NCBI GenBank assembly: GCA_965207065.1
Contig: OZ242260.1
Span: 1,440,001 to 1,504,000 of the forward strand
Direction of reading: 5' to 3'
Source of the DNA: a bacterium
GTDB taxonomy: Bacteria > UBA8248
DNA length: 64,000 bases
Part shown: piece by piece, positions 1 through 64,000 of the stretch
How the letters are laid out: the number at the start of each line of letters is the position of its first letter
Position numbering within the stretch: position 1 is the stretch's first letter
The notes under the pieces: generated by a model
The model's database searches: none
What the model was told of the DNA's origin: nothing
The model's input: the letters and a program-made list of their open reading frames with translations, nothing else
Made by a program: the position numbers and the translations under genes

Positions 1-663
1 TTAGCGGCGAGAACCGACCTCAGTAAAAACTTGAGGGAGGGCTTAACCGGCTTTCTGGTTCCAAGAGAGACTCCCGGCATATCGATAGGCGAGGTGCATG
101 AAAAAATTGGCCAGCGCCTTTCGATGAATTCAGAAATTTTCTATGAAGACATCGAGATCCCCGAAAACCATATTATCTTAGGTGAAGGAAACATGTTCGA
201 GATCAGGGGCAATCTCCTGTCGATGGGGAAACCGGAAGCAGCCGCTACAGCCTTGGGAGTTGGACGAGCCGCGTTCGAGAAAGCGCTGGCTTACAGCCGC
301 GAACGTGTCCAGGGCGGTAAGCCTATCGGCCAGCATCAGGCGATAGAAACCATACTCGCCGATATGGCGATGAATCTGGACATTGCGCGCACATATATCT
401 GGCGCACCGCCTGGGCGGTGGACCATCAAAAGCCATATGATTTCACGCAAGGATGGAAATGCAAAGTTTTCGCTTCGGAGGTCGCCTTTGATTGCGCGCG
501 CCTGGGCATGGAGGTATTCGGTGGCGCAGGCATCATGCACGACGCTCCCATGGAGAAATACCTTCGGGACGCCAGTACGTTCCTGCATTCAGACGGTACG
601 AATCAGATCTTGCGGTTAAGGACCGGGCAAGCCTATGTGAAAGGAGTGGCCACGGCGTTTTAG
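1..663 (+). CDS. Acyl-CoA dehydrogenase, C-terminal part (gene begins before window)
   Basis: Motifs EKIGQR, AFEKALAYSRERVQGGKPI..HQAI, EVFGGAG..EKYLRDA, GTNQILR. Confidence 0.9.
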   Translation, partial: LAARTDLSKNLREGLTGFLVPRETPGISIGEVHEKIGQRLSMNSEIFYEDIEIPENHIILGEGNMFEIRGNLLSMGKPEAAATALGVGRAAFEKALAYSRERVQGGKPIGQHQAIETILADMAMNLDIARTYIWRTAWAVDHQKPYDFTQGWKCKVFASEVAFDCARLGMEVFGGAGIMHDAPMEKYLRDASTFLHSDGTNQILRLRTGQAYVKGVATAF

Positions 664-686
664 CGGTATGAAAAGGAGAATTTGAG

Positions 687-1238
687 ATGACGCGCCGGGT
701 GGATAAATGGCGGCAGGGTGAATTGTTCCAGAAAGACGGGGAATCGCTGGAAAATCATGTTGCCGAGTGGCTCCAGAAAGTGCGTGCGGAATTCTCCGTG
801 TTTGTATCGGATGAAGGTATTGCGGAAATCAGGATGCTGGATGGTGTGGAAAAGCCTCTCGTGGCGGATCATGCGAGGGAGCAATCAACGCCGTTGAGTC
901 GTCAAGCTTCAAAAGAGATAGAAGAGTATCTGAGGGGCACGCGAAAAAGTTTCAAGTTGAAGGCGGACCTCTCCTCTCTCACGCCTTTCATGATCAAAGT
1001 ACTAAATGAGACGGAAAATATTCCTTATGGCGAGACGCGTTCCTACGGTTGGGTGGCGAATCAGATAGGAAACCCGAAAGCTTCGCGCGCTGTAGGCCAG
1101 GCGTTACATAGAAATCCCGTTCCTCTTGTAATACCATGACACCGCGTCATCGCGGGCTCGGGTGAGCTCGGCGGATTCGCAAGCAGCGTTTCTTTGAAGT
1201 TGGCGCTCCTGTTCCATGAGATGAACCACAAAAGTTAG
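687..1238 (+). CDS. ogt: Methylated-DNA-protein-cysteine methyltransferase (Ogt/MGMT), probable selenoprotein with Sec at TGA 1137-1139
   Basis: IPYGETRSYG..SRAVGQA..RNPVPLVIP-[TGA]-HRVIAGSGELGGF..LKLALLFHE. TGA replaces the Cys of PCHRV and the frame stays open to TAG 1236-1238. Confidence 0.9.
1150..1174 (+). promoter_or_regulatory. Putative bacterial SECIS hairpin
   Basis: Stem CGGGCUC / GAGCUCG with a GGGU apical loop (1160-1163) starting 21 nt after the UGA; lower stem extends over a bulged G. Confidence 0.75.
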
Positions 1239-1287
1239 GACGTGCGGATTTCGCTTGGGCGCATTCTAAAATCTTGGGGGATGGAAG

Positions 1288-1863
1288 ATGTCTGAAAAGA
1301 TGAATGATTTTATCAACCAGGTTCGCGAAATTGTAAAAACAGGCGGTACCGAAGAAGAAGTAACTGCTCGAGTAGCGGTGGTTCTTGAACCGATTTTGGA
1401 TGAGCCGAACCTCTTGAGTGCCGACCAACTGTTAGTGAAAAAAGAAGGATTTACGCTCAACCGGATTCATGTCGAACCGGATGAGAGTTTCTCTATAGGC
1501 GCCGGCATATGGGATGTGGGTCAGACCACCCCGATTCATGATCATGGCACATGGGGGGTAATAGGCATATACCGTGGAATGGAGAACGAAGAGAGTTTTT
1601 TGCGTGAAGGTCCGCGCGAAGAGGGCGCTCGCGTAAATCTCAAGCCGCAGGGGAAACGCCTGGCAGGGCCTGGGGATGTTTTCGTCTGCTGTACGAAGGA
1701 CCAGGATGTGCACCGTGTTAGCTGTGCTTCGCCTGAGCCTGTTGTGGGCATTCATGTCTATGGTGATGATCTCGCCAAGCTAACGCGCTATAAATATGAG
1801 GAATCAACCGGCGAGGTGAACTTGTTTGTCACAGGTTGGGATTACGCGAAACAATCCGTTTGA
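1288..1863 (+). CDS. Cysteine/3-mercaptopropionate dioxygenase family cupin
   Basis: W..GQTTPIHDHGTWG, DVHRV, IHVYG motifs. Confidence 0.85.
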   Translation: MSEKMNDFINQVREIVKTGGTEEEVTARVAVVLEPILDEPNLLSADQLLVKKEGFTLNRIHVEPDESFSIGAGIWDVGQTTPIHDHGTWGVIGIYRGMENEESFLREGPREEGARVNLKPQGKRLAGPGDVFVCCTKDQDVHRVSCASPEPVVGIHVYGDDLAKLTRYKYEESTGEVNLFVTGWDYAKQSV

Positions 1864-1976
1864 TTTCTAAAACCAGGCGTGCGGATCACTGAAGTCACTC
1901 GATGATTTTTTCTGGAAAATCATCAACGAACGACTGCCCTGCAAAGATCAGCGTTTAGTTGAAACTATCACCCTAT

Positions 1977-2681
1977 CTACCAAGGCATGGGATTTCTGTC
2001 CTGGAAGTACCCACCGGTAGGCCCGTCCTTCGGCAATAAAGCGAGCCATACGGGCGTATCCGCTCCCTCGTCTATTGATTTTGAGGCGCCCCGACCGCCC
2101 ATGTCGGTTCTCACCCATCCTGGATGGCAACAATTGACCAACACGCCGGTTCCCTGGAATTCACTGGCCAGTACTTTCGTCATCGCATTCAGTGCGGTTT
2201 TTGTGATTCTGTATGCGGGAGAGCCTCCTCCCATGCTGGCGAGAGAGCCCATGCCGCTTGAGACGTTCACGATTCTACCTGCTGAGCTTTTTTTCAGAAG
2301 AGGGGCCAGGGCCTGGCACAGCATGAGAGGGCCATAGAGGTTGGTTTCCATCATTTCGCGGACTATTTCGACGGGAACGTCCAACCCCATCATACCGGCA
2401 TCTTTTCTGATAGCCGCGTTGTTGATCAGGATATCCAGATGACCGAATTCATTGGTCAAAAAGCTGGCTAGCGAATCAATGCTGTTCCGGTCGGTGACAT
2501 CTAGGGGATGGAATATTACTTCCAGCCCTTCTTTTTTCAGCTGTTCTTCAGCGGTTTCACCCTTGGAGGCATCTCGCGCTGTCAGGATAGTTTTGACCCC
2601 TTGCTCTGTCAGCGCCCGGCAAATCCCGAAACCAATGCCCTTGTTGCCGCCTGTTACGACGGCGATTTTCTCGTCAGGCAA
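1977..2681 (-). CDS. SDR, carbonyl-reductase-like
   Basis: TGGNKGIG, LINNA, YRITK, PGWVRTDMGG. Confidence 0.9.
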   Translation of the reverse strand: MPDEKIAVVTGGNKGIGFGICRALTEQGVKTILTARDASKGETAEEQLKKEGLEVIFHPLDVTDRNSIDSLASFLTNEFGHLDILINNAAIRKDAGMMGLDVPVEIVREMMETNLYGPLMLCQALAPLLKKSSAGRIVNVSSGMGSLASMGGGSPAYRITKTALNAMTKVLASEFQGTGVLVNCCHPGWVRTDMGGRGASKSIDEGADTPVWLALLPKDGPTGGYFQDRNPMPW

Positions 2682-2773
2682 CTTTCATCTCCCTTGTCTG
2701 TATGGATCACTGGTTCATTTCCACTGCGTGTTATAACATACAGGTAAGTAGTCTCACCCGGACATATCCAAGA

Positions 2774-3499
2774 ATGCGTGTTGGAAAGAAACCGTTGAAT
2801 TCAATTCACCTGATCCTGTTCGACGTAGATGGCACCTTGCTTCTAAGCGGAGGCGCAGGGGCAGGAGCGTTGAATTTCGCTTTCGAGCGCATATACGGGA
2901 TCCCAAAAGCAATGCGTCATATTCATCCGCACGGGAAGACAGATGAACTCATCGTTCAAGAGATGTTTACCTCTCACATTGAACGTTGCGGGAGCGAACC
3001 CGAGGTGAAGGCTCTTCTGGAGAAATATGTAGAAATCCTGCCCCGCACAGTCCGGGATTCCAGGAATTTTCACCTGATGCCGGGGATTCCAGATTTGCTT
3101 TCATGTCTTAAGGGCCGAAATGACGTGTTCATGGGATTGGGAACGGGCAATATCGAAGCGGGTGCGCGAATCAAACTCTCTCGCGGCGGGTTAAATAGTT
3201 TCTTTTCGTTCGGGGGTTTTGGCTCTGATGCTGGAGACAGAACGGAGTTGCTGGAAGCAGGATTTCAGAGAGGCGAGCAAATCATTCAAAAACAATTTCC
3301 ATGTAAATCTATTACTCGTTGGGTGATAGGTGATACATGGCGTGACGTCGCGGCGGGTCGCGCATGTGGCGCGAAGACGATGGCCGTGGCCACGGGCGGC
3401 GATTCTCTTTATGAGTTGGCGAGTGCTTCTCCGGATTTTCTTTTTGCTACCCTGGAGGACACGGAGAGATTTTGTGAAATCCTGGACGCGGGTGATTAA
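2774..3499 (+). CDS. HAD-family hydrolase (phosphoglycolate phosphatase-like)
   Basis: LFDVDGTL, GKTD, TGN, GGFGSD, IGDT..DV; start codon uncertain. Confidence 0.85.
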   Translation: MRVGKKPLNSIHLILFDVDGTLLLSGGAGAGALNFAFERIYGIPKAMRHIHPHGKTDELIVQEMFTSHIERCGSEPEVKALLEKYVEILPRTVRDSRNFHLMPGIPDLLSCLKGRNDVFMGLGTGNIEAGARIKLSRGGLNSFFSFGGFGSDAGDRTELLEAGFQRGEQIIQKQFPCKSITRWVIGDTWRDVAAGRACGAKTMAVATGGDSLYELASASPDFLFATLEDTERFCEILDAGD

Positions 3500-3502
3500 G
3501 GG

Positions 3503-4186
3503 ATGAGTGAATCCTTATATCCGGTTGCGCCATGTGAAATCGCCCATGTCTACCGGCAAATTCCCGAGTGGACCATGGGCGAACTCGCCGATTTATCCGA
3601 GGTGCAATTGGATAGGACAGGTGCGGATAATTGGGCGCGTTGGTCCCCAAGAAGACAGCTCAGCCATATGGCCTACATTACGACGAGATGGTTCATGGTT
3701 CTCTACGGCGCTACCCGCCTGCCCTGGCCGGTTGTGGATATGAGCCAATTCAGCACGTTCATCAATACGCGAGATGATGATCGTCGTTTTTCCTCTGAGC
3801 GATATGGGGATATCGAGTGGCTGCATCTGCGTTTATCCGAAGTCTGTGAGGCGGCGGCGATCCAAGTTGAACAGCCGGAAATAAAGCCTTCGGCTGACAA
3901 ATCGCTTTTGTTTGTTTTCACGGACTCATCGGTCGTAGGTGTGAGCGAGGAGCGTGCCGTTGATTTGTGGAATCGGTGCATGAAATGCCACCCGGATGGA
4001 TTTACGATCGACGCTGACTACGCGCATGGATTTCGAGTGACGCCCCTGGCGACTTTGCGTCATGTACTTTGGGATGATTTGATTCACTTGCGCTCCATCA
4101 GGCTCCATCGTGAAGCCTTGGGTTTGTCTCCCGTCTATCCTGATGCACCCGTGGGCGGTTACGCTTCCGCCTATCCGGTTTCTTGA
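3503..4186 (+). CDS. DinB-superfamily-like protein (paralog of 5739-6410)
   Basis: WSPRRQLSHM ... LRHVLWDDLIHL His-triad pattern. Confidence 0.55.
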   Translation: MSESLYPVAPCEIAHVYRQIPEWTMGELADLSEVQLDRTGADNWARWSPRRQLSHMAYITTRWFMVLYGATRLPWPVVDMSQFSTFINTRDDDRRFSSERYGDIEWLHLRLSEVCEAAAIQVEQPEIKPSADKSLLFVFTDSSVVGVSEERAVDLWNRCMKCHPDGFTIDADYAHGFRVTPLATLRHVLWDDLIHLRSIRLHREALGLSPVYPDAPVGGYASAYPVS

Positions 4187-4689
4187 TGAGTTTCCCGCTC
4201 CCATCTCGAGCGAATTTCCTTTTTTGGGTTTTTTTTATCTCATTTGCTTCTTTGGCAGGAGCGCTATTGTTTTTCTCGAAACCTCTATTTCTTGATAAAA
4301 TAGGTGTTAAAGCATCCTTGGCGGCAGAAGCAAAGAAGTTAAGAGGAATGCCTCCAGAGGCCATCGCAAAAAACGTAGGCCAAATACTCAAGAAATACCT
4401 GGACGCTTCAAAGCACACCAGCCGTGCGGATATTCAGGTTTCCGAGATAACACCTGAAAGGTTGTCTGTTGACATTTTGTTGCCATGGGCGGAAGTGAGC
4501 GCAAAAAAAAGAAGACAAAGAGCGGAATTAGTTTGTCGGCTCGGAAGCGATATGCTGGAACATGCGGGAGCAAAGGACACCATTTTCTTGGTGAATCTTT
4601 TACGCATGAGGAGAGACTCGACGACCAGCGAGTCTGTGGGTGCGATGATGTATTCTTCCAAAGACGAAAAATGCACGTGGAAAGAATAG
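4183..4689 (+). CDS. Hypothetical protein with N-terminal membrane anchor
   Basis: ATGA overlap with upstream gene; hydrophobic N-terminus. Confidence 0.6.
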   Translation: MMSFPLPSRANFLFWVFFISFASLAGALLFFSKPLFLDKIGVKASLAAEAKKLRGMPPEAIAKNVGQILKKYLDASKHTSRADIQVSEITPERLSVDILLPWAEVSAKKRRQRAELVCRLGSDMLEHAGAKDTIFLVNLLRMRRDSTTSESVGAMMYSSKDEKCTWKE

Positions 4690-4821
4690 CTTTTTCAGAT
4701 AGCAGGACTTACAAGAAGCCAAATCCATCAAATGCCGACGCCTTTTCTATGCAGAACTCCATTTCTGCTAGACTGGGCAAACATTTTTTTTATTTCTAAA
4801 GTTGAACTAAGGGAGGTGGTT

Positions 4822-5721
4822 ATGGCCCTGAAAACCGTTGCCATCATCAGCCCGGGAGATATGGGACATGCGGTTGGGCGAATGCTGGGTTTGCATGGGT
4901 ATGAGGTGATAACTTGTCTCGCAAACAGAAGCGAGCAGACGAAGCGCTTGGCCGCTGAAGGGGGAATTCGGGATTGCCCGACAATGGCCGAAATGCTGGA
5001 GCGCGCGGATATTGTTTTATCCATCGTGCCTCCGGGTTTCGCCACCCAGGCGGCGGACGAAGTGGCGGAATCCATGTCAGAATCTGGCCATTGCCCCCCA
5101 TACGCCGACTGCAACGCAGTGTCGCCGGAAACGGCGAAAGCTATCGCTAAGCAAATCTCAGATGCCGGAGCGGATTTCATCGATGGTGGGATATTAGGCC
5201 CCCCTCCGAGCGAGACGAGGAGCAACACCAGATTTTACTTCAGCGGCGAGCGGGCGGAGTTGCTTGCGGTATTGGATGGCAAGGGGATTGTGGTTCGCTT
5301 GCTCGGAACGGAAATTGGTCGCGCATCTGGAATCAAGATGTGTTACGCAGCCCTTACAAAGGGAACCCATGCTCTTCAAACTGCCGTAATTACTCTGGCC
5401 GAAGCGCTTGGCCTCACCGAAGAAGTAAGTCATGAGTTTCAAACAAGCCAGGAGGCTTCTTATAAACAGATAGCGTCAAGCGCCCCCCGTCTTCCTGTCG
5501 TGGCGTGGCGGTATATCGACGAGATGAAACAAATTGCGCAGACTTTTGAGGCAGCCGGCGTCACGCCGAAGTTTCATGAAGGAGCGGTTGACATCTATAC
5601 CCACCTCGCGACGACTCCTTTGGCGGAGCAAACCCTGGAGAAGAGGGACAAGAGCTTATCTCCACAACAAGCGGCGGCGGTGTACGCAAAACACTTGCCG
5701 ATGAAAATAGACGACAATTGA
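4822..5721 (+). CDS. NAD(P)-dependent beta-hydroxyacid dehydrogenase-like (6PGD NAD-binding + DUF1932)
   Basis: SPGDMGHAVG, DCNAVSP, DGGILGPPP, ASGIKMCYAALTKG, AWRYIDEM; GGAGG RBS. Confidence 0.85.
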   Translation: MALKTVAIISPGDMGHAVGRMLGLHGYEVITCLANRSEQTKRLAAEGGIRDCPTMAEMLERADIVLSIVPPGFATQAADEVAESMSESGHCPPYADCNAVSPETAKAIAKQISDAGADFIDGGILGPPPSETRSNTRFYFSGERAELLAVLDGKGIVVRLLGTEIGRASGIKMCYAALTKGTHALQTAVITLAEALGLTEEVSHEFQTSQEASYKQIASSAPRLPVVAWRYIDEMKQIAQTFEAAGVTPKFHEGAVDIYTHLATTPLAEQTLEKRDKSLSPQQAAAVYAKHLPMKIDDN

Positions 5722-5738
5722 TGTCTTGAGGGAGCGAT

Positions 5739-6410
5739 ATGCCAGAAGACTTATCCACACAAGGACTGGATGTTTTTCCGGAATACAGAAATATGGCGGA
5801 TTTGTTTCGAGAAGAAACGGACGGGCTTCCGCAGGATTTATGGGAATGGAAGCTGCCAGAGAAGAGTTGGGGAGCTTGGTCGATTAAAGAACAAATCAGT
5901 CACACAGCATGGATCCCGTATCTTTTTTTCCTGGAATTCTGGCCCCCCGTTTTGTATCCGGATTCCTTGCCGCGAGATAAATCTCTGGCGGATCAAGGTG
6001 GAGCGGACAGAATGCTCGATCCCGTCCGGTTTCCTGGTGCGTCCGATGTGCTGGCAGCGCTTGATGACGCGTGCGCCTTGTGTCGGGAGGTTTTATCAAG
6101 CGAGACGCTTGCTACGCTAAGAGATAAGGAATTGCCCAGAAAATATTCGCCGGACAGAACGTGGGCAAACGGAGAGCGAGTGATTGATTATTTTCAAAAT
6201 CTTGTTCTGCCTGCTCATGAGACGGGCTTTCGTAAAGACGAAAACGATCCTTATTTGTATTACCAGACGCTTGAGTGCTCTTTCCGCCACATTTTGTGGG
6301 AATCCTATGTGCACCTGATCACCATTCAGGAGTTCAAGCGAATCAAAGGCTTGCCGATTCATTCAACCGTTCCTAGAGACGGATATGCCGCAATGCTCAT
6401 CTGGGAATAA
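5739..6410 (+). CDS. DinB-superfamily-like protein
   Basis: WSIKEQISH ... FRHILWESYVHL. Confidence 0.55.
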   Translation: MPEDLSTQGLDVFPEYRNMADLFREETDGLPQDLWEWKLPEKSWGAWSIKEQISHTAWIPYLFFLEFWPPVLYPDSLPRDKSLADQGGADRMLDPVRFPGASDVLAALDDACALCREVLSSETLATLRDKELPRKYSPDRTWANGERVIDYFQNLVLPAHETGFRKDENDPYLYYQTLECSFRHILWESYVHLITIQEFKRIKGLPIHSTVPRDGYAAMLIWE

Positions 6411-6480
6411 ATGAGTTCATTCCCTCATATTATTTTGTATTCGTAGTTCTGAATCTTCTTTTCCGAAAAGGAGGTTATTC

Positions 6481-8346
6481 ATGACAACTCCTAGCCGGGG
6501 AATAGGTGCGCTGCGTGAGTATTTATATGGTGAAGATATTGGGCAGGCAAAGATAGAGCCTGAAGGCCCGATCATAGTGGGCAGATTGGGGAAGTGGCGC
6601 ATCATCTACGAAGTTGGCCCGCGCGGAATCAAACGCGACGGGGGTCTTCGCTTCACACCGCCGAATGGGTTCACTACGCCCCAATTCAAGGAAATGACAG
6701 ATCCGGGATATTGCAAATTCCGATGTTCGAATGAAGATGTTGTTTTAGTTCCATCATTGGTTGAACCTGTGCTCGGCTATACTTTCCTTCCGGCCAGCCT
6801 GGAATTGAAGGTTCAGAATTCCTCATTGGTGGAAGGTGATTCCATTGAAATCGAATATGGCTGGACGCCATCCGGCATCCCCGGCGTGCAGGCGCAAGCC
6901 TTGTCCATGTCCGTGGAGTTTACTTTATCCATAGATTCGGCTGGAGAAGGAAACTGGGAACTTCTTTCAAATCCTACGATCTTTGATGTACTGCCCGAGG
7001 AGCCATCCTTCCTTTGGGTTACGGGTCCTGCGCAGGTAGTCACAGGAGGGGGCTTTTCCGTCCGGGCGGTAGTTCGAGATTGCTTTCATAACGTTGCGCC
7101 AAAGGGAGCACCAATCCCGAAACTTCAAATGCCTGATGGGAAAACGGAGTCTTTTCGTCAGGAGTCGCCCGGGGTTTTTATCTGTGAAAATGTGGTTTTG
7201 GGAGCGCGGGGCGTTCATCGGCTGAAGGTCTCGGCGGATAGTTTGCCGGCCGTTCATACGCCACCGATCAAGGTGTTGGATGAAACCCCGGAGCGCATGC
7301 TTCTTTTTGGCGACCCGCATTGCATGAGCGGGTTGTGCGTGGGGGAGTACCCGAGACCATCAACCGCGCGTGAAATCGTGGAGTATGTCCACGCCTATGC
7401 GCGGGATTGCGCGGGTGTGGATTTCGCCGCCTGCACTTCTTTGGCCATGCGGATGGATGAAGCGCAATGGAAAGAAGTCACCGAGGCGGCGAATCGTTTT
7501 TCTGAATCTGGGAATTACGTAGCTCTGCCTGCGTATGAATGGTTTGGCATGCTCGAGCAAGACGGGAACAAGAATGTCTATTTCCTGGATGATCAGGATA
7601 TCCCGAAGCTGGACTCCCGCAGTTCCGACTCCGATCATCCGGAAAAGCTCTGGAAACAACTCGAAAAATTCGAGGGCCGCGTGATGACGATTCCCCATCA
7701 CTCGGTGAGTGCTGTGATTGGTACCCGCTGGCGCTGGCACGACCCGAGGTTTCAGCGCCTCGTTGAAATATATTCCTGTTGGGGGAACTCAGAAGCCAAG
7801 GATTGTGAGAGACCATTAGTTAATCCGGCGCGCTATGAAGGACAAAGCGTGCAGGATGCGCTTGAGAAAGGATATCGATTGGGCATCATCGCCGGATCGG
7901 ATACGCATACCTCTCAGCCTGGGTTCTCGAACCGCTTGCGCCTCAAGAATGCCTGGAGAGGCGGATTGGCTTGTGTCTGGGCGGAGACCTTCGATCGGGA
8001 AGGGATATTCAAGGCCCTTTGGGAGCGGCGTTGCTACGGCACGACAGGCGCGCGGATTATTCTTGAATTTTTCCTGAACGATGCGCCAATGGGTTCAGAG
8101 AATAAATTGGATGAATCTGCCAAGAGAAAACTCATGATTCAGGCTGAAGCTTGCTCCCCCGTTCATAAGGTCGTCATCATCAAGAATGCGAGAGAAATTC
8201 ATGTGGCTGAACCGGGGCGGGAGTCGGTCTCTGTTGAGTGGATCGATCCGAGCGGCAGGGAACGAGAATCGGATTATTATTATGTGCGTCTGATACAGGA
8301 CGATGGAGAAATGGCTTGGTCGAGTCCTATCTGGGTGGATGGCTAA
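6481..8346 (+). CDS. DUF3604/PHP-like metallohydrolase
   Basis: FGDPHCMS, AYEW, IPHH, VEIYSCWG, GSDTH, RCYGTTGARI, YYYVRL.Q.DGEMAWSSPIW. Confidence 0.85.
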   Translation: MTTPSRGIGALREYLYGEDIGQAKIEPEGPIIVGRLGKWRIIYEVGPRGIKRDGGLRFTPPNGFTTPQFKEMTDPGYCKFRCSNEDVVLVPSLVEPVLGYTFLPASLELKVQNSSLVEGDSIEIEYGWTPSGIPGVQAQALSMSVEFTLSIDSAGEGNWELLSNPTIFDVLPEEPSFLWVTGPAQVVTGGGFSVRAVVRDCFHNVAPKGAPIPKLQMPDGKTESFRQESPGVFICENVVLGARGVHRLKVSADSLPAVHTPPIKVLDETPERMLLFGDPHCMSGLCVGEYPRPSTAREIVEYVHAYARDCAGVDFAACTSLAMRMDEAQWKEVTEAANRFSESGNYVALPAYEWFGMLEQDGNKNVYFLDDQDIPKLDSRSSDSDHPEKLWKQLEKFEGRVMTIPHHSVSAVIGTRWRWHDPRFQRLVEIYSCWGNSEAKDCERPLVNPARYEGQSVQDALEKGYRLGIIAGSDTHTSQPGFSNRLRLKNAWRGGLACVWAETFDREGIFKALWERRCYGTTGARIILEFFLNDAPMGSENKLDESAKRKLMIQAEACSPVHKVVIIKNAREIHVAEPGRESVSVEWIDPSGRERESDYYYVRLIQDDGEMAWSSPIWVDG

Positions 8347-8358
8347 GAGGGAGCGGTT

Positions 8359-9540
8359 GTGGCGCAAGAAACGGCGGATGCCGTCGTCATAGGTGGTGGT
8401 GTGATGGGATGTTCCATCGCCTATCAGTTGGCGAAACGAGGATTTGGAAAAATTATCCTTTGTGAACGTGATGGCATTGCGTCTGGTTCCACGGGCGGAT
8501 CCTCGGCGCTGATTCGCATGCACTATTCCAATAAAAGCACCATTCAGATGGCTTGGCGGTCCCTGTTGGCGTTTGAGGAATTCGAGGAATATTCCGAGGG
8601 CGGCCAGGCGGGTTTCATGCAAACCGGATACTTGGTGCTGGCGGATGATTCTCTTCGTGATGGTGTGAAAAAGAACGTGGAGCTTGCGCAATCCCTCGGG
8701 ATAGAGACCCGCTGGATAGAAAGAGAGGATATCTCTCGATACGCCCCATGGGCCCAACTGGGTGATGTTGTTGGGGCGGCATACGAACCGAGAAGCGGGT
8801 ATGCGGATCCACATGGAGTGACTTCTGGATTTGCAGAGGGCGCTAAAAAATATGGTGCGCGAATTCGACAGAATTGTCCCGTGATAGGAGTGAATTTCGA
8901 TAACCGTGGACAGGCGCGAGTAGAGACATCTCGGGATGTCATTGAGACCCCGGTAGTTGTAAACGCTTCCGGGGCTTGGGTGAATAAGGTGGCCGCTCTA
9001 AGCGGACACCGATTTCCGGCGGAGGCCATCAGAGAGCAAGATACTGTTTTTGATGCCGTAGGTAGAGATGGCGAGAGGGTTGAAATTGTAGTCTATGATG
9101 GTCCGACACGCTTGTACTTCCGACCGGAAGGGCGAGATTTACTCCTCATAGGCCGCGACAACATAGAACCCGAGTATGTCGACCCGGATGATTTCAACAA
9201 AAAAGAAGACATGGAATTCGTTCTCGATGTTCTGGAGAGGATGCAAAGGCGTTGGCCGGATTTTGAAAATGCGAAACTTTTCCGCGGCTGGGGTTGCTTG
9301 TACTGCATTACGCCTGACTGGATGCCCATTCTTGATTGTCACCCCGAGATTCCGGGCTACTTCATTTGCACTGGTATGAGCGGCCATGGCTTCAAGTTGG
9401 CGCCCGCAGTGGGAGAGATGATGGCGGAGTTGATCATGACCGGAAGTTGCGAGGAGCCTGATATCAGCGACTATCGCCTGACGCGTTTTGATGAAGGCGA
9501 TTTGATGCAAAGTGTTTTCGGAACTGGCTTTCAGGGCTGA
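8359..9540 (+). CDS. FAD-dependent oxidoreductase (sarcosine oxidase beta/DadA family)
   Basis: VIGGGVMG, TPDWMPIL, GMSGHGFKLAPAVG. Confidence 0.9.
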   Translation: MAQETADAVVIGGGVMGCSIAYQLAKRGFGKIILCERDGIASGSTGGSSALIRMHYSNKSTIQMAWRSLLAFEEFEEYSEGGQAGFMQTGYLVLADDSLRDGVKKNVELAQSLGIETRWIEREDISRYAPWAQLGDVVGAAYEPRSGYADPHGVTSGFAEGAKKYGARIRQNCPVIGVNFDNRGQARVETSRDVIETPVVVNASGAWVNKVAALSGHRFPAEAIREQDTVFDAVGRDGERVEIVVYDGPTRLYFRPEGRDLLLIGRDNIEPEYVDPDDFNKKEDMEFVLDVLERMQRRWPDFENAKLFRGWGCLYCITPDWMPILDCHPEIPGYFICTGMSGHGFKLAPAVGEMMAELIMTGSCEEPDISDYRLTRFDEGDLMQSVFGTGFQG

Positions 9541-9543
9541 GAT

Positions 9544-10323
9544 CTAGGATTTGGGTCTGGGGTACACTTCGATAAGAGGGAATATCTTTTCCGCATTTTC
9601 TTTTAGGCCAAAGAAGACAGGGCCTTCGGCTTTTTCGCCATTCGCCAGTTTCTGGAGATCCAGAGAATGGCCGTCTGGGTGATATGCGCCTCCCCCCACT
9701 TCCTGTAATACGGCGAGGGGGCCCAAGATATCCCAAATTTGGGGTCTATCGACCAGAGCGGCGATGACGCCTCCGGTAGCCGCGTACGCCACGTGTGCGG
9801 AAGCGCTTCCATAGGCAACGGATTTTCCTGGATAATCTATTTTGTAAAATCGTTTTCGGGACGAAGGCCCTAGCATGACGGTTTGATTGGTTATTTCCGT
9901 ATCCTTTAGATTCGGGAGTTTCTTCTTGTTTTTGGTGGCGCCATCTCCTTCGAGTGCAAGGAACATCTCATCCACGGCGGGCATATAGAACCCTCCGGCG
10001 AGAGGCTTCCCGTTTTCCATGACGCCGATGGATACGCCCCATGTGGGCAGACCGTTCAGAAACGGATTGGTGCCATCAATGGGGTCAATCGCCCAAAGTC
10101 GGGGGTGCTTCTGGTTTTGCGCTTCTCCGCTTCCGAGTTCTTCTCCAATCACATTGTCGTTCGGGAAAGATGTTTTTAGGCAGGAAAGAATGAATTTTTC
10201 AACTTCGAGATCGGCCTCACTGACCAAGCTCCTGTCTTGTTTCAGAATACCTTTCACATTATGCGTGAACGACAAAGCCAGTTTGCCCGCATCTTTGAGT
10301 GTTTTTTCTATGAATTCGATCAT
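9544..10323 (-). CDS. Inositol monophosphatase family protein
   Basis: SEAD..E, GEE, WAIDPIDGT, WD. Confidence 0.9.
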   Translation of the reverse strand: MIEFIEKTLKDAGKLALSFTHNVKGILKQDRSLVSEADLEVEKFILSCLKTSFPNDNVIGEELGSGEAQNQKHPRLWAIDPIDGTNPFLNGLPTWGVSIGVMENGKPLAGGFYMPAVDEMFLALEGDGATKNKKKLPNLKDTEITNQTVMLGPSSRKRFYKIDYPGKSVAYGSASAHVAYAATGGVIAALVDRPQIWDILGPLAVLQEVGGGAYHPDGHSLDLQKLANGEKAEGPVFFGLKENAEKIFPLIEVYPRPKS

Positions 10324-10476
10324 TGGGCACCAAACATTCCGGTTGCACTGAGCGCGGATACTTCGCTATTGGGAGCAACCTATCTTGTGGCGTGAAAACT
10401 TTCCAGCCCTTTGGGGGAATCTCCCAAATCACTAAACCCAGCACCTATTTTGTTTTGATTAGGATAAGATTTGCGC

Positions 10477-11898
10477 ATGGCTCGTTTGCAAACGGAAACA
10501 AAACGATATGATTACACCAAAGGCCCTATCGGGCGAGGTTTGGTGGTTCTTTCCCTGCCGATTTTCGCGGAACTGATTTCCTGGAATATCGATACCATTG
10601 TTGAAATTTACTGGGTAGGCCGGTTGGGTTCAGACGCGCTCGGAGCTATGTCTTTGGCTTATATGATTCCCATGATGGTGAGAGCGGTGGGCATGGGAAT
10701 TCGAGTAGCCGGTCAAGCGCTGGTTGCGCAAAGAGTCGGAGCGAATGATGATGAGGGTGCTGCTCTTATCGCAGGCCAATGTATTTTGCTTCAAACGCTC
10801 TTCTTCATTCCCTTATGTTGCGCAGGATATATTTTCTCGCCTTATTTAATAGGATGGATGACGTCTGATCCGAGGCTTTTGTATTTGTCGACGATTTACC
10901 TAAGAGCCGGGTTTCTCATGCTTTTGTTCGTTGACGGAATATTCACCCTTGCAAATATATTTCGTGGCGCCGGCGAGCCAAAGTATTCGCTCTTCGGCAT
11001 GATTATCAATTCAGGCGTCGCATTCATCGCCATGCCCGCTTTCATCTTTGGTTTCGGGTTGATTCCCCCGTTGCATCTGGCCGGCGCGTATATCGGATTA
11101 GGCATCGGCAGGATGGCGGGTTGTGTCGTGATGCTGATCATTCTTTTCAAGGGGAATGCCAGAATACGCCTGAATTGGCGCCATCTGATTCCGCGGTCCT
11201 CTGAGATGAAGCGAATCCTGGGACTGGGTTGGCCCGCCTGGGGGCAAATGTTTTTTGAGAGAGGCGCTAACCTGGTATTGGTATGGATGCTTGCTCCTTT
11301 TGGCGCGCTGGCGCTTGCAGCGTGGGGTCTTGGCAGTCGTGTCAACAATATGGGGAGAATGCCCGGATTTTCACTTCAAGGAGCAGTTCGCACGATGGTG
11401 GGCCAAAACATCGGTGCGAGAAAGCCTGAGCGGGCGATTCGCAGCGCCTGGGTGACGGTGGGGGCGGTTGTTTCCATCATGGTTGCCGTTAGTACGGGAT
11501 TGGTTGTTTGGAGCAAAGAAGTCGTTACTTTTTTCGGGGTGAAAGGCGCCGCTTTGCCCCATGCGGTGATTTGCCTGCAAATTTTGTGTGTAGGTCTTGG
11601 ATTTGAGGCTACGAGGCGTGTAGTAGCGGGGATATTTGAAGGAGCTTCATCCACAAGGCCCCCCATGGTAGTTGAAGCAATCGTTCGCTGGGTCGTGCAG
11701 TTGCCGGGCGCCTATATGCTGGCGGTTTGGATGGGATTTCGGGAGTTGGGAATTTGGTGGGCGGTGGCTGGGAGTCAGCTAATCGGTGGTTTGGCGTTGT
11801 TCTTGTGGTTTGCGTTCGGCTGGCGGCGACGGATAGAAAATATGGCGCCAAAGGCTAAGTCATCTGCATCATCAATGGTTAAGTTCCCCTCCTCATGA
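10477..11898 (+). CDS. MATE family efflux transporter
   Basis: YDYTKGPI, VAQRVGA, VGQNIGA, about 12 TM segments. Confidence 0.9.
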   Translation: MARLQTETKRYDYTKGPIGRGLVVLSLPIFAELISWNIDTIVEIYWVGRLGSDALGAMSLAYMIPMMVRAVGMGIRVAGQALVAQRVGANDDEGAALIAGQCILLQTLFFIPLCCAGYIFSPYLIGWMTSDPRLLYLSTIYLRAGFLMLLFVDGIFTLANIFRGAGEPKYSLFGMIINSGVAFIAMPAFIFGFGLIPPLHLAGAYIGLGIGRMAGCVVMLIILFKGNARIRLNWRHLIPRSSEMKRILGLGWPAWGQMFFERGANLVLVWMLAPFGALALAAWGLGSRVNNMGRMPGFSLQGAVRTMVGQNIGARKPERAIRSAWVTVGAVVSIMVAVSTGLVVWSKEVVTFFGVKGAALPHAVICLQILCVGLGFEATRRVVAGIFEGASSTRPPMVVEAIVRWVVQLPGAYMLAVWMGFRELGIWWAVAGSQLIGGLALFLWFAFGWRRRIENMAPKAKSSASSMVKFPSS

Positions 11899-13265
11899 CA
11901 TCAGAGAAGCGCTATGACTATACAAAAGGCTCCATTGGTTTTGGGTTGTTTCGCTTGGCTGTTCCCTCATGCCTGGAGCCGATAGCCTGGAACGCCGACA
12001 TACTGGTCGAAATTTTTTGGGTGGGGCGTTTAGGGCCCGAATATCTGGCTGCGATGTCTTTGAGTTTTATGATCATCTTCTTTTTTCGTGCGATTGGTTT
12101 TGGCATCAGAATCGCGGGCAGCGCTTTGGTGGCTCAGAGAATCGGAGCGAAAGAACCTGAACAAGCAAGCCACGCGGCGGGCCAGGCGTTTGTGCTGGCA
12201 GGAGTCTATTACGTTGCAATCAGCATTCTTGGGTATGTGTTGTCGTCGCACTTGCTTGGTCTGTTAACTTCTGATGCGAATGTGATGCGAGTAGGCGTCG
12301 GATATTTGCAGGCATCTTTTCTCACTATTGCGTTCGTGGATGGTATTTTCACGGTCTCGCATAAGTTGAAAGCGGCCGGCGAACCTGGAAAATCTTTGAT
12401 TGGCCTTGGAATTTCGACGCTTTTGTCGATCACGTTCATTCCTCTCCTGATTTTTGGTCTGGGGCCGTTCTCGGGGTTTGGACTTCCGGGTTCCGCCGTT
12501 GGTATTGGAATAGGTCGTGTCATAGGAATTTTGGTCGTCCTGTGGATTTTGACATCGGGACGTTCTCGAATCCGTATCAGGTGGATTCATCTCAAGCCCC
12601 ATGCGCAAACCATGCGGCGCATCATTCATTTGGGCTGGCCTGCAGCGGCACAGAACATGCTTGAGCGCGGCGCCCTTCTCATATTGCTGAAGGTTTTGGC
12701 ATTGTTTGGGCCAGTGGTGTTAGCTGCATGGTCGATTGGGAATCGGCTCGGGACATTTTCGCGATTGCCCGGTTTCGGGATTCAGTCTGCCGTCCGGACG
12801 ATGGTGGGCCAAAACATAGGCGCTAACCGGCCGGATCGGGCGCTGAAAAGCGTCTATCTCGCTACGGTCGGCTTGTTCGTCTTGATGTGTGGCGTGACGT
12901 TTCTTTTGTATTTTTATGCAAGGGAAATTGTCTTGATCTTCGGAATGAAAAACGAGGGAATCGATGTTGGCGTCACTTGTGTTCGAATACTCAGCATTGG
13001 CACATTGTTTGAAGCTATCCGGCGAATGTTGGCGGGTGCCTTTCAAGGTGCGGCGAACACGAAGCCTCCAATGGTTGTGGAAGCCTTCATCAGGTGGGGT
13101 TTTCAAATCCCTCTTGCGTATTTTGCCGCTTTGCCGTTTGGATTCGAAGCCTCTGGTGTCTGGGCCGCGATGACAATAAGCCATTTAATGGGTTGCGCAT
13201 GCCTCTTGGTTTGGTTCTTAGTTTGGAGCCGGAGAAGGGGAATAGGCTCACATGCGGAAACTTGA
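11895..13265 (+). CDS. MATE family efflux transporter (tandem paralog)
   Basis: YDYTKGSI, VAQRIGA, VGQNIGA; ATGA overlap. Confidence 0.9.
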   Translation: MTSEKRYDYTKGSIGFGLFRLAVPSCLEPIAWNADILVEIFWVGRLGPEYLAAMSLSFMIIFFFRAIGFGIRIAGSALVAQRIGAKEPEQASHAAGQAFVLAGVYYVAISILGYVLSSHLLGLLTSDANVMRVGVGYLQASFLTIAFVDGIFTVSHKLKAAGEPGKSLIGLGISTLLSITFIPLLIFGLGPFSGFGLPGSAVGIGIGRVIGILVVLWILTSGRSRIRIRWIHLKPHAQTMRRIIHLGWPAAAQNMLERGALLILLKVLALFGPVVLAAWSIGNRLGTFSRLPGFGIQSAVRTMVGQNIGANRPDRALKSVYLATVGLFVLMCGVTFLLYFYAREIVLIFGMKNEGIDVGVTCVRILSIGTLFEAIRRMLAGAFQGAANTKPPMVVEAFIRWGFQIPLAYFAALPFGFEASGVWAAMTISHLMGCACLLVWFLVWSRRRGIGSHAET

Positions 13266-13552
13266 TGTTGATGATAATCAAAACAGTTGTTTCGTGTGAT
13301 GCCAAAGCACAACGGTAACTGCGGAAGTGCAACGATGGAGCGGGTCGGAGCCATGAAACGCCATGAATCAACCGTCATGGCTCAGTAGCTCACAGGCGCT
13401 TTGGCCGTCAGAATCATTGGTGGCTGCGTCGAAGCATGTTCGCGTAGGGCTGAAATTCAGTAGTATATGTATATAAGGTGAGGTTGGTTGATATCGTATC
13501 TGTTTTTCACCTCAAAATGGCTGGCGTAAAAGATGTTGAAAGCGAGAGACTC

Positions 13553-15922
13553 ATGAGTCGCAAAATGGTTTGTCTTTATTTTGTTTTTATGTTTTCGTTT
13601 TTTCTCTCCCCTGTAACGCATGCGGCGGATGTTGCCTCAAGTGAAACAACAGAATCAAAAGATTGGGCGATCGTTTTACAAGATGCGACCCGATATCTTC
13701 GAAGTGATGGAAAAACACAGGCTCTAACCCAAGGATATTTATCCTTGGTGCGTCAGATTCGCTCACGCGCGTATGATATAAAAACAAGATTCCAGCAAGA
13801 ACTCGACCAATCTGAAAAGTTGCTCAAAGCTATTGGTCCTCCACCCGCGAAGGACGGCCCGCCGGAAGCGACAGAGATAGCCGACAAAAGAGAGCAATAT
13901 AATCGTCAAATCACTGCTGCCCGAGCGCGGATCTCTGAGGCTGACTTGGCCATTGTTCGTGCTACGGGGTTGGAAGAAACCTTCTCTCGGCAGAGGTTCG
14001 ATCGGTTACTGGAAGAGGTGTACCGCCGAACGCCGATACCCGTTTCACCGGGCGTGATAGTAAAAGGCGTTCCGGAAATTGCGGCCGAAGTTCGGAGCAT
14101 TCTCTATTCTCCCTTAGATTGGCTCGCGATACTCCCCCCCAGCGTGGGTGTTCAATCCGTCTTGCTGCCGGGAGTCTTGGTTTTGATTCTCGGTGCCTTT
14201 TTGGGATGGGGAATTCGGAGGAGCGTTTCGAGTACATTCGGTAAAGACGCCGGAATGACGGACCCCTCATACGCGCGTCGTTTCGGCTTCGCCATCGTAG
14301 AAGGCATTGGTAACACTATTTTACCGGTAGCCGTTCTGGCGACTCTTTATTTATGGCTGACCCGGCCGGGCGCATTGGTGAGTGGGCTGTTTGCCGGCGC
14401 TCTCACGTCTTTTCTTTTGGTCATGTTGTTCTTTTGCCTGGTGGTTTCATTCGCAAGGTCTTTTCTTTCTCCCGATCAACCGGCTTGGCGGCTCACAGGA
14501 CAATCTTCAGAACATGCGCAACGTGCATATCGTTTGATTCTCATGCTGGCGGTTGTTTTCTCAATTGACATGTTTTTTTCGAATCTTTGGGGCGATCGGG
14601 CAGTTTCCGCAGAGGCACTTTCTATCTATTCAGCGGTGTTTGGCAGTCTCGAGGGCTGGTTTGTTCTGAAGCTGGGGAGAGAAGAGCTCTGGCGATCTGA
14701 AGCGGCTCAAGAAGGTGCAACCCAGCAGGGTGGACAGGCGTGGAGATTGATCCGTCGCACTACAAGAGTACTCGCGGTAATTGGTATTGCAGCGTTGTTT
14801 GTTGGATATGGCGCTTTTGGCAAGCGCCTGCTCACCAACCTGGTTTGGACGGGTCTTCTCCTGTGGATAGTGGTTATGTTGCGTGGTTTCATCCATGAAC
14901 TGGTATCTTGGGCAACCAAATCCGAGTCCATACAAGACAAGCTCCACATTCCCGCCCACGTGAGCGAAAGGCTCAGCTCTTGGGAGCGAGTCATTGTCGA
15001 TCCTGTTGTATTTCTTTGCGGCATCCTTATTATCGTGCCCGTTTGGGGAGTGCCGCCGGGTGATCTGATTGGCTGGACGCTGCAAGCCCTGTCCGGTTTT
15101 CAAATAGGCAGCATTCGTATATCTATCATCGATATTTTCATGGCGATTGCTGTTTTTTTAATAGCGATGGCCGGAGCAAGGTTCTTGCAAAGGCAGTTGT
15201 CCGAGCGTTTACTCGATCAGACGAATTTGCCTGCAGGCATCCGGCACTCCCTGAACGCAGGATTCGGTTATGCGGGTGTAATCGTTGCGGCGTTATTGAG
15301 CATTTCGGTGACGGGTATCGATCTCTCGAACCTTGCGCTGGTTGTCAGCGCGCTCTCGGTGGGGATCGGTTTCGGGCTGCAGAATGTAGTGAACAACTTT
15401 ATTTCGGGACTGATACTTCTGGTTGAAAGACCCATCAAGGTAGGCGATTGGGTGCGCGTAGGCAGCGATGAGGGAATAGTGAAAAGAATACAGTTTCGCG
15501 CAACAGAGCTTGAAACATGGCAGCGCGCTTCTGTGATTATCCCGAACGCGGAAATTATTTCTTCATCGGTCATCAACCTGACGCACAGGGATCAGTATGG
15601 TCGTGTTGAGATAGGGATAGGCGTGGCTTACGGCTCCGATGTGGAAAAGGTTCGGGCGATTCTTCTGGATATCGCCGAGAAGAACGAGCGGGTAAGTGAT
15701 GATCCCGCACCTGCCGTCGTGTTTCGCGATTTTGGCGCAAGCAGCCTGGATTTCGAATTACGGTGCTTTACTTCGGATGTGATGAGACGATTGGGAGTCG
15801 CAAGTGATTTGAGGTTTGAGATCGATCGCCGGCTTCGAGAGGAGGGTATCGAGATACCTTTCCCGCAAAGAGTCGTTCACCTCATGAACCCACAATCAAG
15901 CGACCAGGAACAAGAATCGTAA
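13553..15922 (+). CDS. MscS/MscK-like mechanosensitive channel with N-terminal periplasmic domain
   Basis: ALSVGIGFGLQNVVNNFISGLILLVERPIKVGDW, IGVAYGSD, IPFPQR. Confidence 0.9.
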   Translation: MSRKMVCLYFVFMFSFFLSPVTHAADVASSETTESKDWAIVLQDATRYLRSDGKTQALTQGYLSLVRQIRSRAYDIKTRFQQELDQSEKLLKAIGPPPAKDGPPEATEIADKREQYNRQITAARARISEADLAIVRATGLEETFSRQRFDRLLEEVYRRTPIPVSPGVIVKGVPEIAAEVRSILYSPLDWLAILPPSVGVQSVLLPGVLVLILGAFLGWGIRRSVSSTFGKDAGMTDPSYARRFGFAIVEGIGNTILPVAVLATLYLWLTRPGALVSGLFAGALTSFLLVMLFFCLVVSFARSFLSPDQPAWRLTGQSSEHAQRAYRLILMLAVVFSIDMFFSNLWGDRAVSAEALSIYSAVFGSLEGWFVLKLGREELWRSEAAQEGATQQGGQAWRLIRRTTRVLAVIGIAALFVGYGAFGKRLLTNLVWTGLLLWIVVMLRGFIHELVSWATKSESIQDKLHIPAHVSERLSSWERVIVDPVVFLCGILIIVPVWGVPPGDLIGWTLQALSGFQIGSIRISIIDIFMAIAVFLIAMAGARFLQRQLSERLLDQTNLPAGIRHSLNAGFGYAGVIVAALLSISVTGIDLSNLALVVSALSVGIGFGLQNVVNNFISGLILLVERPIKVGDWVRVGSDEGIVKRIQFRATELETWQRASVIIPNAEIISSSVINLTHRDQYGRVEIGIGVAYGSDVEKVRAILLDIAEKNERVSDDPAPAVVFRDFGASSLDFELRCFTSDVMRRLGVASDLRFEIDRRLREEGIEIPFPQRVVHLMNPQSSDQEQES

Positions 15923-15924
15923 GG

Positions 15925-16941
15925 TTATTTGTACGTGTAGGGTTTAGGCTCCGGCTTTAGACTGACCTTATTTCTCATAACTCCCAGCGGCCCCATGTCA
16001 ATTTCCACGATATCCCCCGGCTGAATCCAGCGATCCATCTCCATGCCGCATCCTCCAGGAACGGTGCCTGACCCCATGAGGTCCCCCGTCAGGAGATTCT
16101 CATCCCTGGCGGTATAGGCGATTATTTGAGAGAAAGTCCAATACATTTCTCCGGGCGTGGTTTCCACCCAGGTTTCCCCATTGACTCTCGCTGCCATGGG
16201 AATGTTTTTGGGATCTCCAACCTCATCGGGTGTGGCTATCCATGGGCCCAGGCTCCAGCACCAGTCCTTGCTCTTGTATGGTCCGGTTCCCATCGCCATT
16301 TCGCCCCCTTGTGCATCCCGGGCGCTCCAGTCGTTCAATATCGCGTAACCGAAAATATGCTCATGCGCATCTTCTTCAGAGATATCCCTTCCCGGCACGC
16401 CGATCACGCAGCAGAATTCGAGCTCGAAATCCATTTTCTCTGTGAAGCTCGGCCAGGGAACTTCCTCCTCGGGACCGGCCATATGACCACAACTCGCCTT
16501 GAAGGCAAGCGGACGTTCGTACCAGGTTTTGGGGATTTCAAGGTTCATCACTTCGAATGTTTTTTTGAGATGACGCTCGAATCCGGCGAAGCCACGAATG
16601 AGCGGAGGTTGTTTGATGGGCGCGAGCAGCCGGGCTTCGCTCGGCGCATAAATGATTTGCTCTCCACGAGGTCCGGAAATGTCTTCATGTTCAAGTGCAA
16701 ATTCGAGCGCTTCTTCCGCGGCTTCGATGCCACCTTTGCCAGAAGCAGCAATGGCCAGCATGTCGGATGGAATGAGAGCGTCCGCCATGGCTTGGGGTCT
16801 TGAGGAGCCACGCTGTTTGAACTCCGCCGCCGCTGCGAAATTGAGATCGACGTATCGGAGGTCATCGCCTTCGGCTACAACGGCGCCCAAACGCTCGAAT
16901 GGGCCTACTGGTGTACGCACTTCAAATGTGCAAAATTTCAT
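15925..16941 (-). CDS. Fumarylacetoacetate hydrolase family protein
   Basis: DFELE, IFGY.ILNDWSARD.Q, GPWIAT.DE, GSGT. Confidence 0.9.
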   Translation of the reverse strand: MKFCTFEVRTPVGPFERLGAVVAEGDDLRYVDLNFAAAAEFKQRGSSRPQAMADALIPSDMLAIAASGKGGIEAAEEALEFALEHEDISGPRGEQIIYAPSEARLLAPIKQPPLIRGFAGFERHLKKTFEVMNLEIPKTWYERPLAFKASCGHMAGPEEEVPWPSFTEKMDFELEFCCVIGVPGRDISEEDAHEHIFGYAILNDWSARDAQGGEMAMGTGPYKSKDWCWSLGPWIATPDEVGDPKNIPMAARVNGETWVETTPGEMYWTFSQIIAYTARDENLLTGDLMGSGTVPGGCGMEMDRWIQPGDIVEIDMGPLGVMRNKVSLKPEPKPYTYK

Positions 16942-16987
16942 GGCTTCTCTCCGGGTTGGCTAATTGGAAGGTGTCCATATCTTCTTA

Positions 16988-17509
16988 TTACAAATCGACT
17001 TTGTCGCGCTCATCTGTTTCCGGGAAAGGACCTTCTTTGATTTCGATGAGTTTTGAATCATCTTCCAGGAATTCAACTTCATGCCCCTCGTACATCAGTA
17101 TGAGATCATCGCGATGCAAAATCGCATCGCCCAGATTTTCTCCTTCCCTGGTGAATACGCCGACTCGAACCTTCCCGCGTTGACACAAGAGAATCTGGTG
17201 CCGTGTGGTATTCGTGGTTCTCTCTTCCACAACGTGATAATGCGCTTTCGTGATCGCGCCTTTGGGTCTGTTCAAGACGATGATTTGCAGGGGCACGTCA
17301 TCGTCTGTCATATGTGCCTTGGTGTTTCGCTCCGCTTCGATGTCCTGGCCGGCGTATGAGGTGCGAATGTGTTCTTTCGCCTCCTCGGTGTCCAGATAAG
17401 GAGGAAACTTGGCGTAATCGTTGAAATCACCTTTGATGTGGATGGCAATGATGCGCCCATCAGAAGCTTTGTAGTAGTTCACATTTTTAGAATCGACTTC
17501 TAAAGACAT
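16988..17509 (-). CDS. Cupin-like hypothetical protein
   Basis: KAHYH ... GH.VEFLED...IEIKEGP motif. Confidence 0.55.
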   Translation of the reverse strand: MSLEVDSKNVNYYKASDGRIIAIHIKGDFNDYAKFPPYLDTEEAKEHIRTSYAGQDIEAERNTKAHMTDDDVPLQIIVLNRPKGAITKAHYHVVEERTTNTTRHQILLCQRGKVRVGVFTREGENLGDAILHRDDLILMYEGHEVEFLEDDSKLIEIKEGPFPETDERDKVDL

Positions 17510-17584
17510 AATATTCCTCGGAAGTGAATAAAATCAGAGAAACAGTTATTTAGCACGGAACAAAAAAATGGTTTCCCAAGGATA

Positions 17585-18469
17585 TCATAATTCCACTTTT
17601 GTGATCTTCATGTGAAAGTCAAGTGGAGGGGCGGAGCGGACGAGCGAACTGGTGGAGATGAAGTCCACTCCAGTCTCTGCGATGCTCCTGATGTTGGCAT
17701 CAGCAATGCCGGAGGCCTCAAGTTCATAGGGTTTTTGTGTTTTTAAGGTGATTCCGACTTTCCGGGTACGCGCAACGGCTTTTCGGAGTGTTTCTATATC
17801 CATGTTGTCGAGCAGAATCATGTGCACTCGACCATCTTCGAGCACTTCTTCCAGTTGAACCAGATCCTGCACTTCGATTTGAGTTTCCGTCATGTATCGG
17901 TTGCCGAATTGCCTGTCGATGGCGGTGGGGATGGAGCCGGCGGCTACGATGTCGTTGTCCTTTATCATCTCCCCGTCGAAAAAACCGAGGCGGTGATTCC
18001 GCCCGCCACCCGCTCGAACTGCGTATTTTTCAAAATTACGCAAGCCTGGCCGATTCTTTCTTGTATCAATGATGCCTTTGAGAGTTTCCGGGAAGTCCCC
18101 GAAACGAGCCAATGTATTAGCCGTGTGCGTGGCGATCTCTGAGATATGCGATAGTAGATTGAGTGCTGTGCGTTCCGCCTTCAAAATTGTCTGGGTATGG
18201 CCGGATACGCGCGCTAAAAGTTCACCCCTGGAAATACTGGCGCCTTCGCTTTTGCTCCATATGACTTCAGGCGGGCTGCTTTTTCCGAGGGCTAGTATGT
18301 TTTGGGTTTCTTCTAAGACAAGAAGGATAAACGGGGAACCCGCGAGAATGGCATCGCTTTTCGAGCGCAATTCCGCCACGCACAAGGGTTCTTTCTCAGC
18401 GTCGTAATGAAGGGGAGCGCTCCCAAAATCCTCCAGGAGCCATTCGCGGATTCTAGAGCGGATGTCCAT
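17585..18469 (-). CDS. nadC: Nicotinate-nucleotide pyrophosphorylase (carboxylating)
   Basis: AERTALN, DTRK..PGLR..EKYAV..GGG.NHR, IKDN, LLDN, EASG, TGVDFIS. Confidence 0.92.
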   Translation of the reverse strand: MDIRSRIREWLLEDFGSAPLHYDAEKEPLCVAELRSKSDAILAGSPFILLVLEETQNILALGKSSPPEVIWSKSEGASISRGELLARVSGHTQTILKAERTALNLLSHISEIATHTANTLARFGDFPETLKGIIDTRKNRPGLRNFEKYAVRAGGGRNHRLGFFDGEMIKDNDIVAAGSIPTAIDRQFGNRYMTETQIEVQDLVQLEEVLEDGRVHMILLDNMDIETLRKAVARTRKVGITLKTQKPYELEASGIADANIRSIAETGVDFISTSSLVRSAPPLDFHMKITKVEL

Positions 18470-18487
18470 ATCTAGTGGAAATTGGTG

Positions 18488-19612
18488 TTATACGATTTCG
18501 AGCATACGTTCGATGGGCATTCGCGCGCGCCGAGCCAGTTCCGGATCCACGGTAATTTCATGTTTCAGATCCCGTAAGCATTCATACAGGTTTTGCAGCG
18601 TGTTTTGTTTCATGTAGGCGCATAGCGCTTCACGACTCGCGGGAATCAAGGTTTTGTCTGGAACCGCTTTGGACATTGGGTGGAGGTTTCCGACCTCGGT
18701 CGCCACGATGACTTCCGAGTGCGGGATTTCCTCTACCAACTTGATCATGCCCTGAGTCGATCGGAACTGAAGCATGTCTTCAGGCACGATGCCGTCGTTC
18801 ACTTGTCGCATGCAGGCGCTGGTGCATCCGCACTCGGGGTGAACCACGGTGATGGCTTCGGGGTGTAGTTGTTGCTGCTCCATGACGTGATGGGGGCGAA
18901 TCCTTTCATGCACGTGACACGCGCCCATCATGAGATGGAGGCGGTCCAAAGAATGACCTTTGCTCTCCAGTAGCTTGGCTGCGTAGAAGCCCAGGAATAC
19001 GTCGGGCAAAAACAGTATCGGCTGCTCAGGCTTTGAGTTTTCGAGAATATGGAGGGTGACTTTACCCGCGTTGGCCGACGCGCAACAGTAATCGCTCTCG
19101 GCTTTTACTTCCAGATAAGTGTTTACGTAACTGATGACGATTCCGTCTGGATGCTCTTTCTTCCAATCTCGAATTTTTTCGACATCGGCATGAGCGGCCA
19201 AAGAGCAGAGCGCCTTGAGACTGGGGGCCAGAACGGTTTGATGGGGTTTTTTGAGAGCAGCCAAAATCTGATTCATGAACAAGACGGATGGCTCAACGAG
19301 ATAATCCGCATCCGAGGCGGCGCCTTGCTGGGCCAAGAATAATGAATCCCCGATAATATCGGAGACGTCCTGAATATCTTGGGGCACATAATTATGCGCC
19401 AGGATAAGAGCGTTTCTTTCTTTCTTGAGACGCCGGACCTCACCTTGCAGGAATTCTCTTTCCTCTTCCGTGATGTTCTCGGGATGAGCGTTTTCTGGGA
19501 TTTCAGGAACATCGATGGAAGGCCCGAGGTCAGCTTGGTCCATCAAAGCGATGGCATCTTTTGCTGGAAGGATGTCACCTGCCTCAACATCTAAAATCAT
19601 TTCAAGCTCCAC
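18488..19612 (-). CDS. nadA: Quinolinate synthase
   Basis: ILAHNY, GDSL, CSLA, YVNT, CHVH, HPEC, C.YMK. Confidence 0.92.
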   Translation of the reverse strand: MELEMILDVEAGDILPAKDAIALMDQADLGPSIDVPEIPENAHPENITEEEREFLQGEVRRLKKERNALILAHNYVPQDIQDVSDIIGDSLFLAQQGAASDADYLVEPSVLFMNQILAALKKPHQTVLAPSLKALCSLAAHADVEKIRDWKKEHPDGIVISYVNTYLEVKAESDYCCASANAGKVTLHILENSKPEQPILFLPDVFLGFYAAKLLESKGHSLDRLHLMMGACHVHERIRPHHVMEQQQLHPEAITVVHPECGCTSACMRQVNDGIVPEDMLQFRSTQGMIKLVEEIPHSEVIVATEVGNLHPMSKAVPDKTLIPASREALCAYMKQNTLQNLYECLRDLKHEITVDPELARRARMPIERMLEIV

Positions 19613-20058
19613 TTGTTTGGATGTCGTAAAGATACGCTTTATCTTTCAGTAAAGTTGCTTGTTTTGCTTGCGCATAAAATCACAAGCTAAAGCAAAAAAT
19701 AATGAGCCCGATTAAACGCTCAGTTCCACTCCTGACAAATAAAACATGATACGGGACATGGACTCTCCTACCCCTTTCTGCTCTTATTATTCCAGTCTTG
19801 AGAAGATATGTAAAATGGAAATAGAGAAAAAAGTGGTTTTATCTTGCCGAGCTGTATGGTTTTTGTTACGTTTCGTTCTTGTGATTTTTGCCATCGGTTA
19901 TTGAAGACGCAGGGGAAGAGTACCAACTCCCTCTACAGTGATTCGAATCGCGGGTCGCCGGGCGAGACGACTCGTTTTTTTTATTAACCGATATTCGTCG
20001 CGCATCCTTCATCTGAATTCGTTTTCCTTTAGAAGCTGGGGGTATTGGAGAATCCATC

Positions 20059-20253
20059 ATGTCCCGTGGTGTGATTTGGTTGTTGGGCACATTGTTTTTG
20101 TCAGGGCTTTTCATTTTCGCGCTGAATGGGATTTGTACGAAAACGTTGATTTTCCCGAGATTAACTGGATATTTTTGTCCTAAACCCAGGATGAAATTGA
20201 TAACGGTTCCACAGAATCCTGCGCCCGAAGGCGCGGAACGGAAAAAAAACTGA
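20059..20253 (+). CDS. Small membrane/secreted hypothetical protein
   Basis: GGAG RBS, hydrophobic N-terminus. Confidence 0.45.
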   Translation: MSRGVIWLLGTLFLSGLFIFALNGICTKTLIFPRLTGYFCPKPRMKLITVPQNPAPEGAERKKN

Positions 20254-20286
20254 TCAATTACAAGGCTTTTTCAGAAAGGTGAGGTT

Positions 20287-21693
20287 ATGAACGATTCAGA
20301 TTCGCTCATCACAGATGCCATCGTCAAATTTGTCTTGGAGACCGAATACGATAACATTCCTGAAGATGTACGAATAATCATGCGTCGCTGTTTCGTGGAT
20401 GGAATCGGTCTGATGGTTGCGGGTTCCACGGAAGAAAGTGGCCATATCATCCAAAACTACCTTAAGGAAATCGGAGGAGAGCCTGAGGCTCGGGTAATCG
20501 GGACAAGCATGATGGTGCCTGCGCATCTCGCCGCTTTGGCCAATGGCATCGCGGGCCACGCAATGGATTATGACGATACGCAGTTGAGCAGCTATCCGGA
20601 TCGCGTGTATGGCTTGTTGACTCACCCCACGTGTCCTGTGATGCCCGCTGCTCTGGCTCTTGCCGAGGCGCTTGGCGCAACGGGGCAGGAATTGCTCACC
20701 GCATTCGCGCTGGGATTCGAAGTGGAATGCAAGGTGGCGGAGGCGATTCGGCCGGATCATTACGTAAAAGGATTTCACTCCACGGGAACGATCGGCGCCA
20801 TCGGAGCGGCGACTGCAGCGGCGAAATTGATGGGATTGGATGAGCATCAATTGCGCATGTGCTACGGAATCGTTTGCTCGGAAAGCGCCGGTCTTCGTGC
20901 GAATTTTGGAACGATGACGAAGCCTTATCACTGCGGTCGCGCGGCGGAAAACGGCGTTGTGGCGGCGAGACTGGCGTCGGGTGGATACACTTCGGACCCC
21001 ACGGTTTTTGACGGACAATGGGGATTCTTCCAGATCATGGGTGGCGGCTGCGATAGAGATTATATTGTCGGGAAACTCGGCAACGCCTGGTCGGCGGTGG
21101 ATCCGGGCGTGTCGATTAAACCCTACCCTTGCGGTTCCCTAGCGCACCCCGCCATGGATGCCGCCAGGGATCTGATTTTGGAAAACGACATCAAACCCGA
21201 CCAGGTGAAAGAGTTGCGTTTCGGCACCACCTCGCGCGTACTCGAGCCTCTACGCTACAAGGAACCACAGAACGAGCTGGAGGCGAAATTCTCTTTACAG
21301 TTCGGCTTCGGCATCTTGCTACTCGAGCGCGCGGCCGGCATCACTCAATATAAAGACGAAGTCGTAAGTCGCCCCGATGTCGTAGAGATGATGAAAAAGA
21401 TAAATCCCTTTATGGACGATGAAATCGAAGCCCAGGGCTACGCGCTGATTCGCGGCAAGGTGGCGATAGAACTTGAAGACGGGACGGTGTACGAGAAAAT
21501 GTCGGAAATCTCTCGCGGCACTCCTCAGCGCCCCATGGATCGTGAGGAACTTTACGAGAAATTCACGGAATGCACTAGTTTAGTGTACGAGGGCGATCAG
21601 ATCGCCTTGATTGAAGCGATGCTCTATAAAATCGATACGCTCGAAAATATCCATGGTCTTATCGATCTTTTGGGCGAGAAAGTGGAAGTCTAA
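20287..21693 (+). CDS. MmgE/PrpD family protein
   Basis: NG.AGHAMDYDD, HP, GFHSTG, FGTMTKP.H.G, KPYPC, AKFS. Confidence 0.92.
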   Translation: MNDSDSLITDAIVKFVLETEYDNIPEDVRIIMRRCFVDGIGLMVAGSTEESGHIIQNYLKEIGGEPEARVIGTSMMVPAHLAALANGIAGHAMDYDDTQLSSYPDRVYGLLTHPTCPVMPAALALAEALGATGQELLTAFALGFEVECKVAEAIRPDHYVKGFHSTGTIGAIGAATAAAKLMGLDEHQLRMCYGIVCSESAGLRANFGTMTKPYHCGRAAENGVVAARLASGGYTSDPTVFDGQWGFFQIMGGGCDRDYIVGKLGNAWSAVDPGVSIKPYPCGSLAHPAMDAARDLILENDIKPDQVKELRFGTTSRVLEPLRYKEPQNELEAKFSLQFGFGILLLERAAGITQYKDEVVSRPDVVEMMKKINPFMDDEIEAQGYALIRGKVAIELEDGTVYEKMSEISRGTPQRPMDREELYEKFTECTSLVYEGDQIALIEAMLYKIDTLENIHGLIDLLGEKVEV

Positions 21694-21761
21694 ATTTTTC
21701 CCTCACCAGATGTGTATCGTTCGCCCAAGGGCCAGACTGACGAAATGCAAGGGACAAGAAA

Positions 21762-22157
21762 TTGGGTTTTCACCGTTGGGAAGACGTTCCGCAAACACAG
21801 AATCTTCGTAAGGGAACCATGCGCCGTGCAGCCGCGTTGGATGGGTTGACGATGCAGCGCGGCGAGATAGCTCCCGACACGCTGTTCGATGAGAGCACGA
21901 TTCATCGCCACCCCGAAGATCAGTTTATCGTCGTGCTTGAGGGTAAACTGAAAATGCACATCGATGGTGTCGAGGAATGGCTCGAGTCCGGTGGTTTCGC
22001 CTCCATCCCGGGCGGTGTGTTCCATAGCGCAACGGGCGTGGGGCCTGAGGGTGCGAAATACATTGAAGTATTGTCCTCGGGACGCATCGACTACTTGCCA
22101 GGCTATTTGGGTGAGCCGAAAAACGAATTCTTACATCAGAAGAAAGACGTTTCATGA
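21762..22157 (+). CDS. Cupin domain protein
   Basis: HRHPEDQ..VVLEG, IPGGVFHS. Confidence 0.8.
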   Translation: MGFHRWEDVPQTQNLRKGTMRRAAALDGLTMQRGEIAPDTLFDESTIHRHPEDQFIVVLEGKLKMHIDGVEEWLESGGFASIPGGVFHSATGVGPEGAKYIEVLSSGRIDYLPGYLGEPKNEFLHQKKDVS

Positions 22158-22546
22158 TGACAGAAGATGCGAAAAGAATTTTTGTCGTTTGCTCTGATTT
22201 GATGTTCTCCGCCGGTATTCGGGAAGTTGGAATATCGCAGGGAGTCTCATTGGAGTTCATCGATTCAGAGGAGAAATTTGACGAGGCTCTCGATAAATTT
22301 CGCGCCTCATTATTCATGTCCGATTTGCATCACCACAAACTAGGTGGTGAAACGGCAGGTGAACTCGTCAAAAAGCTAAAAGCCAGTCAAAAAAACAAAG
22401 AAGCGTTTACCATCGCCTGGGGAAAGCATACCGAGCCGGAGTTGCTCAAGTCGGCGGTTCAAGCGGGCTTTGACAAGGTAGTGCCCCGGTCCTTGTTTGT
22501 GAAAGAAATGCCAGAGTTCATTCGACAGGCAGCAAGTCGAATTTAA
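22154..22546 (+). CDS. Atypical receiver (CheY-like) domain protein
   Basis: DLMF, DL, A.G.H, A..AG.DKV.PRS.F pattern. Confidence 0.6.
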   Translation: MMTEDAKRIFVVCSDLMFSAGIREVGISQGVSLEFIDSEEKFDEALDKFRASLFMSDLHHHKLGGETAGELVKKLKASQKNKEAFTIAWGKHTEPELLKSAVQAGFDKVVPRSLFVKEMPEFIRQAASRI

Positions 22547-22554
22547 CTGACCGC

Positions 22555-22884
22555 ATGACCTCCCTTCGCCTTCGCATCGAAAAGAGACTCAACCCAGAAT
22601 CATTCGATGGTTCCCTCATCTGGTGGTTGCAAGTGCCAACGTCACGGCAAAATTACTTGCAAGCGATATTGGAAGGTTATGACGATTTAGGGTACTACCA
22701 AACTTTTCATGCTTGCGCCGAGAAAAACGAATATGGCGAACCTATGTCTCTTGCACGGCTGACTTCAACCATTGACGCGGAAGTCCAGATGAAGATGCTC
22801 CTCCGGGCGCTCTCTCGCGAAATTAACCTCAAAATTCTGGATGGCGCGCCTCCGTTCAAACCTTCAGAACAACCAAGAGTATAA
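22555..22884 (+). CDS. Hypothetical protein (DUF4911-like)
   Basis: YLQAILEGYDDLG...T motif. Confidence 0.45.
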   Translation: MTSLRLRIEKRLNPESFDGSLIWWLQVPTSRQNYLQAILEGYDDLGYYQTFHACAEKNEYGEPMSLARLTSTIDAEVQMKMLLRALSREINLKILDGAPPFKPSEQPRV

Positions 22885-22894
22885 AGGCATCCCG

Positions 22895-23722
22895 ATGACG
22901 CGGTGTTTTCTCTCGCGCTTGTTCCTGGCTTTATTGTTGGTTTTGGGATTTTGGACCCATGCTTCTGCGCTGGATCGCCTGAAAATTGCGACTACGACGA
23001 GTACAGAGAATTCCGGATTGCTCAAGCAATTACATCCGGTATTCGAGAAGAAATATCTTGTTTCCGTACACACCATATCCGTAGGCACGGGGAAAGCATT
23101 GCGCTTGGGGCAAAATGGCGATGTGGATGTTGTGCTCGTCCATGCGAAAAAGGCGGAAGATTTGTTCATGGCCAGCGGCTACGGTGCTCGCAGAAGAGCC
23201 GTCATGTATAACGATTTTGTGATCGTGGGCCCGCCGTCGGACCCTGCCGGAGTATTCAAGACATTCGATGTATCCGAAGCTCTGCTCCAGATAGAGAATT
23301 CGAAAAGCCTTTGGTTCAGCAGGGGCGATGATTCCGGAACACACAAGAAGGAAATGGAACTTTGGAGAGATGCCGGCGTCGGCGTGTTTGGTTCCTGGTA
23401 TCGCGCTTTGGGCCAAGGAATGGGCAGAACGCTGATGGCGGCGGATGAGAAAAGCGGATACACGCTTACGGACAGAGGCACGTATATCGCTCTCGTTGCG
23501 AACAGAAAAGTTTCTCTCAAGATTCAAGGTCCGAGAGGAGAGCGTCTGCACAACCCCTATAGCGTGATTGCCGTGAACCCAAAGCGCCATCCGCACGTGA
23601 AAATCGATTTGGCGGTGAAATACATCGATTTTCTTACATCCGGCGAGGGGCAAGACATCATCCGTGATTTTCGGCTCATGGGAAAGCAACTCTTTTATCC
23701 AAACGCGAAAACCCCCCGTTGA
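22895..23722 (+). CDS. tupA: Tungstate ABC transporter substrate-binding protein
   Basis: ATTTSTENSGLL, GTGKAL, NDF, SRGDDSGTH.KE, GQGMG, DRGT. Confidence 0.92.
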   Translation: MTRCFLSRLFLALLLVLGFWTHASALDRLKIATTTSTENSGLLKQLHPVFEKKYLVSVHTISVGTGKALRLGQNGDVDVVLVHAKKAEDLFMASGYGARRRAVMYNDFVIVGPPSDPAGVFKTFDVSEALLQIENSKSLWFSRGDDSGTHKKEMELWRDAGVGVFGSWYRALGQGMGRTLMAADEKSGYTLTDRGTYIALVANRKVSLKIQGPRGERLHNPYSVIAVNPKRHPHVKIDLAVKYIDFLTSGEGQDIIRDFRLMGKQLFYPNAKTPR

Positions 23723-23743
23723 TGGGCTTGGAGGAGGAGCGTC

Positions 23744-24430
23744 TTGGAGTTCTTGCTTGATGGGTTTGCCGATGGGTTGATGCGTGTGCTTCGGGCGGAC
23801 CCGCATGTCATGCTCGCCGCCTGGGTGACCATCAAGGTAGGTATTTGGGCTACGATACTAGCGTCTCTTATCGGCTTGCCGGTTGGGTTTTTACTGGCGA
23901 TGGGCCGCTTTAGAGGACGCGGGTTTGCTATCACACTCCTCCAGACATCACTGGGCTTGCCGACCGTCGTTATCGGGCTGCTCGCGTATGGTTTCCTCTC
24001 CAGGCGAGGTCCTTTGGGATTCGCCGACTTGTTGTTCACTCCCTCGGCCATAGTTGTTGGTTTGGTTGTCCTGGCGGTTCCACTCGTGGCGGTTTTCTCT
24101 ATGACGTCTGTCGCATCCGTGGACGGAAGGGTACGGGAAACAGCCCTGACATTGGGCGCGTCGAACGGGCTTGTGGCATGGACGGTGCTGCGCGAAGCAC
24201 GCTTCGGGATGATAGCGGCGGTGCTGGCGGCATTTGGCCGTGTATCCTCGGAAGTGGGAATCGCCATGATGCTCGGAGGGAATATAGAAGGATATACACG
24301 AACCCTGACCACAGCCATTGCGCTTGAAAGCATGAAAGGTGAATTCGGTTTCGGGATCGCGCTGGGCGTTGTGCTTTTGGCGATCATTTTCGTGACGAAT
24401 CTTCTTTCTCGCTATATTCAAAGGTCCTGA
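23744..24430 (+). CDS. tupB: Tungstate ABC transporter permease
   Basis: LPTVVIGL, SRRGPLG, AFGR..SEVG..MMLGGNI.G.TR.LTTAIALE. Confidence 0.92.
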   Translation: MEFLLDGFADGLMRVLRADPHVMLAAWVTIKVGIWATILASLIGLPVGFLLAMGRFRGRGFAITLLQTSLGLPTVVIGLLAYGFLSRRGPLGFADLLFTPSAIVVGLVVLAVPLVAVFSMTSVASVDGRVRETALTLGASNGLVAWTVLREARFGMIAAVLAAFGRVSSEVGIAMMLGGNIEGYTRTLTTAIALESMKGEFGFGIALGVVLLAIIFVTNLLSRYIQRS

Positions 24431-24431
24431 T

Positions 24432-25076
24432 ATGGAAGTGTTTTTTCTGGAAAACGTGAAATTTCGGTTTGAGGCCGAATTGGTTCTGGATATCGATAAG
24501 GTGACGGTCTCGTCCGGAGAGGTGGTACTGCTCACTGGAGCGAATGGTTCCGGTAAAACAACGCTCTTGCGCGTGATGGCGGGTTTGCTTACGCCTGAGG
24601 ATGGTGTCATCAAATATAAGAGTGAACCCATCATTTACGGCAAAGCAGGACTCGAACACAGGAGAAGGGTCACGCTCCTTGCCCAGGAACCGTATCTTTT
24701 CCGGGGAAACGTTTTGCTGAATGTTTCTTATGGGCCCCGTGCGCGTGGGATGAGCAAATCGCAAGCGAATGAATTAGCTGAAGAGGCCATTCTCAATACG
24801 CGATGCGAAGGTTTGATTGACCGAGACGCTGCAAAACTCTCTGGAGGGGAGAAAAAGCGCGTTGCCCTCGCGAGGGCATTAGCGGCGGGAGCGGAAACCC
24901 TTCTCCTGGATGAGCCCATCTCTCATTTGGACGAGGAAAACAGCAAACTGATTGTCGAAATCATCAAAGAGTTAGCCGCCTCTGGAATTACTTTGGTCGT
25001 GAGCACTCACATACCGGAATGGGCAAGTTCTCTTTCATTGAAGAATGTGCGGCTTGCATATGGCAAAGTTGTGTAA
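24432..25076 (+). CDS. tupC: Tungstate ABC transporter ATPase
   Basis: GANGSGKT, LSGGE, LLLDEP; follows tupAB. Confidence 0.88.
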   Translation: MEVFFLENVKFRFEAELVLDIDKVTVSSGEVVLLTGANGSGKTTLLRVMAGLLTPEDGVIKYKSEPIIYGKAGLEHRRRVTLLAQEPYLFRGNVLLNVSYGPRARGMSKSQANELAEEAILNTRCEGLIDRDAAKLSGGEKKRVALARALAAGAETLLLDEPISHLDEENSKLIVEIIKELAASGITLVVSTHIPEWASSLSLKNVRLAYGKVV

Positions 25077-25077
25077 T

Positions 25078-25830
25078 TCAGGGCAAATTGGCTTCATCGA
25101 CATGGTGTGAATCCCCGAACAGATCGGCTTCAAGTGGACCTCCGCGCCAAACGGGAAACTTCCTGACATAATAATCTACCAACCCTGCCTCGAACACTTT
25201 AGATTGTGTGTAATCGGTGGCTTGTTTTTGGGAACGGTGGCATGCGTGCGCATTTAACCTCGCATGTGGATATCTCCTACCATCGACTATGGTTGTGTAG
25301 TCGTCCCGATATATGAGGTCGGAGCGATTGTATATATTGCGCCTTTTCACTGGCGATATCCGGTGGTAAAGGCGTTTGGACGCAGCATTTGGATTTGTCC
25401 TCACAAGCCGATGGAAAGCCTTTGTGACCCAGCCTCCCAGGGCGATATGGTCTGGGTGTCCGGTAACGCCGTCTTCCCCATATGTCACGACCACGTCGGG
25501 AGTGAAATTTCGAATGAATTCTTCGATGCGGGGAAGAATTTCTTGTTCCTCGATAAATTTCAATCCGCGATCCGGGTAGTTCCAGAGTGTCATGTCTTTG
25601 ATACCTAGCACATGGCAGGCGTCTTTCAGTTCCGCTTCCCGGACATCGCCCAATTCATCAGGCTTGCATACACCGTTCGTGAGGCCTGCTTCTCCACGTG
25701 TGAAGGTAAGCAGGCCCATTCGTACGCCCTGGTTTGCGTAAAGCGTGATTGTGGCCGGGTTTCCGAAGGATTCATCATCCGGATGTGCGTAAATGTGGAG
25801 AATGGAACGCTGGGAGATAGCTTTATTCAT
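25078..25830 (-). CDS. PIG-L/LmbE family deacetylase
   Basis: AHPDDE, TRGEAG, R..E, GHPDH, H.SQ. Confidence 0.9.
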   Translation of the reverse strand: MNKAISQRSILHIYAHPDDESFGNPATITLYANQGVRMGLLTFTRGEAGLTNGVCKPDELGDVREAELKDACHVLGIKDMTLWNYPDRGLKFIEEQEILPRIEEFIRNFTPDVVVTYGEDGVTGHPDHIALGGWVTKAFHRLVRTNPNAASKRLYHRISPVKRRNIYNRSDLIYRDDYTTIVDGRRYPHARLNAHACHRSQKQATDYTQSKVFEAGLVDYYVRKFPVWRGGPLEADLFGDSHHVDEANLP

Positions 25831-26159
25831 AACGAAGAATGAGTTGGGGAGCCTCCAAACAAATAAGGCTTGCATATTACCATTTCAAATCATTAGTTCA
25901 AGATTTACGCCTTCCGTTTTTCTTTTTTTATGGGCTTCCTCGTGAGCAAAATAACAGATTGCGCCATCAATTCATGGAATCAGATGTCACCCAGCGACAA
26001 ATGGTTTTTCCAAATTCCGTCCTCTTGCCCTGTATCTCTCTTTGGTTTATATGAAACATACGACCACGAGACCCTGAAATTTGTTATCATCAAACCAATA
26101 TTGAGTTGATGCTGATCAGTGATTCGTAAAACCCTGTTCCATAACAAGGAGTCGGTATT

Positions 26160-27317
26160 GTGGAGTTAGTCATTTCAAGGGATACGTTGCTCAGAGCCCT
26201 GCAGACAATACAAGGTGTTGTCGAAAACAGAAGCAGCGCAATGCCCATATTGCAAAATGTGCTTGTCGAGACCGAAGGCAACAAGAATATCCGCTTGTTG
26301 GGCACGAACCTTGATATCAGCATGCGCGGAATTTTCGAGGCTGAAGTAGAGAAAGCAGGGCAAGTTACGCTGAATGCAAGGAAATTGTTCGATATTGTCC
26401 GAGAACTTCCTGAAGCGGAAGTCCATTTCACGGAAGAAGACGGACAGTGGATTGAAATGCGCTGTGAGCGCTCGAAATTCCGTTTTCCGGGATTGCCGCC
26501 TGCAGAATTCCCCGCACTCCCAGAGTCGAAAGAATCAGACGCACATACTATTTCTGCTTCGGTATTATCGGAAATGATTCGAAAGACGATGTTTGCGATT
26601 TCTCAGGACGAGACGCGCTATACATACAATGGCGTTTTCATGGAAACCGAAGCCGATATCCTGCGCCTCGTCGCTACCGATGGCCATCGGTTGGCTATGA
26701 TTGAGCGCCCGAGCGAAGGGTTGGTGCTTCATGAAGGAGTAATTGTCCACAAAAAAGCTTTGGGAGAACTCGTGAAGCTCTTGCAAGGCATTGAGGGTGA
26801 AGTATCCGTCTCTCTTACTCACGTCTCAAGCGGTCAGGGCTTGTCTCTTTCTGGAGATGAAGCGTCAGCCTCCCTCACTCCGAATCACATCATTTTTCAA
26901 ATGGAAAATATTGCGCTATCGGCCCGGCTGATAGACGGTGAATTTCCGAAATACAGACAAGTGATTCCGGATAACAATGAGCACTCCATTTTGATGAACC
27001 GGGAAAGTTTAACACAAGCACTCAGGCGGGTTGCGCTTTTCACGAACGAAACGCGCATGGTGAAGTTCGCGTTTACCCCGGGCCAGTTGAAGTTGACGAC
27101 GAACGGTTCAGAGGCGGGAGAGGCTGAGGAAATCATAGAATCGAACGCGCAGACCGACATTACGATTGGATTTAATTCAAGGTATTGTCTGGATGCGCTA
27201 TCCATATTGGAAGAAGAGCAAATCTGCATGGATTTAAAGGATTCGCTGAGTCCCGGGGTACTCTCTCCCAAGGACTCGGATGGTTATACATATGTTGTAA
27301 TGCCGATGCGTGTCTAA
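26160..27317 (+). CDS. dnaN: DNA polymerase III beta clamp
   Basis: PILQNVL, VATDGHRL, RLIDGEFP.Y..VIP, GFNSRY, VVMPMRV. Confidence 0.95.
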   Translation: MELVISRDTLLRALQTIQGVVENRSSAMPILQNVLVETEGNKNIRLLGTNLDISMRGIFEAEVEKAGQVTLNARKLFDIVRELPEAEVHFTEEDGQWIEMRCERSKFRFPGLPPAEFPALPESKESDAHTISASVLSEMIRKTMFAISQDETRYTYNGVFMETEADILRLVATDGHRLAMIERPSEGLVLHEGVIVHKKALGELVKLLQGIEGEVSVSLTHVSSGQGLSLSGDEASASLTPNHIIFQMENIALSARLIDGEFPKYRQVIPDNNEHSILMNRESLTQALRRVALFTNETRMVKFAFTPGQLKLTTNGSEAGEAEEIIESNAQTDITIGFNSRYCLDALSILEEEQICMDLKDSLSPGVLSPKDSDGYTYVVMPMRV

Positions 27318-27398
27318 ACAGCTGTTCGGTTTGCCAAGGGTTGAATTGATGCAGCAAGTTTCCCCCTAAATGAGATAATTGGGGGATGGTGATCTCTT

Positions 27399-27432
27399 AG
27401 GCGCCTCTTTAGTGGGGCGCCTGTATTTTTTC
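27399..27432 (+). terminator. Putative intrinsic terminator after dnaN
   Basis: AGGCGCCTC-TTTAGT-GGGGCGCCT followed by a T tract. Confidence 0.6.
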
Positions 27433-27450
27433 TGTCGTGGATTCGGTTAG

Positions 27451-28686
27451 ATGAAGTTCTATTATTCAGAAAACGCGAGTGAGAATTCGAGCCGCTATTA
27501 TGGCTGGGTGATAGTGGGTCTCACTTTTTTCACCATGGCTGTCGGTGGCTCCATTGTCGGAACGTTTCCTGTTTTTTATGTGGCTTTTCTCGATGAATTC
27601 GGTTGGTCCCGTGCGGACACCGCCTTGGCGTTTTCCTTTTCGATGGCTACGTTTGCGATATCCGCAGGCTTTATTGGGGCTATGGTAGACCGATGGGGCC
27701 CAAGAGTCATAATCCCCACGGGAATCACGATTCTGGGCGTCGGCCTTGTGTTGATGTCAAAAGTTTCGAGTTTATCCACCTTGTATTTTTTCTATGGGGG
27801 CGTCGTAGCACTAGGCGTTACCATGTTTGGGTTTATTCCTACGAGCACGGTAGTTAGTCAATGGTTTGCGCAACGCCGCTCCGTGGCGATGGGGATATCG
27901 TTATCGGGAAGGAGTTGTGGCGGCATCCTCATGGTTCCGTTTTCCGCCTATCTAATCGCGACTTTCGGATGGCGCGCGGCGTATGTTTTGTTGGCGATTG
28001 GCATCATCGTCTTGTTGGTTCCCCTGAATGTGCTTTTACACCGCAGCCGCGCCGACGTAACGGAAAGAAAATCAGGGGCTGCCTCCGGGTCGAACTGGAC
28101 CTTGAAGGAAGCTCTGTCTGATTCGGTTTTTTGGCTGTTGTTTCTGGCGGGGATGTTTAATGGCGTTGGCTTCAGCGTCGTCGGCGTGCACCAGGCCGCT
28201 CACATGGTTGATGTGGGAATGAGCACCATAAAAGCCGCCTCTCTGATAGGAGGCCTGGCTGTTGTCAGAGCCTTGGGAGGTATTTTGGGAGGATGGGTAG
28301 GAGACAAGATCGGGCGGACCCGAACTTTTTATCTGCTCAGCTTGGTCGCCATGTCGGGCGTAATTCTGTTGATGAATTTATCTGAACGTCTTGTTTGGCT
28401 GGGATATGCATATGTTCTGGTGTATGGCATTGGCGCCGGTGCTCGTGGTGCGATTTTCGTATCGCTCAAGGCGGATATTTTTGGCGGCAAGAATTTTGGT
28501 CGAATCTTGGGATTCAGCCAAACGGGAGGGGGATTGGCCTCTGCCGTTGGGCCTTGGGCCGCGGGATATATTTTTGACTTGTGGGGAAGTTATTACTGGG
28601 CTTTCATTCTCGTGCTGGTTGTTCAAGTCTTGTCGCTTATCGCAGTAGCGGCGGCGTCATCGAAAGCAAAGAGAAGAAAAGGATGA
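27451..28686 (+). CDS. MFS transporter (oxalate/formate-antiporter-like)
   Basis: YYGWVIV, G..VDRWGPR, WF..RR..A.G, DKIGR. Confidence 0.88.
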   Translation: MKFYYSENASENSSRYYGWVIVGLTFFTMAVGGSIVGTFPVFYVAFLDEFGWSRADTALAFSFSMATFAISAGFIGAMVDRWGPRVIIPTGITILGVGLVLMSKVSSLSTLYFFYGGVVALGVTMFGFIPTSTVVSQWFAQRRSVAMGISLSGRSCGGILMVPFSAYLIATFGWRAAYVLLAIGIIVLLVPLNVLLHRSRADVTERKSGAASGSNWTLKEALSDSVFWLLFLAGMFNGVGFSVVGVHQAAHMVDVGMSTIKAASLIGGLAVVRALGGILGGWVGDKIGRTRTFYLLSLVAMSGVILLMNLSERLVWLGYAYVLVYGIGAGARGAIFVSLKADIFGGKNFGRILGFSQTGGGLASAVGPWAAGYIFDLWGSYYWAFILVLVVQVLSLIAVAAASSKAKRRKG

Positions 28687-28701
28687 ATATCGAGACAGTA
28701 T

Positions 28702-29274
28702 TCAGGAAGCCGCTTTCTCTTTTTCTGCAATCATCGATTCGATGAAGGAAATCATGCTTTCGGGTGCTGTTTGTTCAATATTCAATGTGCCGTGATAAAG
28801 AGTTGAATCGGCGAAATCGACATTGAAGAAATATTGGGAAAACAAACCCTGATCCCGGTCTGATCTCTTGATGGTTTCTTCCGCCGCAGTTCTCGTTACA
28901 CCTGATGATTCCATGAAGTGGCGGATACGGGCTTCCAGGCTGCCGACGATTCGAAGATGCAGGGCGTCGGTCCGATCCTTCAAGAGTACTTGACCACCCC
29001 ATCCGCCGATAACCACATTCCCTTTGTCCGCCGCTTCATTCATGCAATCAGACAAAACGTCTCGCAAGCTGTCTCTTCCGACGCCAAAGGTACGTTCCAG
29101 GATTGTTGGAGCGCGGCCTTCTATTTTCTCCAAATCCAGGGTCAAACCTCTTTGCTCGCAAATTTCAACGAGCTCGTCGCGCCCGAGAAACGCATGGCCC
29201 AGTTTGTCCGCGAGCTGGTGCGCAATGAAAATTCCACCGGTACCGTATTGACGTGAAATGGTGACGACGGCCAT
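28702..29274 (-). CDS. Cytidylate kinase-like family protein
   Basis: VVTISRQYGTGG..IA..LA..LG. Confidence 0.8.
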   Translation of the reverse strand: MAVVTISRQYGTGGIFIAHQLADKLGHAFLGRDELVEICEQRGLTLDLEKIEGRAPTILERTFGVGRDSLRDVLSDCMNEAADKGNVVIGGWGGQVLLKDRTDALHLRIVGSLEARIRHFMESSGVTRTAAEETIKRSDRDQGLFSQYFFNVDFADSTLYHGTLNIEQTAPESMISFIESMIAEKEKAAS

Positions 29275-29454
29275 GTGAAATCTCCTTTTTAGCAATCTCC
29301 GATATGGTGAATACTTATTCGAATGATCTTATCAAAAATTATCATGACACACGAGCTTGATGAAAAGCGCGTTGTTCCATTTCACTTGGCGAGATAGAGG
29401 TGAAAGGTGTCTTCGGGTATTCTTCTGCTGACAGATTCTGAGTAACCCGTTTCG

Positions 29455-30048
29455 ATGATCACTAATGGAGAGTTCGTTTTTGTGACGATTCCACCCGAAG
29501 AACTTCTTGAACGTCTTGGTGTGCATACTTCGCTGTATTCCGCTGATGAAGATGGGATTTTCGCCGTCCTGAATGATCAGCAAAAAGGCCATTTTTTTGC
29601 AGTCGATCGCGCAAGCGGCAACTTCCGCTGGCGAGTGGAGAACACAGCGGGCTGGGTGATAGCGCCTCCTCTCATCTGGGAGGATATCTACATCGTGGGT
29701 ACGAGCAGCGCGGAAATGAAAAGGGAAGAAAAAGGAGGAACGTTTGCGACTGTAGACTGGAAGCGAGGAGGTTCCGTTTATGCTTTCGGAGCAATTGATG
29801 GCGCCGTGCGGTTTTGGGATGAAAGAACAGGTGTGGTTAGAAATACCCCCGTTGCCGAAGATGGCGTCTTGGTGGTGGAAGGAGAAGTTCGGGTGGGCGG
29901 GTTTCAGGATGAAGAGCCGTGGTCTTCATCCTGCGAGGTGGAAAGCCGGTTTTCTTTAACCACAAAACGCCTGATCGCCCGCCGCGTGCGAGGGGATGTT
30001 CCCTCCGGATATTTTGAGGGAGAAGCGCCGCCAACCGAGTGGGTGTGA
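29455..30048 (+). CDS. PQQ-binding-like beta-propeller repeat protein
   Basis: FAVDRASG..RW, VYAF...DG...FW; start uncertain. Confidence 0.5.
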   Translation: MITNGEFVFVTIPPEELLERLGVHTSLYSADEDGIFAVLNDQQKGHFFAVDRASGNFRWRVENTAGWVIAPPLIWEDIYIVGTSSAEMKREEKGGTFATVDWKRGGSVYAFGAIDGAVRFWDERTGVVRNTPVAEDGVLVVEGEVRVGGFQDEEPWSSSCEVESRFSLTTKRLIARRVRGDVPSGYFEGEAPPTEWV

Positions 30049-30053
30049 GGTTC

Positions 30054-30932
30054 TCACCTTCTTTTTCTTATTTCCTTTGCCATTAACGTCGCGTTTTGCG
30101 GAACCAGGTTTGGGCGAAACCAATTCCGGTATTCATCCATGTGAACGCTCGGAACCGCTTTTGCGAGCGTCCGGTGTTTTTTCAGGGCTGAGGCGGTGCG
30201 CGACCGTAATTTCGTCATGTAGCCCCTGAATTCATCCCATACCTTTGAGGCGGGCTGAGTGGGAACCGGCCCATGGCCGGGGATGAGGAACTTGGCGGGA
30301 AATTTCTTTAGTTTTGGGATCGCATCTATCCAGTTGCCGAAATTCCCTAGCCTTGCCACCGGGTGGGTTCGATAATCGAGCAGGTCTCCCGTGAAGAGAA
30401 TTCTCTCCTCCGGCATCCAGACAACTGTGTCGCCTTTAGTATGGCAATGACCGATGTGGACCATCTCGAATAGCCGCCCGCCGTAGCGGACGGAAATCTC
30501 ATCTCCGAACGTCACCATGGGCGTGGCGATGTGAAGTTTGCCGATCAGGTGCTCCACTTTTTGCGGTCTGCCCGCCATTTGCTTTACCCAGATGCCCTCG
30601 TTCTCCTCTCGCTCCATCTCGATAACCACGTTTTCCTGGCCGACGGAAACAGCCCCTCGCTTGTGGTAGTAACCGTTGTCGGATGTATGGTCGAAATTGT
30701 GGTGGGTATTGAGCACCAGCCCGGGCGATTTCCGGGTGACTTCTTTCATGCCGGACACGAAAGCCTTTCGTATACGGATGTCGTTATCAACGATGACCGG
30801 TTTTTCGTCCGTAAGAATGAGGCCGAAATTCGTGCCGCCGTCTCCGCCGATGAAAACATGCACTCCCTCTGCGATTTCGACGAATCCTTGGGTTTTTGCC
30901 GGGCCAGGCATTGCCTTTACACTGCGTGCCAT
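30054..30932 (-). CDS. MBL-fold metallohydrolase
   Basis: NTHHNFDH, HTKGD, LFTGD, IPGHG. Confidence 0.88.
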   Translation of the reverse strand: MARSVKAMPGPAKTQGFVEIAEGVHVFIGGDGGTNFGLILTDEKPVIVDNDIRIRKAFVSGMKEVTRKSPGLVLNTHHNFDHTSDNGYYHKRGAVSVGQENVVIEMEREENEGIWVKQMAGRPQKVEHLIGKLHIATPMVTFGDEISVRYGGRLFEMVHIGHCHTKGDTVVWMPEERILFTGDLLDYRTHPVARLGNFGNWIDAIPKLKKFPAKFLIPGHGPVPTQPASKVWDEFRGYMTKLRSRTASALKKHRTLAKAVPSVHMDEYRNWFRPNLVPQNATLMAKEIRKRR

Positions 30933-31053
30933 TGGTTTCTCCTTGCGGGGGCAGCGATGATAACGATATCGTAAAGGGAATCTAAGTAAAGGTATCAAAG
31001 TGCTATTGAAGCAACAATATCGAAAATGAAAATTTCATAAATGAGATTACAAA

Positions 31054-32259
31054 ATGAATTCTTACTCTGCATTCATAGGACTTGAGTGTTCAAAAACCGG
31101 AGAGCAGTTTCAACCCGGCGGCTTGATGAATCTAAGCCCCTGCGGTGCTCCGTTGCTGGCGCTGTATGACACCGAAGCCGCGGCGCGGACTTTGGACTTC
31201 AAGAATTTGGCGGGCCGCGCTCATTCCATGTGGCGCTATCATGAAATGCTCCCGGCCCCCGATGAAAGCGCCATCGTAACGCTGGGTGAAGGCATGACGC
31301 CCTTATTAAGGGCGCCTCGTCTTGAAAAGGTTATGGGGCTTTCCCATCTGTACGTGAAGGATGAGGGTCTAAATCCGACGGGAAGTTTCAAGTCCAGGGG
31401 ATTGTCCGTGGCGGTCACGATGGCGCGGCATCTGGGAGCGAAAAAGATAGCCATTCCTACAGCAGGCAACGCAGGCGGCGCGGCGGCAGCTTACGCTTCG
31501 CGAGCGGGAATCGATGCGTCTGTGTTTGTCCCGGAAAAAGCGCCAAGTGTGCACAAAGTGGAATGTGCTCTGGCAGGAGCCGATGTGACCGTTGTTCGCG
31601 GCTATATACATCATTGCGCGGAAATCGTGGCGCAAAGAACTCCGGCTGAAGGTTGGTTCGAATTGTCCACGTTCAAGGAGCCTTATCGGGCCGAAGGGAA
31701 GAAAACGATGGCTTATGAACTCGTCGAACAACTCGGCGGCGATATCCCCGACGTGATTCTCTACCCCACAGGCGGCGGAACGGGGTTGGTGGCGATGTGG
31801 CGCGCCTTTGGCGAGCTTGAGGCATTGGGATGGATAGGCGAAAAAAGACCGCGCATGATATGCGTTCAAGCCGAGGGCTGCGCACCACTCGTGCGGGCGT
31901 ATGAGAACAACGATGAAGTTTCGGCCCAGTGGGACAACCCGACGACGATGGTATCCGGCCTGCGCGCGCCAAAGGTTCTGGCGGATTTTTTGTGTCTGCA
32001 AGCTATCCGGGAAAGTGGGGGTACGGCGATTGCTGTTTCGGATGAAATGATGTTCGAGGCGCAAAGAAAGGTAGGTGCTTCTGAGGGGATTCTCATCTGC
32101 CCGGAAGGCGGGGCCTGTATTGCAGCCCTGGAAGTTTTGGTTGAGCGAGGTGAAATCGGGCGCGATGAGCGTATCGTGACGTTTAATACGGCCACAGGCC
32201 TAAAGTATGCGGATATGATAGAAACGGATGTCTCTATTATCGACCCGCTTTCAATCTAG
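31054..32259 (+). CDS. thrC: Threonine synthase-like PLP enzyme
   Basis: LGEG.TPL, NPTGSFK.RG, EGKKT, YPTGGG.G. Confidence 0.8.
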   Translation: MNSYSAFIGLECSKTGEQFQPGGLMNLSPCGAPLLALYDTEAAARTLDFKNLAGRAHSMWRYHEMLPAPDESAIVTLGEGMTPLLRAPRLEKVMGLSHLYVKDEGLNPTGSFKSRGLSVAVTMARHLGAKKIAIPTAGNAGGAAAAYASRAGIDASVFVPEKAPSVHKVECALAGADVTVVRGYIHHCAEIVAQRTPAEGWFELSTFKEPYRAEGKKTMAYELVEQLGGDIPDVILYPTGGGTGLVAMWRAFGELEALGWIGEKRPRMICVQAEGCAPLVRAYENNDEVSAQWDNPTTMVSGLRAPKVLADFLCLQAIRESGGTAIAVSDEMMFEAQRKVGASEGILICPEGGACIAALEVLVERGEIGRDERIVTFNTATGLKYADMIETDVSIIDPLSI

Positions 32260-32271
32260 GATGAATGGCAA

Positions 32272-32700
32272 GTGATAGAGATAACAAGGCAAGAGGAATT
32301 CTCCGCGGCGCACCGGTTGTTTCGGCCTGATTGGAGCGATGAGCGCAATGAGGCCTTGTACGGAAAATGCGCCAATCCACACTATCATGGGCACAATTAT
32401 GTTTTTGAAGTAACCCTGCGATGTCCCGTAAACCCAGAGACGGGGATGGCTTATAATCTGGCCGACTTGAAAAAGCTCATGAGGCGGGAAGTCGTAGAAG
32501 CGCTCGATCACAAGAATTTGAATGAAGACGCTGCGGGTTTCATGAAAAACCGGATACCCACGGCGGAGAACATAGCGATTTCGATTTGGGAATGTCTGGT
32601 AGAGCACATAGACACGGAAATTCTGTTTCGCGTCCGCTTGTATGAAAACGCGCGGAATTTCGTGGATTATTATGGAGAAAACCCAGATGGCGTTCGGTGA
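32272..32700 (+). CDS. 6-pyruvoyl-/6-carboxy-tetrahydropterin synthase family
   Basis: FSAAHRL, CANPHYHGHNY, LDHKNLN, PTAEN, LYE. Confidence 0.9.
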   Translation: MIEITRQEEFSAAHRLFRPDWSDERNEALYGKCANPHYHGHNYVFEVTLRCPVNPETGMAYNLADLKKLMRREVVEALDHKNLNEDAAGFMKNRIPTAENIAISIWECLVEHIDTEILFRVRLYENARNFVDYYGENPDGVR

Positions 32701-33418
32701 ACCGAGAAACCTGGAGAAAAGGCGAATTGTTCTGACCGGGGCTTCTCGGGGTATAGGTCGTGTAAGCGCGCTTCGTCTCGCCAAAGCGGGAGCGAAGATT
32801 CTTGCCGTTTCGAGGGATGCCGATGACCTGGCGAGATTGGCCTTTGATTCAAAAGGGTACGTAGGGCAGATTTTTCCGCACAGTTGCGACGTGACGAAAG
32901 CAGACGAAGTCGAAGCGCTCAGTGAAATGGCGGAAAAACGCCTGGAGGGAGTGGATGCGCTGATAAACAATGCGGGCTCAGGTGTATTCAAGGATATCGA
33001 AAACCTCTCTGTGGATGAATTTAACGCTACGGTCTCGGTGTGTCTCACCGCCCCTTTCATGTTGACGCGGGCGCTTTGTCCCTTGCTTGCGGCGGCGAAT
33101 GGCGATGTTATTAACATATCTTCGATCAGTGCGGTGTCGGGCTTTCCGGGGGCGTCGGCTTATTGCGCCGCGAAAGCCGGTCTTGAGGGACTCTCCAGGG
33201 CATTGGTGGAGGAGTTGAGGCCGAAGGGGATACGCCTTACTATCCTCCGGCCTGGAGCCTGCGCAACGGATATGTGGAAATCCATCCCGGGGGAGTTCGA
33301 TTTTGAGGCGATGATCCCACCAGATCTGGTGGCGGAAGCCATTGAGTTTCTACTCTCTCAATCCCGCAAGGCCTGGACGGAATCGATTGTGGTTCTTCCC
33401 CCGAAAGGCATGGTCTAG
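32687..33418 (+). CDS. SDR family oxidoreductase
   Basis: TGASRGIG, INNAG, YCAAK. Confidence 0.88.
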   Translation: MAFGEPRNLEKRRIVLTGASRGIGRVSALRLAKAGAKILAVSRDADDLARLAFDSKGYVGQIFPHSCDVTKADEVEALSEMAEKRLEGVDALINNAGSGVFKDIENLSVDEFNATVSVCLTAPFMLTRALCPLLAAANGDVINISSISAVSGFPGASAYCAAKAGLEGLSRALVEELRPKGIRLTILRPGACATDMWKSIPGEFDFEAMIPPDLVAEAIEFLLSQSRKAWTESIVVLPPKGMV

Positions 33419-33630
33419 TTCGCCCTCGTCCCTCCGTGAATCTGGATATTCGTGCTTGCCGTCTGTTGAAATAATGCCCCAAAAATGAGAAGCGCGCTTG
33501 TTGAAGAGAACAAAAAAAGATATAGATTTGCCCCTTGATGGAAGGGGTTTTGTAAAATTCTCATGTTCGTGAAGAACGTTTTAATCTAGCGATTCTGTAA
33601 GGTTAGAAAATCATTTTTTCGGGAGGTGGA

Positions 33631-33933
33631 TTGTTGAGTACTATTCGATATGAAAATCTCGATGTCGAATATAAGATGGCGACTGGAGATTCCATTCTAG
33701 ATGCGGATTTGGAAAATGGTGTCGATCATACCTGCGATTGCGGCGGCAATTGCGCATGTTCGACTTGTAAGGTGATTGTGATTTCCGGAGCCGAGTTTCT
33801 CTCTTCACAGCAGGAAGACGAGAAAGATACGCTGGATGCCTATGGATGGAATCCGGATGAATATCGCCTTGCTTGTCAATGTATAGTCGAAGGAGAGGGC
33901 CGGATCGTCTTGAATATGCCTGAGCCTGAATAA
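33631..33933 (+). CDS. 2Fe-2S ferredoxin
   Basis: CGGNCACSTC ... RLACQ. Confidence 0.9.
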   Translation: MLSTIRYENLDVEYKMATGDSILDADLENGVDHTCDCGGNCACSTCKVIVISGAEFLSSQQEDEKDTLDAYGWNPDEYRLACQCIVEGEGRIVLNMPEPE

Positions 33934-33951
33934 AATTCAGGGCGCAGGTTC

Positions 33952-34587
33952 TCAGGGATTATTCCAAGCTTGAACCACCGAATCGAAATCAACCACACCT
34001 TCGCGCAGGATTATTGGTTTATTCCCTCTCGCGTCCACTACGGTGGAAGGCCGGGTATTCTCTGTTGTTCCACCGTCCAAGACCAGCCCCACCTTGTTTT
34101 GGAATCGAGAAGAAATCGCTTGAGCGTTATGGAGTGGAAGTTCTCCGGATGCGTTCGCGCTCGTCGCCACGAACGGGCCGACTCGCATCGCAAGTATTCG
34201 GCAAAGCGCTTGAGCGGGCATACGCACGGCGACAGAAGCACCGCCTTCGGTGAGCAGGGGAGACAGATTGGGAGTTGCCGGTAAAACCAAAGTCAGACCC
34301 GAGGGCCATAATGAGTCTATCAGGCTGAAAGCTTGCGGAGAAATGTCGCCTGCAAGCCCTTTTAACTGGGAGCGGCAGCCGATGAGAACGGGCGCGCCTT
34401 TCTCGTCTTCTCTTCCCTTTGTTTCGTAGAGTTTCTCGACGGCTTCTTTATCGAGAGCGCTGGCGCATAGGCCATAAATCGTATCCGTGGGCAAAGCGAC
34501 GATGTTTCCAGAATTCAGTTCTTCGCCGGCCTGTCGAATTACTTCTTCTTCTGGTGAACCAGGATTCACCGGGAGGATTCTGCTCAC
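33952..34587 (-). CDS. tsaC: L-threonylcarbamoyladenylate synthase (TsaC/Sua5)
   Basis: PTDTIYGL, KGR, TSAN.SG, PSTVVD, LREG. Confidence 0.92.
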   Translation of the reverse strand: MSRILPVNPGSPEEEVIRQAGEELNSGNIVALPTDTIYGLCASALDKEAVEKLYETKGREDEKGAPVLIGCRSQLKGLAGDISPQAFSLIDSLWPSGLTLVLPATPNLSPLLTEGGASVAVRMPAQALCRILAMRVGPFVATSANASGELPLHNAQAISSRFQNKVGLVLDGGTTENTRPSTVVDARGNKPIILREGVVDFDSVVQAWNNP

Positions 34588-34590
34588 CGT

Positions 34591-35220
34591 CTATTTTTTC
34601 CGGTACGTTCTTTTGGCGCGACTACGCTTGGGCCTTGATTTCTGGCCTGTACTTTTTTTGGTTTCATTTTGTGGTTGTTTCGCGCCGTCTTTTTGCGCTT
34701 GGGCGGGCAGAGGGGAAATTTCTTTCTGGAGCGCGGCGTCCGCGGCCAGAACCTTCTCTGTTTGTTGTTGCGCGAAACGCCGGTATTCCTTCGCGAGTTT
34801 CTGATCGGTCAAGGCGAGTATCCGGGCGGCGTGGAGGGCCGCGTTCCTGGCGCCCGGGCCACCAATCCCCATCGTCGCCACGGGTATGCCGGGGGGCATC
34901 TGCACCGTGGAGAGAAGAGAATCGAGGCCGCCAAGGGAGGAACTGTCGATGGGAACGCCTATCACGGGCAGGTCCGTCGCGGCTCCGACGACGCCCGCCA
35001 GGTGCGCCGACATGCCTGCGCCCGCGATCAGCACCCGGATTCCGCGCTCGGGGGCATTTTTCACATACTCATGAACGGCGTCAGGCGTGCGGTGGGCCGA
35101 TAAGATTCTCATTTCAGAGGGAATGTTGAAGGTTTCGAGCGCCTTCGTGGCTTCTTCCATCACCGGTTTATCCGATGCGCTTCCCATCAGTATCCCGACC
35201 AGGGGTGCTCTCGTGGCCAA
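34591..35220 (-). CDS. purE: N5-CAIR mutase
   Basis: MGSASD, SAHRTP, AGMSAHL.G, PVIGVP, VQMPPGIPVAT. Confidence 0.95.
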   Translation of the reverse strand: MATRAPLVGILMGSASDKPVMEEATKALETFNIPSEMRILSAHRTPDAVHEYVKNAPERGIRVLIAGAGMSAHLAGVVGAATDLPVIGVPIDSSSLGGLDSLLSTVQMPPGIPVATMGIGGPGARNAALHAARILALTDQKLAKEYRRFAQQQTEKVLAADAALQKEISPLPAQAQKDGAKQPQNETKKSTGQKSRPKRSRAKRTYRKK

Positions 35221-35248
35221 AAAAGATTCTCCTCTTGATATTGGGCGC

Positions 35249-35638
35249 TTATTTTGGGATGAACGCGAGCAGTTCGATTTCGAGCTTCGCGCCCGCGATG
35301 ATTTTCGCCGCCTGGAAAGTCGTTCGCGCCGGGGGATCTTCCGTCCCGAAGTATTCCTCGAATACGGCGTTCATGTCCCCCAGATCCGCCAGATCTTCCA
35401 TGAAAATGGTCACTTTCACGGCGTTTTTGAGCGATGTGCCGCCCGCCTCGCATACGGCCTTGAGGTTCTCGATAATCTGCCGCGTCTGTTCGGCGACGCC
35501 GCCCGGAACCAGTGCTCCCGTCGCGGGGTCGAGGGGCAACTGCCCCGAGCAGTGGAGCCACTCCCCCACCTGAATGGCCTGGGAGAGCGGTACCTTGCCG
35601 GATGCGGCCTTGTCTGTATGAACCACTCTTTTTTCCAT
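35249..35638 (-). CDS. RidA/YjgF family protein
   Basis: SQAI, SGQLP.DP, N.V...YF, PART, EIE. Confidence 0.9.
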   Translation of the reverse strand: MEKRVVHTDKAASGKVPLSQAIQVGEWLHCSGQLPLDPATGALVPGGVAEQTRQIIENLKAVCEAGGTSLKNAVKVTIFMEDLADLGDMNAVFEEYFGTEDPPARTTFQAAKIIAGAKLEIELLAFIPK

Positions 35639-36281
35639 TGTAGCTCCCCGGTGGTGCATATGTGACGCCCCATCAAAACACAAAACGAGGCCTGTGGGTA
35701 TCTTTCGCGCCATGTTTCGGAGGCTGTGCTATAAGTCATATTTTATCAAACGGTTGCGGTGGATTCCTGTTCGCTCCAAAGGCGCCGCGCCGCGCAGATT
35801 CCCCCAATTGCCGCTTCAGGCGCGCCGCCGGGGACGCGGTATCCTCGCAATGCTTCTGCGGGAGTGAGATTTTCGACCCCGCAGTTCCCCGCATTTCCCG
35901 TCACCGCCGGACCCCCGGGTCATGGCAGAATCTTCCTGCGCATCGCTTCTGCGGCGCCTTTTCCCAAGAAAATAAATTCCCATCAATTTATCGAATAACC
36001 CCGTGAATTTATCGAATTTTATCGATATATCCAGAATATAAAAATTAAATTATTGTTTTTAAGCTAGTTACAAATTCATTAAAATAATTGTAATCAAAAC
36101 GCAAGCTGGTTCATTACAACTACAGCGTATGCGGGCGGGTCCGTGTCGGGTTAACCATGGTAAGCGTTCGGCGGGAGGGTGATGGATGTCAACAAAGCAG
36201 GGTTCCAAACCAATTGCACCGTACTAAATCAACAAATGCTTCCGTTGTCAGAGACAATCTCACCGCTTAACCGAACGCTTA

Positions 36282-38310
36282 TTGCGCCAGGCTAAGCCCT
36301 GGAGAGGAGGATGCCATGACCTGAAACCTCTCGTAGCGACCCAGCGGGTTCGACTCCCGCCCGGCAAAGGCGAAGCCGGCCAGCCGGAAGCGAGTCTTGC
36401 ATGGCGTGCGGCAACGCCCGTCGTGAAGCGTAGACAGCAGGTGACGAAGCGGCGGGGTAAGCCTCGAAATCGGTGAATCGACGACGCCTTCACTGTTAAG
36501 CGTGTGGGGGCAGCACCGGAAGCGCCGCCATCGGCGAGGCGCAACGGGTCGTCCGGGGTCGTGGACCGGCGCAAAGTTACGGGGATGGGTCGCCAGGGAA
36601 CCTGGGAGATCCTGCTCTTGCCCGTGGGCAAGAATGCTGGAAAGGGGACGGCCAGCGTGAACAATCCAGACCCCGGTCCGTCGCCGGACCTGCACGGCGG
36701 CGGGAGCGCCCCATGGCGGACACGAACCCGGCAGGCGCCCGCGGAACCGGCTGGCGAAAACAATAAGCCGAAGGACATGCGAGGGCAGGAAGTCGTAGCG
36801 CCCTGATAGTACCGCTGAAGGCGGGGAACCGTGGCCACCGGGACCCGCTGGAGGGAAGCGGGGCGTCATCTGTACAGAGCCACTGATGGGAAACGCTGGA
36901 GGAAACTCTGAGTTCCACGAACACGTACACGAAACAGCAGTGGATAGCCAAACAGGCGAGGGAGCATCCGGAGCGGGTGTTCACGTCCCTGCACCACCTC
37001 ATCGACGGCGAGTGGATGCGCGAAGCGTATCGCCGCACGCGCAAGGATGGGGCGAGGGGTATCGACGGCGTGAGCGCCGCCGACTACGAGAAGGACCTGG
37101 AGGTGAATCTTGACGACCTCCTGAGCCGGATGAAGTCGGGTCGATACTTTGCGCCGCCGGTGCGTCGGCACTACATCCCGAAGGCGGACGGCACGAAACG
37201 ACCGCTCGGCATTCCGACGTTCGAAGACAAGGTGGCGCAGCGGGCAATCCTGATGCTGCTGGAGCCGATTTACGAGACGGACTTCCTGACGTGCTCGTAC
37301 GGCTTCCGGCCCGGACGGTCGGCTCACGATGCCCTGGCCGCACTTCGCACGGGCATCATCGAGCAGCGCCAACGGTGGGTGATTGACGCCGATATCTCGA
37401 GGTACTTCGACTCGATATCGCACACCCACCTGCGGTCATTCCTCGACCTGCGGATCAAGGACGGCGTCGTAAGGCGCATGATTGACAAATGGCTGAAAGC
37501 GGGGGTTCTCGAAGAGGGAACCGTGCACAGGCCGGTCACCGGCACTCCCCAAGGCGGGGTAATCTCGCCGATGCTCTCCAACATCTTCCTGCACCATGTG
37601 CTGGATAAGTGGTTCGAGGAAGTGGCGAGGCCGCGCTTGCGCGGAAACTGCCAGCTGGTGCGATTCGCCGACGACTTTGTCGTCGCCCTGGAAGACCGTC
37701 ACAGCGGCAAGCGGTTGCTTGACCTGCTGGACAAACGTCTCGGCCGATTCGGACTCACGCTCCATGAGGCCAAGACGCGCTATGTGGACTTCCGCCGGAG
37801 GCGTCCCTACGGGCGTCACTGGATGGCGTCGACCACGACGTTCGACTTCCTCGGCTTCACCCACGTCTGGGGGCGGTCGATGCAAGGCAAGGACGTCGTT
37901 CGCCAAATCACGGCGAAAGGCCGCTTCGCCCGCGCGCTGAAATCGGTGCACGAATGGTGCAAGAAAAACCGGCACCTGCCGATTAAGGCGCAGCATGACC
38001 ATCTCGTCCGGGCGATACGAGGCCACTGCGCATATTACGGTCTGAGGGGGAACGGCAAACGTCTTCGGTGGTTCCGCTACCAGGTGGCTCGCACGTGGCG
38101 GAAGTGGCTTGCGCGCCGCAACCGCCTGCGTCGCATGAACCGGGACTGGATGAACGCGCTCCTCATGCGATACCCCCTTCCATATGTCTCTTACGCGCGC
38201 TCACGGCAAAGCTTCCTGAGCGAACCTGTCGGGTGAGGAACCGAGTGCGTCAATCGCGCACGCTCGGGTCTGTGGGGGGCGGGGCGCAGAAATGCCCCCG
38301 CCTACCCGGC
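36282..38310 (+). mobile_element. Group II intron, full length
   Basis: 5' TTGCGCC; domain V at about 38238-38270; domain VI ending ..CTACCCGGC; encloses an RT ORF; loop TAAGCGT (36497-36503) is complementary to the 5' exon end ACGCTTA. Confidence 0.9.
36896..38236 (+). CDS. ltrA: Group II intron reverse transcriptase/maturase, no HNH endonuclease domain
   Basis: IPK.DG..RPLGIP, SYGFRPGRS, GTPQGGVISP, RFADD, FDFLGF. Frame is open from CTG 36896 (GTG 36977 in the ORF track). Confidence 0.93.
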   Translation: MEETLSSTNTYTKQQWIAKQAREHPERVFTSLHHLIDGEWMREAYRRTRKDGARGIDGVSAADYEKDLEVNLDDLLSRMKSGRYFAPPVRRHYIPKADGTKRPLGIPTFEDKVAQRAILMLLEPIYETDFLTCSYGFRPGRSAHDALAALRTGIIEQRQRWVIDADISRYFDSISHTHLRSFLDLRIKDGVVRRMIDKWLKAGVLEEGTVHRPVTGTPQGGVISPMLSNIFLHHVLDKWFEEVARPRLRGNCQLVRFADDFVVALEDRHSGKRLLDLLDKRLGRFGLTLHEAKTRYVDFRRRRPYGRHWMASTTTFDFLGFTHVWGRSMQGKDVVRQITAKGRFARALKSVHEWCKKNRHLPIKAQHDHLVRAIRGHCAYYGLRGNGKRLRWFRYQVARTWRKWLARRNRLRRMNRDWMNALLMRYPLPYVSYARSRQSFLSEPVG

Positions 38311-38320
38311 CTAACCATGG

Positions 38321-39496
38321 GTAACCATTCGTTCGTAGGGTGATGGGGGCTGTTTCAGCGGTTGAGGACTTGCTTCCAGTTGTTGCGGAGGGGCTTTAGC
38401 CAGATGTCCTTTCTGGGTTTGTCGTGGCGATTGTACCTGTCGTATCGTCCGCGTCCCTGTGTGGTTCCCACATGGATCCATCCCGATGCCCTGTAGACGG
38501 CGCCGGTGTAGCGGGGCGTCTCGACGAAGGTTTCGATGAGAACGGGGGTCGTGTTGTAGCGTTCGGTCCAGTCTTTGGGCAGGCGCCTGCGGACGATGGC
38601 GAGGAGGTGCGAGCCGAGGTTGGGGATCTTGATCCATGGCAGGATGAGGAACCTCGGGTTGTCGACCACGAGGGGGAGGTTCTTCTCGCGCAGCCCGGGC
38701 GTCCAGCCGATGAAGGCATCGCGCGGAGCGAGCTTCCACGCGGCGGTGGAGAAGCCGAGCATGGCGAGGGGCCTGCCGTCGCGGTCGTGGACGGCGTAGC
38801 GCATCTGGGCGCCGACGAGGGTCTTGTAGCCGAGGTAATGGTAGCGGACGACGAACTCGTTCCAGAGCCTGCCCTCGCGGGTTCCGCGCACGACGACGCG
38901 CATATCGAGCGTGCGTACCTCATCGAGGGTCTCAGGCGCCGGGATGAGGGGCGCTTCGGTGTCGGGTCCGAAGACGATCGGCCCGGGCCGGTTCTGGCGC
39001 CACTTCGGAGGCGGCAGCGTGATCAGGCCGTCCTTGTGCATGGCGAGCATGGTCACCCGGGCCATCATGTCCTTGAGTCCGCCGTCGGGTTTGAACCAGC
39101 CGATGCGGCGGCAGAACTCCTTCGATAGCGCATGGCGGTTGAGCGCAGGAGGACCGGCGATCAGTTCGCGCAGAAGCGCCATCTCTTCCGTCGTGAAGTC
39201 GCGCCCGTAGTAGCGGCACTCGATCACGGCGTCATCCCGGCGCCGTGAGGGCGCGCCTGCGCTCGGCGCTCATCGACCAGGGCAGCCACGCGGAGAGGTC
39301 CCCGGGCGCCCGGCCGCCGATCTGCGCGCAGGCGGTGAGCCATGCATCGAGCCAGCGGAGCGGGTCGATGCCGTTCGAGGAGAGTGTGCCGAGGACCGAG
39401 TACATCATTGCCGTGAACCCGGCGCCGGCCTCGCTGTCGGAGCCGAACGAGAGGCGCCTGCCGATCACGGGACCCCGAAGCGCGCGTTCGGCGGCG
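38321..39496 (-). mobile_element. 3' half of an IS66-like element (transposase C-terminus + DUF4338 gene + GTAA terminal repeat)
   Basis: End GTAACCATTCG..GGTGATGG at 38321; transposase tail NAAERALRGPVIGRRLSFGS..LPW ends at 39232. Confidence 0.8.
38355..39227 (-). CDS. DUF4338 (DruA-like domain) protein
   Basis: YHYLGY..LVG..MRY, RD.FIGW, N.RFLILPW....NLGSH.L, ETFV, G..YRA..W..VG.T.GRGR.D. Confidence 0.85.
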   Translation of the reverse strand: MIECRYYGRDFTTEEMALLRELIAGPPALNRHALSKEFCRRIGWFKPDGGLKDMMARVTMLAMHKDGLITLPPPKWRQNRPGPIVFGPDTEAPLIPAPETLDEVRTLDMRVVVRGTREGRLWNEFVVRYHYLGYKTLVGAQMRYAVHDRDGRPLAMLGFSTAAWKLAPRDAFIGWTPGLREKNLPLVVDNPRFLILPWIKIPNLGSHLLAIVRRRLPKDWTERYNTTPVLIETFVETPRYTGAVYRASGWIHVGTTQGRGRYDRYNRHDKPRKDIWLKPLRNNWKQVLNR

Positions 39497-39606
39497 TTAT
39501 GCCGATATCGGCATAACCAATCTAATGCCGCTAACCGGATTATGCCGCGTTCGTCTTCGAACCCCTTGATTCCGCTCACTTGCGCTCTCGCTTTGTCGGC
39601 ATAATC
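39497..39606. repeat. RIT left inverted repeat with palindrome TTATGCCGATATCGGCATAA
   Basis: Near-perfect reverse complement of 42899-43008; repeated T(T/A)ATGCCG motifs. Confidence 0.9.
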
Positions 39607-40600
39607 ACAGCCTCTCCAGATAGTCGAGCAAGGCGTCGGATGGCCGGTATCGACCGGGCGGAACGTCTAGCGGCCTGGTTCTTTCCATTGCCTTTTCCTT
39701 CACACGGAGGTCGGCGTGCAGGTAGACGCGGGTGGTCTCGACCGATTCGTGACCGAGCCAGAGCGCGATGACGGTGCAACCGACGCCTCGATACAGAAGC
39801 TCCATCGCCGCGGTGTGGCGCAGGGAGTGGGGGCTCACGCGCTTGCCCTCGAGGGTCGGACACCCTCGGGAGGCCAGCGCCGCGTATTTCCTGACGATGC
39901 GCTCGACGGCGTCACGGCTGAGAGGCCTGTTGCGGTTGCTCGGGAACAGCGGCTGATCGTCCGTACCGCCCCGCTCGGCCAGCCACGCGCGCAGGAGCGC
40001 CACCGTGTCTGCCCTGAGCGGGGTCGAGCGCTCCTTTCTTCCCTTGCCGCGGCACCGCACGTGGGCGCCCGCGCCGAGAACGACGTCGCCGCGGCGCAGG
40101 GCGATCAGCTCCGAGACCCTGACTCCGGTCTGCACGCACAGATGGAGAAGGGTCCTGTCCCGCCGTCCGTACCAGGTCGAGGGGTCGGGCGCGGCGAGGA
40201 GCGCCTCGGTCTGCTCGCGGTTCAGGTAGTCGAGTACGCGCTTCTCGCTGCGCTTCGCGGGAAGGGCGAGCACCCGCTGGCAATGGTGCAGGAGTTGCGG
40301 CTCGCTGATGGCGACGTACCGGAAGAACGAGCGGATCGCGGCCAGTCTTGTGTTGCGGCTGCGGGCGCTGTTGCCCCGCGAGGCCTCCACGAAGTCGAGG
40401 AAGCGCCCGACGAGGTCGGCATCGATATCGCTCACCAGCAGATCGGTCGGCCGGCGGCCGAGACGCTCCCCGGCGAAGTTCAGCATCAGCCGGAAGGTGT
40501 CCCGGTAGCTCGCTACCGTATTGACGCTGGCCGCCATCTGGCCGAGGAGGCGTTCGGTGAAGAAGCGTTGCACGAAGGCCGGAAGCGGATGCGTTGTCAT
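39605..40600 (-). CDS. Tyrosine recombinase RitC
   Basis: TG.RVSE, GKGRKER, SPHSLRHT.A, LGH, Y. Confidence 0.9.
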   Translation of the reverse strand: MTTHPLPAFVQRFFTERLLGQMAASVNTVASYRDTFRLMLNFAGERLGRRPTDLLVSDIDADLVGRFLDFVEASRGNSARSRNTRLAAIRSFFRYVAISEPQLLHHCQRVLALPAKRSEKRVLDYLNREQTEALLAAPDPSTWYGRRDRTLLHLCVQTGVRVSELIALRRGDVVLGAGAHVRCRGKGRKERSTPLRADTVALLRAWLAERGGTDDQPLFPSNRNRPLSRDAVERIVRKYAALASRGCPTLEGKRVSPHSLRHTAAMELLYRGVGCTVIALWLGHESVETTRVYLHADLRVKEKAMERTRPLDVPPGRYRPSDALLDYLERL

Positions 40601-41539
40601 GACGCTTCCCCCTCTGTGAAGGAACGCTCGCCGCGCTCCGTGGCCAGGCGCAGGAGTTCGGGCACCGCCTCGATGTACCAGTAGGTTCCCGCGGGGTCCG
40701 TATGACCGAGCCAGGTGCTGAGCTTGTACATCTCCCGGTCGGGGTCGCATCCCGAGCGGAACCACTCGAGGATCGTCATCGAGGCCATGGTGTGGCGCAG
40801 GTCGTGGATCCGGGGACCGCGCCCGCGCCCTGCCTGTCGCTTTCGAAGGCCGACGTCCTTGCCGACGACGGCAAAGGCGTGTCCGGCGATCTTGATGTTG
40901 AGCCGGCGCTCGTTCTCGCCGACGAAGAACGCCTCCGACACTCTCCCGAGGATGCGGTCACGCCGGGCGCGATAGGCGCGCAGACGCTCCGCTGTGCACT
41001 CCGTGAAGGGAACGAAGCGGCTCATTCCTTTCTTGTCTCCCCTGACGCGCAGGACGGCCGCGTCGGTATCGACGTCTGTGTCATCGAGCCCGACCGCTTC
41101 TCCGATCCGCAGTCCGGTGACCGCGACCAGGCCGAACAGGGTCGCATAGGTGGCGCCGCGCAATCCCCGCCGCGACTTCAATCGTGTGGCTGCTCTCACG
41201 ATTGCGGCGATCTCCTCTTCGGTATAGATGTAGGGCCGCAGGCGCCGTTGCCGGTGCGGGATCAGGCCCTTGGGCGGGACTTCCGTCCGCGGGTCAATGA
41301 CCCTGGAGCCAGAACGCGAAGCCGCGCACCACCGAGAGGCGGATCGCCCAGGTGTGCGTGGAGCCCGCGCCGAAGCGGTTTTTCCAGCGTAGGAACAGAT
41401 CGGCGGTGATCCGTTCATCGCCCTCGGCATCGGCGAAGGTGGCGAACGGACGCAGGATGAGGCCGCCCGAGGCGGGGTTGCCGCCATAGCGGCGGCGCTC
41501 GGCGAGGTAGTGGTCGAGCAATTCCGTGAACGTTCTCAT
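40597..41539 (-). pseudogene. Tyrosine recombinase RitB, frameshifted near 41300
   Basis: N-terminus MRTFTELLDHYL..WLQG continues in another frame as IDPRTEVPP..PYIY..TGLRIGEA..HDLRHT..LGH..TYWY. Confidence 0.85.
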
Positions 41540-42750
41540 CGGGCGCCTCCCTGTAGCGGCCATGGCCTGGCGAGCGGACGCAGGGCCTCGACGTCGTAGC
41601 GGGCGTAAATCGTGGTCGTGGCGCGTCTGCGGTGCCGAAGGACGTCGCCGATATCGTCGAGCGACGCGCCCCGGTCCAGCATGTCGACGGCGAGCGAGTG
41701 GCGCAGCAGGTGGCCTCGGACCTCGCCCCTGGGCGGGCGCAGCTCCGTTTTCTCGAAGGCCTGGCGGAGAATGCGCCGGACGACCAGGGATGAGCCGAAC
41801 GGCCGGTAAGGGGCCTTGGCGGTGACGAACAGGTGGCGCGCGCCGCCCGCGCGCGCGCCCTGAAGATAGCCGGCGATCGCCTCTCCCACGTCCACGGGAA
41901 TCGGCATGCACTCATGCTGTTCGCCCTTGCCGCGGACCAGTATCTCTCCGGCCCGCCAGTCGATGTCCTCGAGCCGGATCGCAATCACCTCCTGCGCGCG
42001 AAGGCCGAGCCGGGCCATCAGCAGCACGATGGCGTAGTCGCGGCGGCCGGTCCCGGCGCGGCCGCGGACTGCGTCGATGAGGCGCCGGACCTCACCGGGT
42101 TCCAGATGGCGCGCCAGGGCGCCGGCGCGCGGCCCGGAGACCCTCGGAACGCAACTTCTCAGGTCGCGCCGGATACTGCCCGTTGCGAACAGGAAGCCGA
42201 ACATGCTGCGCAGGCACATCGCCTTGTAGACGCGGTTCGTCCTGCCGGTTGCCGGATCGGGCGAATCGAGGAAAGCCGCGACGTCGTCGCGCGTGATGGC
42301 GTTCAAGTCACCGGGTTGCGTACCGAACCGGAAGGTCAGGAATCGCCTCAGCACATTCTGGCGAATCGAGACGGTCTTCGGGGCGAGTCCGCGTTGCCGG
42401 CGAAGCCAGTCTCCGTACGCCAGGCTCAGTTCATCGAGCGGCCCGGGTTCCCGTGGCGCCGTTTGACGGGGCGCCGCCGCCACGCCGGCATCGATCAGAT
42501 GCCCGATGAACCGCGCGATGAGTCGCTCCCGCTGCCGTGTCACGGCAAGTTCAACGCAGACGTCCACGGAAGCGGGGTCGCGATCATGGACCCGTGCGCA
42601 GAACCAGTCGACGGCGCACCGGTAATCATCGACCGTCTTGGCGGCGTAACCGAGGCTGCGTAACTCTGCCAGGAACGCGTCGCGATGAGGCGCCAGCCGG
42701 CCGGGGCCGCCCGGCGCCGAAGATGTTTCACGATTGAGGCTGGAAGACAT
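41536..42750 (-). CDS. Tyrosine recombinase RitA
   Basis: RDYA, LGLRA.E, GKG, HLLRHSLA, LRH, TT.IYA. Confidence 0.9.
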   Translation of the reverse strand: MSSSLNRETSSAPGGPGRLAPHRDAFLAELRSLGYAAKTVDDYRCAVDWFCARVHDRDPASVDVCVELAVTRQRERLIARFIGHLIDAGVAAAPRQTAPREPGPLDELSLAYGDWLRRQRGLAPKTVSIRQNVLRRFLTFRFGTQPGDLNAITRDDVAAFLDSPDPATGRTNRVYKAMCLRSMFGFLFATGSIRRDLRSCVPRVSGPRAGALARHLEPGEVRRLIDAVRGRAGTGRRDYAIVLLMARLGLRAQEVIAIRLEDIDWRAGEILVRGKGEQHECMPIPVDVGEAIAGYLQGARAGGARHLFVTAKAPYRPFGSSLVVRRILRQAFEKTELRPPRGEVRGHLLRHSLAVDMLDRGASLDDIGDVLRHRRRATTTIYARYDVEALRPLARPWPLQGGAR

Positions 42751-42898
42751 GTGCCGCTCCTTTCCCTGTAAGGTGGATGGAGCGAACGAGCATCGGCCAA
42801 TCCGGCGTCCGCTTCCAGATCGTCGATTGGGAAATCGCCCGGGTATCGCCGTGCGAGCGAACTCTCCGCGTGCTAAAAACAGGTTCAGGGATGCTCCC

Positions 42899-43008
42899 GA
42901 TTATGCCGACAAAGCGAGAGCGCAAGTGAGCGGAATCAAGGGGTTCGAAGACGAACGCGGCATAATCCGGTTAGCGGCATTAATGGCATTATGCCGATAT
43001 CGGCATAA
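42899..43008. repeat. RIT right inverted repeat
   Basis: Mirror of 39497-39606; palindrome at 42989-43008. Confidence 0.9.
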
Positions 43009-44186
43009 CGCCAGGGAACGGGCGATCCGCGGGCCGGCCATCGGGCGCCGATTGAGCTTCGGTTCCAACAGCGAGGACGGCGCGAAGTTCACCGCCACCA
43101 TGTACTCCGTCATCGGCACGCTCTCGATGAACGGCATCGACGTGCCGCGCTGGCTGGAGGCATGGTTGGACGCCTGCGCGAAGAATGGCGGCAAACCGCC
43201 GGACGACCTGTCCCCTTGGCTGCCCTGGACGATGAGCGACGCGCGCAGGCGCAAGTTCACGGCGCAGGAATGACCGGCGCCATCGAGTGCCGGTACCACG
43301 GGCGCGACTTCACCACCGATGAGATGGCGCTGCTGCGCGCCCTGATCGCCGCCGATCCACAGCCGACCCGCGCCGCCCTGTCCAGAGAGTTCTGCCGGCG
43401 TATCGGCTGGCTCAAGCCCGACGGCGGCCTCAAGGACATGATGGCCAAGGTGACCATGCTCGCCATGCACCGCGACGGCGTGATCGCCCTGCCGCCGCCG
43501 AGGGGCAGGCAGGGCCGGCCCAAGCCCATCGTCTTCGGGCCTGACACCGAGCAGCCGCTGTTCCCCGCGCCGAGGACACTCGACGAGGTTCGCCCGCTCG
43601 ACTTCCGCACCGTCGTGCGCAATACCCGGGAAGGCAGGCTCTGGAACGAGTTCGTCGCCCGCTACCACTACCTCGGCTACAAACGCCTGGTCGGCGCCCA
43701 GATGCGCTACGCCGTCCATGACCGAAACGGCTGGCCCGTCGCCATGCTCGGCTTCTCCACCGCCGCATGGAAGCTCGCCCCGCGCGACCGCTTCATCGGA
43801 TGGACGCCCGAGATGCGCGAGAAGAATCTGCTGCTGGTGGTGGACAACCCGCGCTTCCTGATCCTGCCATGGATCAAGATCCCCAACCTCGGCTCCCACC
43901 TCCTCGCCATCGTGCGCCGTCGCCTGCCCCGCGACTGGACCGCGCGCTAAAACGTCACCCCGGTGATCATCGAGACTTTCGTCGAGACCCCGCGCTACAC
44001 CGGCGCGGTCTACCGCGCCTCGGGCTGGACCCGCGTCGGGACCACCCAGGGGCGCGGGCGCTACGACACCCACATGAAGCGGGCGGAGCCCAGGAAGGAC
44101 ATCTGGCTGCGGCCGCTGAGACGAGACTGGAAGCGAACGCTCAATCGCTGAAATCACCATCCATCACCTGAGAACGGAAGCATTAC
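43009..44186 (+). mobile_element. 3' half of a second, divergent IS66-like element (transposase C-terminus + DUF4338 + terminal repeat)
   Basis: NARERAIRGPAIGRRLSFGS..LPW ends at 43273; end CCATCACC..CATTAC at 44161-44186. Confidence 0.8.
43270..44151 (+). pseudogene. DUF4338 protein with in-frame TAA at 43948-43950
   Basis: Colinear with 38355-39227; TAA sits where the paralog has Tyr. Confidence 0.85.
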
Positions 44187-45480
44187 CCTCCTCGCCATGG
44201 CCACACCGCTCATGGGCCGCGACCACCACGTCACGTGCGTGCATCGTCTTCAGCCCGTTCGCCTTCTCGATCGGCAACGCATCGGGGGCGGGGAAGTTGG
44301 TCATTTAGGCCCGGATCGCGTAGGCGGGCCTGCCGTTTGCGGCCGCGAGTTCTCCCTCACCCAGGCCCAGCGACCCGGGGATGACGCGCCGGGTCACCAC
44401 GTAGCGGATCACGTGATGCGGCAGCGAGCGGCGACACTCCGACGAGACGTAGGGAAGCTCGGCGCATTCGAGTTTCGGCTTGTCCGGCCCCGCCGCACCG
44501 ACCCCCGTCTCGGCCGGCGCCGCCACCGGCTGCCAGGCATCGTCCGTGAGCCGCGCCACCTCCGCCATCAGCTGCGCCGAGCGTGTCGCGCCGCAGATCA
44601 GCCCGATGGTCCCGAACCGACGGGTCCCCTCGCTACGGAAGCCAGGGTCGTTGCAGGTGCGGATCACGTCGTCCTGATAGCCCGCCCCGTCGGTGCGCAG
44701 CGTGACCCGGCGGACATCCCCGGGCGGCTGCAACAGGGTCTCCCGGAGTGCGCGCTCGTTGTCGAGCTTCGCCGGCACGTTGCCGTCACGGCTCTCCAGC
44801 CACGGCACCATCCCGATCTCGGGACAGAAGGCGACCAGCGGGTGGTAGCCCCGCTCGCCCGGAACCAGACCCTCCGCCGCGCGGTAGGTATACAGGCACT
44901 CGCGCTTGCCGGACGCGATGATCGTCGCATCGAGGTCGATGGTCAGCGCGACCGCGCCCGCCTCGCGCACCCCTTCCGCCATTAGACGCCGGCCCACCTC
45001 GCGGAACAGTTCGTGGCGCTCGGTGTGCGCCGGGATGAAGGCCGTGCCCTTCTCGCGCTCGACGTCATGCACCCCCGCGATATGGAACCGGTCGAGCCAG
45101 TCGCGCAGCGAGCGCGCCGAGGGAAAGCAGCGCTCGCGTCCGCCCCGGAACCGCCTGGCGATGGCGCGCCGCGACAGCCCCAGCAGCTTCGGCTCGAAGC
45201 GACCGAGCATCGCGCAAAGCCCCGCATCGACCTCCAGATGCTCGATGTCCGACACCCGGTCGAACCCGGTGACGTTGAGAACCAGTACCGCGAGGATCAT
45301 CTGCGCGTCGCTCCAGCCTTGCGCCGGGCTGCCGCCTGTGCATGGGAGGCCAATCAGGATGCGCTTCGCCGCCAGCACTTCGAACAGCAACACCAGCCCG
45401 CCGCGTGCCGTCGCGGCCGCGCCCTCCCGAGACACTTCGAGCTTGCTCGGAGAGCGATAAGGCTGTACCATGGTCTTCAC
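44187..45480 (-). pseudogene. IS1380-family transposase, with nonsense codon and truncated by the IS66 end
   Basis: T..GGL, DLDAT, GYHPL, R.GN, RTDGAGY; TAA at 44305-44307, then MTNF..ERCGHGEE cut at 44187. Confidence 0.8.
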
Positions 45481-45625
45481 TCGGCTGGTGACGCCCCAAG
45501 GGGCGGGTTAGAGGCACTAACCCATCGTAAGCAATGGCCCAGCCGGGCACTCACCCTTTTCTGCTCGCCGATCGGGGCTTCGGTTGGTATATGTTAAAGA
45601 TGGGCTAACCACGGGAGAAAGACGC

Positions 45626-46528
45626 ATGGCATACCTAAATGGACAATCGGGGCGAGCCGCGATGCAGGCGGTTGTCGCCGCGTCCGCCCTGTTAATTCTT
45701 GCTTCCTGCGGAGGCGGTGGTGGGGACAGAAACAGCGGCCCTGCTTCCTTTCCAACTTCCAGCAGCATCCAAGTTCTGACCAACTCGCAACCTCCGCAAG
45801 AAACACCGGCCGATGTTTCGTCAAGGCTGGCGGAGGTTATTTCCCGAATGGACTCCTTGTTCGCCTCAACATGGTTCGAACAACCACGTGAACCGTCTGC
45901 TTCAACGCTCAGTGTCCCATCATCATGTGACGGGACAACATGCAGGTTTGAGCCACAAACCGGGGGTTCGGTCACTTACGACCAGAACAATATCGAGTAC
46001 GACCCCACGACGAACAAAACCGTTCTCAGCAAGCATGGAATTACCATTACTAGGGCCGGGGCAAGTTACGGATCCTTGATGAACCACAGCCTGTTTTCAA
46101 TTTTAAGCGATGATAATGGGGAAGCCAATGCCTTGCGCCGTTTCTCTTATGCTGGCGGGGACCTGACGGGATCACGGCCAAGCGCATCCGCCACTTGGCA
46201 CGGAATCATGGTAGGAGTTCCGATTGCCGCTCCCGGGCGCAACGATTTCCTGCAAGGGGACGCAATCCTAACCTACGACTTCTCGGGAAGTTCTCTTGAT
46301 GCGTCGTTCACCAACATCAAGGACATCACGAGGAATCGTGATCACTCTGTCCCCAGCGTCCGGTTCCCTGATGTTCCTGTAGCTTCGAGCGGGACATTTC
46401 AGTTTCAGGACGGGACAAAGGGGAACCGCATTCAGGGTGGGTTTTACGGCCCCGGACATACCGAGACGGCGGGCACCTTCGAGCGGTCGGGCATCGTCGG
46501 TTCTTTCGGAGCCAAACATCGGCCCTAA
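45626..46528 (+). CDS. Surface lipoprotein with TbpB-like C-terminal beta-barrel
   Basis: Lipobox LASC-GGGGG; ATW.G.M.G ... GGFYGP...AGTF...GSFGAK. Confidence 0.75.
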   Translation: MAYLNGQSGRAAMQAVVAASALLILASCGGGGGDRNSGPASFPTSSSIQVLTNSQPPQETPADVSSRLAEVISRMDSLFASTWFEQPREPSASTLSVPSSCDGTTCRFEPQTGGSVTYDQNNIEYDPTTNKTVLSKHGITITRAGASYGSLMNHSLFSILSDDNGEANALRRFSYAGGDLTGSRPSASATWHGIMVGVPIAAPGRNDFLQGDAILTYDFSGSSLDASFTNIKDITRNRDHSVPSVRFPDVPVASSGTFQFQDGTKGNRIQGGFYGPGHTETAGTFERSGIVGSFGAKHRP

Positions 46529-46600
46529 ACCAACATAGATCTCCTATGAGGCGCGCAGAACTGGCGTTATCGCTCTGCATATGTTCCCTCTATAGGAGAT

Positions 46601-46763
46601 ACGGATATCGAGGCCACCTTCCGCAGCCTCTAATCCGAGTTCGGCCTTCGCCCGATCTGGCACCAGTTCGACCGTCGCATCGCGGCCCACCTGCTGATCG
46701 CCGTGCTGGCCTATCACGCCGTGCATCTGATCCGCACCCGGCTGGCCGCGCGGGGCATCCACA
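46601..46763 (+). pseudogene. IS1634-family transposase fragment
   Basis: TDIEATFRSL*SEFGLRPIWHQ..RRI.AHLLIAVLAYH. Confidence 0.7.
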
Positions 46764-46792
46764 GTGTTCCCCGCCCGCGCGGGGATGAACCT
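46764..46792 (+). CRISPR. Single orphan type I-E-like CRISPR repeat (no array)
   Basis: GTGTTCCCCGCCCGCGCGGGGATGAACCT, 29 nt with a CCCCGC/GCGGGG hairpin; no second copy seen. Confidence 0.75.
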
Positions 46793-46910
46793 AGTTGAAG
46801 CCCCATGGCAAAACTCGCTAAGTCCTTATCGAATAACTGATAAGCTGATCTATTCATCGTTTAGAGGGTTTGGATTCTGAAGTTCGTAAGACTGTAATTA
46901 CAAGCTCGAC

Positions 46911-47813
46911 TCAGATTGTCGAGAGTGTGTCTCGAAGCTTTGTCCACAGTTGGCGTTCTTGCTGATAGCGGTCCCCCGCCAATTCCAACTCATCAGGGGA
47001 CAGCTCCTTCAAGAATGCGAAACCCCGCGCGCAATCGGCAGTGATTTGTTCCTGCTCGATCGTCTGTGTTTTCCGGACCAGTTGCCTGAGGTCGTCCCAA
47101 TCGAAGGCATCGGCCTCCTGAAATTTCGCCATGAGTGCGTCCGGGTCGAAGACGTCTCCTGCCTGCCAGAGCTTGAGCACGACGAGCCGACGAATTAGCG
47201 GTTTATCGAGCGGCCGGGTCGCAAACATAGCGAGGTCGTAAATGTCACGTGCCTTGTTTCGCTGGAAGCAAGCACGAAGCTTCTCGGCGATAATTTCGGG
47301 CAGTGCCAAGCATGTGATGTCGACTGGGTCGAAGGGTAAGTGTCGGAAGTAACTCTGTGAGCATTGCGATTTCCGTGACAAGGAAAGACTGGGTATCTCC
47401 CGCTGGCTGATCTGAATCCTGATCTCGCTTTCTCCGCCTGGATTCCATTCGTGTGCGTAAACCGGATTGACACCCCATGACAAACCATCCTGCGTTTCGT
47501 AGTAGCTGCCATCCGAAATGCTGAACTGGATTCCGTGAAACGGATGCTCGAACGCTTCCATTATGGCAAGGATGACGTCTTCGTGATCGTGCTCTTCGGT
47601 CCCCGTAAAATCAAGATCGGTCGAAAATCGCCCTCCACTTCCGATGAACATCTTGCGCAGGCAGGTGCCACCTTTGAAGGCGAGCCTTTCTAGAATTCCG
47701 TGCTCTGCCATCAGCTGGAGCATGTAGGTGAGCACGACTTCGATTTCTGCGATCATGATGTTGCGCAGCCCGGCTTCTGCGGAGTAGCGCTGGACCTGTG
47801 GACGGGTAAGCAT
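46911..47813 (-). CDS. abiEii: AbiEii nucleotidyltransferase toxin (type IV TA)
   Basis: FKGGT.L, RFSTDLDF, AEK.RA...R...RD.YD. Confidence 0.9.
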   Translation of the reverse strand: MLTRPQVQRYSAEAGLRNIMIAEIEVVLTYMLQLMAEHGILERLAFKGGTCLRKMFIGSGGRFSTDLDFTGTEEHDHEDVILAIMEAFEHPFHGIQFSISDGSYYETQDGLSWGVNPVYAHEWNPGGESEIRIQISQREIPSLSLSRKSQCSQSYFRHLPFDPVDITCLALPEIIAEKLRACFQRNKARDIYDLAMFATRPLDKPLIRRLVVLKLWQAGDVFDPDALMAKFQEADAFDWDDLRQLVRKTQTIEQEQITADCARGFAFLKELSPDELELAGDRYQQERQLWTKLRDTLSTI

Positions 47814-47816
47814 GGC

Positions 47817-48674
47817 TCAACTTACCCGGTCGACCGTGTGCCGCCGTGCGAGACTGGCACTCTCGCGCAGTTCCTCTATCCCGACGTTGACGTTGAGCTG
47901 CCAGGCGTCCTGATAGCCGATGGCGCTGGGTTTGGGGTTTCTCGGGCCGAGGAATGCCTTGCTGTTTCCTTTCGATAAATCGAGAAGATGTGCGTAGACG
48001 TCGTTAGGGACGGTGGCACCGGCATGATCGGCCAGCCATCCGAAACGTCGCGTGAGGGTGCGGGAGGCAATCCGTTCCAGATAGTTGGTCGCCCTGTACC
48101 AGTCGATGCGACGGCATGCTGTTGCGAGAATAGTCGCGGCCTCTCCCTCACCGCCGGCGAGGTCTGGGCGGTCGATGCAGTCGATGACGGTCTTCTCCCG
48201 GTCCGACATCATGACCGTGTAACCCAGCACCTCGACTGGCCCGAACCCGAAGAATTTGCATTGGACCGGATTGATGATACGGACATCGGTATCGAGCACA
48301 CGCCGGTTGCGCGTACGCACTGGTGTGACGAGCTGAACTACATGGCGGTGCTGTGTTGTGAACCCGTAGTGCGTCGCGGCCGTGCCGTAGCCGAAGTAAT
48401 AGGGGTCGGCGATGCGGCTGGCGAGTGCCAATACATTGCTTTCCCCTAGGGCGTCTGGGCCCATTTCAGGAGGTATGAGCAGATACCGGCCCCAACTCGC
48501 GCGTTCCAGCCAACCCTTCCGGCGCAGCGCCCGGATCACATGATCCGCAGCTTGCGGGCTGACGCCCAGCATGTCGATGATCTCCTGGCGCTCCACTTCC
48601 TTGCTGCCGTGCTCTGCCAGACTGAGGACGACACGGCTTTCCTGGGGCGATAACGACCGAGTATTGAACGCCAT
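47817..48674 (-). CDS. abiEi: AbiEi antitoxin/transcriptional regulator
   Basis: N-terminal wHTH L..KGWL.R...G.Y; TA...YG.T.Q; FFG; SD.EKT..DC. Confidence 0.88.
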   Translation of the reverse strand: MAFNTRSLSPQESRVVLSLAEHGSKEVERQEIIDMLGVSPQAADHVIRALRRKGWLERASWGRYLLIPPEMGPDALGESNVLALASRIADPYYFGYGTAATHYGFTTQHRHVVQLVTPVRTRNRRVLDTDVRIINPVQCKFFGFGPVEVLGYTVMMSDREKTVIDCIDRPDLAGGEGEAATILATACRRIDWYRATNYLERIASRTLTRRFGWLADHAGATVPNDVYAHLLDLSKGNSKAFLGPRNPKPSAIGYQDAWQLNVNVGIEELRESASLARRHTVDRVS

Positions 48675-48899
48675 AGTTCCATCCAATGCGAAACATCATC
48701 AAAACTGCGTTTTCGCGAAAAAAGTATCATGCACCAGAATAACAATCAATATAATATGTAACAAAACAAAGATATTATTCATGTTTTGTTACATATTATA
48801 TCATCGCTCACGGTCGGCACCCAAGACACTCCGGCATACTCCGCAAATTCGAGAATGGGCAAATACGTCGGCGGAAGACCGCCATCCCCTAGAGCAATG

Positions 48900-49380
48900 T
48901 CCCGCACCAGTAAGCATTATCTAATGCCATTTTCGGCATGATGCGTGTCGCTGACGTGCAGCGCTGGTTCGATTCCATGAGCGACACCCCATCAACTCCA
49001 ATCGGACTTTGCCTGTGCTCTAATGATGTGACAGACGGGGCTTTGGGAGTTTCACCCTCAGCGTTCACACCTCAGTAGCAACATGCGCTGCTAAATGGCA
49101 AAGCCGCACGAGCAGTTCATGTCGCCGGACAAGCTGAAGCACTTAGGCTCCATGCTCGCTCACGCTGATGGCAATCAGGCTACAGTAGAACCCCGGCTCT
49201 ACTACTCGCAGAGGTACGGTCCTCGGAAACCACCGGCCTCAGATGGAACTGGATATTCGGCACCAACGTGGTGCTGCCCGATAGCAAGACTGACCGAAGG
49301 CAGACCAGCTTCCACTGCCCGCGCGAGTTACCTCCCCACTGGGAAATCTAGATTCGACGGAGAGATGGGGCGTCTCTAAC
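48900..49380 (+). pseudogene. Heavily decayed tyrosine (phage-type) integrase
   Basis: Fragments across frames: ADVQRWFDSM, NRTLPVL, RSSETTGLRWNWI, VLPDSKT. Confidence 0.6.
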
Positions 49381-49388
49381 CCAGGCTA

Positions 49389-52300
49389 TTAGAGTCCCAG
49401 CGTTGCGCAAAGCTCTTTCAGTTTTTCTTTGGGAGATTCGGGAATGTCGGATTCGATGAGCTTGTCGATGAGTTCTTTGCCCTTATACCACGCATGAGGG
49501 GGCGATTCACACCCGCCCAAATGGAGCAACAGCTTCGCAACCACCTCTGGATACCGCCGCCACAAATCGGAGTGGTTGATCTTATGAATTGACAAACCAC
49601 GTTGCATCGGCTCTTTCGGCATACGAACTGCCAAGACAATTGCTTCGGGAAATACGTCGCTCTTCAAATACGGCAGCCAATTAAGCATTTGCTCGATTTC
49701 ACCGACGTTGAGCGGCTTTGGTACACCCTTTAATCGGTTTTGCCAATAGCGCTTGAGCCAGCGTTTCCACAATGCTTGTTGTTTTTCTTCATTCATTCTA
49801 CGAAGAAGTTCGTGTATTCGTGATGCGAAATGACTCTGGTCCTCTTCATCAGAATTATTAAAGAATTCGGGAATCCAGTCCTGGATAGGATCATCGACAT
49901 AGTACACTAGCATGAGGGTATAGGCTTCGATGAAGCTTGCTCGTCGAGGTCCATAAAAAATTTCATTTTTGATCTGCGAAACCGCTTCAAGAAAAGGAGC
50001 CTTCATAAGCTCGGCCACGGGCGGGCTGAGGGACACATACCGAAAACCATCCCATACCGCCTGATAATCACTTATATTGTCATTTGCCATGAATAAAGCC
50101 AGCAAATTTTCTCTTGTCCATTTTTCATCGACTGTCAGCAAAAAGGGAAGTTGACTTACGAGAACAGAGCGCCCCAATCTTCCAGCCAACGATTTCTCTT
50201 GAACGATACGAGACAACGCGTCGAGATACTCACCACGGAGAGCATCAGGCTTAGAGTCTTGCGCTTTTCGCCGCAGAGAAAGACTCCCCAGCCAGAACTG
50301 GGCGAGCACGCCGCCGGGATGAACAATGGCTTGATTGTGCCAATTAGAAGAATTATCGGATGATGCGTCGCGGTCGAGATGTTCCCACAACCTCATGGCA
50401 ACCTCGTGGGCTTTGGGGAGTAACCTAGGCGTATAAGGCGCGCCGCCGCTCCTTACGAGCGTGTAAAGCACATCGGCAACTAAACGAGCGCATTCCTGGT
50501 ACAGTTCACCTCTACTCAGTCGGCAAAGCACTTCGCGGTGCTCGTCCTCAGTCAGTTCGTTCGACCACGAGCGGAGCAAGGGTTCCCAAAGATCGGAATC
50601 CCACACATCCCGCTTGGCTAATTCGTCTACCAAACCGATGCCCCACTCGAAATTCTGATTTGCCGCATCCTCGACAGCACGAACGAGTCCTCTGCGGTCA
50701 GGTCCGTCAAATCTCGACAAATCCGTTTCTTGAAAGGACAATAACTTGTTCACCCATTCCTCGGCTGGCCGAGACAGAAGTTCCTCGGTGCTCCAAGGGC
50801 TTTGAGAGCCAACCGACATCCTATGCCAGGATAATAGATCCGGATGTTCATACGGTTGGAAATCAGGATATTGCTCCGATACATCGTCTAGAGCTTCCTT
50901 GGCAAAAGGACAGTCCTGGTCGGCGCTATGAAGCCAGTGGAGCAGGCGAAAATGATGATAGGCAGTCGATTCCTCTTTGTCCTCGTCCTTTTTTATGGGC
51001 CAATGGAAAGCGTGCACAGCCTTGATAATGGCCTTTCGCCGTTTCGAGTCGGCTTCGGGATATGTTTGTTTCAAAAACACAAACACTTCATGATGCGCGG
51101 GAGTATCGTGCAAATCCATTCGAGTCAGAAACCAGTCGATTTTCTCGTTTGGGGTCAAATCTTCGCGTTTAAGCAATGTATGTACCGCCAATCGACGCAA
51201 AAGCGGCGCATCCAAATTGACGAGTTGGTCGCACCATCGCGCTGCCGCCTCCGGCCGATGTGACACCAGCCATTCCAGACAATCACGCGCCACATTTATC
51301 AGCATACTGATCGGTTCGTAGTATTCATCTTGTTCATGAGGTTCAATGGCGCTGCGGCAAAAACTCGACGGATCATAATCACGTGTCGCCGCCTGCCATG
51401 CGCAAAGCCTGCGGTGTTGCGCCGCCAAGTGTTCGACGACAGGCGCCAATAAAAGCTCTGCCACACGATCTATATTCGGCTTCAACCCCTTTTCCCAAAG
51501 TTCATTTAGCTCATACAAACTATGCGTCGACGACAACTCCACATAGATGGGCGGGTGTTGGTCGTCCGTATTTTCACCAGAAGAGGTAAAACCCGGTTTG
51601 ATTTCAAGATGACTCGTTGCGCAAGCCACGAAGATTTCAATGAGACTATTCACCAACCCCGCCTCAATGCAGCGCTCTCCCAAACATTGCAACAGGTGCT
51701 CGTCAAGATGTGCAGGAGCAGTGAAAAGCAACAACGAAACCCAACGCGATAAGGTATCCGCATCCAGAGGCGGATCATTTTGCAATCCAATCTTCCAGCC
51801 TAATCGAGACCAGAACTCTGGGTGCACACGCATTCCGTGTCGGCCAATCAAGAGAAAAAGTGCATCGGCATTTTCATATACGAATTTCTGCGCCAGCCAC
51901 CATGCCAATAGCTTATCTCGTTCGCAGATTTCACCGACGCAGAAGAGTCCGTCCAGATGCTTGCGCTCATCAAGCCAGTCGACCCATTCAGGTGATGAAG
52001 CGGCTTCGACGAAGAAACGCGTTTTCACTACATCCGACAGGGCTTCTTCAATGAGATCCATTTCTTCCTCGTTAAGGGAAGGCCGCTTCTCCGCTAGGTC
52101 AGTTATCTCGCGCTGCCAGTCCAGGATGCCGCGCGCCGCATAATCGGCAAAACCCTTAACGCCGTTGTAGAGATTTTTTTGTCGGTCGACGGTGGATAGA
52201 TAATCGGCTCGATGCCGAGCAGTCGCCACCGCGCCGCATCGGTCTCATCCGTGAGCGCGAAACGCCCTCCTGTTTCATCCACCGGCAACGCCCGAGCCAG

Positions 52301-52924
52301 ATAATTCATAATCGTATCGTTGTGGCTATAGCCGACGAAGAGAACGGTGAACGAACGGAACAAGTCGAGGAGAAAACGCCGCGCCCATCCCTCAGTCAGA
52401 TATGCGCGACCGAAATCCGCGTCCGTAAGCACCATGTCCACAGGATGGGTGACCGCGCCATGAACGTGAACTATGCCATTAAAGTCATGACCCAGAGGAA
52501 GCGCCGGTGCCCGAAACACTTCGAGCTTAGAGTCGAATATGTCCTCCGCCGCCTGTTCGAACAGCAGGTCGAAGTTAGTGGTGATAACCCGAATCGGTCG
52601 TGGCGCCGAGTAGAGTCTTAGCAGAGCACGATGCAAGTCGGTCGGTTTCGGATCATTTCTGAAAAGTTCTTCTTTCACCCGTTCATGTACGTTAACGCCC
52701 TTTTGCCGGAGTTTACCCAGAAAGCGGTCCTCAGTCTCATGCTCTCCTAGTTTTTCCCCGGTCCCTTGCGCAACTGCCAGTACCAGATCCCTGAAGTTCG
52801 GAAGATTCGCCGGTTCACCCATCGAAACACCCGCGCCCGCAAAGACGACCAAAGTCCCGTCACGCAAGGCGTCCAACAGTGGTCCGGGAAAATCAATGCC
52901 TGAAATCTTCACGCTTGTCTCCAA
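49389..52924 (-). pseudogene. SIR2 + DUF4020 defence-associated sirtuin (Dsr1-like), frameshifted at A7 run 52174-52180
   Basis: VFAGAGVS, ITTNFD, H.HG, FVGYS.ND in 52103-52924; helical C-terminus with WL..YW.NR..GVP in 49389-52229; one extra A joins the frames. Confidence 0.8.
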
Positions 52925-53090
52925 TGACTACCGGAGAACTATCGGCGGAGTTCCATGCCAAGATACTATGAGGGAATCATCAGTCTCACGCCAGTGACTA
53001 GTGCGGCCAATAATGATGGCTTTACCTTCCTGAACCACTCGGACCGGGGAATCCGAGTCACGAGTTGTCATTCTCTGAATTCGCACGATC

Positions 53091-53285
53091 TCACATTTCT
53101 TTCGCCGATTTACCAGGTAATTCGGGCGCGACTTCGGAGATAGTCCGGCTGATTTGCTCGATCTCTTCCTCTCGTCCGGCCTTCTCCATGTCGCGGATGA
53201 TGGCCTGCGCGGTGAACATGGCAGAGCGCAGGAGGTGAATTTCCGCCTCCGTGCGCGGCCATTCGCGGCGTTTCAGACCATCCAT
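53091..53285 (-). CDS. Small hypothetical protein
   Basis: MDGLKRREWPRTEAEIHLLRSAMFTAQAI..; start uncertain. Confidence 0.35.
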   Translation of the reverse strand: MDGLKRREWPRTEAEIHLLRSAMFTAQAIIRDMEKAGREEEIEQISRTISEVAPELPGKSAKEM

Positions 53286-53425
53286 TGTGAACTCGACCAC
53301 GAGCCGGTTCGGTGAAATGACACCCTGAACACAATAGGCAACTTCCGGTTTGAGCGCCAGATTGTGGCGTGGCGGGATCGTTCGTAATTTGCTCTTCGCC
53401 GCAAGGGATAATATTATTATGACAA

Positions 53426-53742
53426 ATGACACGTTCAACGAAGTCCCAGAAAGCCGAGCGGATCAACGCAGCCTACACGCTGCTCGAGCAGGGCGTCACG
53501 GCGAACGAGGCTGTAGCGCTGCTATCGCAGCGTTTCGGCGTATCGCAGCGGCAGTCCTACCGCTACGTTCAGCAGGCGGTAGCCATGGGCCGGCCGAGCC
53601 GGTCGAATCCCGGATTCCCATGACAATCAAGATTCCGGGCGCGTTGGCGCAAGCCCTGCGTATGCAGGCCAGAAGCAGCGGTCAGGCCATCGGGGACATC
53701 GTTGGACGGGCCCTGAGACGCTTTCTCCCGGATGTGGATTGA
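53426..53742 (+). pseudogene. Small HTH/RHH DNA-binding protein, frameshifted near 53600
   Basis: FGVSQRQSYRYV.A then, in another frame, TIKIP..L..ALR..A..SG..IG.IV.RALRRFL. Confidence 0.55.
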
Positions 53743-53897
53743 AATGGCTGCGCGTCGCCCGGGTTCGCGGCCCGGCGTTGAACTTGATTATCGATTCGAT
53801 CGCCTGTTCGCAGCCAGACTCCAGAATGCCTACGAGATACTGGTTCCTGATCAGGTCCACAAAATCCCTGCCCGAAGACATGACACAGGAGACGAGG

Positions 53898-55138
53898 ATG
53901 AAAGTCGCAGCCCTTTATGCGTGGGTCTCGGGCGAGCAGCAGAGGGAGAGCAACACGATCGCCAGCCAGACCGAGGCGCTGGTCGAATACGCCAGGAACC
54001 ACGGCTACAGCGTCGCGCCGGAGATGCTCGTCTAGGATGACGGCTACAGCGGCGCTGTTCTCGAGCGTCCGGGGCTGGAGCGGATCAGGGACCTCGCCGC
54101 GGAAGGGCGCTTCGATACATTGGTGGTTCATGCCCCGGACCGTTTGAGCCGCCGCTACGCCCACCAGATGCTGATCATCGAGGAGATGGCCCGCCAGGGC
54201 GTTGAGACCGTGTTCGTGAACGCGCCGTCGATGGAAACCCCGGAAGACAACCTCCTCGTCCAGTTCCAGGGCATGATCGCGGAATACGAGCGCGCACAGA
54301 TCCTGGAGCGTTCGCGTCGCGGCAAGCGTCATCGGGCGCAGCGTGGTGAAGTTGCGGTTCTCGGAGGCGCGCCTTATGGCTACCGCTACCACAAGAAAAC
54401 CTTCGAGAGCGATGCCTATTATGAAGTGCTCGAACCTCAGGCGTCGGTGGTTCGCGAAGTCTATCACTACTATACTCATGACCACATGAGCATTGGCGAG
54501 ATCACCCGCAAGCTCAACGAGCGGGCGGTGCCCACGTCCTCCGGTCGCGGACGCTGGGAGCGTTCGGCCGTGTGGGCGATGCTGCGCAACCCGGCGTACA
54601 AGGGCAAGGCGTGTTTCGGCAAGACCCGCCAGATGCCGCGAAAAATCGTGACCCGTCCCTTGCGATTGCGCGGCGGTGTGGCCGGCGCCACCACCGGCGG
54701 TCACGAGAAACCGCGTGAGGAATGGATCGAGATTCCAGTGCCGGCGATCGTCAGCGAGGAAACCTTCGCCCTGGCCGAAGAGCGGCTGGAGATGAACAAG
54801 GCCCGCGGGCCGCGCCGAACAAAGACGCCCAGCGTGGTGCAGGGGCTGGTCTCATGCGCCAAATGCGGCTATTCCCTGTATCGCACATCGACCCGGACGA
54901 GCGCCCGCACGATTTACTATTATCGCTGCCTGGGGCCCGATGCATGGCGGCATCTCAACGGGCCGGTATGCGACAATCGGCCGGTGCGCCAGGATCTACT
55001 TGACGAAGTTGTCTGGAGCGAAGTCGTCCGCCTTCTCGAGGATCCGAATCTGATCGGCGCCGAGATCGAGCGTCGGCTGGAGGCGGCCCGCGACTCCGAC
55101 CCCTGTCGGCAGCGCGAGACCGACTTGCGGCGCCGGTG
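53898..55138 (+). pseudogene. Large serine recombinase (resolvase + recombinase + Zn ribbon), TAG at 54033-54035, 3' truncated
   Basis: ALYAWVS..Q, DDGYSG..L.RPGL, DRLSR, AEYER..I.ER, PYGY, NPAYKG, C..CG, YYRC. Confidence 0.85.
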
Positions 55139-55510
55139 TTCGTCGTCGAGGGAGAGACGGCGGAGTTCAGGGTCAGGTTCCAGATACGGCCTTATTACCT
55201 TCGCTATTCGTACCGTACGGAAGATGAAACGGCGACGGGGGGTGAGGATTACAGTCCTGTCGAGGGCACGGTGGAGTTTGCTCCGGGAGATACGTCCCGG
55301 ACGGTTTCGGTAGCGACTCTTGCCGACGACGTTTCGGAGGGTCACGAGACTTTCAGGTTGGTGTTTGATAATCTCAAGATCAAAAACAAGGCGACGATCT
55401 ACGATGCCCTGCGCGGGAGCGGTCCGGAATGGCGTGACCCCGGCCCCGGCGAACTCGCTCTCTTCCCGGGGGAGTGGGCCCTGTACGCGGTGATCAGGGG
55501 GTCGAACTGA
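55136..55510 (+). pseudogene. Calx-beta domain fragment
   Basis: V.EG.T, Y.T.D.TAT.GEDY....GT..FAPG.T, DD..EG.ETF.L. Confidence 0.75.
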
Positions 55511-56285
55511 TTCGATCGCTGCGTAATCCCCGAGGCGGCCCCCGGCGCCGCCCGCGCGGAGCAGGACGGGCTTGACCCGGGATCCGGTCCGGAGCATTTC
55601 GTCCCTTTTGAGCGTAGCGCGAAGGTATGCGTCGCGATAGATACGTTTGATTTAGGCCGCGACTTCCGGCGGAAACTCCTTGAAAACGCTTGAGAGGCCA
55701 CCCGCGAACCGGATACAAGTGTCAGCGATCCCGGGAAGATACTAGCACCCCCGCCGAGCGCAAAGGAGGGTCCGTTTGATGGAATAAGGTGAAACCAGAA
55801 ATGGCTCATTGAGTCTGCTTCATGTGCTCCTGCAATTTACGTCCCTTGTCCGTCAGCTGATACCTCTGTTTACAGTTTTGAGGCTTGTCCGCGATTCCGT
55901 GAGGAAGACGTACGAAACCTTTTGAGGGAACGTACGACAGGTCAAAGTCGGATTACTTGGTCGTGAGGCACAGCCGCACTGTCGGACGCCGACTTTCTGG
56001 CCGGCCTATCCGGCACACAGGTCGGCCAAGATTGGTCGCCGGATGTTAGTGCGTGGAGACAAACCTTGGCCACATAGACGACCGCCTCGGTACGATACAG
56101 ACTTCGTGGCGTTGGTGGGCCCTTGATCGACGGGTACCCAGCCGCCACATTCTCGATGAGATCAACGAGGGAGTCGAACGGCTGTAGGATGGGGAGTCGG
56201 CCCGAGGAAGAAATTCTTAAACAACCGGGTTAGTGTCCTCGATATTGCAAAGATTTCGTTTCAGATAGCCAAAAGGAGAAAAAAC

Positions 56286-56744
56286 ATGGGGAAACGGGAA
56301 ATATTATCAATGCTCCTGTTCGTCTTCCTGCTGACAGGCTGCGGCGCATCGTTGCGCGACCTGCAGAACATGTCGGCAGATGACAGAGCCGATTATGTTT
56401 GCGAAAGGCGCCCAAAGGTCAAAGCCCTGTACAATAAGGTCAACGGGTCCGTCGATGCCGTCCAGAGAATCGAGAAGGCGCTAAGTTCAGGTTATTGGGA
56501 GCGACAGAAGTGCACAACATACCAATACCGGGACAAGAAAGGGTATCTCCAATCCTATAGACACTGCGTGTCCTTGAAAGGCTCCCCTGTCGACCAGCTC
56601 AGAGCGAAGGCAGCCCTATCCAGAGAGGGGGAACGACTCGCAGGGTACAAGGCGGTGCATCAGAAGGCGTTGGCCAACTGCAAGACACGAGTGATGAACA
56701 TGACCCCCGAGCGAGCATTCGACTACTACGAAGAGGGTAAATAA
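56286..56744 (+). CDS. Hypothetical lipoprotein
   Basis: AGGAG RBS; lipobox LTGC. Confidence 0.7.
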   Translation: MGKREILSMLLFVFLLTGCGASLRDLQNMSADDRADYVCERRPKVKALYNKVNGSVDAVQRIEKALSSGYWERQKCTTYQYRDKKGYLQSYRHCVSLKGSPVDQLRAKAALSREGERLAGYKAVHQKALANCKTRVMNMTPERAFDYYEEGK

Positions 56745-56836
56745 GAACGGGTATGTCCGATGATGAGCGGGCTATGGTAGGCTCCCTTACCGCTTTCGTG
56801 AATGGAGACGGACAGGTGAAAGGGGCAGTCACGGCG

Positions 56837-57661
56837 TCAGCGGAACCTCCACGTCCTGCCATCGCTCTTTCGGCGCTTCAGTATCTCGGCCCTGCGCAAC
56901 TGCAGTTCGGAGACCGCTGCTTTCTTCACTTTCTCGCTCAGTAGAATACCGACGAAGAGGTGCCTGAACGTTGCTCGCGTCACACCGTTTTCTTTCGCCA
57001 AGGCATACCAGATGTATGCCTCTTTCTTGTCGACCGACACCCCATCGCCAATGTCATACATCTGGCCGAGCCTGTACTGTGCGGAACCTTGACCGCGCAA
57101 AGCCGCCGGACGCAGCCAGCGCAAAGCCTTCTTCTTGTCCTGAGAGACTCCTTTCCCCTCTAAATACATCATGCCCAAGGCGGTTTGCGCTTGAGGCACA
57201 TCCTTTTCTGCCGCTTTCCGCATCCACTCAACCGCCTTCTTGAAGTCCCGTGGTAGAACGCCTTCCTCCCCGTTGTAGTACATGAAAGCGAGTTTTGCGT
57301 TCGCCAATCCGTCTCCTTTGTTCGCCGCTGAACGGAACAGCCTTAGTGCCTCGACCCTGTCCTGTCTTACCCCTTGGCCATTGTAATACATATTGCCTAG
57401 GTTGGCCTCCGCGCCAGGCCACCCCTGTGCGGCCGCTAGGCCGTACCATTTTAACGCCGCTTGCAGATCACGAGCGATTTCTTTGCCCTTGTGATACATT
57501 ACACCGAGATTGAATTGTGCGACAGGATCGCCCTTCTTGGCGTCACTCAATGTCGACTCGAAACGGGAGAGCTTGGCGGAACCAGCTGAGCATCCGCTCA
57601 GAAGAGTCGCTAACAACAGGGTCGCCGAAAGCGTACTCCAAAAGGCCTTTGCGTTTTTCAT
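56837..57661 (-). CDS. Sel1-like repeat lipoprotein
   Basis: LSGC lipobox; repeated AQ..LG.MY..G.GV.QD...A..W...AA.G. Confidence 0.9.
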   Translation of the reverse strand: MKNAKAFWSTLSATLLLATLLSGCSAGSAKLSRFESTLSDAKKGDPVAQFNLGVMYHKGKEIARDLQAALKWYGLAAAQGWPGAEANLGNMYYNGQGVRQDRVEALRLFRSAANKGDGLANAKLAFMYYNGEEGVLPRDFKKAVEWMRKAAEKDVPQAQTALGMMYLEGKGVSQDKKKALRWLRPAALRGQGSAQYRLGQMYDIGDGVSVDKKEAYIWYALAKENGVTRATFRHLFVGILLSEKVKKAAVSELQLRRAEILKRRKSDGRTWRFR

Positions 57662-58570
57662 CTATACCACCCCGATTGCAAGAACAAACAATATCAAACT
57701 ACTTCTATCAAATTAGTTGCGTGACATCCAGACACCCTCCGTCAATGATATATATAGTCTGCTCCACATGGCAGGCAGCTATTACCTAGAGAAGGCAAAC
57801 CGGTTGCGGACATATATCCGGTCTCTTGATGAGAGCGCTTCCACTTCCGGTCCCTGATGGATATCGCACACACCGGCCTCAAAAACCGAGCAGTCTTGAT
57901 GACCTTGACACTGACTAAGCTTTGGACGTGTCGGGTCAATCTGCCTGCTATCACTGAGATTATTTTTTTCTCATTCCAGAATTTATTCGCCACTTTGCGC
58001 CTATGCGTTGACGCTCTAATGGACCAAAAGACGGCGACCAATTCATCGTCTCGAACTGCGCTCTCATATTTGAAGAACCCGGCAAGTTCTTCATCGCAAG
58101 TTTTGCAACGGGGAAGGTTCGTCGCTTTGTCCTGGGAAATGATGCTCTTTGTAATTACGTCATTCAAATTCGATGATCAGACTATTTTGCTCTTCATTCA
58201 GGTGAAGTCCTAAACTTGCTGGAAACTATGGAGGGGGAGCGCTAGGCGAATTGGTGACAGTGCAGCCGGTGAGAGTCCGGCAGGAGGGAGAAGGCCAGCC
58301 ACCACCTCCACCCCGAGTCATGGGCCGCCACTCGCGAGGGTGGGGGCCAAGCGTTGACAGGGGCGCCGTGCGAGCGGGGCTATTGAGCACCGAAAGAATT
58401 ATTGTCCGGGATGTCGAGGTTTTCCCCTCAGCCGAAGACAGCATCCGACCCGCCGATATGGCGAGGCGTGCCGGAATCCCGCGGTGTCAAAGAACGCACG
58501 TACGCCCTCTTCCGGGACCTGGGAGGTCTCCATGTCACCCCGCCGTCGTTGCGGGGTCGCAGAGGGAAGG

Positions 58571-59458
58571 GTGCAGCGAGACTAGCTGCTGTGCTTGCGG
58601 GTGAAAGTCCCGCCGGCGCAATTCTCAGTTTGGCGCCGTAGTCATATCCGGCAGGCATTCGGGGCGACCCGGTGACCTGATAGCCCGGAAGTAAAAGCCT
58701 CGGGAGGCCGGGGAACCTTCGGGAACTCCAGGCCTGGTCAGCCCGCTGAGGCGAGCGAACAGGAGGGCCGTAGCGAGAGCGAACGGACTAGACGCCGAAA
58801 ACTGCGACCCGCGTGAAGCTGATTCGAGCGGAGTTATCGGAGTTGCCAAGGGTTTCTCCTTCCTACCTGATGGCCAGTGTCGATACGGAAGAACTGAGGC
58901 GCACGTATCGGAGCTCCCGGCGTAAGCTGAAGGCGGCAATCCTGGAAAGTACAGCAGTGAAAGTCCGGAAGGTGTGGAGGTTGGACAGGATGACCCTGTG
59001 AATGTCGAAGACCGTCTCTATAACCGGGGGAGCCGGGAAGTGAGACGGAGACCCCCACACTGGCGGATGAGGTCGCCAAGCGATGAAGGGTGGGACAACA
59101 TAACCCACCCGGAGCGAGGACCTCTGGGCACAGGCGGCGGAGCCGTTATGAGCATCCCGCACACAGAGGCGGGTTAACCGCTCTCTCAAATGGTGACGCC
59201 TGAGGACGGAGTAAACGTTGGACTCGCCGAGGGGTATGATGGGGTCGGTCTTAACCCCGGCGGTTCCGCGGAAGGCTCCGCTCCAAACTGGGAGGTGCCT
59301 GTTGCTTGAAGCCGTACCCGGGAAAACCGGACGTACGGAATTTCAGGGGGGACGCTGGAAACGTGGTCTATGGTGGAATTGCGCACCCACCCGCAATCGA
59401 AAGAGCGGGGTCGGACAAGCCTCCACCTAAGGATGCGCGCGCCAGTGTCCTACCCGAC
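58571..59458 (+). ncRNA. ORF-less group II intron nested in the outer intron (twintron)
   Basis: 5' GTGCAG; domain V GAAGCCGTAC..GTACGGAATTT; long domain VI ending CTACCCGAC; EBS1 CCTTCC and EBS2 CTGCGACCC match the upstream flank. Confidence 0.85.
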
Positions 59459-59629
59459 AGGAATCCGTAACCGATGATGAACGGCATGGAGAAGTCAGAC
59501 TTAAGTGTAGTAGCCGAGAAGCCGACGAACAAGGGGACGCGAGTTCTGGCGGAGTCGGTGGAGCGAAGGGCCGGGCCCGAGGGGAATCCGGGAAGCCAAA
59601 GCACGCGCCGGACACAGGGCCGGGAAAGC

Positions 59630-59961
59630 GTGTCACAAGCGGCCGACCGGATACGGCAATTCGTTGTACAGGAACCACGGAGCGTCTGACGACGCTTCTC
59701 CACCATATCACGGTCGATGCGCTGCGCTGGGCGTTCTTCGAGTTGAAGAGGGACGCTGCGGCGGGTGCGGACGGGATGACGTGGCGGATGTACGAGGAAG
59801 GGCTGGAAGGCCGTCTAGCCGACCTGCACGAGCGCGTACACACGGGAGCGTACCGGGCGACGCCGTCACGGCGGGTGAACATTCCGAAGCCCGACGGCGG
59901 GACACGACCGCTCGGCGTCGCGGCCATCGAGGACAAGATAGTCCAGAAGGCGGTGACGGAG
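59630..59961 (+). pseudogene. Group II intron RT, N-terminal fragment with frameshift
   Basis: VSQAADRIRQ / LTTLLHHI..AAAGADG.TW..Y / IPKPDGGTRPLG.AA.EDKIVQ.AV, then truncated. Confidence 0.85.
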
Positions 59962-60158
59962 CGAAACATCGCCGTTCACAAGTTCCGAGATTGTCGCTTG
60001 GCGTACGCCGAGTATCCGCGCCGCCGCCGTAACGCTCAACCCGAATTCCTCAAGTATTTCCAGGCAGATGAAGGCTCTGGGGTGCGAGGGTGGCATCCCC
60101 ATCTTGATGCCGCCGCTGTTCATCAGTGGTAGTCCTCCAGATTCAGACGCTCAATCTC
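59959..60158 (-). pseudogene. higBA toxin-antitoxin remnant (HigB tail + HigA N-terminal half)
   Basis: EIERLNLEDYH* overlaps (TGATG) with M..P.HP..I..EILEE.GLSVTAAARILGVRQATISELVNG. Confidence 0.75.
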
Positions 60159-60282
60159 GCTGTCTCGTGGAGGCCCCGATCGCCGAGCGGGCATACGGCT
60201 CGTATTTTCGGGAGAATTCGCGTTTCGCGGAGTTGCGCTCAGGCTTGGCGTGTGACTATTATGAGTCTAGGAGGCGTAACGC

Positions 60283-60583
60283 GATGGCTCTAAAGACGAT
60301 AGCGGCAGTGGTGGCCCTGGCGGCGACTTTCATGAGCGCACCGGCAACCGCGCACATACTGAAATCCTGCCATGCAAAATACAACCAACAAATAAAGGCA
60401 GCTCATTATGACGTGAAATCTGTGGAACGTGTCGTGAAGAAACATTTGAAAACAGAAGGATGGAGCGAAGACAAAGAAAAAATGAAAAAGATTGTACAAT
60501 TGCTGCTCCTGGAAAGAAAAAGGATATCCAATCTTGCGAATTTGGTAATCAAACTCGCGGCGTGCGGCAATAAGAAAAAATAG
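60283..60583 (+). CDS. Small secreted helical protein
   Basis: GGAGG RBS; signal peptide ending APATA; two Cys. Confidence 0.6.
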
Positions 60584-60690
60584 AAACCACAGCTTTCGAA
60601 CCAGTGGATTCCGATGAGTTGGATTGTCTGATCGGGAGATGGCCAAAGTTGAAAAATCTGAATTCATACCCATATAATAACCGCGCAAGT

Positions 60691-60710
60691 CCCCCCCCCC
60701 CCCCCCCCCC
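60691..60710. repeat. C20 homopolymer
   Basis: 20 consecutive C. Confidence 0.9.
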
Positions 60711-61018
60711 GAGAATCTCGGTACTAACTTTTTTCAGATCGGCATCGGAAAAGAACCACATGGAAATTCCGGCGCCGATACCTTTACAGGTTCCATTTCA
60801 AACCGTCCAGTCCACAGTTCGGCTTCGAACTTACGTCTCGGAAACCCTCTTGAGAACGGGCAACCATCAACCCTTGCGCCCAAGTTACGGGCAGAAAAAT
60901 GCTTAAAGCTGTTGAAATCAGGGTCTGTTCCTGGTCATTCGAGTTCAAGTATTCGGGAGCCTATCTTGTTCGTTCTTGCTGATGTGGTTGCCGAATTAAC
61001 CACAACCAAGAGAATAAA

Positions 61019-64000: not shown

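Follow-up and report, generated by a model that had tools for sequence, protein, structure and literature searches.

A group II intron lineage found at the tips of IS66-family terminal inverted repeats, with a copy inside a 123-bp MITE

RmInt2 of Sinorhizobium meliloti GR4 is described as a bacterial class D group II intron that homes to the inverted repeats of the insertion sequence ISRm17 (PMC4615759), which belongs to the ISDol1 group of ISNCY (PMC10194956). A disrupted class E intron, S.me.I4, is reported on the plasmid pRmeGR4b (PMC5894124), and class C (IIC) introns are described as homing to terminator or attC stem-loops (PMC4424553). Homing to transposon ends therefore has a precedent in the RmInt2 insertions in ISRm17 repeats, and the strategy itself is not new. 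A search of full texts outside the subscription journals found no paper that describes group II introns in the terminal repeats of IS66 elements. The DNA analyzed here, a bacterial stretch of 64,000 nucleotides that will be referred to as the window, contains such an arrangement. The segment 36282-38310 is confirmed as a group II intron, and it interrupts one of the terminal repeats of a small IS66-type element. The coordinates of all features are collected in Table 1.

The first-pass annotation had proposed that removal of the intron restores a 123-bp element flanked by a perfect 8-bp repeat, and that the intron sits between the last two bases of the right repeat. These coordinates hold to the base. 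The restored element, MITE-A, consists of 36160-36281 plus base 38311 and has 12-bp perfect terminal inverted repeats (GTAAGCGTTCGG / CCGAACGCTTAC). The target-site duplication TAACCATG is found at both sides of the composite structure, and the intron interrupts the right repeat between its final two bases, A and C (36281/38311), one base from the outer end. An 8-bp duplication that is exact where the boundaries had been predicted, combined with a 12-bp perfect repeat, is far beyond chance. MITE-A has no coding content and, as a short, non-coding element with IS66-like repeats and an 8-bp duplication, it has the form of a MITE. Its copy number in its own genome is 1; a second family of 123-bp MITEs is represented there by four copies, and intron-free relatives of MITE-A with 77-84% identity were found in the genomes G005 and G012. 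Short contigs of the sequencing run X1 span both junctions (36019-36308 and 38282-38460) with 0 differences, but this run may be the source sample and these contigs are therefore not independent support.

Table 1. Coordinates of the intron, its target element and neighboring features in the window.
Feature	Position	Strand	Remarks
Left target-site duplication, TAACCATG	36152-36159		Identical to 38312-38319
MITE-A body, intron 5' exon	36160-36281	+	12-bp perfect inverted repeat
IBS2, ACCGA, positions -12 to -8	36270-36274	+	Complementary to UCGGU, 36470-36474
IBS1, ACGCTTA, positions -7 to -1, within the right terminal repeat	36275-36281	+	Complementary to the loop
Group II intron, 2029 nt, UUGCG...CGGC	36282-38310	+	Sole full-length uninterrupted copy in the genome
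EBS2, UCGGU, internal loop after conserved CUCGAAAU	36470-36474	+	Complementary to IBS2
EBS1, UAAGCGU, domain I hairpin loop	36497-36503	+	Rfam D1 alignment, covariation
Candidate EBS3 (G280), proposed partner of +1 C	36561	+	Covariation with +1
Reverse transcriptase/maturase, 446 codons from CTG	36896-38236	+	TIGR04416, RVT_1
Domains V and VI	38236-38310	+	D5 is GAACCG, consensus GAGCCG
Last base (C) of the MITE-A right repeat, +1 / IBS3 position	38311	+	
Right target-site duplication, TAACCATG	38312-38319		
Neighboring IS66 fragment	38321-39606	-	Terminal repeat from 38321, DruA-like gene, ~380 bp more

Elements of the IS66 family produce 8-bp target duplications and have terminal repeats that begin with GTAA, and canonical IS66 carries the accessory genes tnpA and tnpB. 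By inspection, 23 of the 26 bases at the left end of MITE-A (36160-36185) are those of the terminal repeat of a full-length IS66-type element. This full-length partner, found elsewhere in the genome, spans 3332 bp (G000 2289409-2292739 and the final C). Its 26-bp perfect terminal repeats are near-identical to the ends of the MITE, it is flanked by the 8-bp duplication AATGCTCC, and it encodes a transposase of 770 aa that is recognized by NF033517 (270 bits; cut-off 180) and by PF03050 (182 bits). The original assignment of the repeats to the IS66 family is supported by this partner and its IS66 transposase. The duplications of the IS66-type elements identified here (AATGCTCC, TAACCATG, TTGCGCCG, and GGGCATTG) are all 8 bp long, and the repeats begin with GTAA(C/G). 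A search of the whole genome with PF05717 (TnpB_IS66) produced no match and the 3332-bp element carries a DruA-like (DUF4338) gene instead; the target is therefore an IS66-family variant and not canonical IS66. The IS66 fragment that neighbors MITE-A in the window shares 92% identity with positions 1-1180 of the full-length IS, and its DruA-like (DUF4338) gene occupies 38355-39227. Intron-free MITEs and IS66 ends of this kind, whose absence would have spoken against the first-pass annotation, were both found.

Domain I of the intron is recognized by the Rfam D1 model RF02005, which matches 36351-36568 at 123.7 bits (gathering score, 49). The alignment to the D5/D6 model RF00029 covers the entire model, stops precisely at the proposed 3' boundary and includes the CCUACCC branch context; its score of 35.3 bits (E 1.2e-4) is below the gathering score of 40. 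Every unoccupied end reads ...TTAC / GTAA..., and the intron boundaries are fixed by these empty sites. The intron begins with UUGCG and ends with GC, and its D5 triad is AAC. Neither the consensus boundaries, 5'-GUGYG...AY-3' as quoted in PMC7923331, nor the AGC triad, as taken from the RF00029 consensus line, is found in the window intron. The same boundaries and the same D5 triad are common to the clade and, since the clade shows many recent insertions, we treat these departures as a lineage variant.

Recognition of the target was proposed at the outset to involve TAAGCGT, a hairpin loop complementary to the last 7 nt of the 5' flank. The complementarity to ACGCTTA is exact, 7/7 in the window copy. 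Identification of this loop as EBS1 is supported by its position in a hairpin loop of the Rfam D1 alignment and by its covariation with the 5' flank across the clade. To measure the latter, 85 distinct copies were reduced to 63 distinct loop/site pairs, 56 of which could be scored. A mean of 5.93 of the 7 positions were paired in the 56 distinct intron/site pairs, compared with 3.69 (sd 0.21) in shuffled pairs, and none of 2000 shuffles reached the observed value, although the sequences are related and the shuffle test overstates their independence. All four bases (G, U, A and C) are found at the fourth position of EBS1, with matching changes in the fifth base of the repeat; in the window copy this position is G and site -4 is C, and the other six copies in the genome have U in the loop. 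Divergent sub-clades have other loops with matching flanks (GGUCAA/UUGACC, UGCAAG/CUUGCA), and inspection of relatives identified compensatory pairs for EBS2 as well (UCAG/CUGA, CCC/GGG, UGACA/UGUCA). In the case of the candidate EBS3, position 36561 is G in 31/31 copies with C at +1 and U in 10/10 copies with A at +1, a weak covariation because just two clades vary. Pairing is imperfect at several sites, such as those of copy c7 (5/7) and the relative L029 (4/7). A single-sequence fold of 36458-36566 placed part of EBS1 in a stem and was no better than shuffles (z -0.83). Since fold energy gives no support, the loop assignment rests on the Rfam alignment and the covariation.

The genome contains seven intron copies in which the 5' end is intact, ORF-less derivatives among them. 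Five of them (the window copy, c2a, c4, c5, and c8) are located at IS66-type tips with the structure ...GAAC-N-N-(T/A)TA(intron)C. Copy c6 lies in a unique ORF, at a site that matches EBS1 at 6/7, and copy c7 lies in another repeat family. Both IS ends are used, the transposase side by c4 and the DruA-like side by c2a. The ORF-less derivatives include two deletion forms, 809 nt and 790 nt long, and the joint of the 809-nt deletion was also found in a contig from another organism's run. Apart from the window copy, one copy in the genome bears the ORF, and it is interrupted by a 2.2-kb insert. As judged from GC skew, six of the seven copies are in the lagging-strand-template orientation. Two further arrangements were recorded: an intron D6 remnant contains a 237-bp MITE with the duplication GGGCATTG, and IS66-type ends are frequently located 8-9 bp from intron 3' ends.

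Ten of the 41 genomes searched, the genome of the window included, contain the intron. In the related genomes the 5' flanks of the distinct junctions (16 readable by our own count) are nearly all IS66-type tips, and most copies in congeners are found at ...CGAAC-N-N-TTA(intron)C tips of IS66-type ends. Insertions at unrelated sites, the pattern that would speak against homing to IS66 ends, were not what was found: five of the seven copies in this genome and 13 of the 15 distinct TA-ending junctions in the related genomes are at the repeat motif (loose version; 10 of the 15 fit the strict one). In a wider collection, 17 of 33 TA-ending junctions had the strict motif or an IS66 transposase or DruA-like gene at most 1.8 kb upstream, with one of these genes directly upstream in 12 of the 33, and the other 16 sites were not assignable to IS66 ends. 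MAGs labelled Alphaproteobacteria, Gammaproteobacteria and Thermodesulfobacteriota have many copies at such tips, with protein identities of 81-97%. In all, 483 relatives were found. Some genomes of the clade contain many near-identical copies at different sites, a pattern that implies recent movement.

Two other explanations for this association were considered. The intron could be cargo and not a plug, in which case the transposase still uses the outer C, the IS or MITE travels with the intron inside it, and hitch-hiking explains the association better than repeated homing does. In favor of this, the 8-bp duplications enclose the element together with its intron, in the window as well as at the full-length IS, which is compatible with either order of events, and one MAG (L061-L063) has identical 40-nt 5' flanks and different 3' flanks. 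However, the same element families are found with and without the intron, the full-length, 809-nt, and 790-nt forms occupy different repeat variants, and EBS1 tracks the repeat variant. In addition, the ectopic copy outside any IS (c6) shows transposase-independent movement, and an intron in place puts the subterminal repeat 0.8-2 kb from the outer C. Transport as cargo thus appears quite improbable. The second explanation reverses the direction of the events: IS66-type elements would insert beside or into introns that have no preference for IS ends. The 237-bp MITE within the D6 remnant, with its duplication, and the frequent 8-9 bp distance between IS66-type ends and intron 3' ends could be read in this way. 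Nonetheless, the repeat in the window is split between its last two bases and is perfect after intron removal, the duplication encloses the composite and not the intron, the loops of the intron show both complementarity to the repeat and covariation with it, and IS66-type ends abut at 8-bp spacing in intron-free DNA too (L130). The reversed order already conflicts with the restored repeat and the EBS1 covariation, and we consider it extremely improbable.

Residues 41-408 of the 446-residue protein encoded in the intron are recognized by TIGR04416 with 364.4 bits (cut-off 300), and the RVT_1 score is 126 bits. The maturase has no further Pfam domain and only ~38 residues remain after the match; the protein therefore has no endonuclease domain. 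There is no ATG, GTG or TTG at the conserved N-terminus, where the codon is CTG (36896) as in most of the clade, and translation from GTG at 36977, the first of the standard start codons, would yield 419 aa. A promoter/terminator scan of 35700-36950 identified no promoter-like site on the + strand, a result that says nothing on expression. The sequencing runs are kept as contigs; those of RNA libraries cover the ribozyme and the ORF at a likeness of at least 90%, and contigs cannot show transcription. The joint 36281 to 38311 was not listed among the run contigs, which is evidence neither for nor against ligated exons or an empty allele. The missing standard start codon and promoter-like site could mean that the window copy is a dead relic, a product of past homing that no longer splices or moves and whose protein is not made. 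The U in place of G at intron position 1, the GC in place of AY at the end, the D5 AAC in place of AGC, and the 2.2-kb insert that breaks the only other ORF-bearing copy point in the same direction. However, the unusual boundaries, the D5 triad and the CTG are common to most of the clade, including genomes for which recent movement is implied. The frame also runs uninterrupted through 446 codons, its score exceeds the equivalog cut-off, and EBS1 of the window copy matches its own site at 7/7. We regard a relic as unlikely.

We consider it highly probable that this intron lineage homes to the outward-reading tips of IS66-family elements by retrohoming, with the target recognized by base-pairing. 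The recurrence at tips and the EBS1 covariation support the original suggestion that the intron is tuned to the conserved IS66 end motif and not to a coding gene. In the proposed pathway the excised RNA of the mobile, endonuclease-less intron would reverse-splice into DNA at the outward-reading tip of a terminal inverted repeat and would then be copied into DNA. EBS1 pairs with the 7 nt that immediately precede the insertion point, EBS2 pairs with the 5 nt preceding those 7, and the candidate EBS3 would pair with the single repeat base that remains after the insertion point. Since nearly the entire recognized site is inside the transposon, each full copy, either end, and each MITE is a potential landing site irrespective of the flanking DNA. 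In the window the host is the 123-bp MITE, itself inserted earlier with its 8-bp duplication. Replication forks may provide the primer for cDNA synthesis, as they do for other introns without an endonuclease domain, and the ORF-less copies of 809 nt and 790 nt may receive their protein in trans from the window copy. A transposase nick at an IS66 end located 8 bp downstream (+9/+10 geometry) was rejected as a general source of the primer because most 3' flanks are without such a neighbor and the ends abut at 8 bp in intron-free DNA (L130). Whether an occupied end could no longer be used by the transposase, which would be the immobilization suggested in the first-pass annotation, seems to us evenly balanced. 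A more far-reaching version, which is possible but doubtful, is that the intron is an obligate hyperparasite of the IS66 subgroup with the DruA-like gene, one that would track repeat variants through EBS1 position 4, disable the end by its position one base from the terminus, limit the spread of the elements, and have followed them horizontally into the alphaproteobacterial, gammaproteobacterial and Thermodesulfobacteriota MAGs.

These observations have several implications. Position 4 of EBS1 and the fifth base of the repeat form a natural key-and-lock series. Should transposition be blocked by the intron, an IS family would have a natural brake. The conserved U1, penultimate G, and D5 AAC occur in a clade with plain signs of having moved recently and should be useful natural variants for ribozyme studies. 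With respect to annotation, a check for this intron is advisable wherever an IS66-type end or MITE seems to end in ...TTA and GC-rich non-coding DNA of 0.8-2 kb comes next.

Over residues 2-373 the window maturase has 45% identity to the disrupted reverse transcriptase of a locus on the S. meliloti GR4 plasmid pRmeGR4b. This locus matches RF02005, the same D1 model as the window intron, at 145 bits, and we infer it to be S.me.I4. Because of this identity and the shared D1 model, the window intron is tentatively regarded as class E-like. Reportedly, Thermosynechococcus has ORF-less introns that are mobilized in trans, with ORF-less copies far outnumbering the protein-coding ones in one genome, as they do here; in contrast to those families, two different deletion forms, 809 and 790 nt, are found here. 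Intron UHB.I2 (CL1/IIB1), with the boundaries 5'-UUGCG..GU-3', likewise departs from the consensus in starting with U and in lacking a 3'-terminal AY (PMC7923331), but it is described with another class of protein and in an integron context, and its boundaries were inferred without empty sites whereas here they are fixed by them. The IIC introns, as described, are likewise without an endonuclease domain and use a recurring DNA motif outside coding sequence as target (PMC4424553); they differ in recognizing a stem-loop with short IBS1/IBS3, while a linear pairing of ~12 nt (EBS1 plus EBS2) and a different D1 model are found here. The closest parallel is RmInt2, which is also endonuclease-less and all copies of which are described in the left or right inverted repeat of the IS, so that each IS offers two sites on opposite strands, as it does here; both introns use EBS/IBS target recognition, and RmInt2 homing into the repeat was shown experimentally (PMC4615759, PMC5894124). 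The host IS is different, ISRm17 (ISNCY) for RmInt2 and IS66 here, and so is the class, D for RmInt2 and probably E-like for the window intron. The window lineage inserts one base from the IS terminus; unlike RmInt2, it has MITEs among its hosts, includes ORF-less derivatives, and is spread over many genomes with several phylum labels. The first case, RmInt2/ISRm17, came from one strain, and the lineage described here would be the second retroelement with its homing site at transposon ends, independent of the first and far more widely distributed.

The first-pass observation of an intron at the outer end of an IS66-type repeat was confirmed, and the interpretation that the intron homes to IS66 ends is supported. 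The sequence TAACCATG occurs at both 36152-36159 and 38312-38319, as had been proposed, and between the two copies lie 36160-36281, a 2029-nt block (36282-38310) and a single C at 38311. Without the block, 36160-36281 and 38311 form a 123-bp element with a perfect inverted repeat of its outer 12 bases (GTAAGCGTTCGG / CCGAACGCTTAC), and Rfam, D5/D6 and RT/maturase matches identified the inserted block as a group II intron. The Rfam D1-D4 model RF02005 matched 36351-36568 with 123.7 bits, and the D5/D6 model RF00029 aligned end to end over 38236-38310, stopping exactly at the proposed 3' boundary with 35.3 bits, a score below the gathering score of 40. The intron ORF matched TIGR04416 (group II RT/maturase equivalog) with 364 bits and leaves no room for an endonuclease domain; the conserved protein N-terminus is at a CTG (36896), and the same codon is ATG or TTG in some relatives. 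Since all unoccupied ends in the same repeat family read GTAA... / ...TTAC, the inserted segment is unambiguous, starting with TTGCG and ending with CGGC. Neither end conforms to the GUGYG...AY consensus, and D5 carries AAC in place of the AGC of the model consensus. The unusual 5' end, 3' end and D5 recur in almost all relatives examined, among them genomes holding many near-identical copies, and from this comparison we read them as lineage features, not decay. All members of the intron clade have U at position 1 (UUGCG or UAGCG), end in ...CGG(C/A) and have GAACCG in D5 (window 38238-38272), with G, C, A or U opposite its middle A. There is one earlier report of a UUGCG..GU boundary, in another intron (PMC7923331).

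The TAAGCGT sequence had been proposed to be EBS1, and the Rfam alignment placed it in a hairpin loop of distal domain I. Position 4 of the loop is G in the window copy, whose site has C at -4, and U in the six other copies of the genome. This genome, related genomes and a wider collection together supplied 85 distinct copies with 63 distinct loop/site pairs, 56 of them scorable; on average, 5.93 of 7 positions paired. Shuffling gave 3.69 (sd 0.21), and none of 2000 shuffles reached the observed value, a comparison between related sequences that does not yield a clean probability. Sub-clades with entirely different loops carry matching flanks (GGUCAA/UUGACC, CGACAA/UUGUCG and UGCAAG/CUUGCA), which settles that the loop is EBS1. 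EBS2 (UCGGU, 36470-36474) pairs with ACCGA at 36270-36274, with compensatory changes among relatives by inspection. In 41 of 42 copies the +1 base is matched by a candidate EBS3 (G at 36561), though only two clades differ. The 13 bases that end the repeat comprise IBS2, IBS1 and the +1 base. In an energy fold of the single sequence, given no weight in the assignment, the EBS1 loop did not come out open.

The genome containing the window (G000) is one contig of 4.48 Mb with a single IS66-type transposase gene, located in a full-length element that has perfect 26-bp terminal repeats and an 8-bp duplication (AATGCTCC). This element encodes a 770-aa transposase (NF033517, 270 bits; PF03050, 182 bits) and, as second gene, a DruA-like/DUF4338 protein; IS66 TnpB was not detected anywhere in G000. 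The repeat of the full-length element and the left end of the window element agree by inspection at 23 of 26 positions, which makes the window element a MITE of an IS66-family variant. The window MITE is a single copy in G000, and two intron-free relatives were found, in tandem, in the congener genome G012. Empty ends also occur in a second 123-bp MITE family (four copies in G000, three without the intron, one of these with duplication TTGCGCCG) and in a 237-bp family member with duplication GGGCATTG. By our own count, about five of the 21 recognisable IS66-type ends in G000 are occupied by the intron.

Several features of the IS66-type elements were observed alongside. The DruA-like gene is the conserved second gene of this IS66 subgroup, always between the transposase gene and the terminal repeat, and MAGs carrying other phylum labels have it at 74-81% identity; a search of the full-text literature outside subscription journals returned no relevant paper on DUF4338 together with a transposase. 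Two inverted IS66 fragments in the window, each with a terminal repeat and a DruA-like gene, enclose three tandem tyrosine recombinase genes, a layout that looks like a "recombinase in trio" element between IS66 arms. An IS66-type end is often found 8-9 bp from that of a second such element, both with the intron (window 38311-38325; copy c2a, G000 2289399-2289412; loci B2/B3 and L080) and without it (the tandem MITE pair in G012, L130), which suggests that these elements prefer inserting right beside one another's ends. The 237-bp MITE sits inside an intron domain VI remnant of about 40 nt, so insertion between the two element types runs in both directions.

Table. Location of features in the window and in the genome that contains it (G000)
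Feature	Location	Strand	Remarks
Full-length IS66-type element	G000 2289409-2292739 plus final C		3332 bp, carries the transposase gene
DruA-like gene	G000 2289446-2290315		PF14236/DUF4338
DruA-like gene	window 38355-39227	-	PF14236/DUF4338
Inverted IS66 fragments (two)	window 38321-44186		1286 bp, 80-82% alike
Tyrosine recombinase genes	window 39605-40765, 40597-41487, 41536-42750	-	tandem
237-bp IS66-type MITE	G000 939144-939380		duplication GGGCATTG
2.2-kb insert in RT ORF of intron copy c2a	L127 3422-5645 = G000 2286421-2288644		large serine recombinase
Second, different group II intron	window 58272-58778 and onward		RF02005 169.3 bits; RF02003 57.6 bits
Dispersed short repeat just upstream of MITE	window ~35880-36040		>80 genome matches, 70-97% identity

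The intron has 21 matches in G000, seven with intact 5' ends, and the window copy is the sole full-length uninterrupted one among the seven. The RT ORF of c2a is interrupted by 2.2 kb of inserted DNA that codes, in the same orientation, for a large serine recombinase with Resolvase, Recombinase and Zn_ribbon_recom domains, and the ORF-less copies are of 809 nt (three) or 790 nt (two). A match on a Rhizobium plasmid (H35) also has a divided RT, its two parts separated by a "recombinase family protein". Five of the seven copies lie at ...GAAC-N-N-(T/A)TA-intron-C tips of IS66-type repeats, in line with the first-pass annotation. Both ends of the IS are occupied, the transposase side of the full-length element by c4 and the DruA-like side by c2a; c6 lies within a unique ORF of 440 codons, which it interrupts where 6 of 7 target positions match EBS1, and c7 is in another repeat family. 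Short 3' fragments (33-106 nt) are also present, as would be expected from aborted reverse transcription.

The intron has no endonuclease domain, and the protein of the window copy would mobilise the ORF-less copies in trans. GC skew placed the origin of G000 at about 1.24 Mb and the terminus at about 3.54 Mb, and by this measure six of the seven copies are oriented so that the target strand is the lagging-strand template. RmInt1-type introns favour this orientation (PMC5894124), and with only seven copies the bias seen here is no more than a hint. The 36961-to-38217 deletion joint of the 809-nt copies recurs in a contig from another organism's run, so the 809-nt ORF-less form is itself widespread. 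Duplications flank the composite of element and intron in both informative cases, which is compatible with either order of events; the intron may, as first proposed, also immobilise its host IS or MITE.

The intron was found in 10 of the 41 genomes searched, including its own, eight of the 22 other genomes of the genus and one of seven in another family of the class. Their 15 distinct TA-ending 5' junctions included 10 that fit the strict repeat motif and 13 that fit a loose one. A protein-based scan of species-representative genomes gave 483 relatives. Among the best 80 of these loci there were 33 distinct TA-ending junctions; 14 fit the strict motif, 12 had a gene for an IS66 transposase or a DruA-like protein (40% identity or more) in the 1.8 kb upstream, 17 had one or the other, and the remaining 16 could not be assigned to IS66 ends. 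In sub-clades whose EBS1 loops differ, all 28 junctions failed to fit the motif. Motif-bearing records are labelled Alpha- and Gammaproteobacteria and Thermodesulfobacteriota with proteins 81-97% identical to that of the window copy, a level that suggests recent spread by horizontal transfer. In Bradyrhizobium and others, members of a sub-clade that is further removed (about 70% identity) have weak IS66-transposase matches beside them, on the other strand. An alphaproteobacterial MAG carries a head-to-tail pair of intron copies at an IS66 tip, the two directly abutting (L061 1806-5860).

The full-text literature outside subscription journals yielded no description of a group II intron located at IS66 repeats. 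A disrupted RT encoded on pRmeGR4b shares 45% identity with the window protein, and both loci match one and the same Rfam D1 model; as PMC5894124 reports a disrupted class E intron from that plasmid, the present intron is, tentatively, probably E-like. The disrupted class E-like intron of Sinorhizobium meliloti GR4 pRmeGR4b (L137 1650-1990) starts a short distance past the stop codon of a gene that is transposase-like and, in our own reading, looks IS256-like, so homing close to IS ends may be more frequent in this group of introns. The interest of the system lies in its natural key-and-lock variation, its non-consensus ribozyme features and its spread across lineages. The closest known system is RmInt2, a class D intron with every copy in the inverted repeats of ISRm17 and homing into them demonstrated (PMC4615759); ISRm17 is an ISNCY element (PMC10194956). 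The strategy of homing to IS inverted repeats is shared and already known. The hosts here belong to the IS66 instead of the ISNCY family and include MITEs, the distribution is broader, and the intron class probably differs, as perhaps does the position at the very tip of the repeat.

Follow-up and report, generated by a model that had tools for sequence, protein, structure and literature searches.

The window analysed here is a 64,000-nt stretch of a bacterial genome of 4.48 Mb, and between its positions 38321 and 44186 lies a RIT element (ritA-ritB-ritC) flanked directly on each side by the 3' end of an IS66-family element, the two in mirror orientation (Table 1). Each mirror arm runs from the end of an IS66 transposase gene through a DruA-like gene to a GTAA end, and the two inverted arms (38339-39606 vs. 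42899-44168) share 80.5% identity over 1274 nt. The arrangement described in an earlier note on this DNA, a RIT between the mirrored 3' halves of two clearly diverged IS66-DUF4338 elements, was confirmed to the base.

Table 1. Features of the mirror structure (positions in the window)
Feature	Position	Strand	Details or basis
IS66-DruA element a right-end inverted repeat, GTAA...GGTGATGG	38321..38346	-	sequence read; outer end of left arm
Arm a druA-like gene (DUF4338), 290 aa, open	38355..39227	-	Pfam PF14236, E 2.3e-38
IS66a transposase 3' fragment, residues ~682-770, from N codon of NAAER	39232..39498	-	tblastn, junction alignment
Left junction	39491..39522		GCGGCG 39491-39496 (outer), PAL 39497-39516, CCAATC 39517-39522 (inner)
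RIT inverted repeat, ritC side, 84 nt	39523..39606		repeated (T/A)ATGCCG motifs
ritC, 331 aa, open	39605..40600	-	Phage_integrase, E 3.8e-33
ritB, 1-base frameshift at ~41297-41300	40597..41539	-	comparison with relatives
ritA, 404 aa, open	41536..42750	-	Phage_integrase, E 1.6e-22
RIT inverted repeat, ritA side, 84 nt	42899..42982		sequence comparison
Right junction	42983..43014		ATGGCA 42983-42988 (inner), PAL 42989-43008, CGCCAG 43009-43014 (outer)
IS66b transposase 3' fragment, from N codon of NARER	43007..43273	+	tblastn, junction alignment
Arm b druA-like pseudogene, in-frame TAA at 43948-43950	43279..44151	+	Pfam matches on both pieces
IS66-DruA element b right-end inverted repeat	44161..44186	+	sequence read; outer end of right arm

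The IS66 arms and the RIT genes

Terminal inverted repeats beginning with GTAA are a trait of the IS66 family, and both outer ends begin this way exactly as the earlier note had read them (GTAACC... at 38321 and GTAATG... at 44186 on the minus strand); ends similar to the right end of arm a are found in the intact copy described below (L001) and at 36160-36185. The 8-nt outer flanks are unlike (AACCATGG vs. CCTCCTCG), and therefore the outer ends do not share a target duplication, also as previously stated. The elements have the DDE_Tnp_IS66 transposase and GTAA ends in common with the single-ORF forms of the IS66 family but are without tnpA/tnpB-like ORFs and carry the DruA-like gene after the transposase, of which the window keeps just the last ~89 codons in each arm.

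The genome contains a single intact IS66 copy (type a, at 2.29 Mb), whose 770-aa transposase matches DDE_Tnp_IS66 over profile positions 2-282 of 284 (E 2.3e-53). In tblastn, the arm a fragment is 96.6% identical to residues 682-770 of this protein and the arm b fragment 70.1% identical to residues 682-768, with homology to the intact gene beginning on both sides at the N codon of NNAIER (39496-39498, minus strand, for NAAER and 43007-43009, plus strand, for NARER); the claim that both junctions fall on the same IS66 codon is thus borne out by alignment to the intact gene. The short fragments give no match at the strict Pfam threshold (E ≤ 0.01) and a weak one otherwise (positions 256-282 of 284, E 0.017 and 0.072), so that they were identified via the intact copy plus this weak DDE_Tnp_IS66 profile match. 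Over arm a plus the adjoining group II intron, identity to the resident intact IS66-DruA locus is 93.9%. The nucleotide match of arm a to the intact copy ends at 39500, exactly at the codon, and the DruA-like protein of arm a shares 92% identity with that of the intact copy. The DruA-like product of arm b aligns with that of arm a in a single frame (81% over 290 aa) with the stop inside the alignment.

The ritA, ritB and ritC genes are adjacent on the same strand, each with a Phage_integrase match (3/3, Pfam), and overlap through ATGA at ritA/ritB and ritB/ritC, the ritA stop overlapping the ritB start. RitA shows two weak SAM-like matches, at residues 24-62 (E 0.004) and 112-163 (E 6e-5), one of which is below the Pfam cut-off; two N-terminal core-binding (SAM-like) domains in RitA are described as a RIT trait (PMC8138268). 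We confirmed 340 relatives of RitC, the closest at 82% identity, and used the best 80 of the 340 for locus comparisons; in these the order RitA, RitB, RitC is the same wherever the contig reaches. The relatives read WLQG(F/I)DPRTEVPP in a single frame, while the ritB of the window needs two; the base at 41299/41300 is missing in related contigs of runs X1 and X24, and X21 and X23 match the window. The ritB frameshift and the stop in the druA-like gene of arm b mark the structure as a fossil, and, with its transposases also truncated, the locus likely has no present function of its own.

An end palindrome and insertion at a conserved IS66 codon

The two RIT repeats are identical (84/84 between 39523-39606 and the reverse complement of 42899-42982), and each RIT end consists of the 84-nt repeat, a 6-nt spacer and a 20-nt perfect palindrome (PAL), TTATGCCGATATCGGCATAA. 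The inner 6-mers, read from PAL toward the repeat, are TGCCAT and CCAATC, which differ mutually and from the outer 6-mers. Hence, the earlier description of the repeats as running straight into the IS66 codon holds for the codon but not for the repeat, which is composed of these three parts. The palindrome, which that note had missed, occurs normally at one end and here at both; we regard it as decisive.

PAL is conserved across the RIT family. Among the best 80 of 340 relatives, 31 loci have both ends readable, and PAL was found at one end in 25/31, at both ends in 2/31 and at neither in 4/31 (L053, with an N gap in its sequence, was moved by hand in this count). Where PAL is present once (25 loci), the PAL-less junction carries the same 6-mer as the outside of PAL in 14 loci and the same as the inside in 10, the PAL-less and outside-PAL 6-mers agreeing on average at 5.08 of 6 positions; the inner 6-mers differ in 15/25 of these ordinary insertions, and L071 and L072 have exchanged inner and outer 6-mers. 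The end repeats of related RITs measure ~30-114 nt, the mirror cases L057 and L054 excepted. These data show the layout of a normal insertion to be 5' half / 6-mer / IR...IR / 6-mer / PAL / 6-mer / 3' half, with PAL at one end.

At a classical tyrosine-recombinase attachment site, inverted binding arms enclose an overlap of 6-8 bp, of which integration leaves a copy at both junctions. From the junctions of the RIT loci, we infer a model in which a core site would have a 6-bp crossover region between inverted arms of the ATGCCG type, and the circle formed on excision would contain two such sites back to back (IR-6mer-PAL-6mer-IR). As either core could meet the target, PAL would end up at the ritA end in some copies and at the ritC end in others. 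In other tyrosine-recombinase transposons (TnpABC; IntA-Tfp-IntB-Srap), a 6-bp footprint of the donor site is carried to one side of the new site, and the RIT 6-mers behave like this footprint, as the swap in L071 and L072 illustrates; however, the gene sets of these transposons differ from that of RIT, and an end palindrome and a double core are not described in the accounts of them used here.

The relatives with at least 77% RitC identity (L003, L004 and L005, among the best 80 of 340) abut IS66 at the codon found in the window in 3/3 cases. L003 and L004 are plain insertions (5' half-RIT-PAL-3' half) in one orientation, the 5' half of L003 spanning DDE_Tnp_IS66 positions 2-259 of 284 vs. 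256-282 for the fragments in the window, and the 5' half of L005 ends in ...TNN at its sole readable end. PAL also adjoins N-x-A-E-R of IS66 in two metagenome contigs (L084 and L087), in the latter of which PAL lies beside an IS66 3' half and the other side is without the RIT repeat. A metagenome scan for PAL followed by N-x-x-E-R returned five exact matches (two IS66 junctions, two chance matches and one ambiguous). That the N-N-A-x-E-R codons of IS66-family transposases are an insertion site of this RIT lineage, as the earlier note had suspected for N-x-x-ER, is shown by the three closest relatives and the two metagenome contigs.

Mirror-type RITs and the origin of the structure

Mirror architectures were also found elsewhere among the RIT relatives. 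L053 has two PALs and the 3' halves of zincin/ArdC-like genes (Pfam MPTase 51-126), and L054 is without PAL and has two 5' halves (ArdcN plus MPTase 2-56); both lie on one contig of another genome, 29 kb apart and in the same orientation, an arrangement that corresponds to a cointegrate between two plain insertions. L057 is a mirror whose 5' halves are 95% identical (435 nt), L082 and L075 are further mirrors, and the architecture seen in the window recurs in L053 and L075. No second RIT copy was found in the assemblies of the genomes carrying L057, L075, L082 and L008. The last of these has PAL at neither end and flanks that are alike over ~21 nt, and was left unclassified.

Recombination between two copies of a mobile element, located in different replicons or at different sites, yields hybrid junctions (cointegrates, inversions). 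The same principle would apply here, and L053/L054 fit it, but RIT products can be recognised as two-PAL and no-PAL forms with mirrored gene halves because the RIT ends are symmetric and PAL is at one end.

Given that PAL is at both ends in the window, that plain insertions have one PAL, and that the reciprocal forms occur on one contig elsewhere, we interpret the structure as the two-PAL product. Very probably, recombination linked to the RIT at two IS66 sites produced it, and we are fairly confident in reading it as a fossil junction, left by a rearrangement in which the RIT recombined at two IS66 targets. The RIT would have visited two IS66-DruA elements, the resident a and a foreign b, its orientation with respect to the transposase gene being opposite in the two; the two RIT copies would then have recombined, either by homology in the 3.3-kb body or site-specifically at the ends, to join 3'a-PAL-RIT-PAL-3'b, and the reciprocal 5'-RIT-5' junction and the intervening DNA may later have been lost. 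We give this two-copy route specifically about an even chance. The RIT body and the b-type arm are absent from the 40 related genomes (0/40), while a-type IS66 copies at 85-92% are present in many of them, which suggests that the former are foreign.

A blastn search with 36001-46000 against the whole 4.48-Mb genome found no second copy of the RIT, tblastn of the intact IS66 protein against the same genome found no transposase 5' half ending at the junction codon, in agreement with the earlier statement that neither 5' half is present, and no b-type IS66 occurs elsewhere in it. The only other IS66 piece found (genome 1531361-1531825) is a 5' fragment (residues 1-191, 58%) cut at another site. 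The reciprocal 5'-RIT-5' product, anticipated by the earlier note, was not found in the complete genome either, and the event can therefore not be reconstructed from this genome; the note's proposal of recombination between two insertions stands in kind (L053/L054) but, for the window, without the reciprocal product or a second RIT. The closest relative (G014) has at the same spot a 265-nt IS66a transposase fragment without RIT or PAL, its right flank mapping 0.79 Mb away in the window's genome, and another relative (G012) joins window position 36025 to genome position 1558.0 kb, which delimits an 82-kb segment specific to the window's genome; the synteny comparison with relatives including these two did not recover the pre-rearrangement state. 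The IS1380-like gene at 44305-45480, whose 3' part the earlier note regarded as missing, is unique in the genome. An IS1380-family 3' piece beside the 5' IS66 fragment (L088) was rejected as the missing half since it overlaps this gene in profile coordinates (188-433 vs. 6-238, of 435) and is therefore a different element.

A route with one resident copy, sequential and from one donor, is less probable but has in its favour that mirror RITs are single-copy in four other genomes. Recombination between a core and an empty second IS66 target would first yield 5'-RIT-5' plus an orphan 3'a-PAL-3'b junction, whose PAL is a perfect half-site into which the circle would then re-insert, making homologous recombination between two resident copies unnecessary. 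The PAL beside an IS66 3' half in L087, with no RIT repeat on its other side, is consistent with such a route, as is the difference between inner and outer 6-mers, expected from separate events; the mismatch of the inner 6-mers in the window is not predicted by the simplest model, though inner 6-mers also differ in 15/25 ordinary insertions. However, two integration events are still needed because each brings one PAL, along with a circle donor no longer present, and L053/L054, the sole case showing both products, has a RIT at both junctions and no orphan PAL.

The earlier note also raised the possibility of a composite unit, which would be a working 5.9-kb transposon that has an IS66 right end on either side and is mobilised in trans by the transposase at 2.29 Mb. 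While two inverted GTAA...GGTGATGG ends and an intact type a 770-aa transposase are indeed available, the block is single-copy in the genome and absent from the 40 relatives, its 8-nt flanks differ, both its ends are right ends of elements only 80% alike, its cargo is decayed (the ritB frameshift and the arm b stop), and IS66 3' halves on both sides occur in 0 of the best 80 of 340 RIT loci, making this reading highly improbable. Even less credible is a foldback or chimeric join in the long-read assembly. The genome is a single contig with 4.95% marker-gene contamination, and the whole structure is spanned by none of the assembled contigs compared, but foldbacks give identical arms whereas the arms here differ at about 20% of positions, and L053 and L075 show the same architecture. 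In X23, a short-read contig runs across the left junction (39424-39606) with no mismatch, and X21 and X23 both carry the RIT body at 100% identity, although these runs may be the source sample and hence their support is not independent. Finally, that the arms, which are inverted and directly abut the RIT repeats, are native long terminal repeats of the RIT can practically be dismissed, as the end repeats of relatives are far shorter than 1.27 kb with the two exceptions above, the match of arm a plus intron to the resident locus stops at the codon, and in L003 and L004 the opposite flank is a 5' half.

Implications for RIT elements

RIT (recombinase in trio) elements have reportedly been the subject of work by Ricker et al. 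2013. Published descriptions give them a length of ~3.5 kb, with tyrosine-recombinase genes ritA, ritB and ritC that overlap and are flanked by inverted repeats; one RIT lies inside the transposase gene of a Tn6049-like transposon, and an inverted repeat with an overlapping palindrome was already mentioned (Van Houdt et al. 2012, PMC3414803); they are also covered by Smyshlyaev et al. 2021 (PMC8138268). According to the sections covered of PMC10214605 and PMC3414803, RITs occur widely among bacterial phyla, no one has reproduced their movement, and experiments have shown neither transposition nor a circle nor a cleavage site; PMC10214605 (2023, Table 1) lists target specificity and movement as not tested. 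A target rule, a crossover site and mirror products were not found in the sections covered of PMC3414803, PMC8138268 and PMC10214605. Compared to the RITs described there, the window has PAL at both ends and, as flanks, the 3' halves of two IS66 transposases; the mirror class (two-PAL 3'-RIT-3' and no-PAL 5'-RIT-5') is the addition made here.

The junctions, together with the plain insertions of close relatives, provide a concrete, testable model of RITs, with a 6-bp crossover by a built-in palindrome, lineage-specific codon homing and a predictable pair of mirror products. More tentatively, RITs may live as parasites on other mobile elements. Their double core (IR-6mer-PAL-6mer-IR), with its two-fold symmetry, would pick the target, lineages would home to conserved codon blocks (IS66 NNAxER, IS21-like and Mu-like transposases, ArdC-type HExxH, tyrosine recombinase HxxRH, relaxase P-loop), and two targets would be joined because both cores are live. 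If so, RIT joining would fuse or invert replicons, leaving two-PAL 3'-RIT-3' and no-PAL 5'-RIT-5' footprints by which past replicon fusions and inversions could be detected, and the footprint in the window would mark foreign, IS66b-bearing DNA stitched to the resident IS66a. RITs would then be agents that disable and recombine other mobile elements.

The mirror structure and its cut codon

The mirror structure lies at window 38321-44186 in a genome assembled as one contig of 4,476,866 bp, and re-reading its parts over this range confirmed to the base the coordinates and the description of the earlier note, i.e., a recombinase-in-trio (RIT) element between two opposed arms (a, left; b, right), each consisting of an IS66 transposase 3' fragment, a DruA-like gene and a GTAA end. 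The two RIT repeats are identical (84/84 positions), and the arms outside them share 80.5% identity over 1274 nt. A foldback assembly artefact is excluded because the arms are unlike at about a fifth of positions. Among the contigs assembled from the X runs, which possibly represent the source sample, one from X23 bridges the left junction with no mismatch and none spans the whole structure.

Features of the mirror structure and of related elements (window positions unless another locus or the genome is named; PAL, 20-bp palindrome at RIT ends)
Feature	Position	Strand	Remark
Group II intron	36270-38311; L001 about 5140-9330		RVT_1 gene at window 36977-38236
IS66-type end	38321		GTAACC...
DruA-like gene, arm a	38355-39227	minus	after IS66-family transposase
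IS66-family transposase, arm a	39232-39498	minus	last ~89 codons
Left PAL	39497-39516		perfect palindrome, TTATGCCGATATCGGCATAA; one 6-mer each side
Left inverted repeat		 	84 nt, between left inner 6-mer and ritC
ritC, ritB, ritA		minus	in this order between the repeats
Right inverted repeat			84 nt, between ritA and right inner 6-mer
Right PAL	42989-43008		one 6-mer each side
Second IS66 transposase, arm b	43007-43273	plus	last ~89 codons
Second DruA-like gene, arm b	43279-44151		
Second GTAA end	44186		
DruA-like genes after IS66-family transposase, other loci	L001 9488-10315; L004 2348-3202; L008 1004-1873		
Second RIT family, own genome	33938-37164; 902839-906446; 1150945-1154171; 2323488-2326714 (genome)		PAL variant GTTATGCCGAGCTCGGCATAAC
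Further RIT families, own genome	1516228-1519300; 2334109-2337181; 3140776-3143875 (genome)		

Strict Pfam thresholds gave no call on the short transposase fragments of either arm; at a loose threshold, both match the last 27 positions of DDE_Tnp_IS66. The genome carries one intact element of the arm type (L001; genome 2289491-2292632). Its transposase has 770 aa (DDE_Tnp_IS66 positions 2-282 of 284, E 2.3e-53), and a DruA-like gene comes next. Window 37556-39500, that is, arm a plus the 3' part of the adjoining group II intron, matches the intact locus at 93.9% identity across intron and IS, and the match ends there; protein identity to residues 682-770 of the intact transposase is 96.6% for arm a and 70.1% for arm b. 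The intact gene reads ...PTDNNAIERVLRG at the cut site and the arms start N-A-A-E-R (a) and N-A-R-E-R (b), and therefore both arms are cut at one common codon.

The DruA-like (DUF4338, Druantia) gene is regularly found downstream of a single-ORF IS66-family transposase, and several genomes of the genus hold multiple copies of the pair (e.g., seven long matches in G013). A defence-system domain is here a standard passenger of an insertion sequence.

Target codons of related RIT elements

Scanning one genome per species gave 340 confirmed relatives of RitC, the best 80 of which were kept; the closest among these are L003, L004 and L005 (82, 81 and 78% identity). In L003 and L004, an IS66 5' half (covering DDE_Tnp_IS66 positions 2-259 in L003), the RIT and an IS66 3' half (continuing into a DruA-like gene in L004) follow in one orientation throughout, with junctions between ...T-N-N and (P/A)-A-E-R, and the single readable end of L005 is an IS66 5' half ending ...T-N-N. 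A pattern scan of metagenome contigs returned five exact matches, two of which are further PAL-IS66 junctions (L084, with the RIT repeat beside the PAL, and L087, with none). The L003-L005 junctions and these two contigs bear out the earlier proposal that this RIT lineage targets this IS66 codon. In run X1, a loose end of a contig shows a related uninterrupted site, ...D-N-N-A-I-E-R-V-L.

More broadly, sequence comparison suggests that target choice follows RIT lineage. The window element and L003-L005 sit in IS66; L006 and L007 in an rve-type transposase (weak Pfam rve match) that, on our own reading, we take to be IS21 IstA; L010 in a Mu-like rve transposase; most of L014-L068 in ArdC-type zincin genes, at the H-E-x-x-H codons; and L071-L082 in codons reading H-x-(L/F)-R-H of genes that, judged by eye, are putatively tyrosine recombinases. 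The second RIT family of the own genome has four copies, every one a plain insertion (5' half-RIT-PAL-3' half), three of them between the G-V-Q-G-Y-A and G-x-G-K-T codons of genes resembling relaxases and the fourth in a Toprim-like gene (names by eye).

Palindromes, 6-mers and mirror forms

Both ends were readable in 31 of the 80 kept loci (the best 80 of 340 relatives), and PAL stands at exactly one end in 25, at both ends in two (L053 and L075) and at neither end in four (L008, L054, L057 and L082). The automatic count was 26/1/4; L053 was moved by hand to the two-PAL class because a scaffold N gap duplicates the repeat start, with the PAL seen outside the gap. The earlier note had missed the PAL, which normally marks one end.

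In L003 and L004, PAL occurs on the 3'-half side only, and the L004 junctions read ...ACAA CGCCGC (IR...IR) GCGGCG PAL CGCCGC CGAG..., i.e., one 6-mer is common to the PAL-less junction and both PAL sides. Across the 25 one-PAL loci, the PAL-less junction 6-mer equals the outer PAL 6-mer in 14 and the inner one in 10 (mean identity 5.08/6 vs. outer and 4.72/6 vs. inner). We infer that the joined ends of an excised circle would read IR-6mer-PAL-6mer-IR and so form two core sites placed back to back, with ATGCCG-type arms inverted around a 6-bp crossover in each. Use of either core would fit the variable place of PAL, which some copies have beside ritA and others beside ritC. The 6-mer outside PAL is sometimes unlike the target's own, and L071 and L072, which share a genome, carry GCGCCA and CAGGCA with inner and outer positions swapped, as if the element had moved by its other core, taking the old 6-mer along. 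Such differing or swapped outer 6-mers resemble the donor footprint of Tn554 and SEs described in PMC10214605, where RIT target specificity and movement are entered as not tested.

Mirror forms recur at other loci. L053 is flanked by two 3' halves (Pfam MPTase-PolyVal 51-126 of 126), and L054, 29 kb away on the same contig and with its RIT in the same orientation, by two 5' halves (ArdcN plus MPTase 2-56). Read against plain insertions into genes of these two types (L042; and L038, L043, L051 and L058), the halves pair as B3'-PAL-RIT-PAL-A3 ... A5-RIT-B5'. This layout would be expected if an A5-RIT-PAL-A3 circle recombined, RIT x RIT, with a B5-RIT-PAL-B3 replicon in opposite relative orientation. 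Further, L057 has 5' halves 95% identical over 435 nt; both halves are 5' in L082 as well, and both are 3' in L075. The window mirror belongs to the two-PAL class (3'-PAL-RIT-PAL-3').

History of the window block and its surroundings

Two PALs are required on any route to the window mirror, and hence two integration events. The whole own genome holds no reciprocal product and no second copy of the window RIT. The assemblies of L057, L075, L082 and L008 likewise carry one copy each. A sequential route, in which an orphan 3'-PAL-3' junction arose first and a RIT re-inserted into it later, is a possible but rather unlikely alternative. The window inner 6-mers, read from PAL inward (TGCCAT and CCAATC), are unlike the outer ones (CGCCAG and CGCCGC) and unlike each other, and TGCCAT agrees at 5/6 positions with CGCCAT of the intact resident copy.

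Long matches (85-92%) in 40 relative genomes (22 of the same genus) cover arm a only, and 0/40 yielded the RIT body or a b-type arm. Arm a therefore looks resident, the RIT and arm b foreign. At the left flank, the nearest relative is G014; it carries 265 nt of an IS66a transposase in the corresponding place, where PAL was not found, and the right neighbor of its flank on the PurE/RidA side maps to own-genome 2.2618-2.2653 Mb. In another relative, G012, the sequence passes from window ~36025 directly to genome 1558.0 kb, an 82-kb segment (genome 1476025-1558018) being absent between those flanks. These comparisons thus place the mirror at the left edge of a variable segment packed with mobile DNA; the locus is both a synteny break and a mobile-DNA hot spot.

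The block is a fossil. A working composite transposon, the new unit suggested in the earlier note, is not borne out, given that ritB changes frame near 41297-41300 (single frame in relatives), druA-b has an in-frame TAA at 43948-43950, the 5.9-kb block is single-copy in the own genome, and a search for a target duplication at its outer ends found none. At the ritB split, related contigs of X1 and X24 miss one base, and X21 and X23 agree with the window.

Several neighboring features were also observed. L088 4354-6068 (genome 1530354-1532068; plus strand), 47 kb to the right of the mirror, carries an IS1380-family 3' part (DDE_Tnp_1_4 positions 188-433 of 435) and then a 5' fragment of IS66 that spans residues 1-191 at 58% to type a; as the lost 5' half of arm b its orientation fits, but it is cut elsewhere than the mirror codon, so no link to the mirror is demonstrable. 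The group II intron, with at least six more copies in the own genome, stops 9 nt from the IS66a right end, on its outer side, in the window and at the intact copy alike, which would reflect either homing to sites beside IS66 ends or co-duplication. The copy beside the intact IS66 (L001 about 6400-8640; genome 2286400-2288640) has its reverse-transcriptase gene broken by an insert that, by eye, encodes a putative large serine recombinase. Just left of the window intron, a second IS66-like end (36152-36185; TAACCATGG then GTAAGCG...GGTGATGG) repeats the 9-nt-plus-end arrangement of 38312-38346, its body not being recognizable. Finally, window 48749-48801 is a perfect AT-rich inverted repeat (20 nt, 13-nt loop) in an AT-rich gap.

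PMC3414803 describes an inverted repeat with an overlapping palindrome in RIT and RITs within a Tn6049-like transposase gene, and treats RIT mobility as undemonstrated; PMC5737581 reports a RIT mobilome signal without circles. A full-text search of the accessible main texts returned no paper on rules of RIT targeting, on the crossover site or on mirror products. What the present analysis adds for this family is a recurrent class of mirror forms and, in L053 and L054, a reciprocal pair.

Follow-up and report, generated by a model that had tools for sequence, protein, structure and literature searches.

A predicted ORF-less group II intron nested in an intron of another type in a sponge-associated bacterial phylum, and the small, probably mobile family to which it belongs

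The window analyzed here is a 64,000-nt stretch of bacterial contig OZ242260.1 (positions 1,440,001 to 1,504,000, forward strand), belonging to the genome designated G000. Towards its 3′ end, an 888-nt element (the inner element, with ends reading GTGCAGCGAG...CCTACCCGAC) lies wholly within a second group II intron (the outer intron), in the manner of a twintron (Table 1). The uninterrupted form of the outer intron occurs in the paralogue L004 of the same genome and in three related genomes, G005 (L021), G017, and G022. The boundaries of the inner element are fixed independently, because these uninterrupted introns preserve the empty site: GGGAAGG|AGGAATCC in the three relatives, revealing a clean 888-nt insertion, and GACGAAAGG|AGGAGTCCGTAACCGATGATG in L004. 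An initial annotation of the locus, made from the sequence alone, had described an 888-nt element without a reverse transcriptase (RT) ORF, and all its coordinates and strings were reproduced. It had further held that the two introns are of different classes, and Rfam models assign the inner element to RF02003 and the outer intron to RF02005.

Table 1. Features of the nested introns and their flanks, in window coordinates
Feature	Positions	Strand	Basis
21-nt motif AAGTCCTAAACTTGCTGGAAA, 11 nt upstream of outer intron 5′ end	58205..58225	+	Motif search in G000
Outer intron upstream of the insertion: DI, a pair of small hairpins, start of DIV (predicted)	58237..58570	+	RF02005; alignment with six other outer-type copies and consensus fold
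IBS2 (GGGTCGCAG) in outer-intron DNA	58554..58562	+	Exact 9-nt complement of 58802-58810
IBS1 (GGAAGG), last 6 nt preceding the insertion	58565..58570	+	Exact complement of 58858-58863
Inner ORF-less group II intron (predicted), GTGCAG...CTACCCGAC	58571..59458	+	Empty sites, RF02003, fold, Pfam-negative frames
EBS2 (CTGCGACCC)	58802..58810	+	Mostly unpaired in consensus fold
EBS1 (CCTTCC) with the delta- or EBS3-like T on its 5′ side, both within a terminal loop of 22 nt	58857..58863	+	Pairing counts across copies
Inner DIV, ~184 nt, without ORF	59125..59308	+	Consensus-fold columns 560-744
Inner DV (AAGCCGUAC..GUACGGAAU)	59309..59341	+	Helix with two compensatory pairs in consensus fold
Inner DVI, enlarged by ~85-nt insertion	59346..59455	+	Consensus fold
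Outer intron downstream of the insertion: remaining Shine-Dalgarno-like nucleotides, start codon (ATG, 59474), RT residues ~1-166	59459..59961	+	Alignment with intact L004 and L028
HTH_3 (XRE-type) gene remnant, cut at the same breakpoint as the outer intron	59962..60123	-	Partial match to Pfam HTH_3 (E = 2.7e-5; positions 3-33 of the 55-position profile)

The outer intron matches RF02005 at positions 58272-58496 with 169.3 bits. Its ribozyme is small, with only 356 nt from DI to the start of the ORF, and the 492-aa RT of this intron type has no endonuclease domain; the nearest solved structures of this RT are IIC RTs (7uim, 1.3e-49, vs. 4.7e-31 for the IIB enzyme 6me0 and 2e-29 for LtrA). The 21-nt motif upstream occurs six times in G000 when up to three mismatches are allowed, with an outer-type 5′ end shortly downstream in three of the six, and probably belongs to the target of the outer intron itself. 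The local copy is dead. Its 5′ end reads GAGCGC where intact copies read GTGCGC, and its RT fragment, recognizable by tblastn over residues 70-166 at 88% identity, is frameshifted by a 1-nt deletion near position 59681. Homology to intact copies stops at about position 59961, before any DV or DVI. Lacking DV and DVI and starting with GAGCG, this copy cannot splice. From a dead outer copy it follows that nothing must "splice first" here, and the proposal that the inner intron has to exit before its host can fold becomes moot for a host that is mutated at its 5′ end, frameshifted, and truncated.

The insertion point lies 15 nt upstream of the ATG of the outer RT, within a Shine-Dalgarno-like AAGGAGG. 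In the consensus fold of the outer-type introns, DI closes over alignment columns 23-281 and is followed by two small hairpins; the insertion point comes next, within a helix predicted between UCUCC and GGAGG. The modeled site is thereby the 5′ side of DIV; domain II, at first thought the probable location, was rejected on the strength of this fold.

Within the inner element, the RF02003 model is matched over its full length (model positions 1-138, window positions 58595-58778) with 57.6 bits (cut-off, 49; E = 4.6e-10). The predicted fold of the RNA has a z-score of -5.88 relative to 20 shuffles, and the consensus fold of seven inner copies comprises 251 pairs, 21 of which show compensatory changes. 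None of the ten stop-to-stop frames of the element matches Pfam at E ≤ 10, and no RT is among them. A decayed RT hidden in DIV, raised earlier as an alternative, was likewise not found: compared with five DIV ends of the three resident intron types, the inner DIV shows similarity within the shuffle range. On such scores, mimicry of the DIV of the outer intron, of the 36-kb-type intron with its 419/449-aa RT, or of the C1:1510482 intron was also rejected. The predicted DV is a hairpin of the expected size that carries an AGC triad and an AC bulge, with A•A and G•A mismatches at its base. RF00029 recognizes another intron type of the same genome (35.3 bits) but gives no match to the inner DV-DVI at E ≤ 10. 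In the predicted DVI, the bulged A is position 59452, the seventh base from the 3′ end, and a 13-bp stem is kept in seven copies; the insertion that enlarges this domain is 57 nt shorter in the copy of genome G044. Group II introns have the consensus termini 5′ GUGYG and 3′ AY. The present family begins with GUGCAG, bearing an A at position 5, in all six copies that have a 5′ end, and finishes with GAC in all seven aligned copies. As modeled, the inner element has the full structure of a group II intron of the RF02003 type, intact and without an ORF. Its catalytic competence is an assumption, because the base of DV is non-canonical and RF00029 misses this domain.

The flank of the insertion is complementary to two loops of the inner element, as the initial annotation had proposed. 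EBS1 (in the window copy CCTTCC, 58858-58863) pairs at six of six positions with the nucleotides preceding the insertion in all seven copies that have a 5′ flank. The EBS2-IBS2 pairing extends over 9 bp in the window and over 9 bp in the G044 copy (EBS2, TTGCGATCC; target, GGGTCGCAA), where a C-G pair has changed to T-A by compensation and one pair is G•U, and over 7 bp at a second site (site 2) in genome G014. At the other sites, EBS2 matches fewer than 6 bp, or 6 at a different spacing, so that outer introns provide the best-matched EBS2 targets observed (9, 9, and 7 bp). The 9-mer carries little weight by itself, because 161 of 2,000 shuffles of the 30-nt flank find an equally long perfect complement somewhere in the element. 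What lifts the target pairing above chance is its position together with its co-variation: between the window and G044 copies, one EBS1 and one EBS2 position have changed in concert with the target. A IIA-like delta contact had also been suggested, between CT (58856-58857) and the opposing AG (59459-59460) of the 3′ flank. This holds insofar as the T beside EBS1 faces an A at +1 in seven of seven copies; delta and EBS3 contacts are indistinguishable here, because neither the T nor the A ever varies. At least two full lineages can be told apart by their EBS loops: A, with CCTTCC/CTGCGACCC, and B, with CCCTCC/GGACTT. In G017, where site 2 is empty, GGAAGTCC is by reading a match to 8 nt of the loop of lineage B. 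Because each lineage best matches a different site of the same outer-type intron, such sites look like home sites.

A DNA search, begun with 61 relatives and then widened to the whole class, whose 51 genomes are also all those available for this sponge-associated phylum, located the family in four of the 51 (two copies each in G000 and G014, one each in G005 and G044). Four extra matches with E-values of 0.003-0.007, each no longer than 43 nt, were taken as noise. An exact 23-mer scan returned two loci in genome contigs, probably the G044 and G014 copies, and four on four metagenome contigs, and a distant-mode search of a plasmid collection returned no match to the family. The copies occupy about eight distinct sites: three in outer-type introns (the insertion point seen in the window, called site 1; site 2; and a position within the G005 RT ORF), two in ankyrin-repeat genes, one in intergenic DNA, and two with unassigned partner flanks. 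None of the five intron-associated copies is surrounded by an intact outer intron. The flanks of the G044 copy, of one G014 copy (G014a), and of the metagenome copy L028 are chimeric, in that the two sides do not belong together, and could be artefacts of MAG or metagenome assembly. Such mismatched flanks might suggest that the nesting itself is a misjoin of repeats, an explanation with next to no probability given that G000 is a single 4.48-Mb contig, that the 5′ junction recurs in G044 and the 3′ junction in L028, and that a sequencing-run contig contains the matching empty allele with GT..AC ends.

Two metagenome copies, L029 and L026, interrupt ankyrin-repeat genes in the sense orientation. 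Their precise removal restores the reading frames, the joined exons being open over 255 aa in L029 (...GAKPDGR|DKAGLTALHGAAMKG..., its assignment to the ankyrin repeats having been made by reading of the sequence) and 251 aa in L026. The window copy is 99.2% identical to both L026 and L028, whereas its outer flank is only 93.5% identical to that of L028, a disparity consistent with an inner RNA that has spread recently or is constrained.

These sites bear directly on the earlier notion of an "intron of introns." In its obligate form, the family would live only on the outer-type intron and use its RT, and all other copies would be dead-end accidents. Outer-type introns, no more than a few kb in a 4.5-Mb genome, contain three independent sites, and these give the best EBS2 matches; site 2 is filled in two outer copies, L008 of G000 and L020 of G014, whose upstream flanks differ. 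Against this stand the intergenic copy and the two sense-oriented ankyrin-gene copies with restorable frames. The L026 copy, moreover, is no old relic, because it is 99.2% identical to that of the window. An intact outer-type RT (at least 80% identity), present in G000, G017, G022, and G004, was not found in G014, G005, or G044, and is thus missing from three of the four genomes that bear the inner element; the two show no pattern of co-occurrence. The inner DIV is also unlike that of the outer intron. The obligate reading is, on this evidence, unlikely. What survives of the original idea is that three of about eight sites lie in introns and offer the best EBS2 matches; the ankyrin-gene and intergenic copies depart from it. 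The pattern thought to speak against it, homologs placed mainly in non-intron targets, is accordingly seen in part.

By the accounts available in two papers, bacterial ORF-less introns usually originate by deletion within RT-encoding introns (PMC2882425; PMC4424553), and the inner element could conceivably descend in this way from a resident intron whose RT still moves it, as with TeI3/TeI4 in Thermosynechococcus. One candidate parent exists in G000, a second RF02003-type intron at C1:1510482 (86.7 bits), which shares with the inner element the covariance model and the 5′ architecture of DI, as RT-encoding RF02003 (group-II-D1D4-4) introns do. The kinship goes no further. An alignment of the two scores 30 against a shuffle maximum of 31, which is to say that there is no relationship at the sequence level; the RT frame of the 1510482 intron stops early and gives way to unrelated sequence; and the inner element differs in having no ORF, nor any remnant of one, and a DV-DVI unseen by RF00029. 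A search of G000 with the family profile (nhmmer, E ≤ 10) yielded only the two ORF-less copies, and among the five genomes searched with RF02003, those of G014, G044, and G005 contain nothing above cut-off but the element itself. A cognate RT-encoding parent was not found in these searches, which do not prove its absence, because the genomes are 92-98% complete. Descent by deletion from a resident intron is, all in all, very unlikely.

The reading that best accommodates these observations, to which we assign a probability of about 0.8, is that an ORF-less RF02003-type intron entered an unrelated RF02005-type intron by reverse splicing and reverse transcription, as a member of a small mobile family. 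The inner RNA would have reverse-spliced into the DNA of the outer intron, and reverse transcription would then have fixed it there. An RT supplied in trans presumably drives the mobility of the family, which also occupies ordinary genes, at sites of the similar form GGRAGG^A. Copies in such genes presumably must splice, while intron DNA may serve as a harmless landing site. Weighing against this reading, no splicing is seen: contigs from all three RNA libraries cover the inner element, and none bridges either junction. The sole joint that skips the 888 nt comes from a run of unknown kind, and it fits the empty-site DNA allele with GT..AC ends. Nor was a driver RT found, the DV base is non-canonical, and several flanks are chimeric.

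Some of these same points would suit an inert relic, which has lost splicing and movement in all these genomes and merely inherits its structure: all five intron-associated copies sit in broken contexts, no driver RT was found, and the base of DV is atypical. We consider this possible, if rather unlikely, as near-identical (99.2%) copies occupy different sites in different samples, helices are kept in both lineages by compensatory changes (21 pairs), and the host ankyrin ORFs are still open across the junction. A bolder version of mobility, distinctly unlikely in our estimation, would make the element a cross-class hyperparasite: an IIB-like ORF-less lineage, lacking RT-bearing relatives of its own in these genomes, that has re-tuned its exon-binding loops at least twice to conserved sites in an unrelated IIC-like intron, among them the ribosome-binding site of that intron's RT gene. 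It would borrow a heterologous RT, and would therefore spread with its host intron and might throttle it. The ankyrin-gene copies would then be spill-over that turns the element into a true host-gene intron.

The nesting of an ORF-less intron in another intron is a known kind of arrangement. The closest precedent is the twintrons of T. elongatus, in which ORF-less TeI3 (F3) introns reside inside TeI4 (F1) introns (Mohr, Ghanem, & Lambowitz, 2010, PMC2882425). As described in the available part of that paper, there too the ORF-less intron sits in DIV at the start of the host RT gene (between its first two ATGs), EBS-IBS pairings are good, EBS sequences have diverged between families, and inner copies are more alike than outer ones. 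Unlike the present case, however, the inner and outer introns share an ancestor, ORF remnants flank the deletion, and the driver RTs were demonstrated experimentally; here there are two RNA types, no ORF remnant, no related RT-bearing intron found, and a dead outer copy. The nested introns of Methanosarcina acetivorans (Dai & Zimmerly, 2003, as summarized in PMC4424553) similarly include ORF-less members, have homed repeatedly and site-specifically into other group II introns, and show deletions or rearrangements caused by recombination between copies. According to that summary, they home into the ORFs of related introns and lack coding exons, whereas the present family occupies an intron type unrelated to itself, at two ribozyme/5′-DIV sites and one within the ORF, and host genes besides. 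The Tery_4732 twintron of Trichodesmium (Pfreundt & Hess, 2015, PMC4649490) is likewise a bacterial group II intron within another. From what the accessible text reports, it interrupts a conserved gene and its sequential splicing was demonstrated, while here the RNA contigs bridge neither junction, and what is left of the outer intron lies between genes. As far as the sequences indicate, what is new is that the best target matches lie in a different intron type and that no related RT gene was found in the genome. A literature search combining group II introns with sponge, symbiont, and ankyrin returned nothing relevant by title or abstract.

In the portion of the literature available on the subject, ORF-less introns are nearly always accompanied by a related intron that encodes an RT, a single exception being known (PMC4424553). 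The present family was found in its four carrier genomes without such a relative. If a heterologous RT indeed moves it, the "driver IEP" idea demonstrated for T. elongatus would extend to unrelated intron classes. Published surveys, going by the accessible text of PMC8919778, find ORF-less introns with RF00029, and families like this one may be under-counted, because that model misses its domain V. The sense-oriented copies in the ankyrin-repeat genes of sponge symbionts offer specific loci at which splicing in uncultured bacteria could be tested.

The inner element is indeed an ORF-less group II intron nested within a dead host intron; the observation made in the initial annotation is confirmed, down to the exact strings and coordinates, and its interpretation is partly supported. 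Rfam places two different group II D1-D4 models next to each other in the window (see table). Empty sites in uninterrupted outer-type copies prove the insertion: the paralogue L004 in the same genome, G000 (C1:2317359-2319286), reads ...GGGGTCGCTGACGAAAGG joined directly to AGGAGTCCGTAACCGATGATG, and copies in the related genomes G005, G017 and G022 read GGGAAGG followed by AGGAATCC, with letters identical to both window flanks. The inner element folds with z = -5.88, matched by 0/20 shuffles, and the consensus fold of seven copies contains 251 pairs, of which 21 show compensatory changes, laid out as in a group II intron, with a large DI bearing both EBS loops and then two middle domains. An extra insertion of ~85 nt enlarges DVI (in one copy it is shorter by 57 nt), and the base of DV is atypical, with A.A and G.A mismatches beside AGC. 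RF00029, described as the model of published censuses (PMC8919778), gave no match to this DV at E<=10; the same model scores 35.3 bits on DV-DVI of L038, a locus of another G000 intron type. Because none of the 10 stop-to-stop frames matches Pfam at E<=10, the element lacks an RT ORF, as first noted, and also any detectable remnant of the decayed RT that had been considered.

Coordinates and scores of the nested introns, the family copies and neighbouring features
Feature	Position (window unless stated)	Size, score or identity	Remark
Inner element	58571-59458	888 nt	termini GTGCAGCGAG...CCTACCCGAC
RF02005 match (Rfam)	58272-58496	169 bits	
RF02003 match (Rfam)	58595-58778	57.6 bits	cut-off 49
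Inner DIV		~184 nt	without ORF
Inner DV hairpin	59309-59341		consensus fold
Inner DVI	59346-59455		bulged A at 59452, 7th base from 3' end
Lineage A, window copy			outer site 1
Lineage A, G044 copy		92% identical	5' flank outer site 1; 3' flank unrelated gene
Lineage A, L026		99.2% identical	within ankyrin-like gene
Lineage A, L028	metagenome contig, 8068-10545	99.2% identical	ankyrin-gene 5' flank; 3' flank outer intron from site 1
Lineage B, G000 and G014			outer site 2 in DI, GTGAAAGTCC..GGGAGGG^AGAAGG
G000 site 2, 5' junction (L008)	C1:341765-341843 (341.8 kb)		outer 1-52 + inner 1-27
G000 site 2, 3' part (L002)	62031-62981 of G000 (62 kb)		inner 43-888 + 107 nt outer DI
Lineage B, L029			within ankyrin-repeat gene
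Lineage B, L027			intergenic
Third, divergent 3' fragment, G005			joined to outer RT ORF
Second, full-length RF02005-type intron	36285-38315	123.7 bits	ends ...CCTACCCGGC
Lipoprotein-like Sel1-repeat protein	56837-57661 (minus)	E = 1.9e-50	5 repeats
Run of >20 C	60688-60712		intergenic

Only a fragment of the outer element is present: it starts at 58237 with GAGCGC, against GTGCGC in intact copies, its RT frame has lost one base near 59681, and homology to intact copies ends at ~59961, after ~166 of 492 residues, at a breakpoint shared with a truncated HTH_3 gene on the opposite strand. Intact outer-type copies are 1928 nt long, with only 356 nt of RNA ahead of an ORF for a 492-aa group II RT/maturase (TIGR04416, E = 1e-106) whose closest solved relatives are IIC RTs. 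Domain II, the site proposed in the initial annotation, is not borne out and is ruled out by the outer consensus fold of four copies, in which DI closes (alignment columns 23-281) and is followed by two small invariant hairpins. Since the insertion point falls after these, within a predicted UCUCC/GGAGG helix 15 nt ahead of the RT ATG, this fold assigns it to the 5' side of DIV, in a Shine-Dalgarno-like AAGGAGG. A 21-nt motif, AAGTCCTAAACTTGCTGGAAA, occurs six times in G000 (window 58205-58225 and C1 341728, 1135742, 1139267, 1141295 and 1508754), with an outer-type 5' end shortly downstream in three of the six, a pattern that would fit homing of the outer intron beside it; Rfam gives an Ocean-V-like match overlapping the motif, but a weak one (21.5 bits, cut-off 75).

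The pairings first noted hold: CCTTCC (58858-58863) is complementary to GGAAGG (58565-58570), CTGCGACCC (58802-58810) to GGGTCGCAG (58554-58562), the latter forming the 9-bp EBS2-IBS2 of the window copy, and CT (58856-57) stands opposite AG (59459-60). Two lineages are distinguished, A by EBS1 CCTTCC and B by EBS1 CCCTCC with EBS2 GGACTT. In all seven copies with a 5' flank, EBS1-IBS1 pairs 6/6 and an A at +1 stands opposite the T that lies 5' of EBS1. In the G044 copy EBS2-IBS2 is again 9 bp, one of them a G.U; here a C to T change in EBS2 accompanies G to A in IBS2, and EBS1 and IBS1 show the same pair of changes. Site 2 in G014 has 7 bp. At non-intron sites EBS2-IBS2 is weaker: L026 and L028 lack any run >=6, and L029 and L027 reach 6 bp, at different spacings. 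By our reading, the match between the empty site 2 of G017 (GGAAGTCCGGCGGGAGGG followed by AG) and the EBS2 loop of lineage B extends over 8 nt. Judged from these complementarities, both lineages therefore match the outer-intron sites best, and the remaining sites look like ectopic insertions relying on EBS1 and the A at +1.

DNA searches place the family in 4 of the 51 genomes of the class (the same 51 being the phylum set searched) and on four metagenome contigs. The proposed specialization on introns fits three of ~8 distinct sites, which lie in the outer-type intron. The site-2 twintron of G000 is split into two pieces ~280 kb apart, both breakpoints abutting sequences repeated elsewhere in the genome, and the G014 copy is likewise in two pieces. 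In L028 the 3' flank continues as outer intron through an intact 505-aa RT, DV and DVI to the intron 3' end; this locus reflects either recombination between two copies or a chimeric assembly. At L020 (G014:C4, minus strand, ~2387-2520), the 3' end of a 36-kb-type intron (...CCTACCCGAC), a second intron type named after its window copy, lies 13 nt upstream of an outer-type 5' end, and this outer-type intron is itself interrupted after 52 nt by the ORF-less intron of lineage B, stacking three intron types.

The copies in L029 and L026 are in sense orientation relative to their host genes, and joining the exons yields open frames of at least 255 aa over the junction (...GAKPDGR/DKAGLTALHGAAMKG...) and of 251 aa, respectively. 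These gene products would need precise excision, which argues that the family probably splices in vivo. Contigs from 3/3 RNA libraries (two studies) cover the inner element at >=99%, and none of them bridges either junction. The sole joint skipping 888 nt (GT..AC) comes from a run of unspecified kind and is consistent with an empty-site allele in DNA.

The search for a cognate RT-encoding parent found no sequence-level relative of the inner element among the other introns of G000, and RF02003 scans of G014, G044 and G005 gave no other related intron above cut-off. In the sole other RF02003-type intron of G000 the RT frame ends early and unrelated sequence follows. The six RVT_1 matches of G000 are listed as two intact outer-type, one intact 36-kb-type, one split and one other. 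An intact outer-type RT is present in G000, G017, G022 and G004 and was not found in G014, G005 or G044, the other three inner-bearing genomes; the inner DIV resembles the DIV ends of the three resident intron types no more than shuffles do. No driver RT emerged from these searches. In T. elongatus, ORF-less introns within RT-encoding introns at the RT gene start, with EBS families and driver RTs, are described in PMC2882425, and for Methanosarcina PMC4424553 summarises recurrent homing into introns and decay through recombination. Unlike in both systems, the inner and outer introns here differ in RNA type, neither an ORF remnant nor a related RT-bearing intron was found, and the inner DV escapes RF00029. 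Reviews, as represented in PMC4424553, hold an ORF-less intron with neither remnant nor relative to be nearly unknown in bacteria.

The window copy of the 36-kb type has an open RT frame of 419 aa (from GTG) or 449 aa, and similar strings (..AACCATGG.AA.C..TTCG....GGGTGATGG) flank it at ~36148 and ~38312. Because this type has seven RNA matches in G000 (111.7-124.1 bits) and only ~2 RT matches, several copies may lack the ORF or be truncated. At L038 (G000:C1:2284900-2290600), also of this type, the RVT_1 match falls into two parts (profile 1-128 and 124-204) ~2.2 kb apart, and Rfam finds no intron between them. The Sel1-repeat gene lies just upstream of the nested introns, and the C run lies downstream of them.
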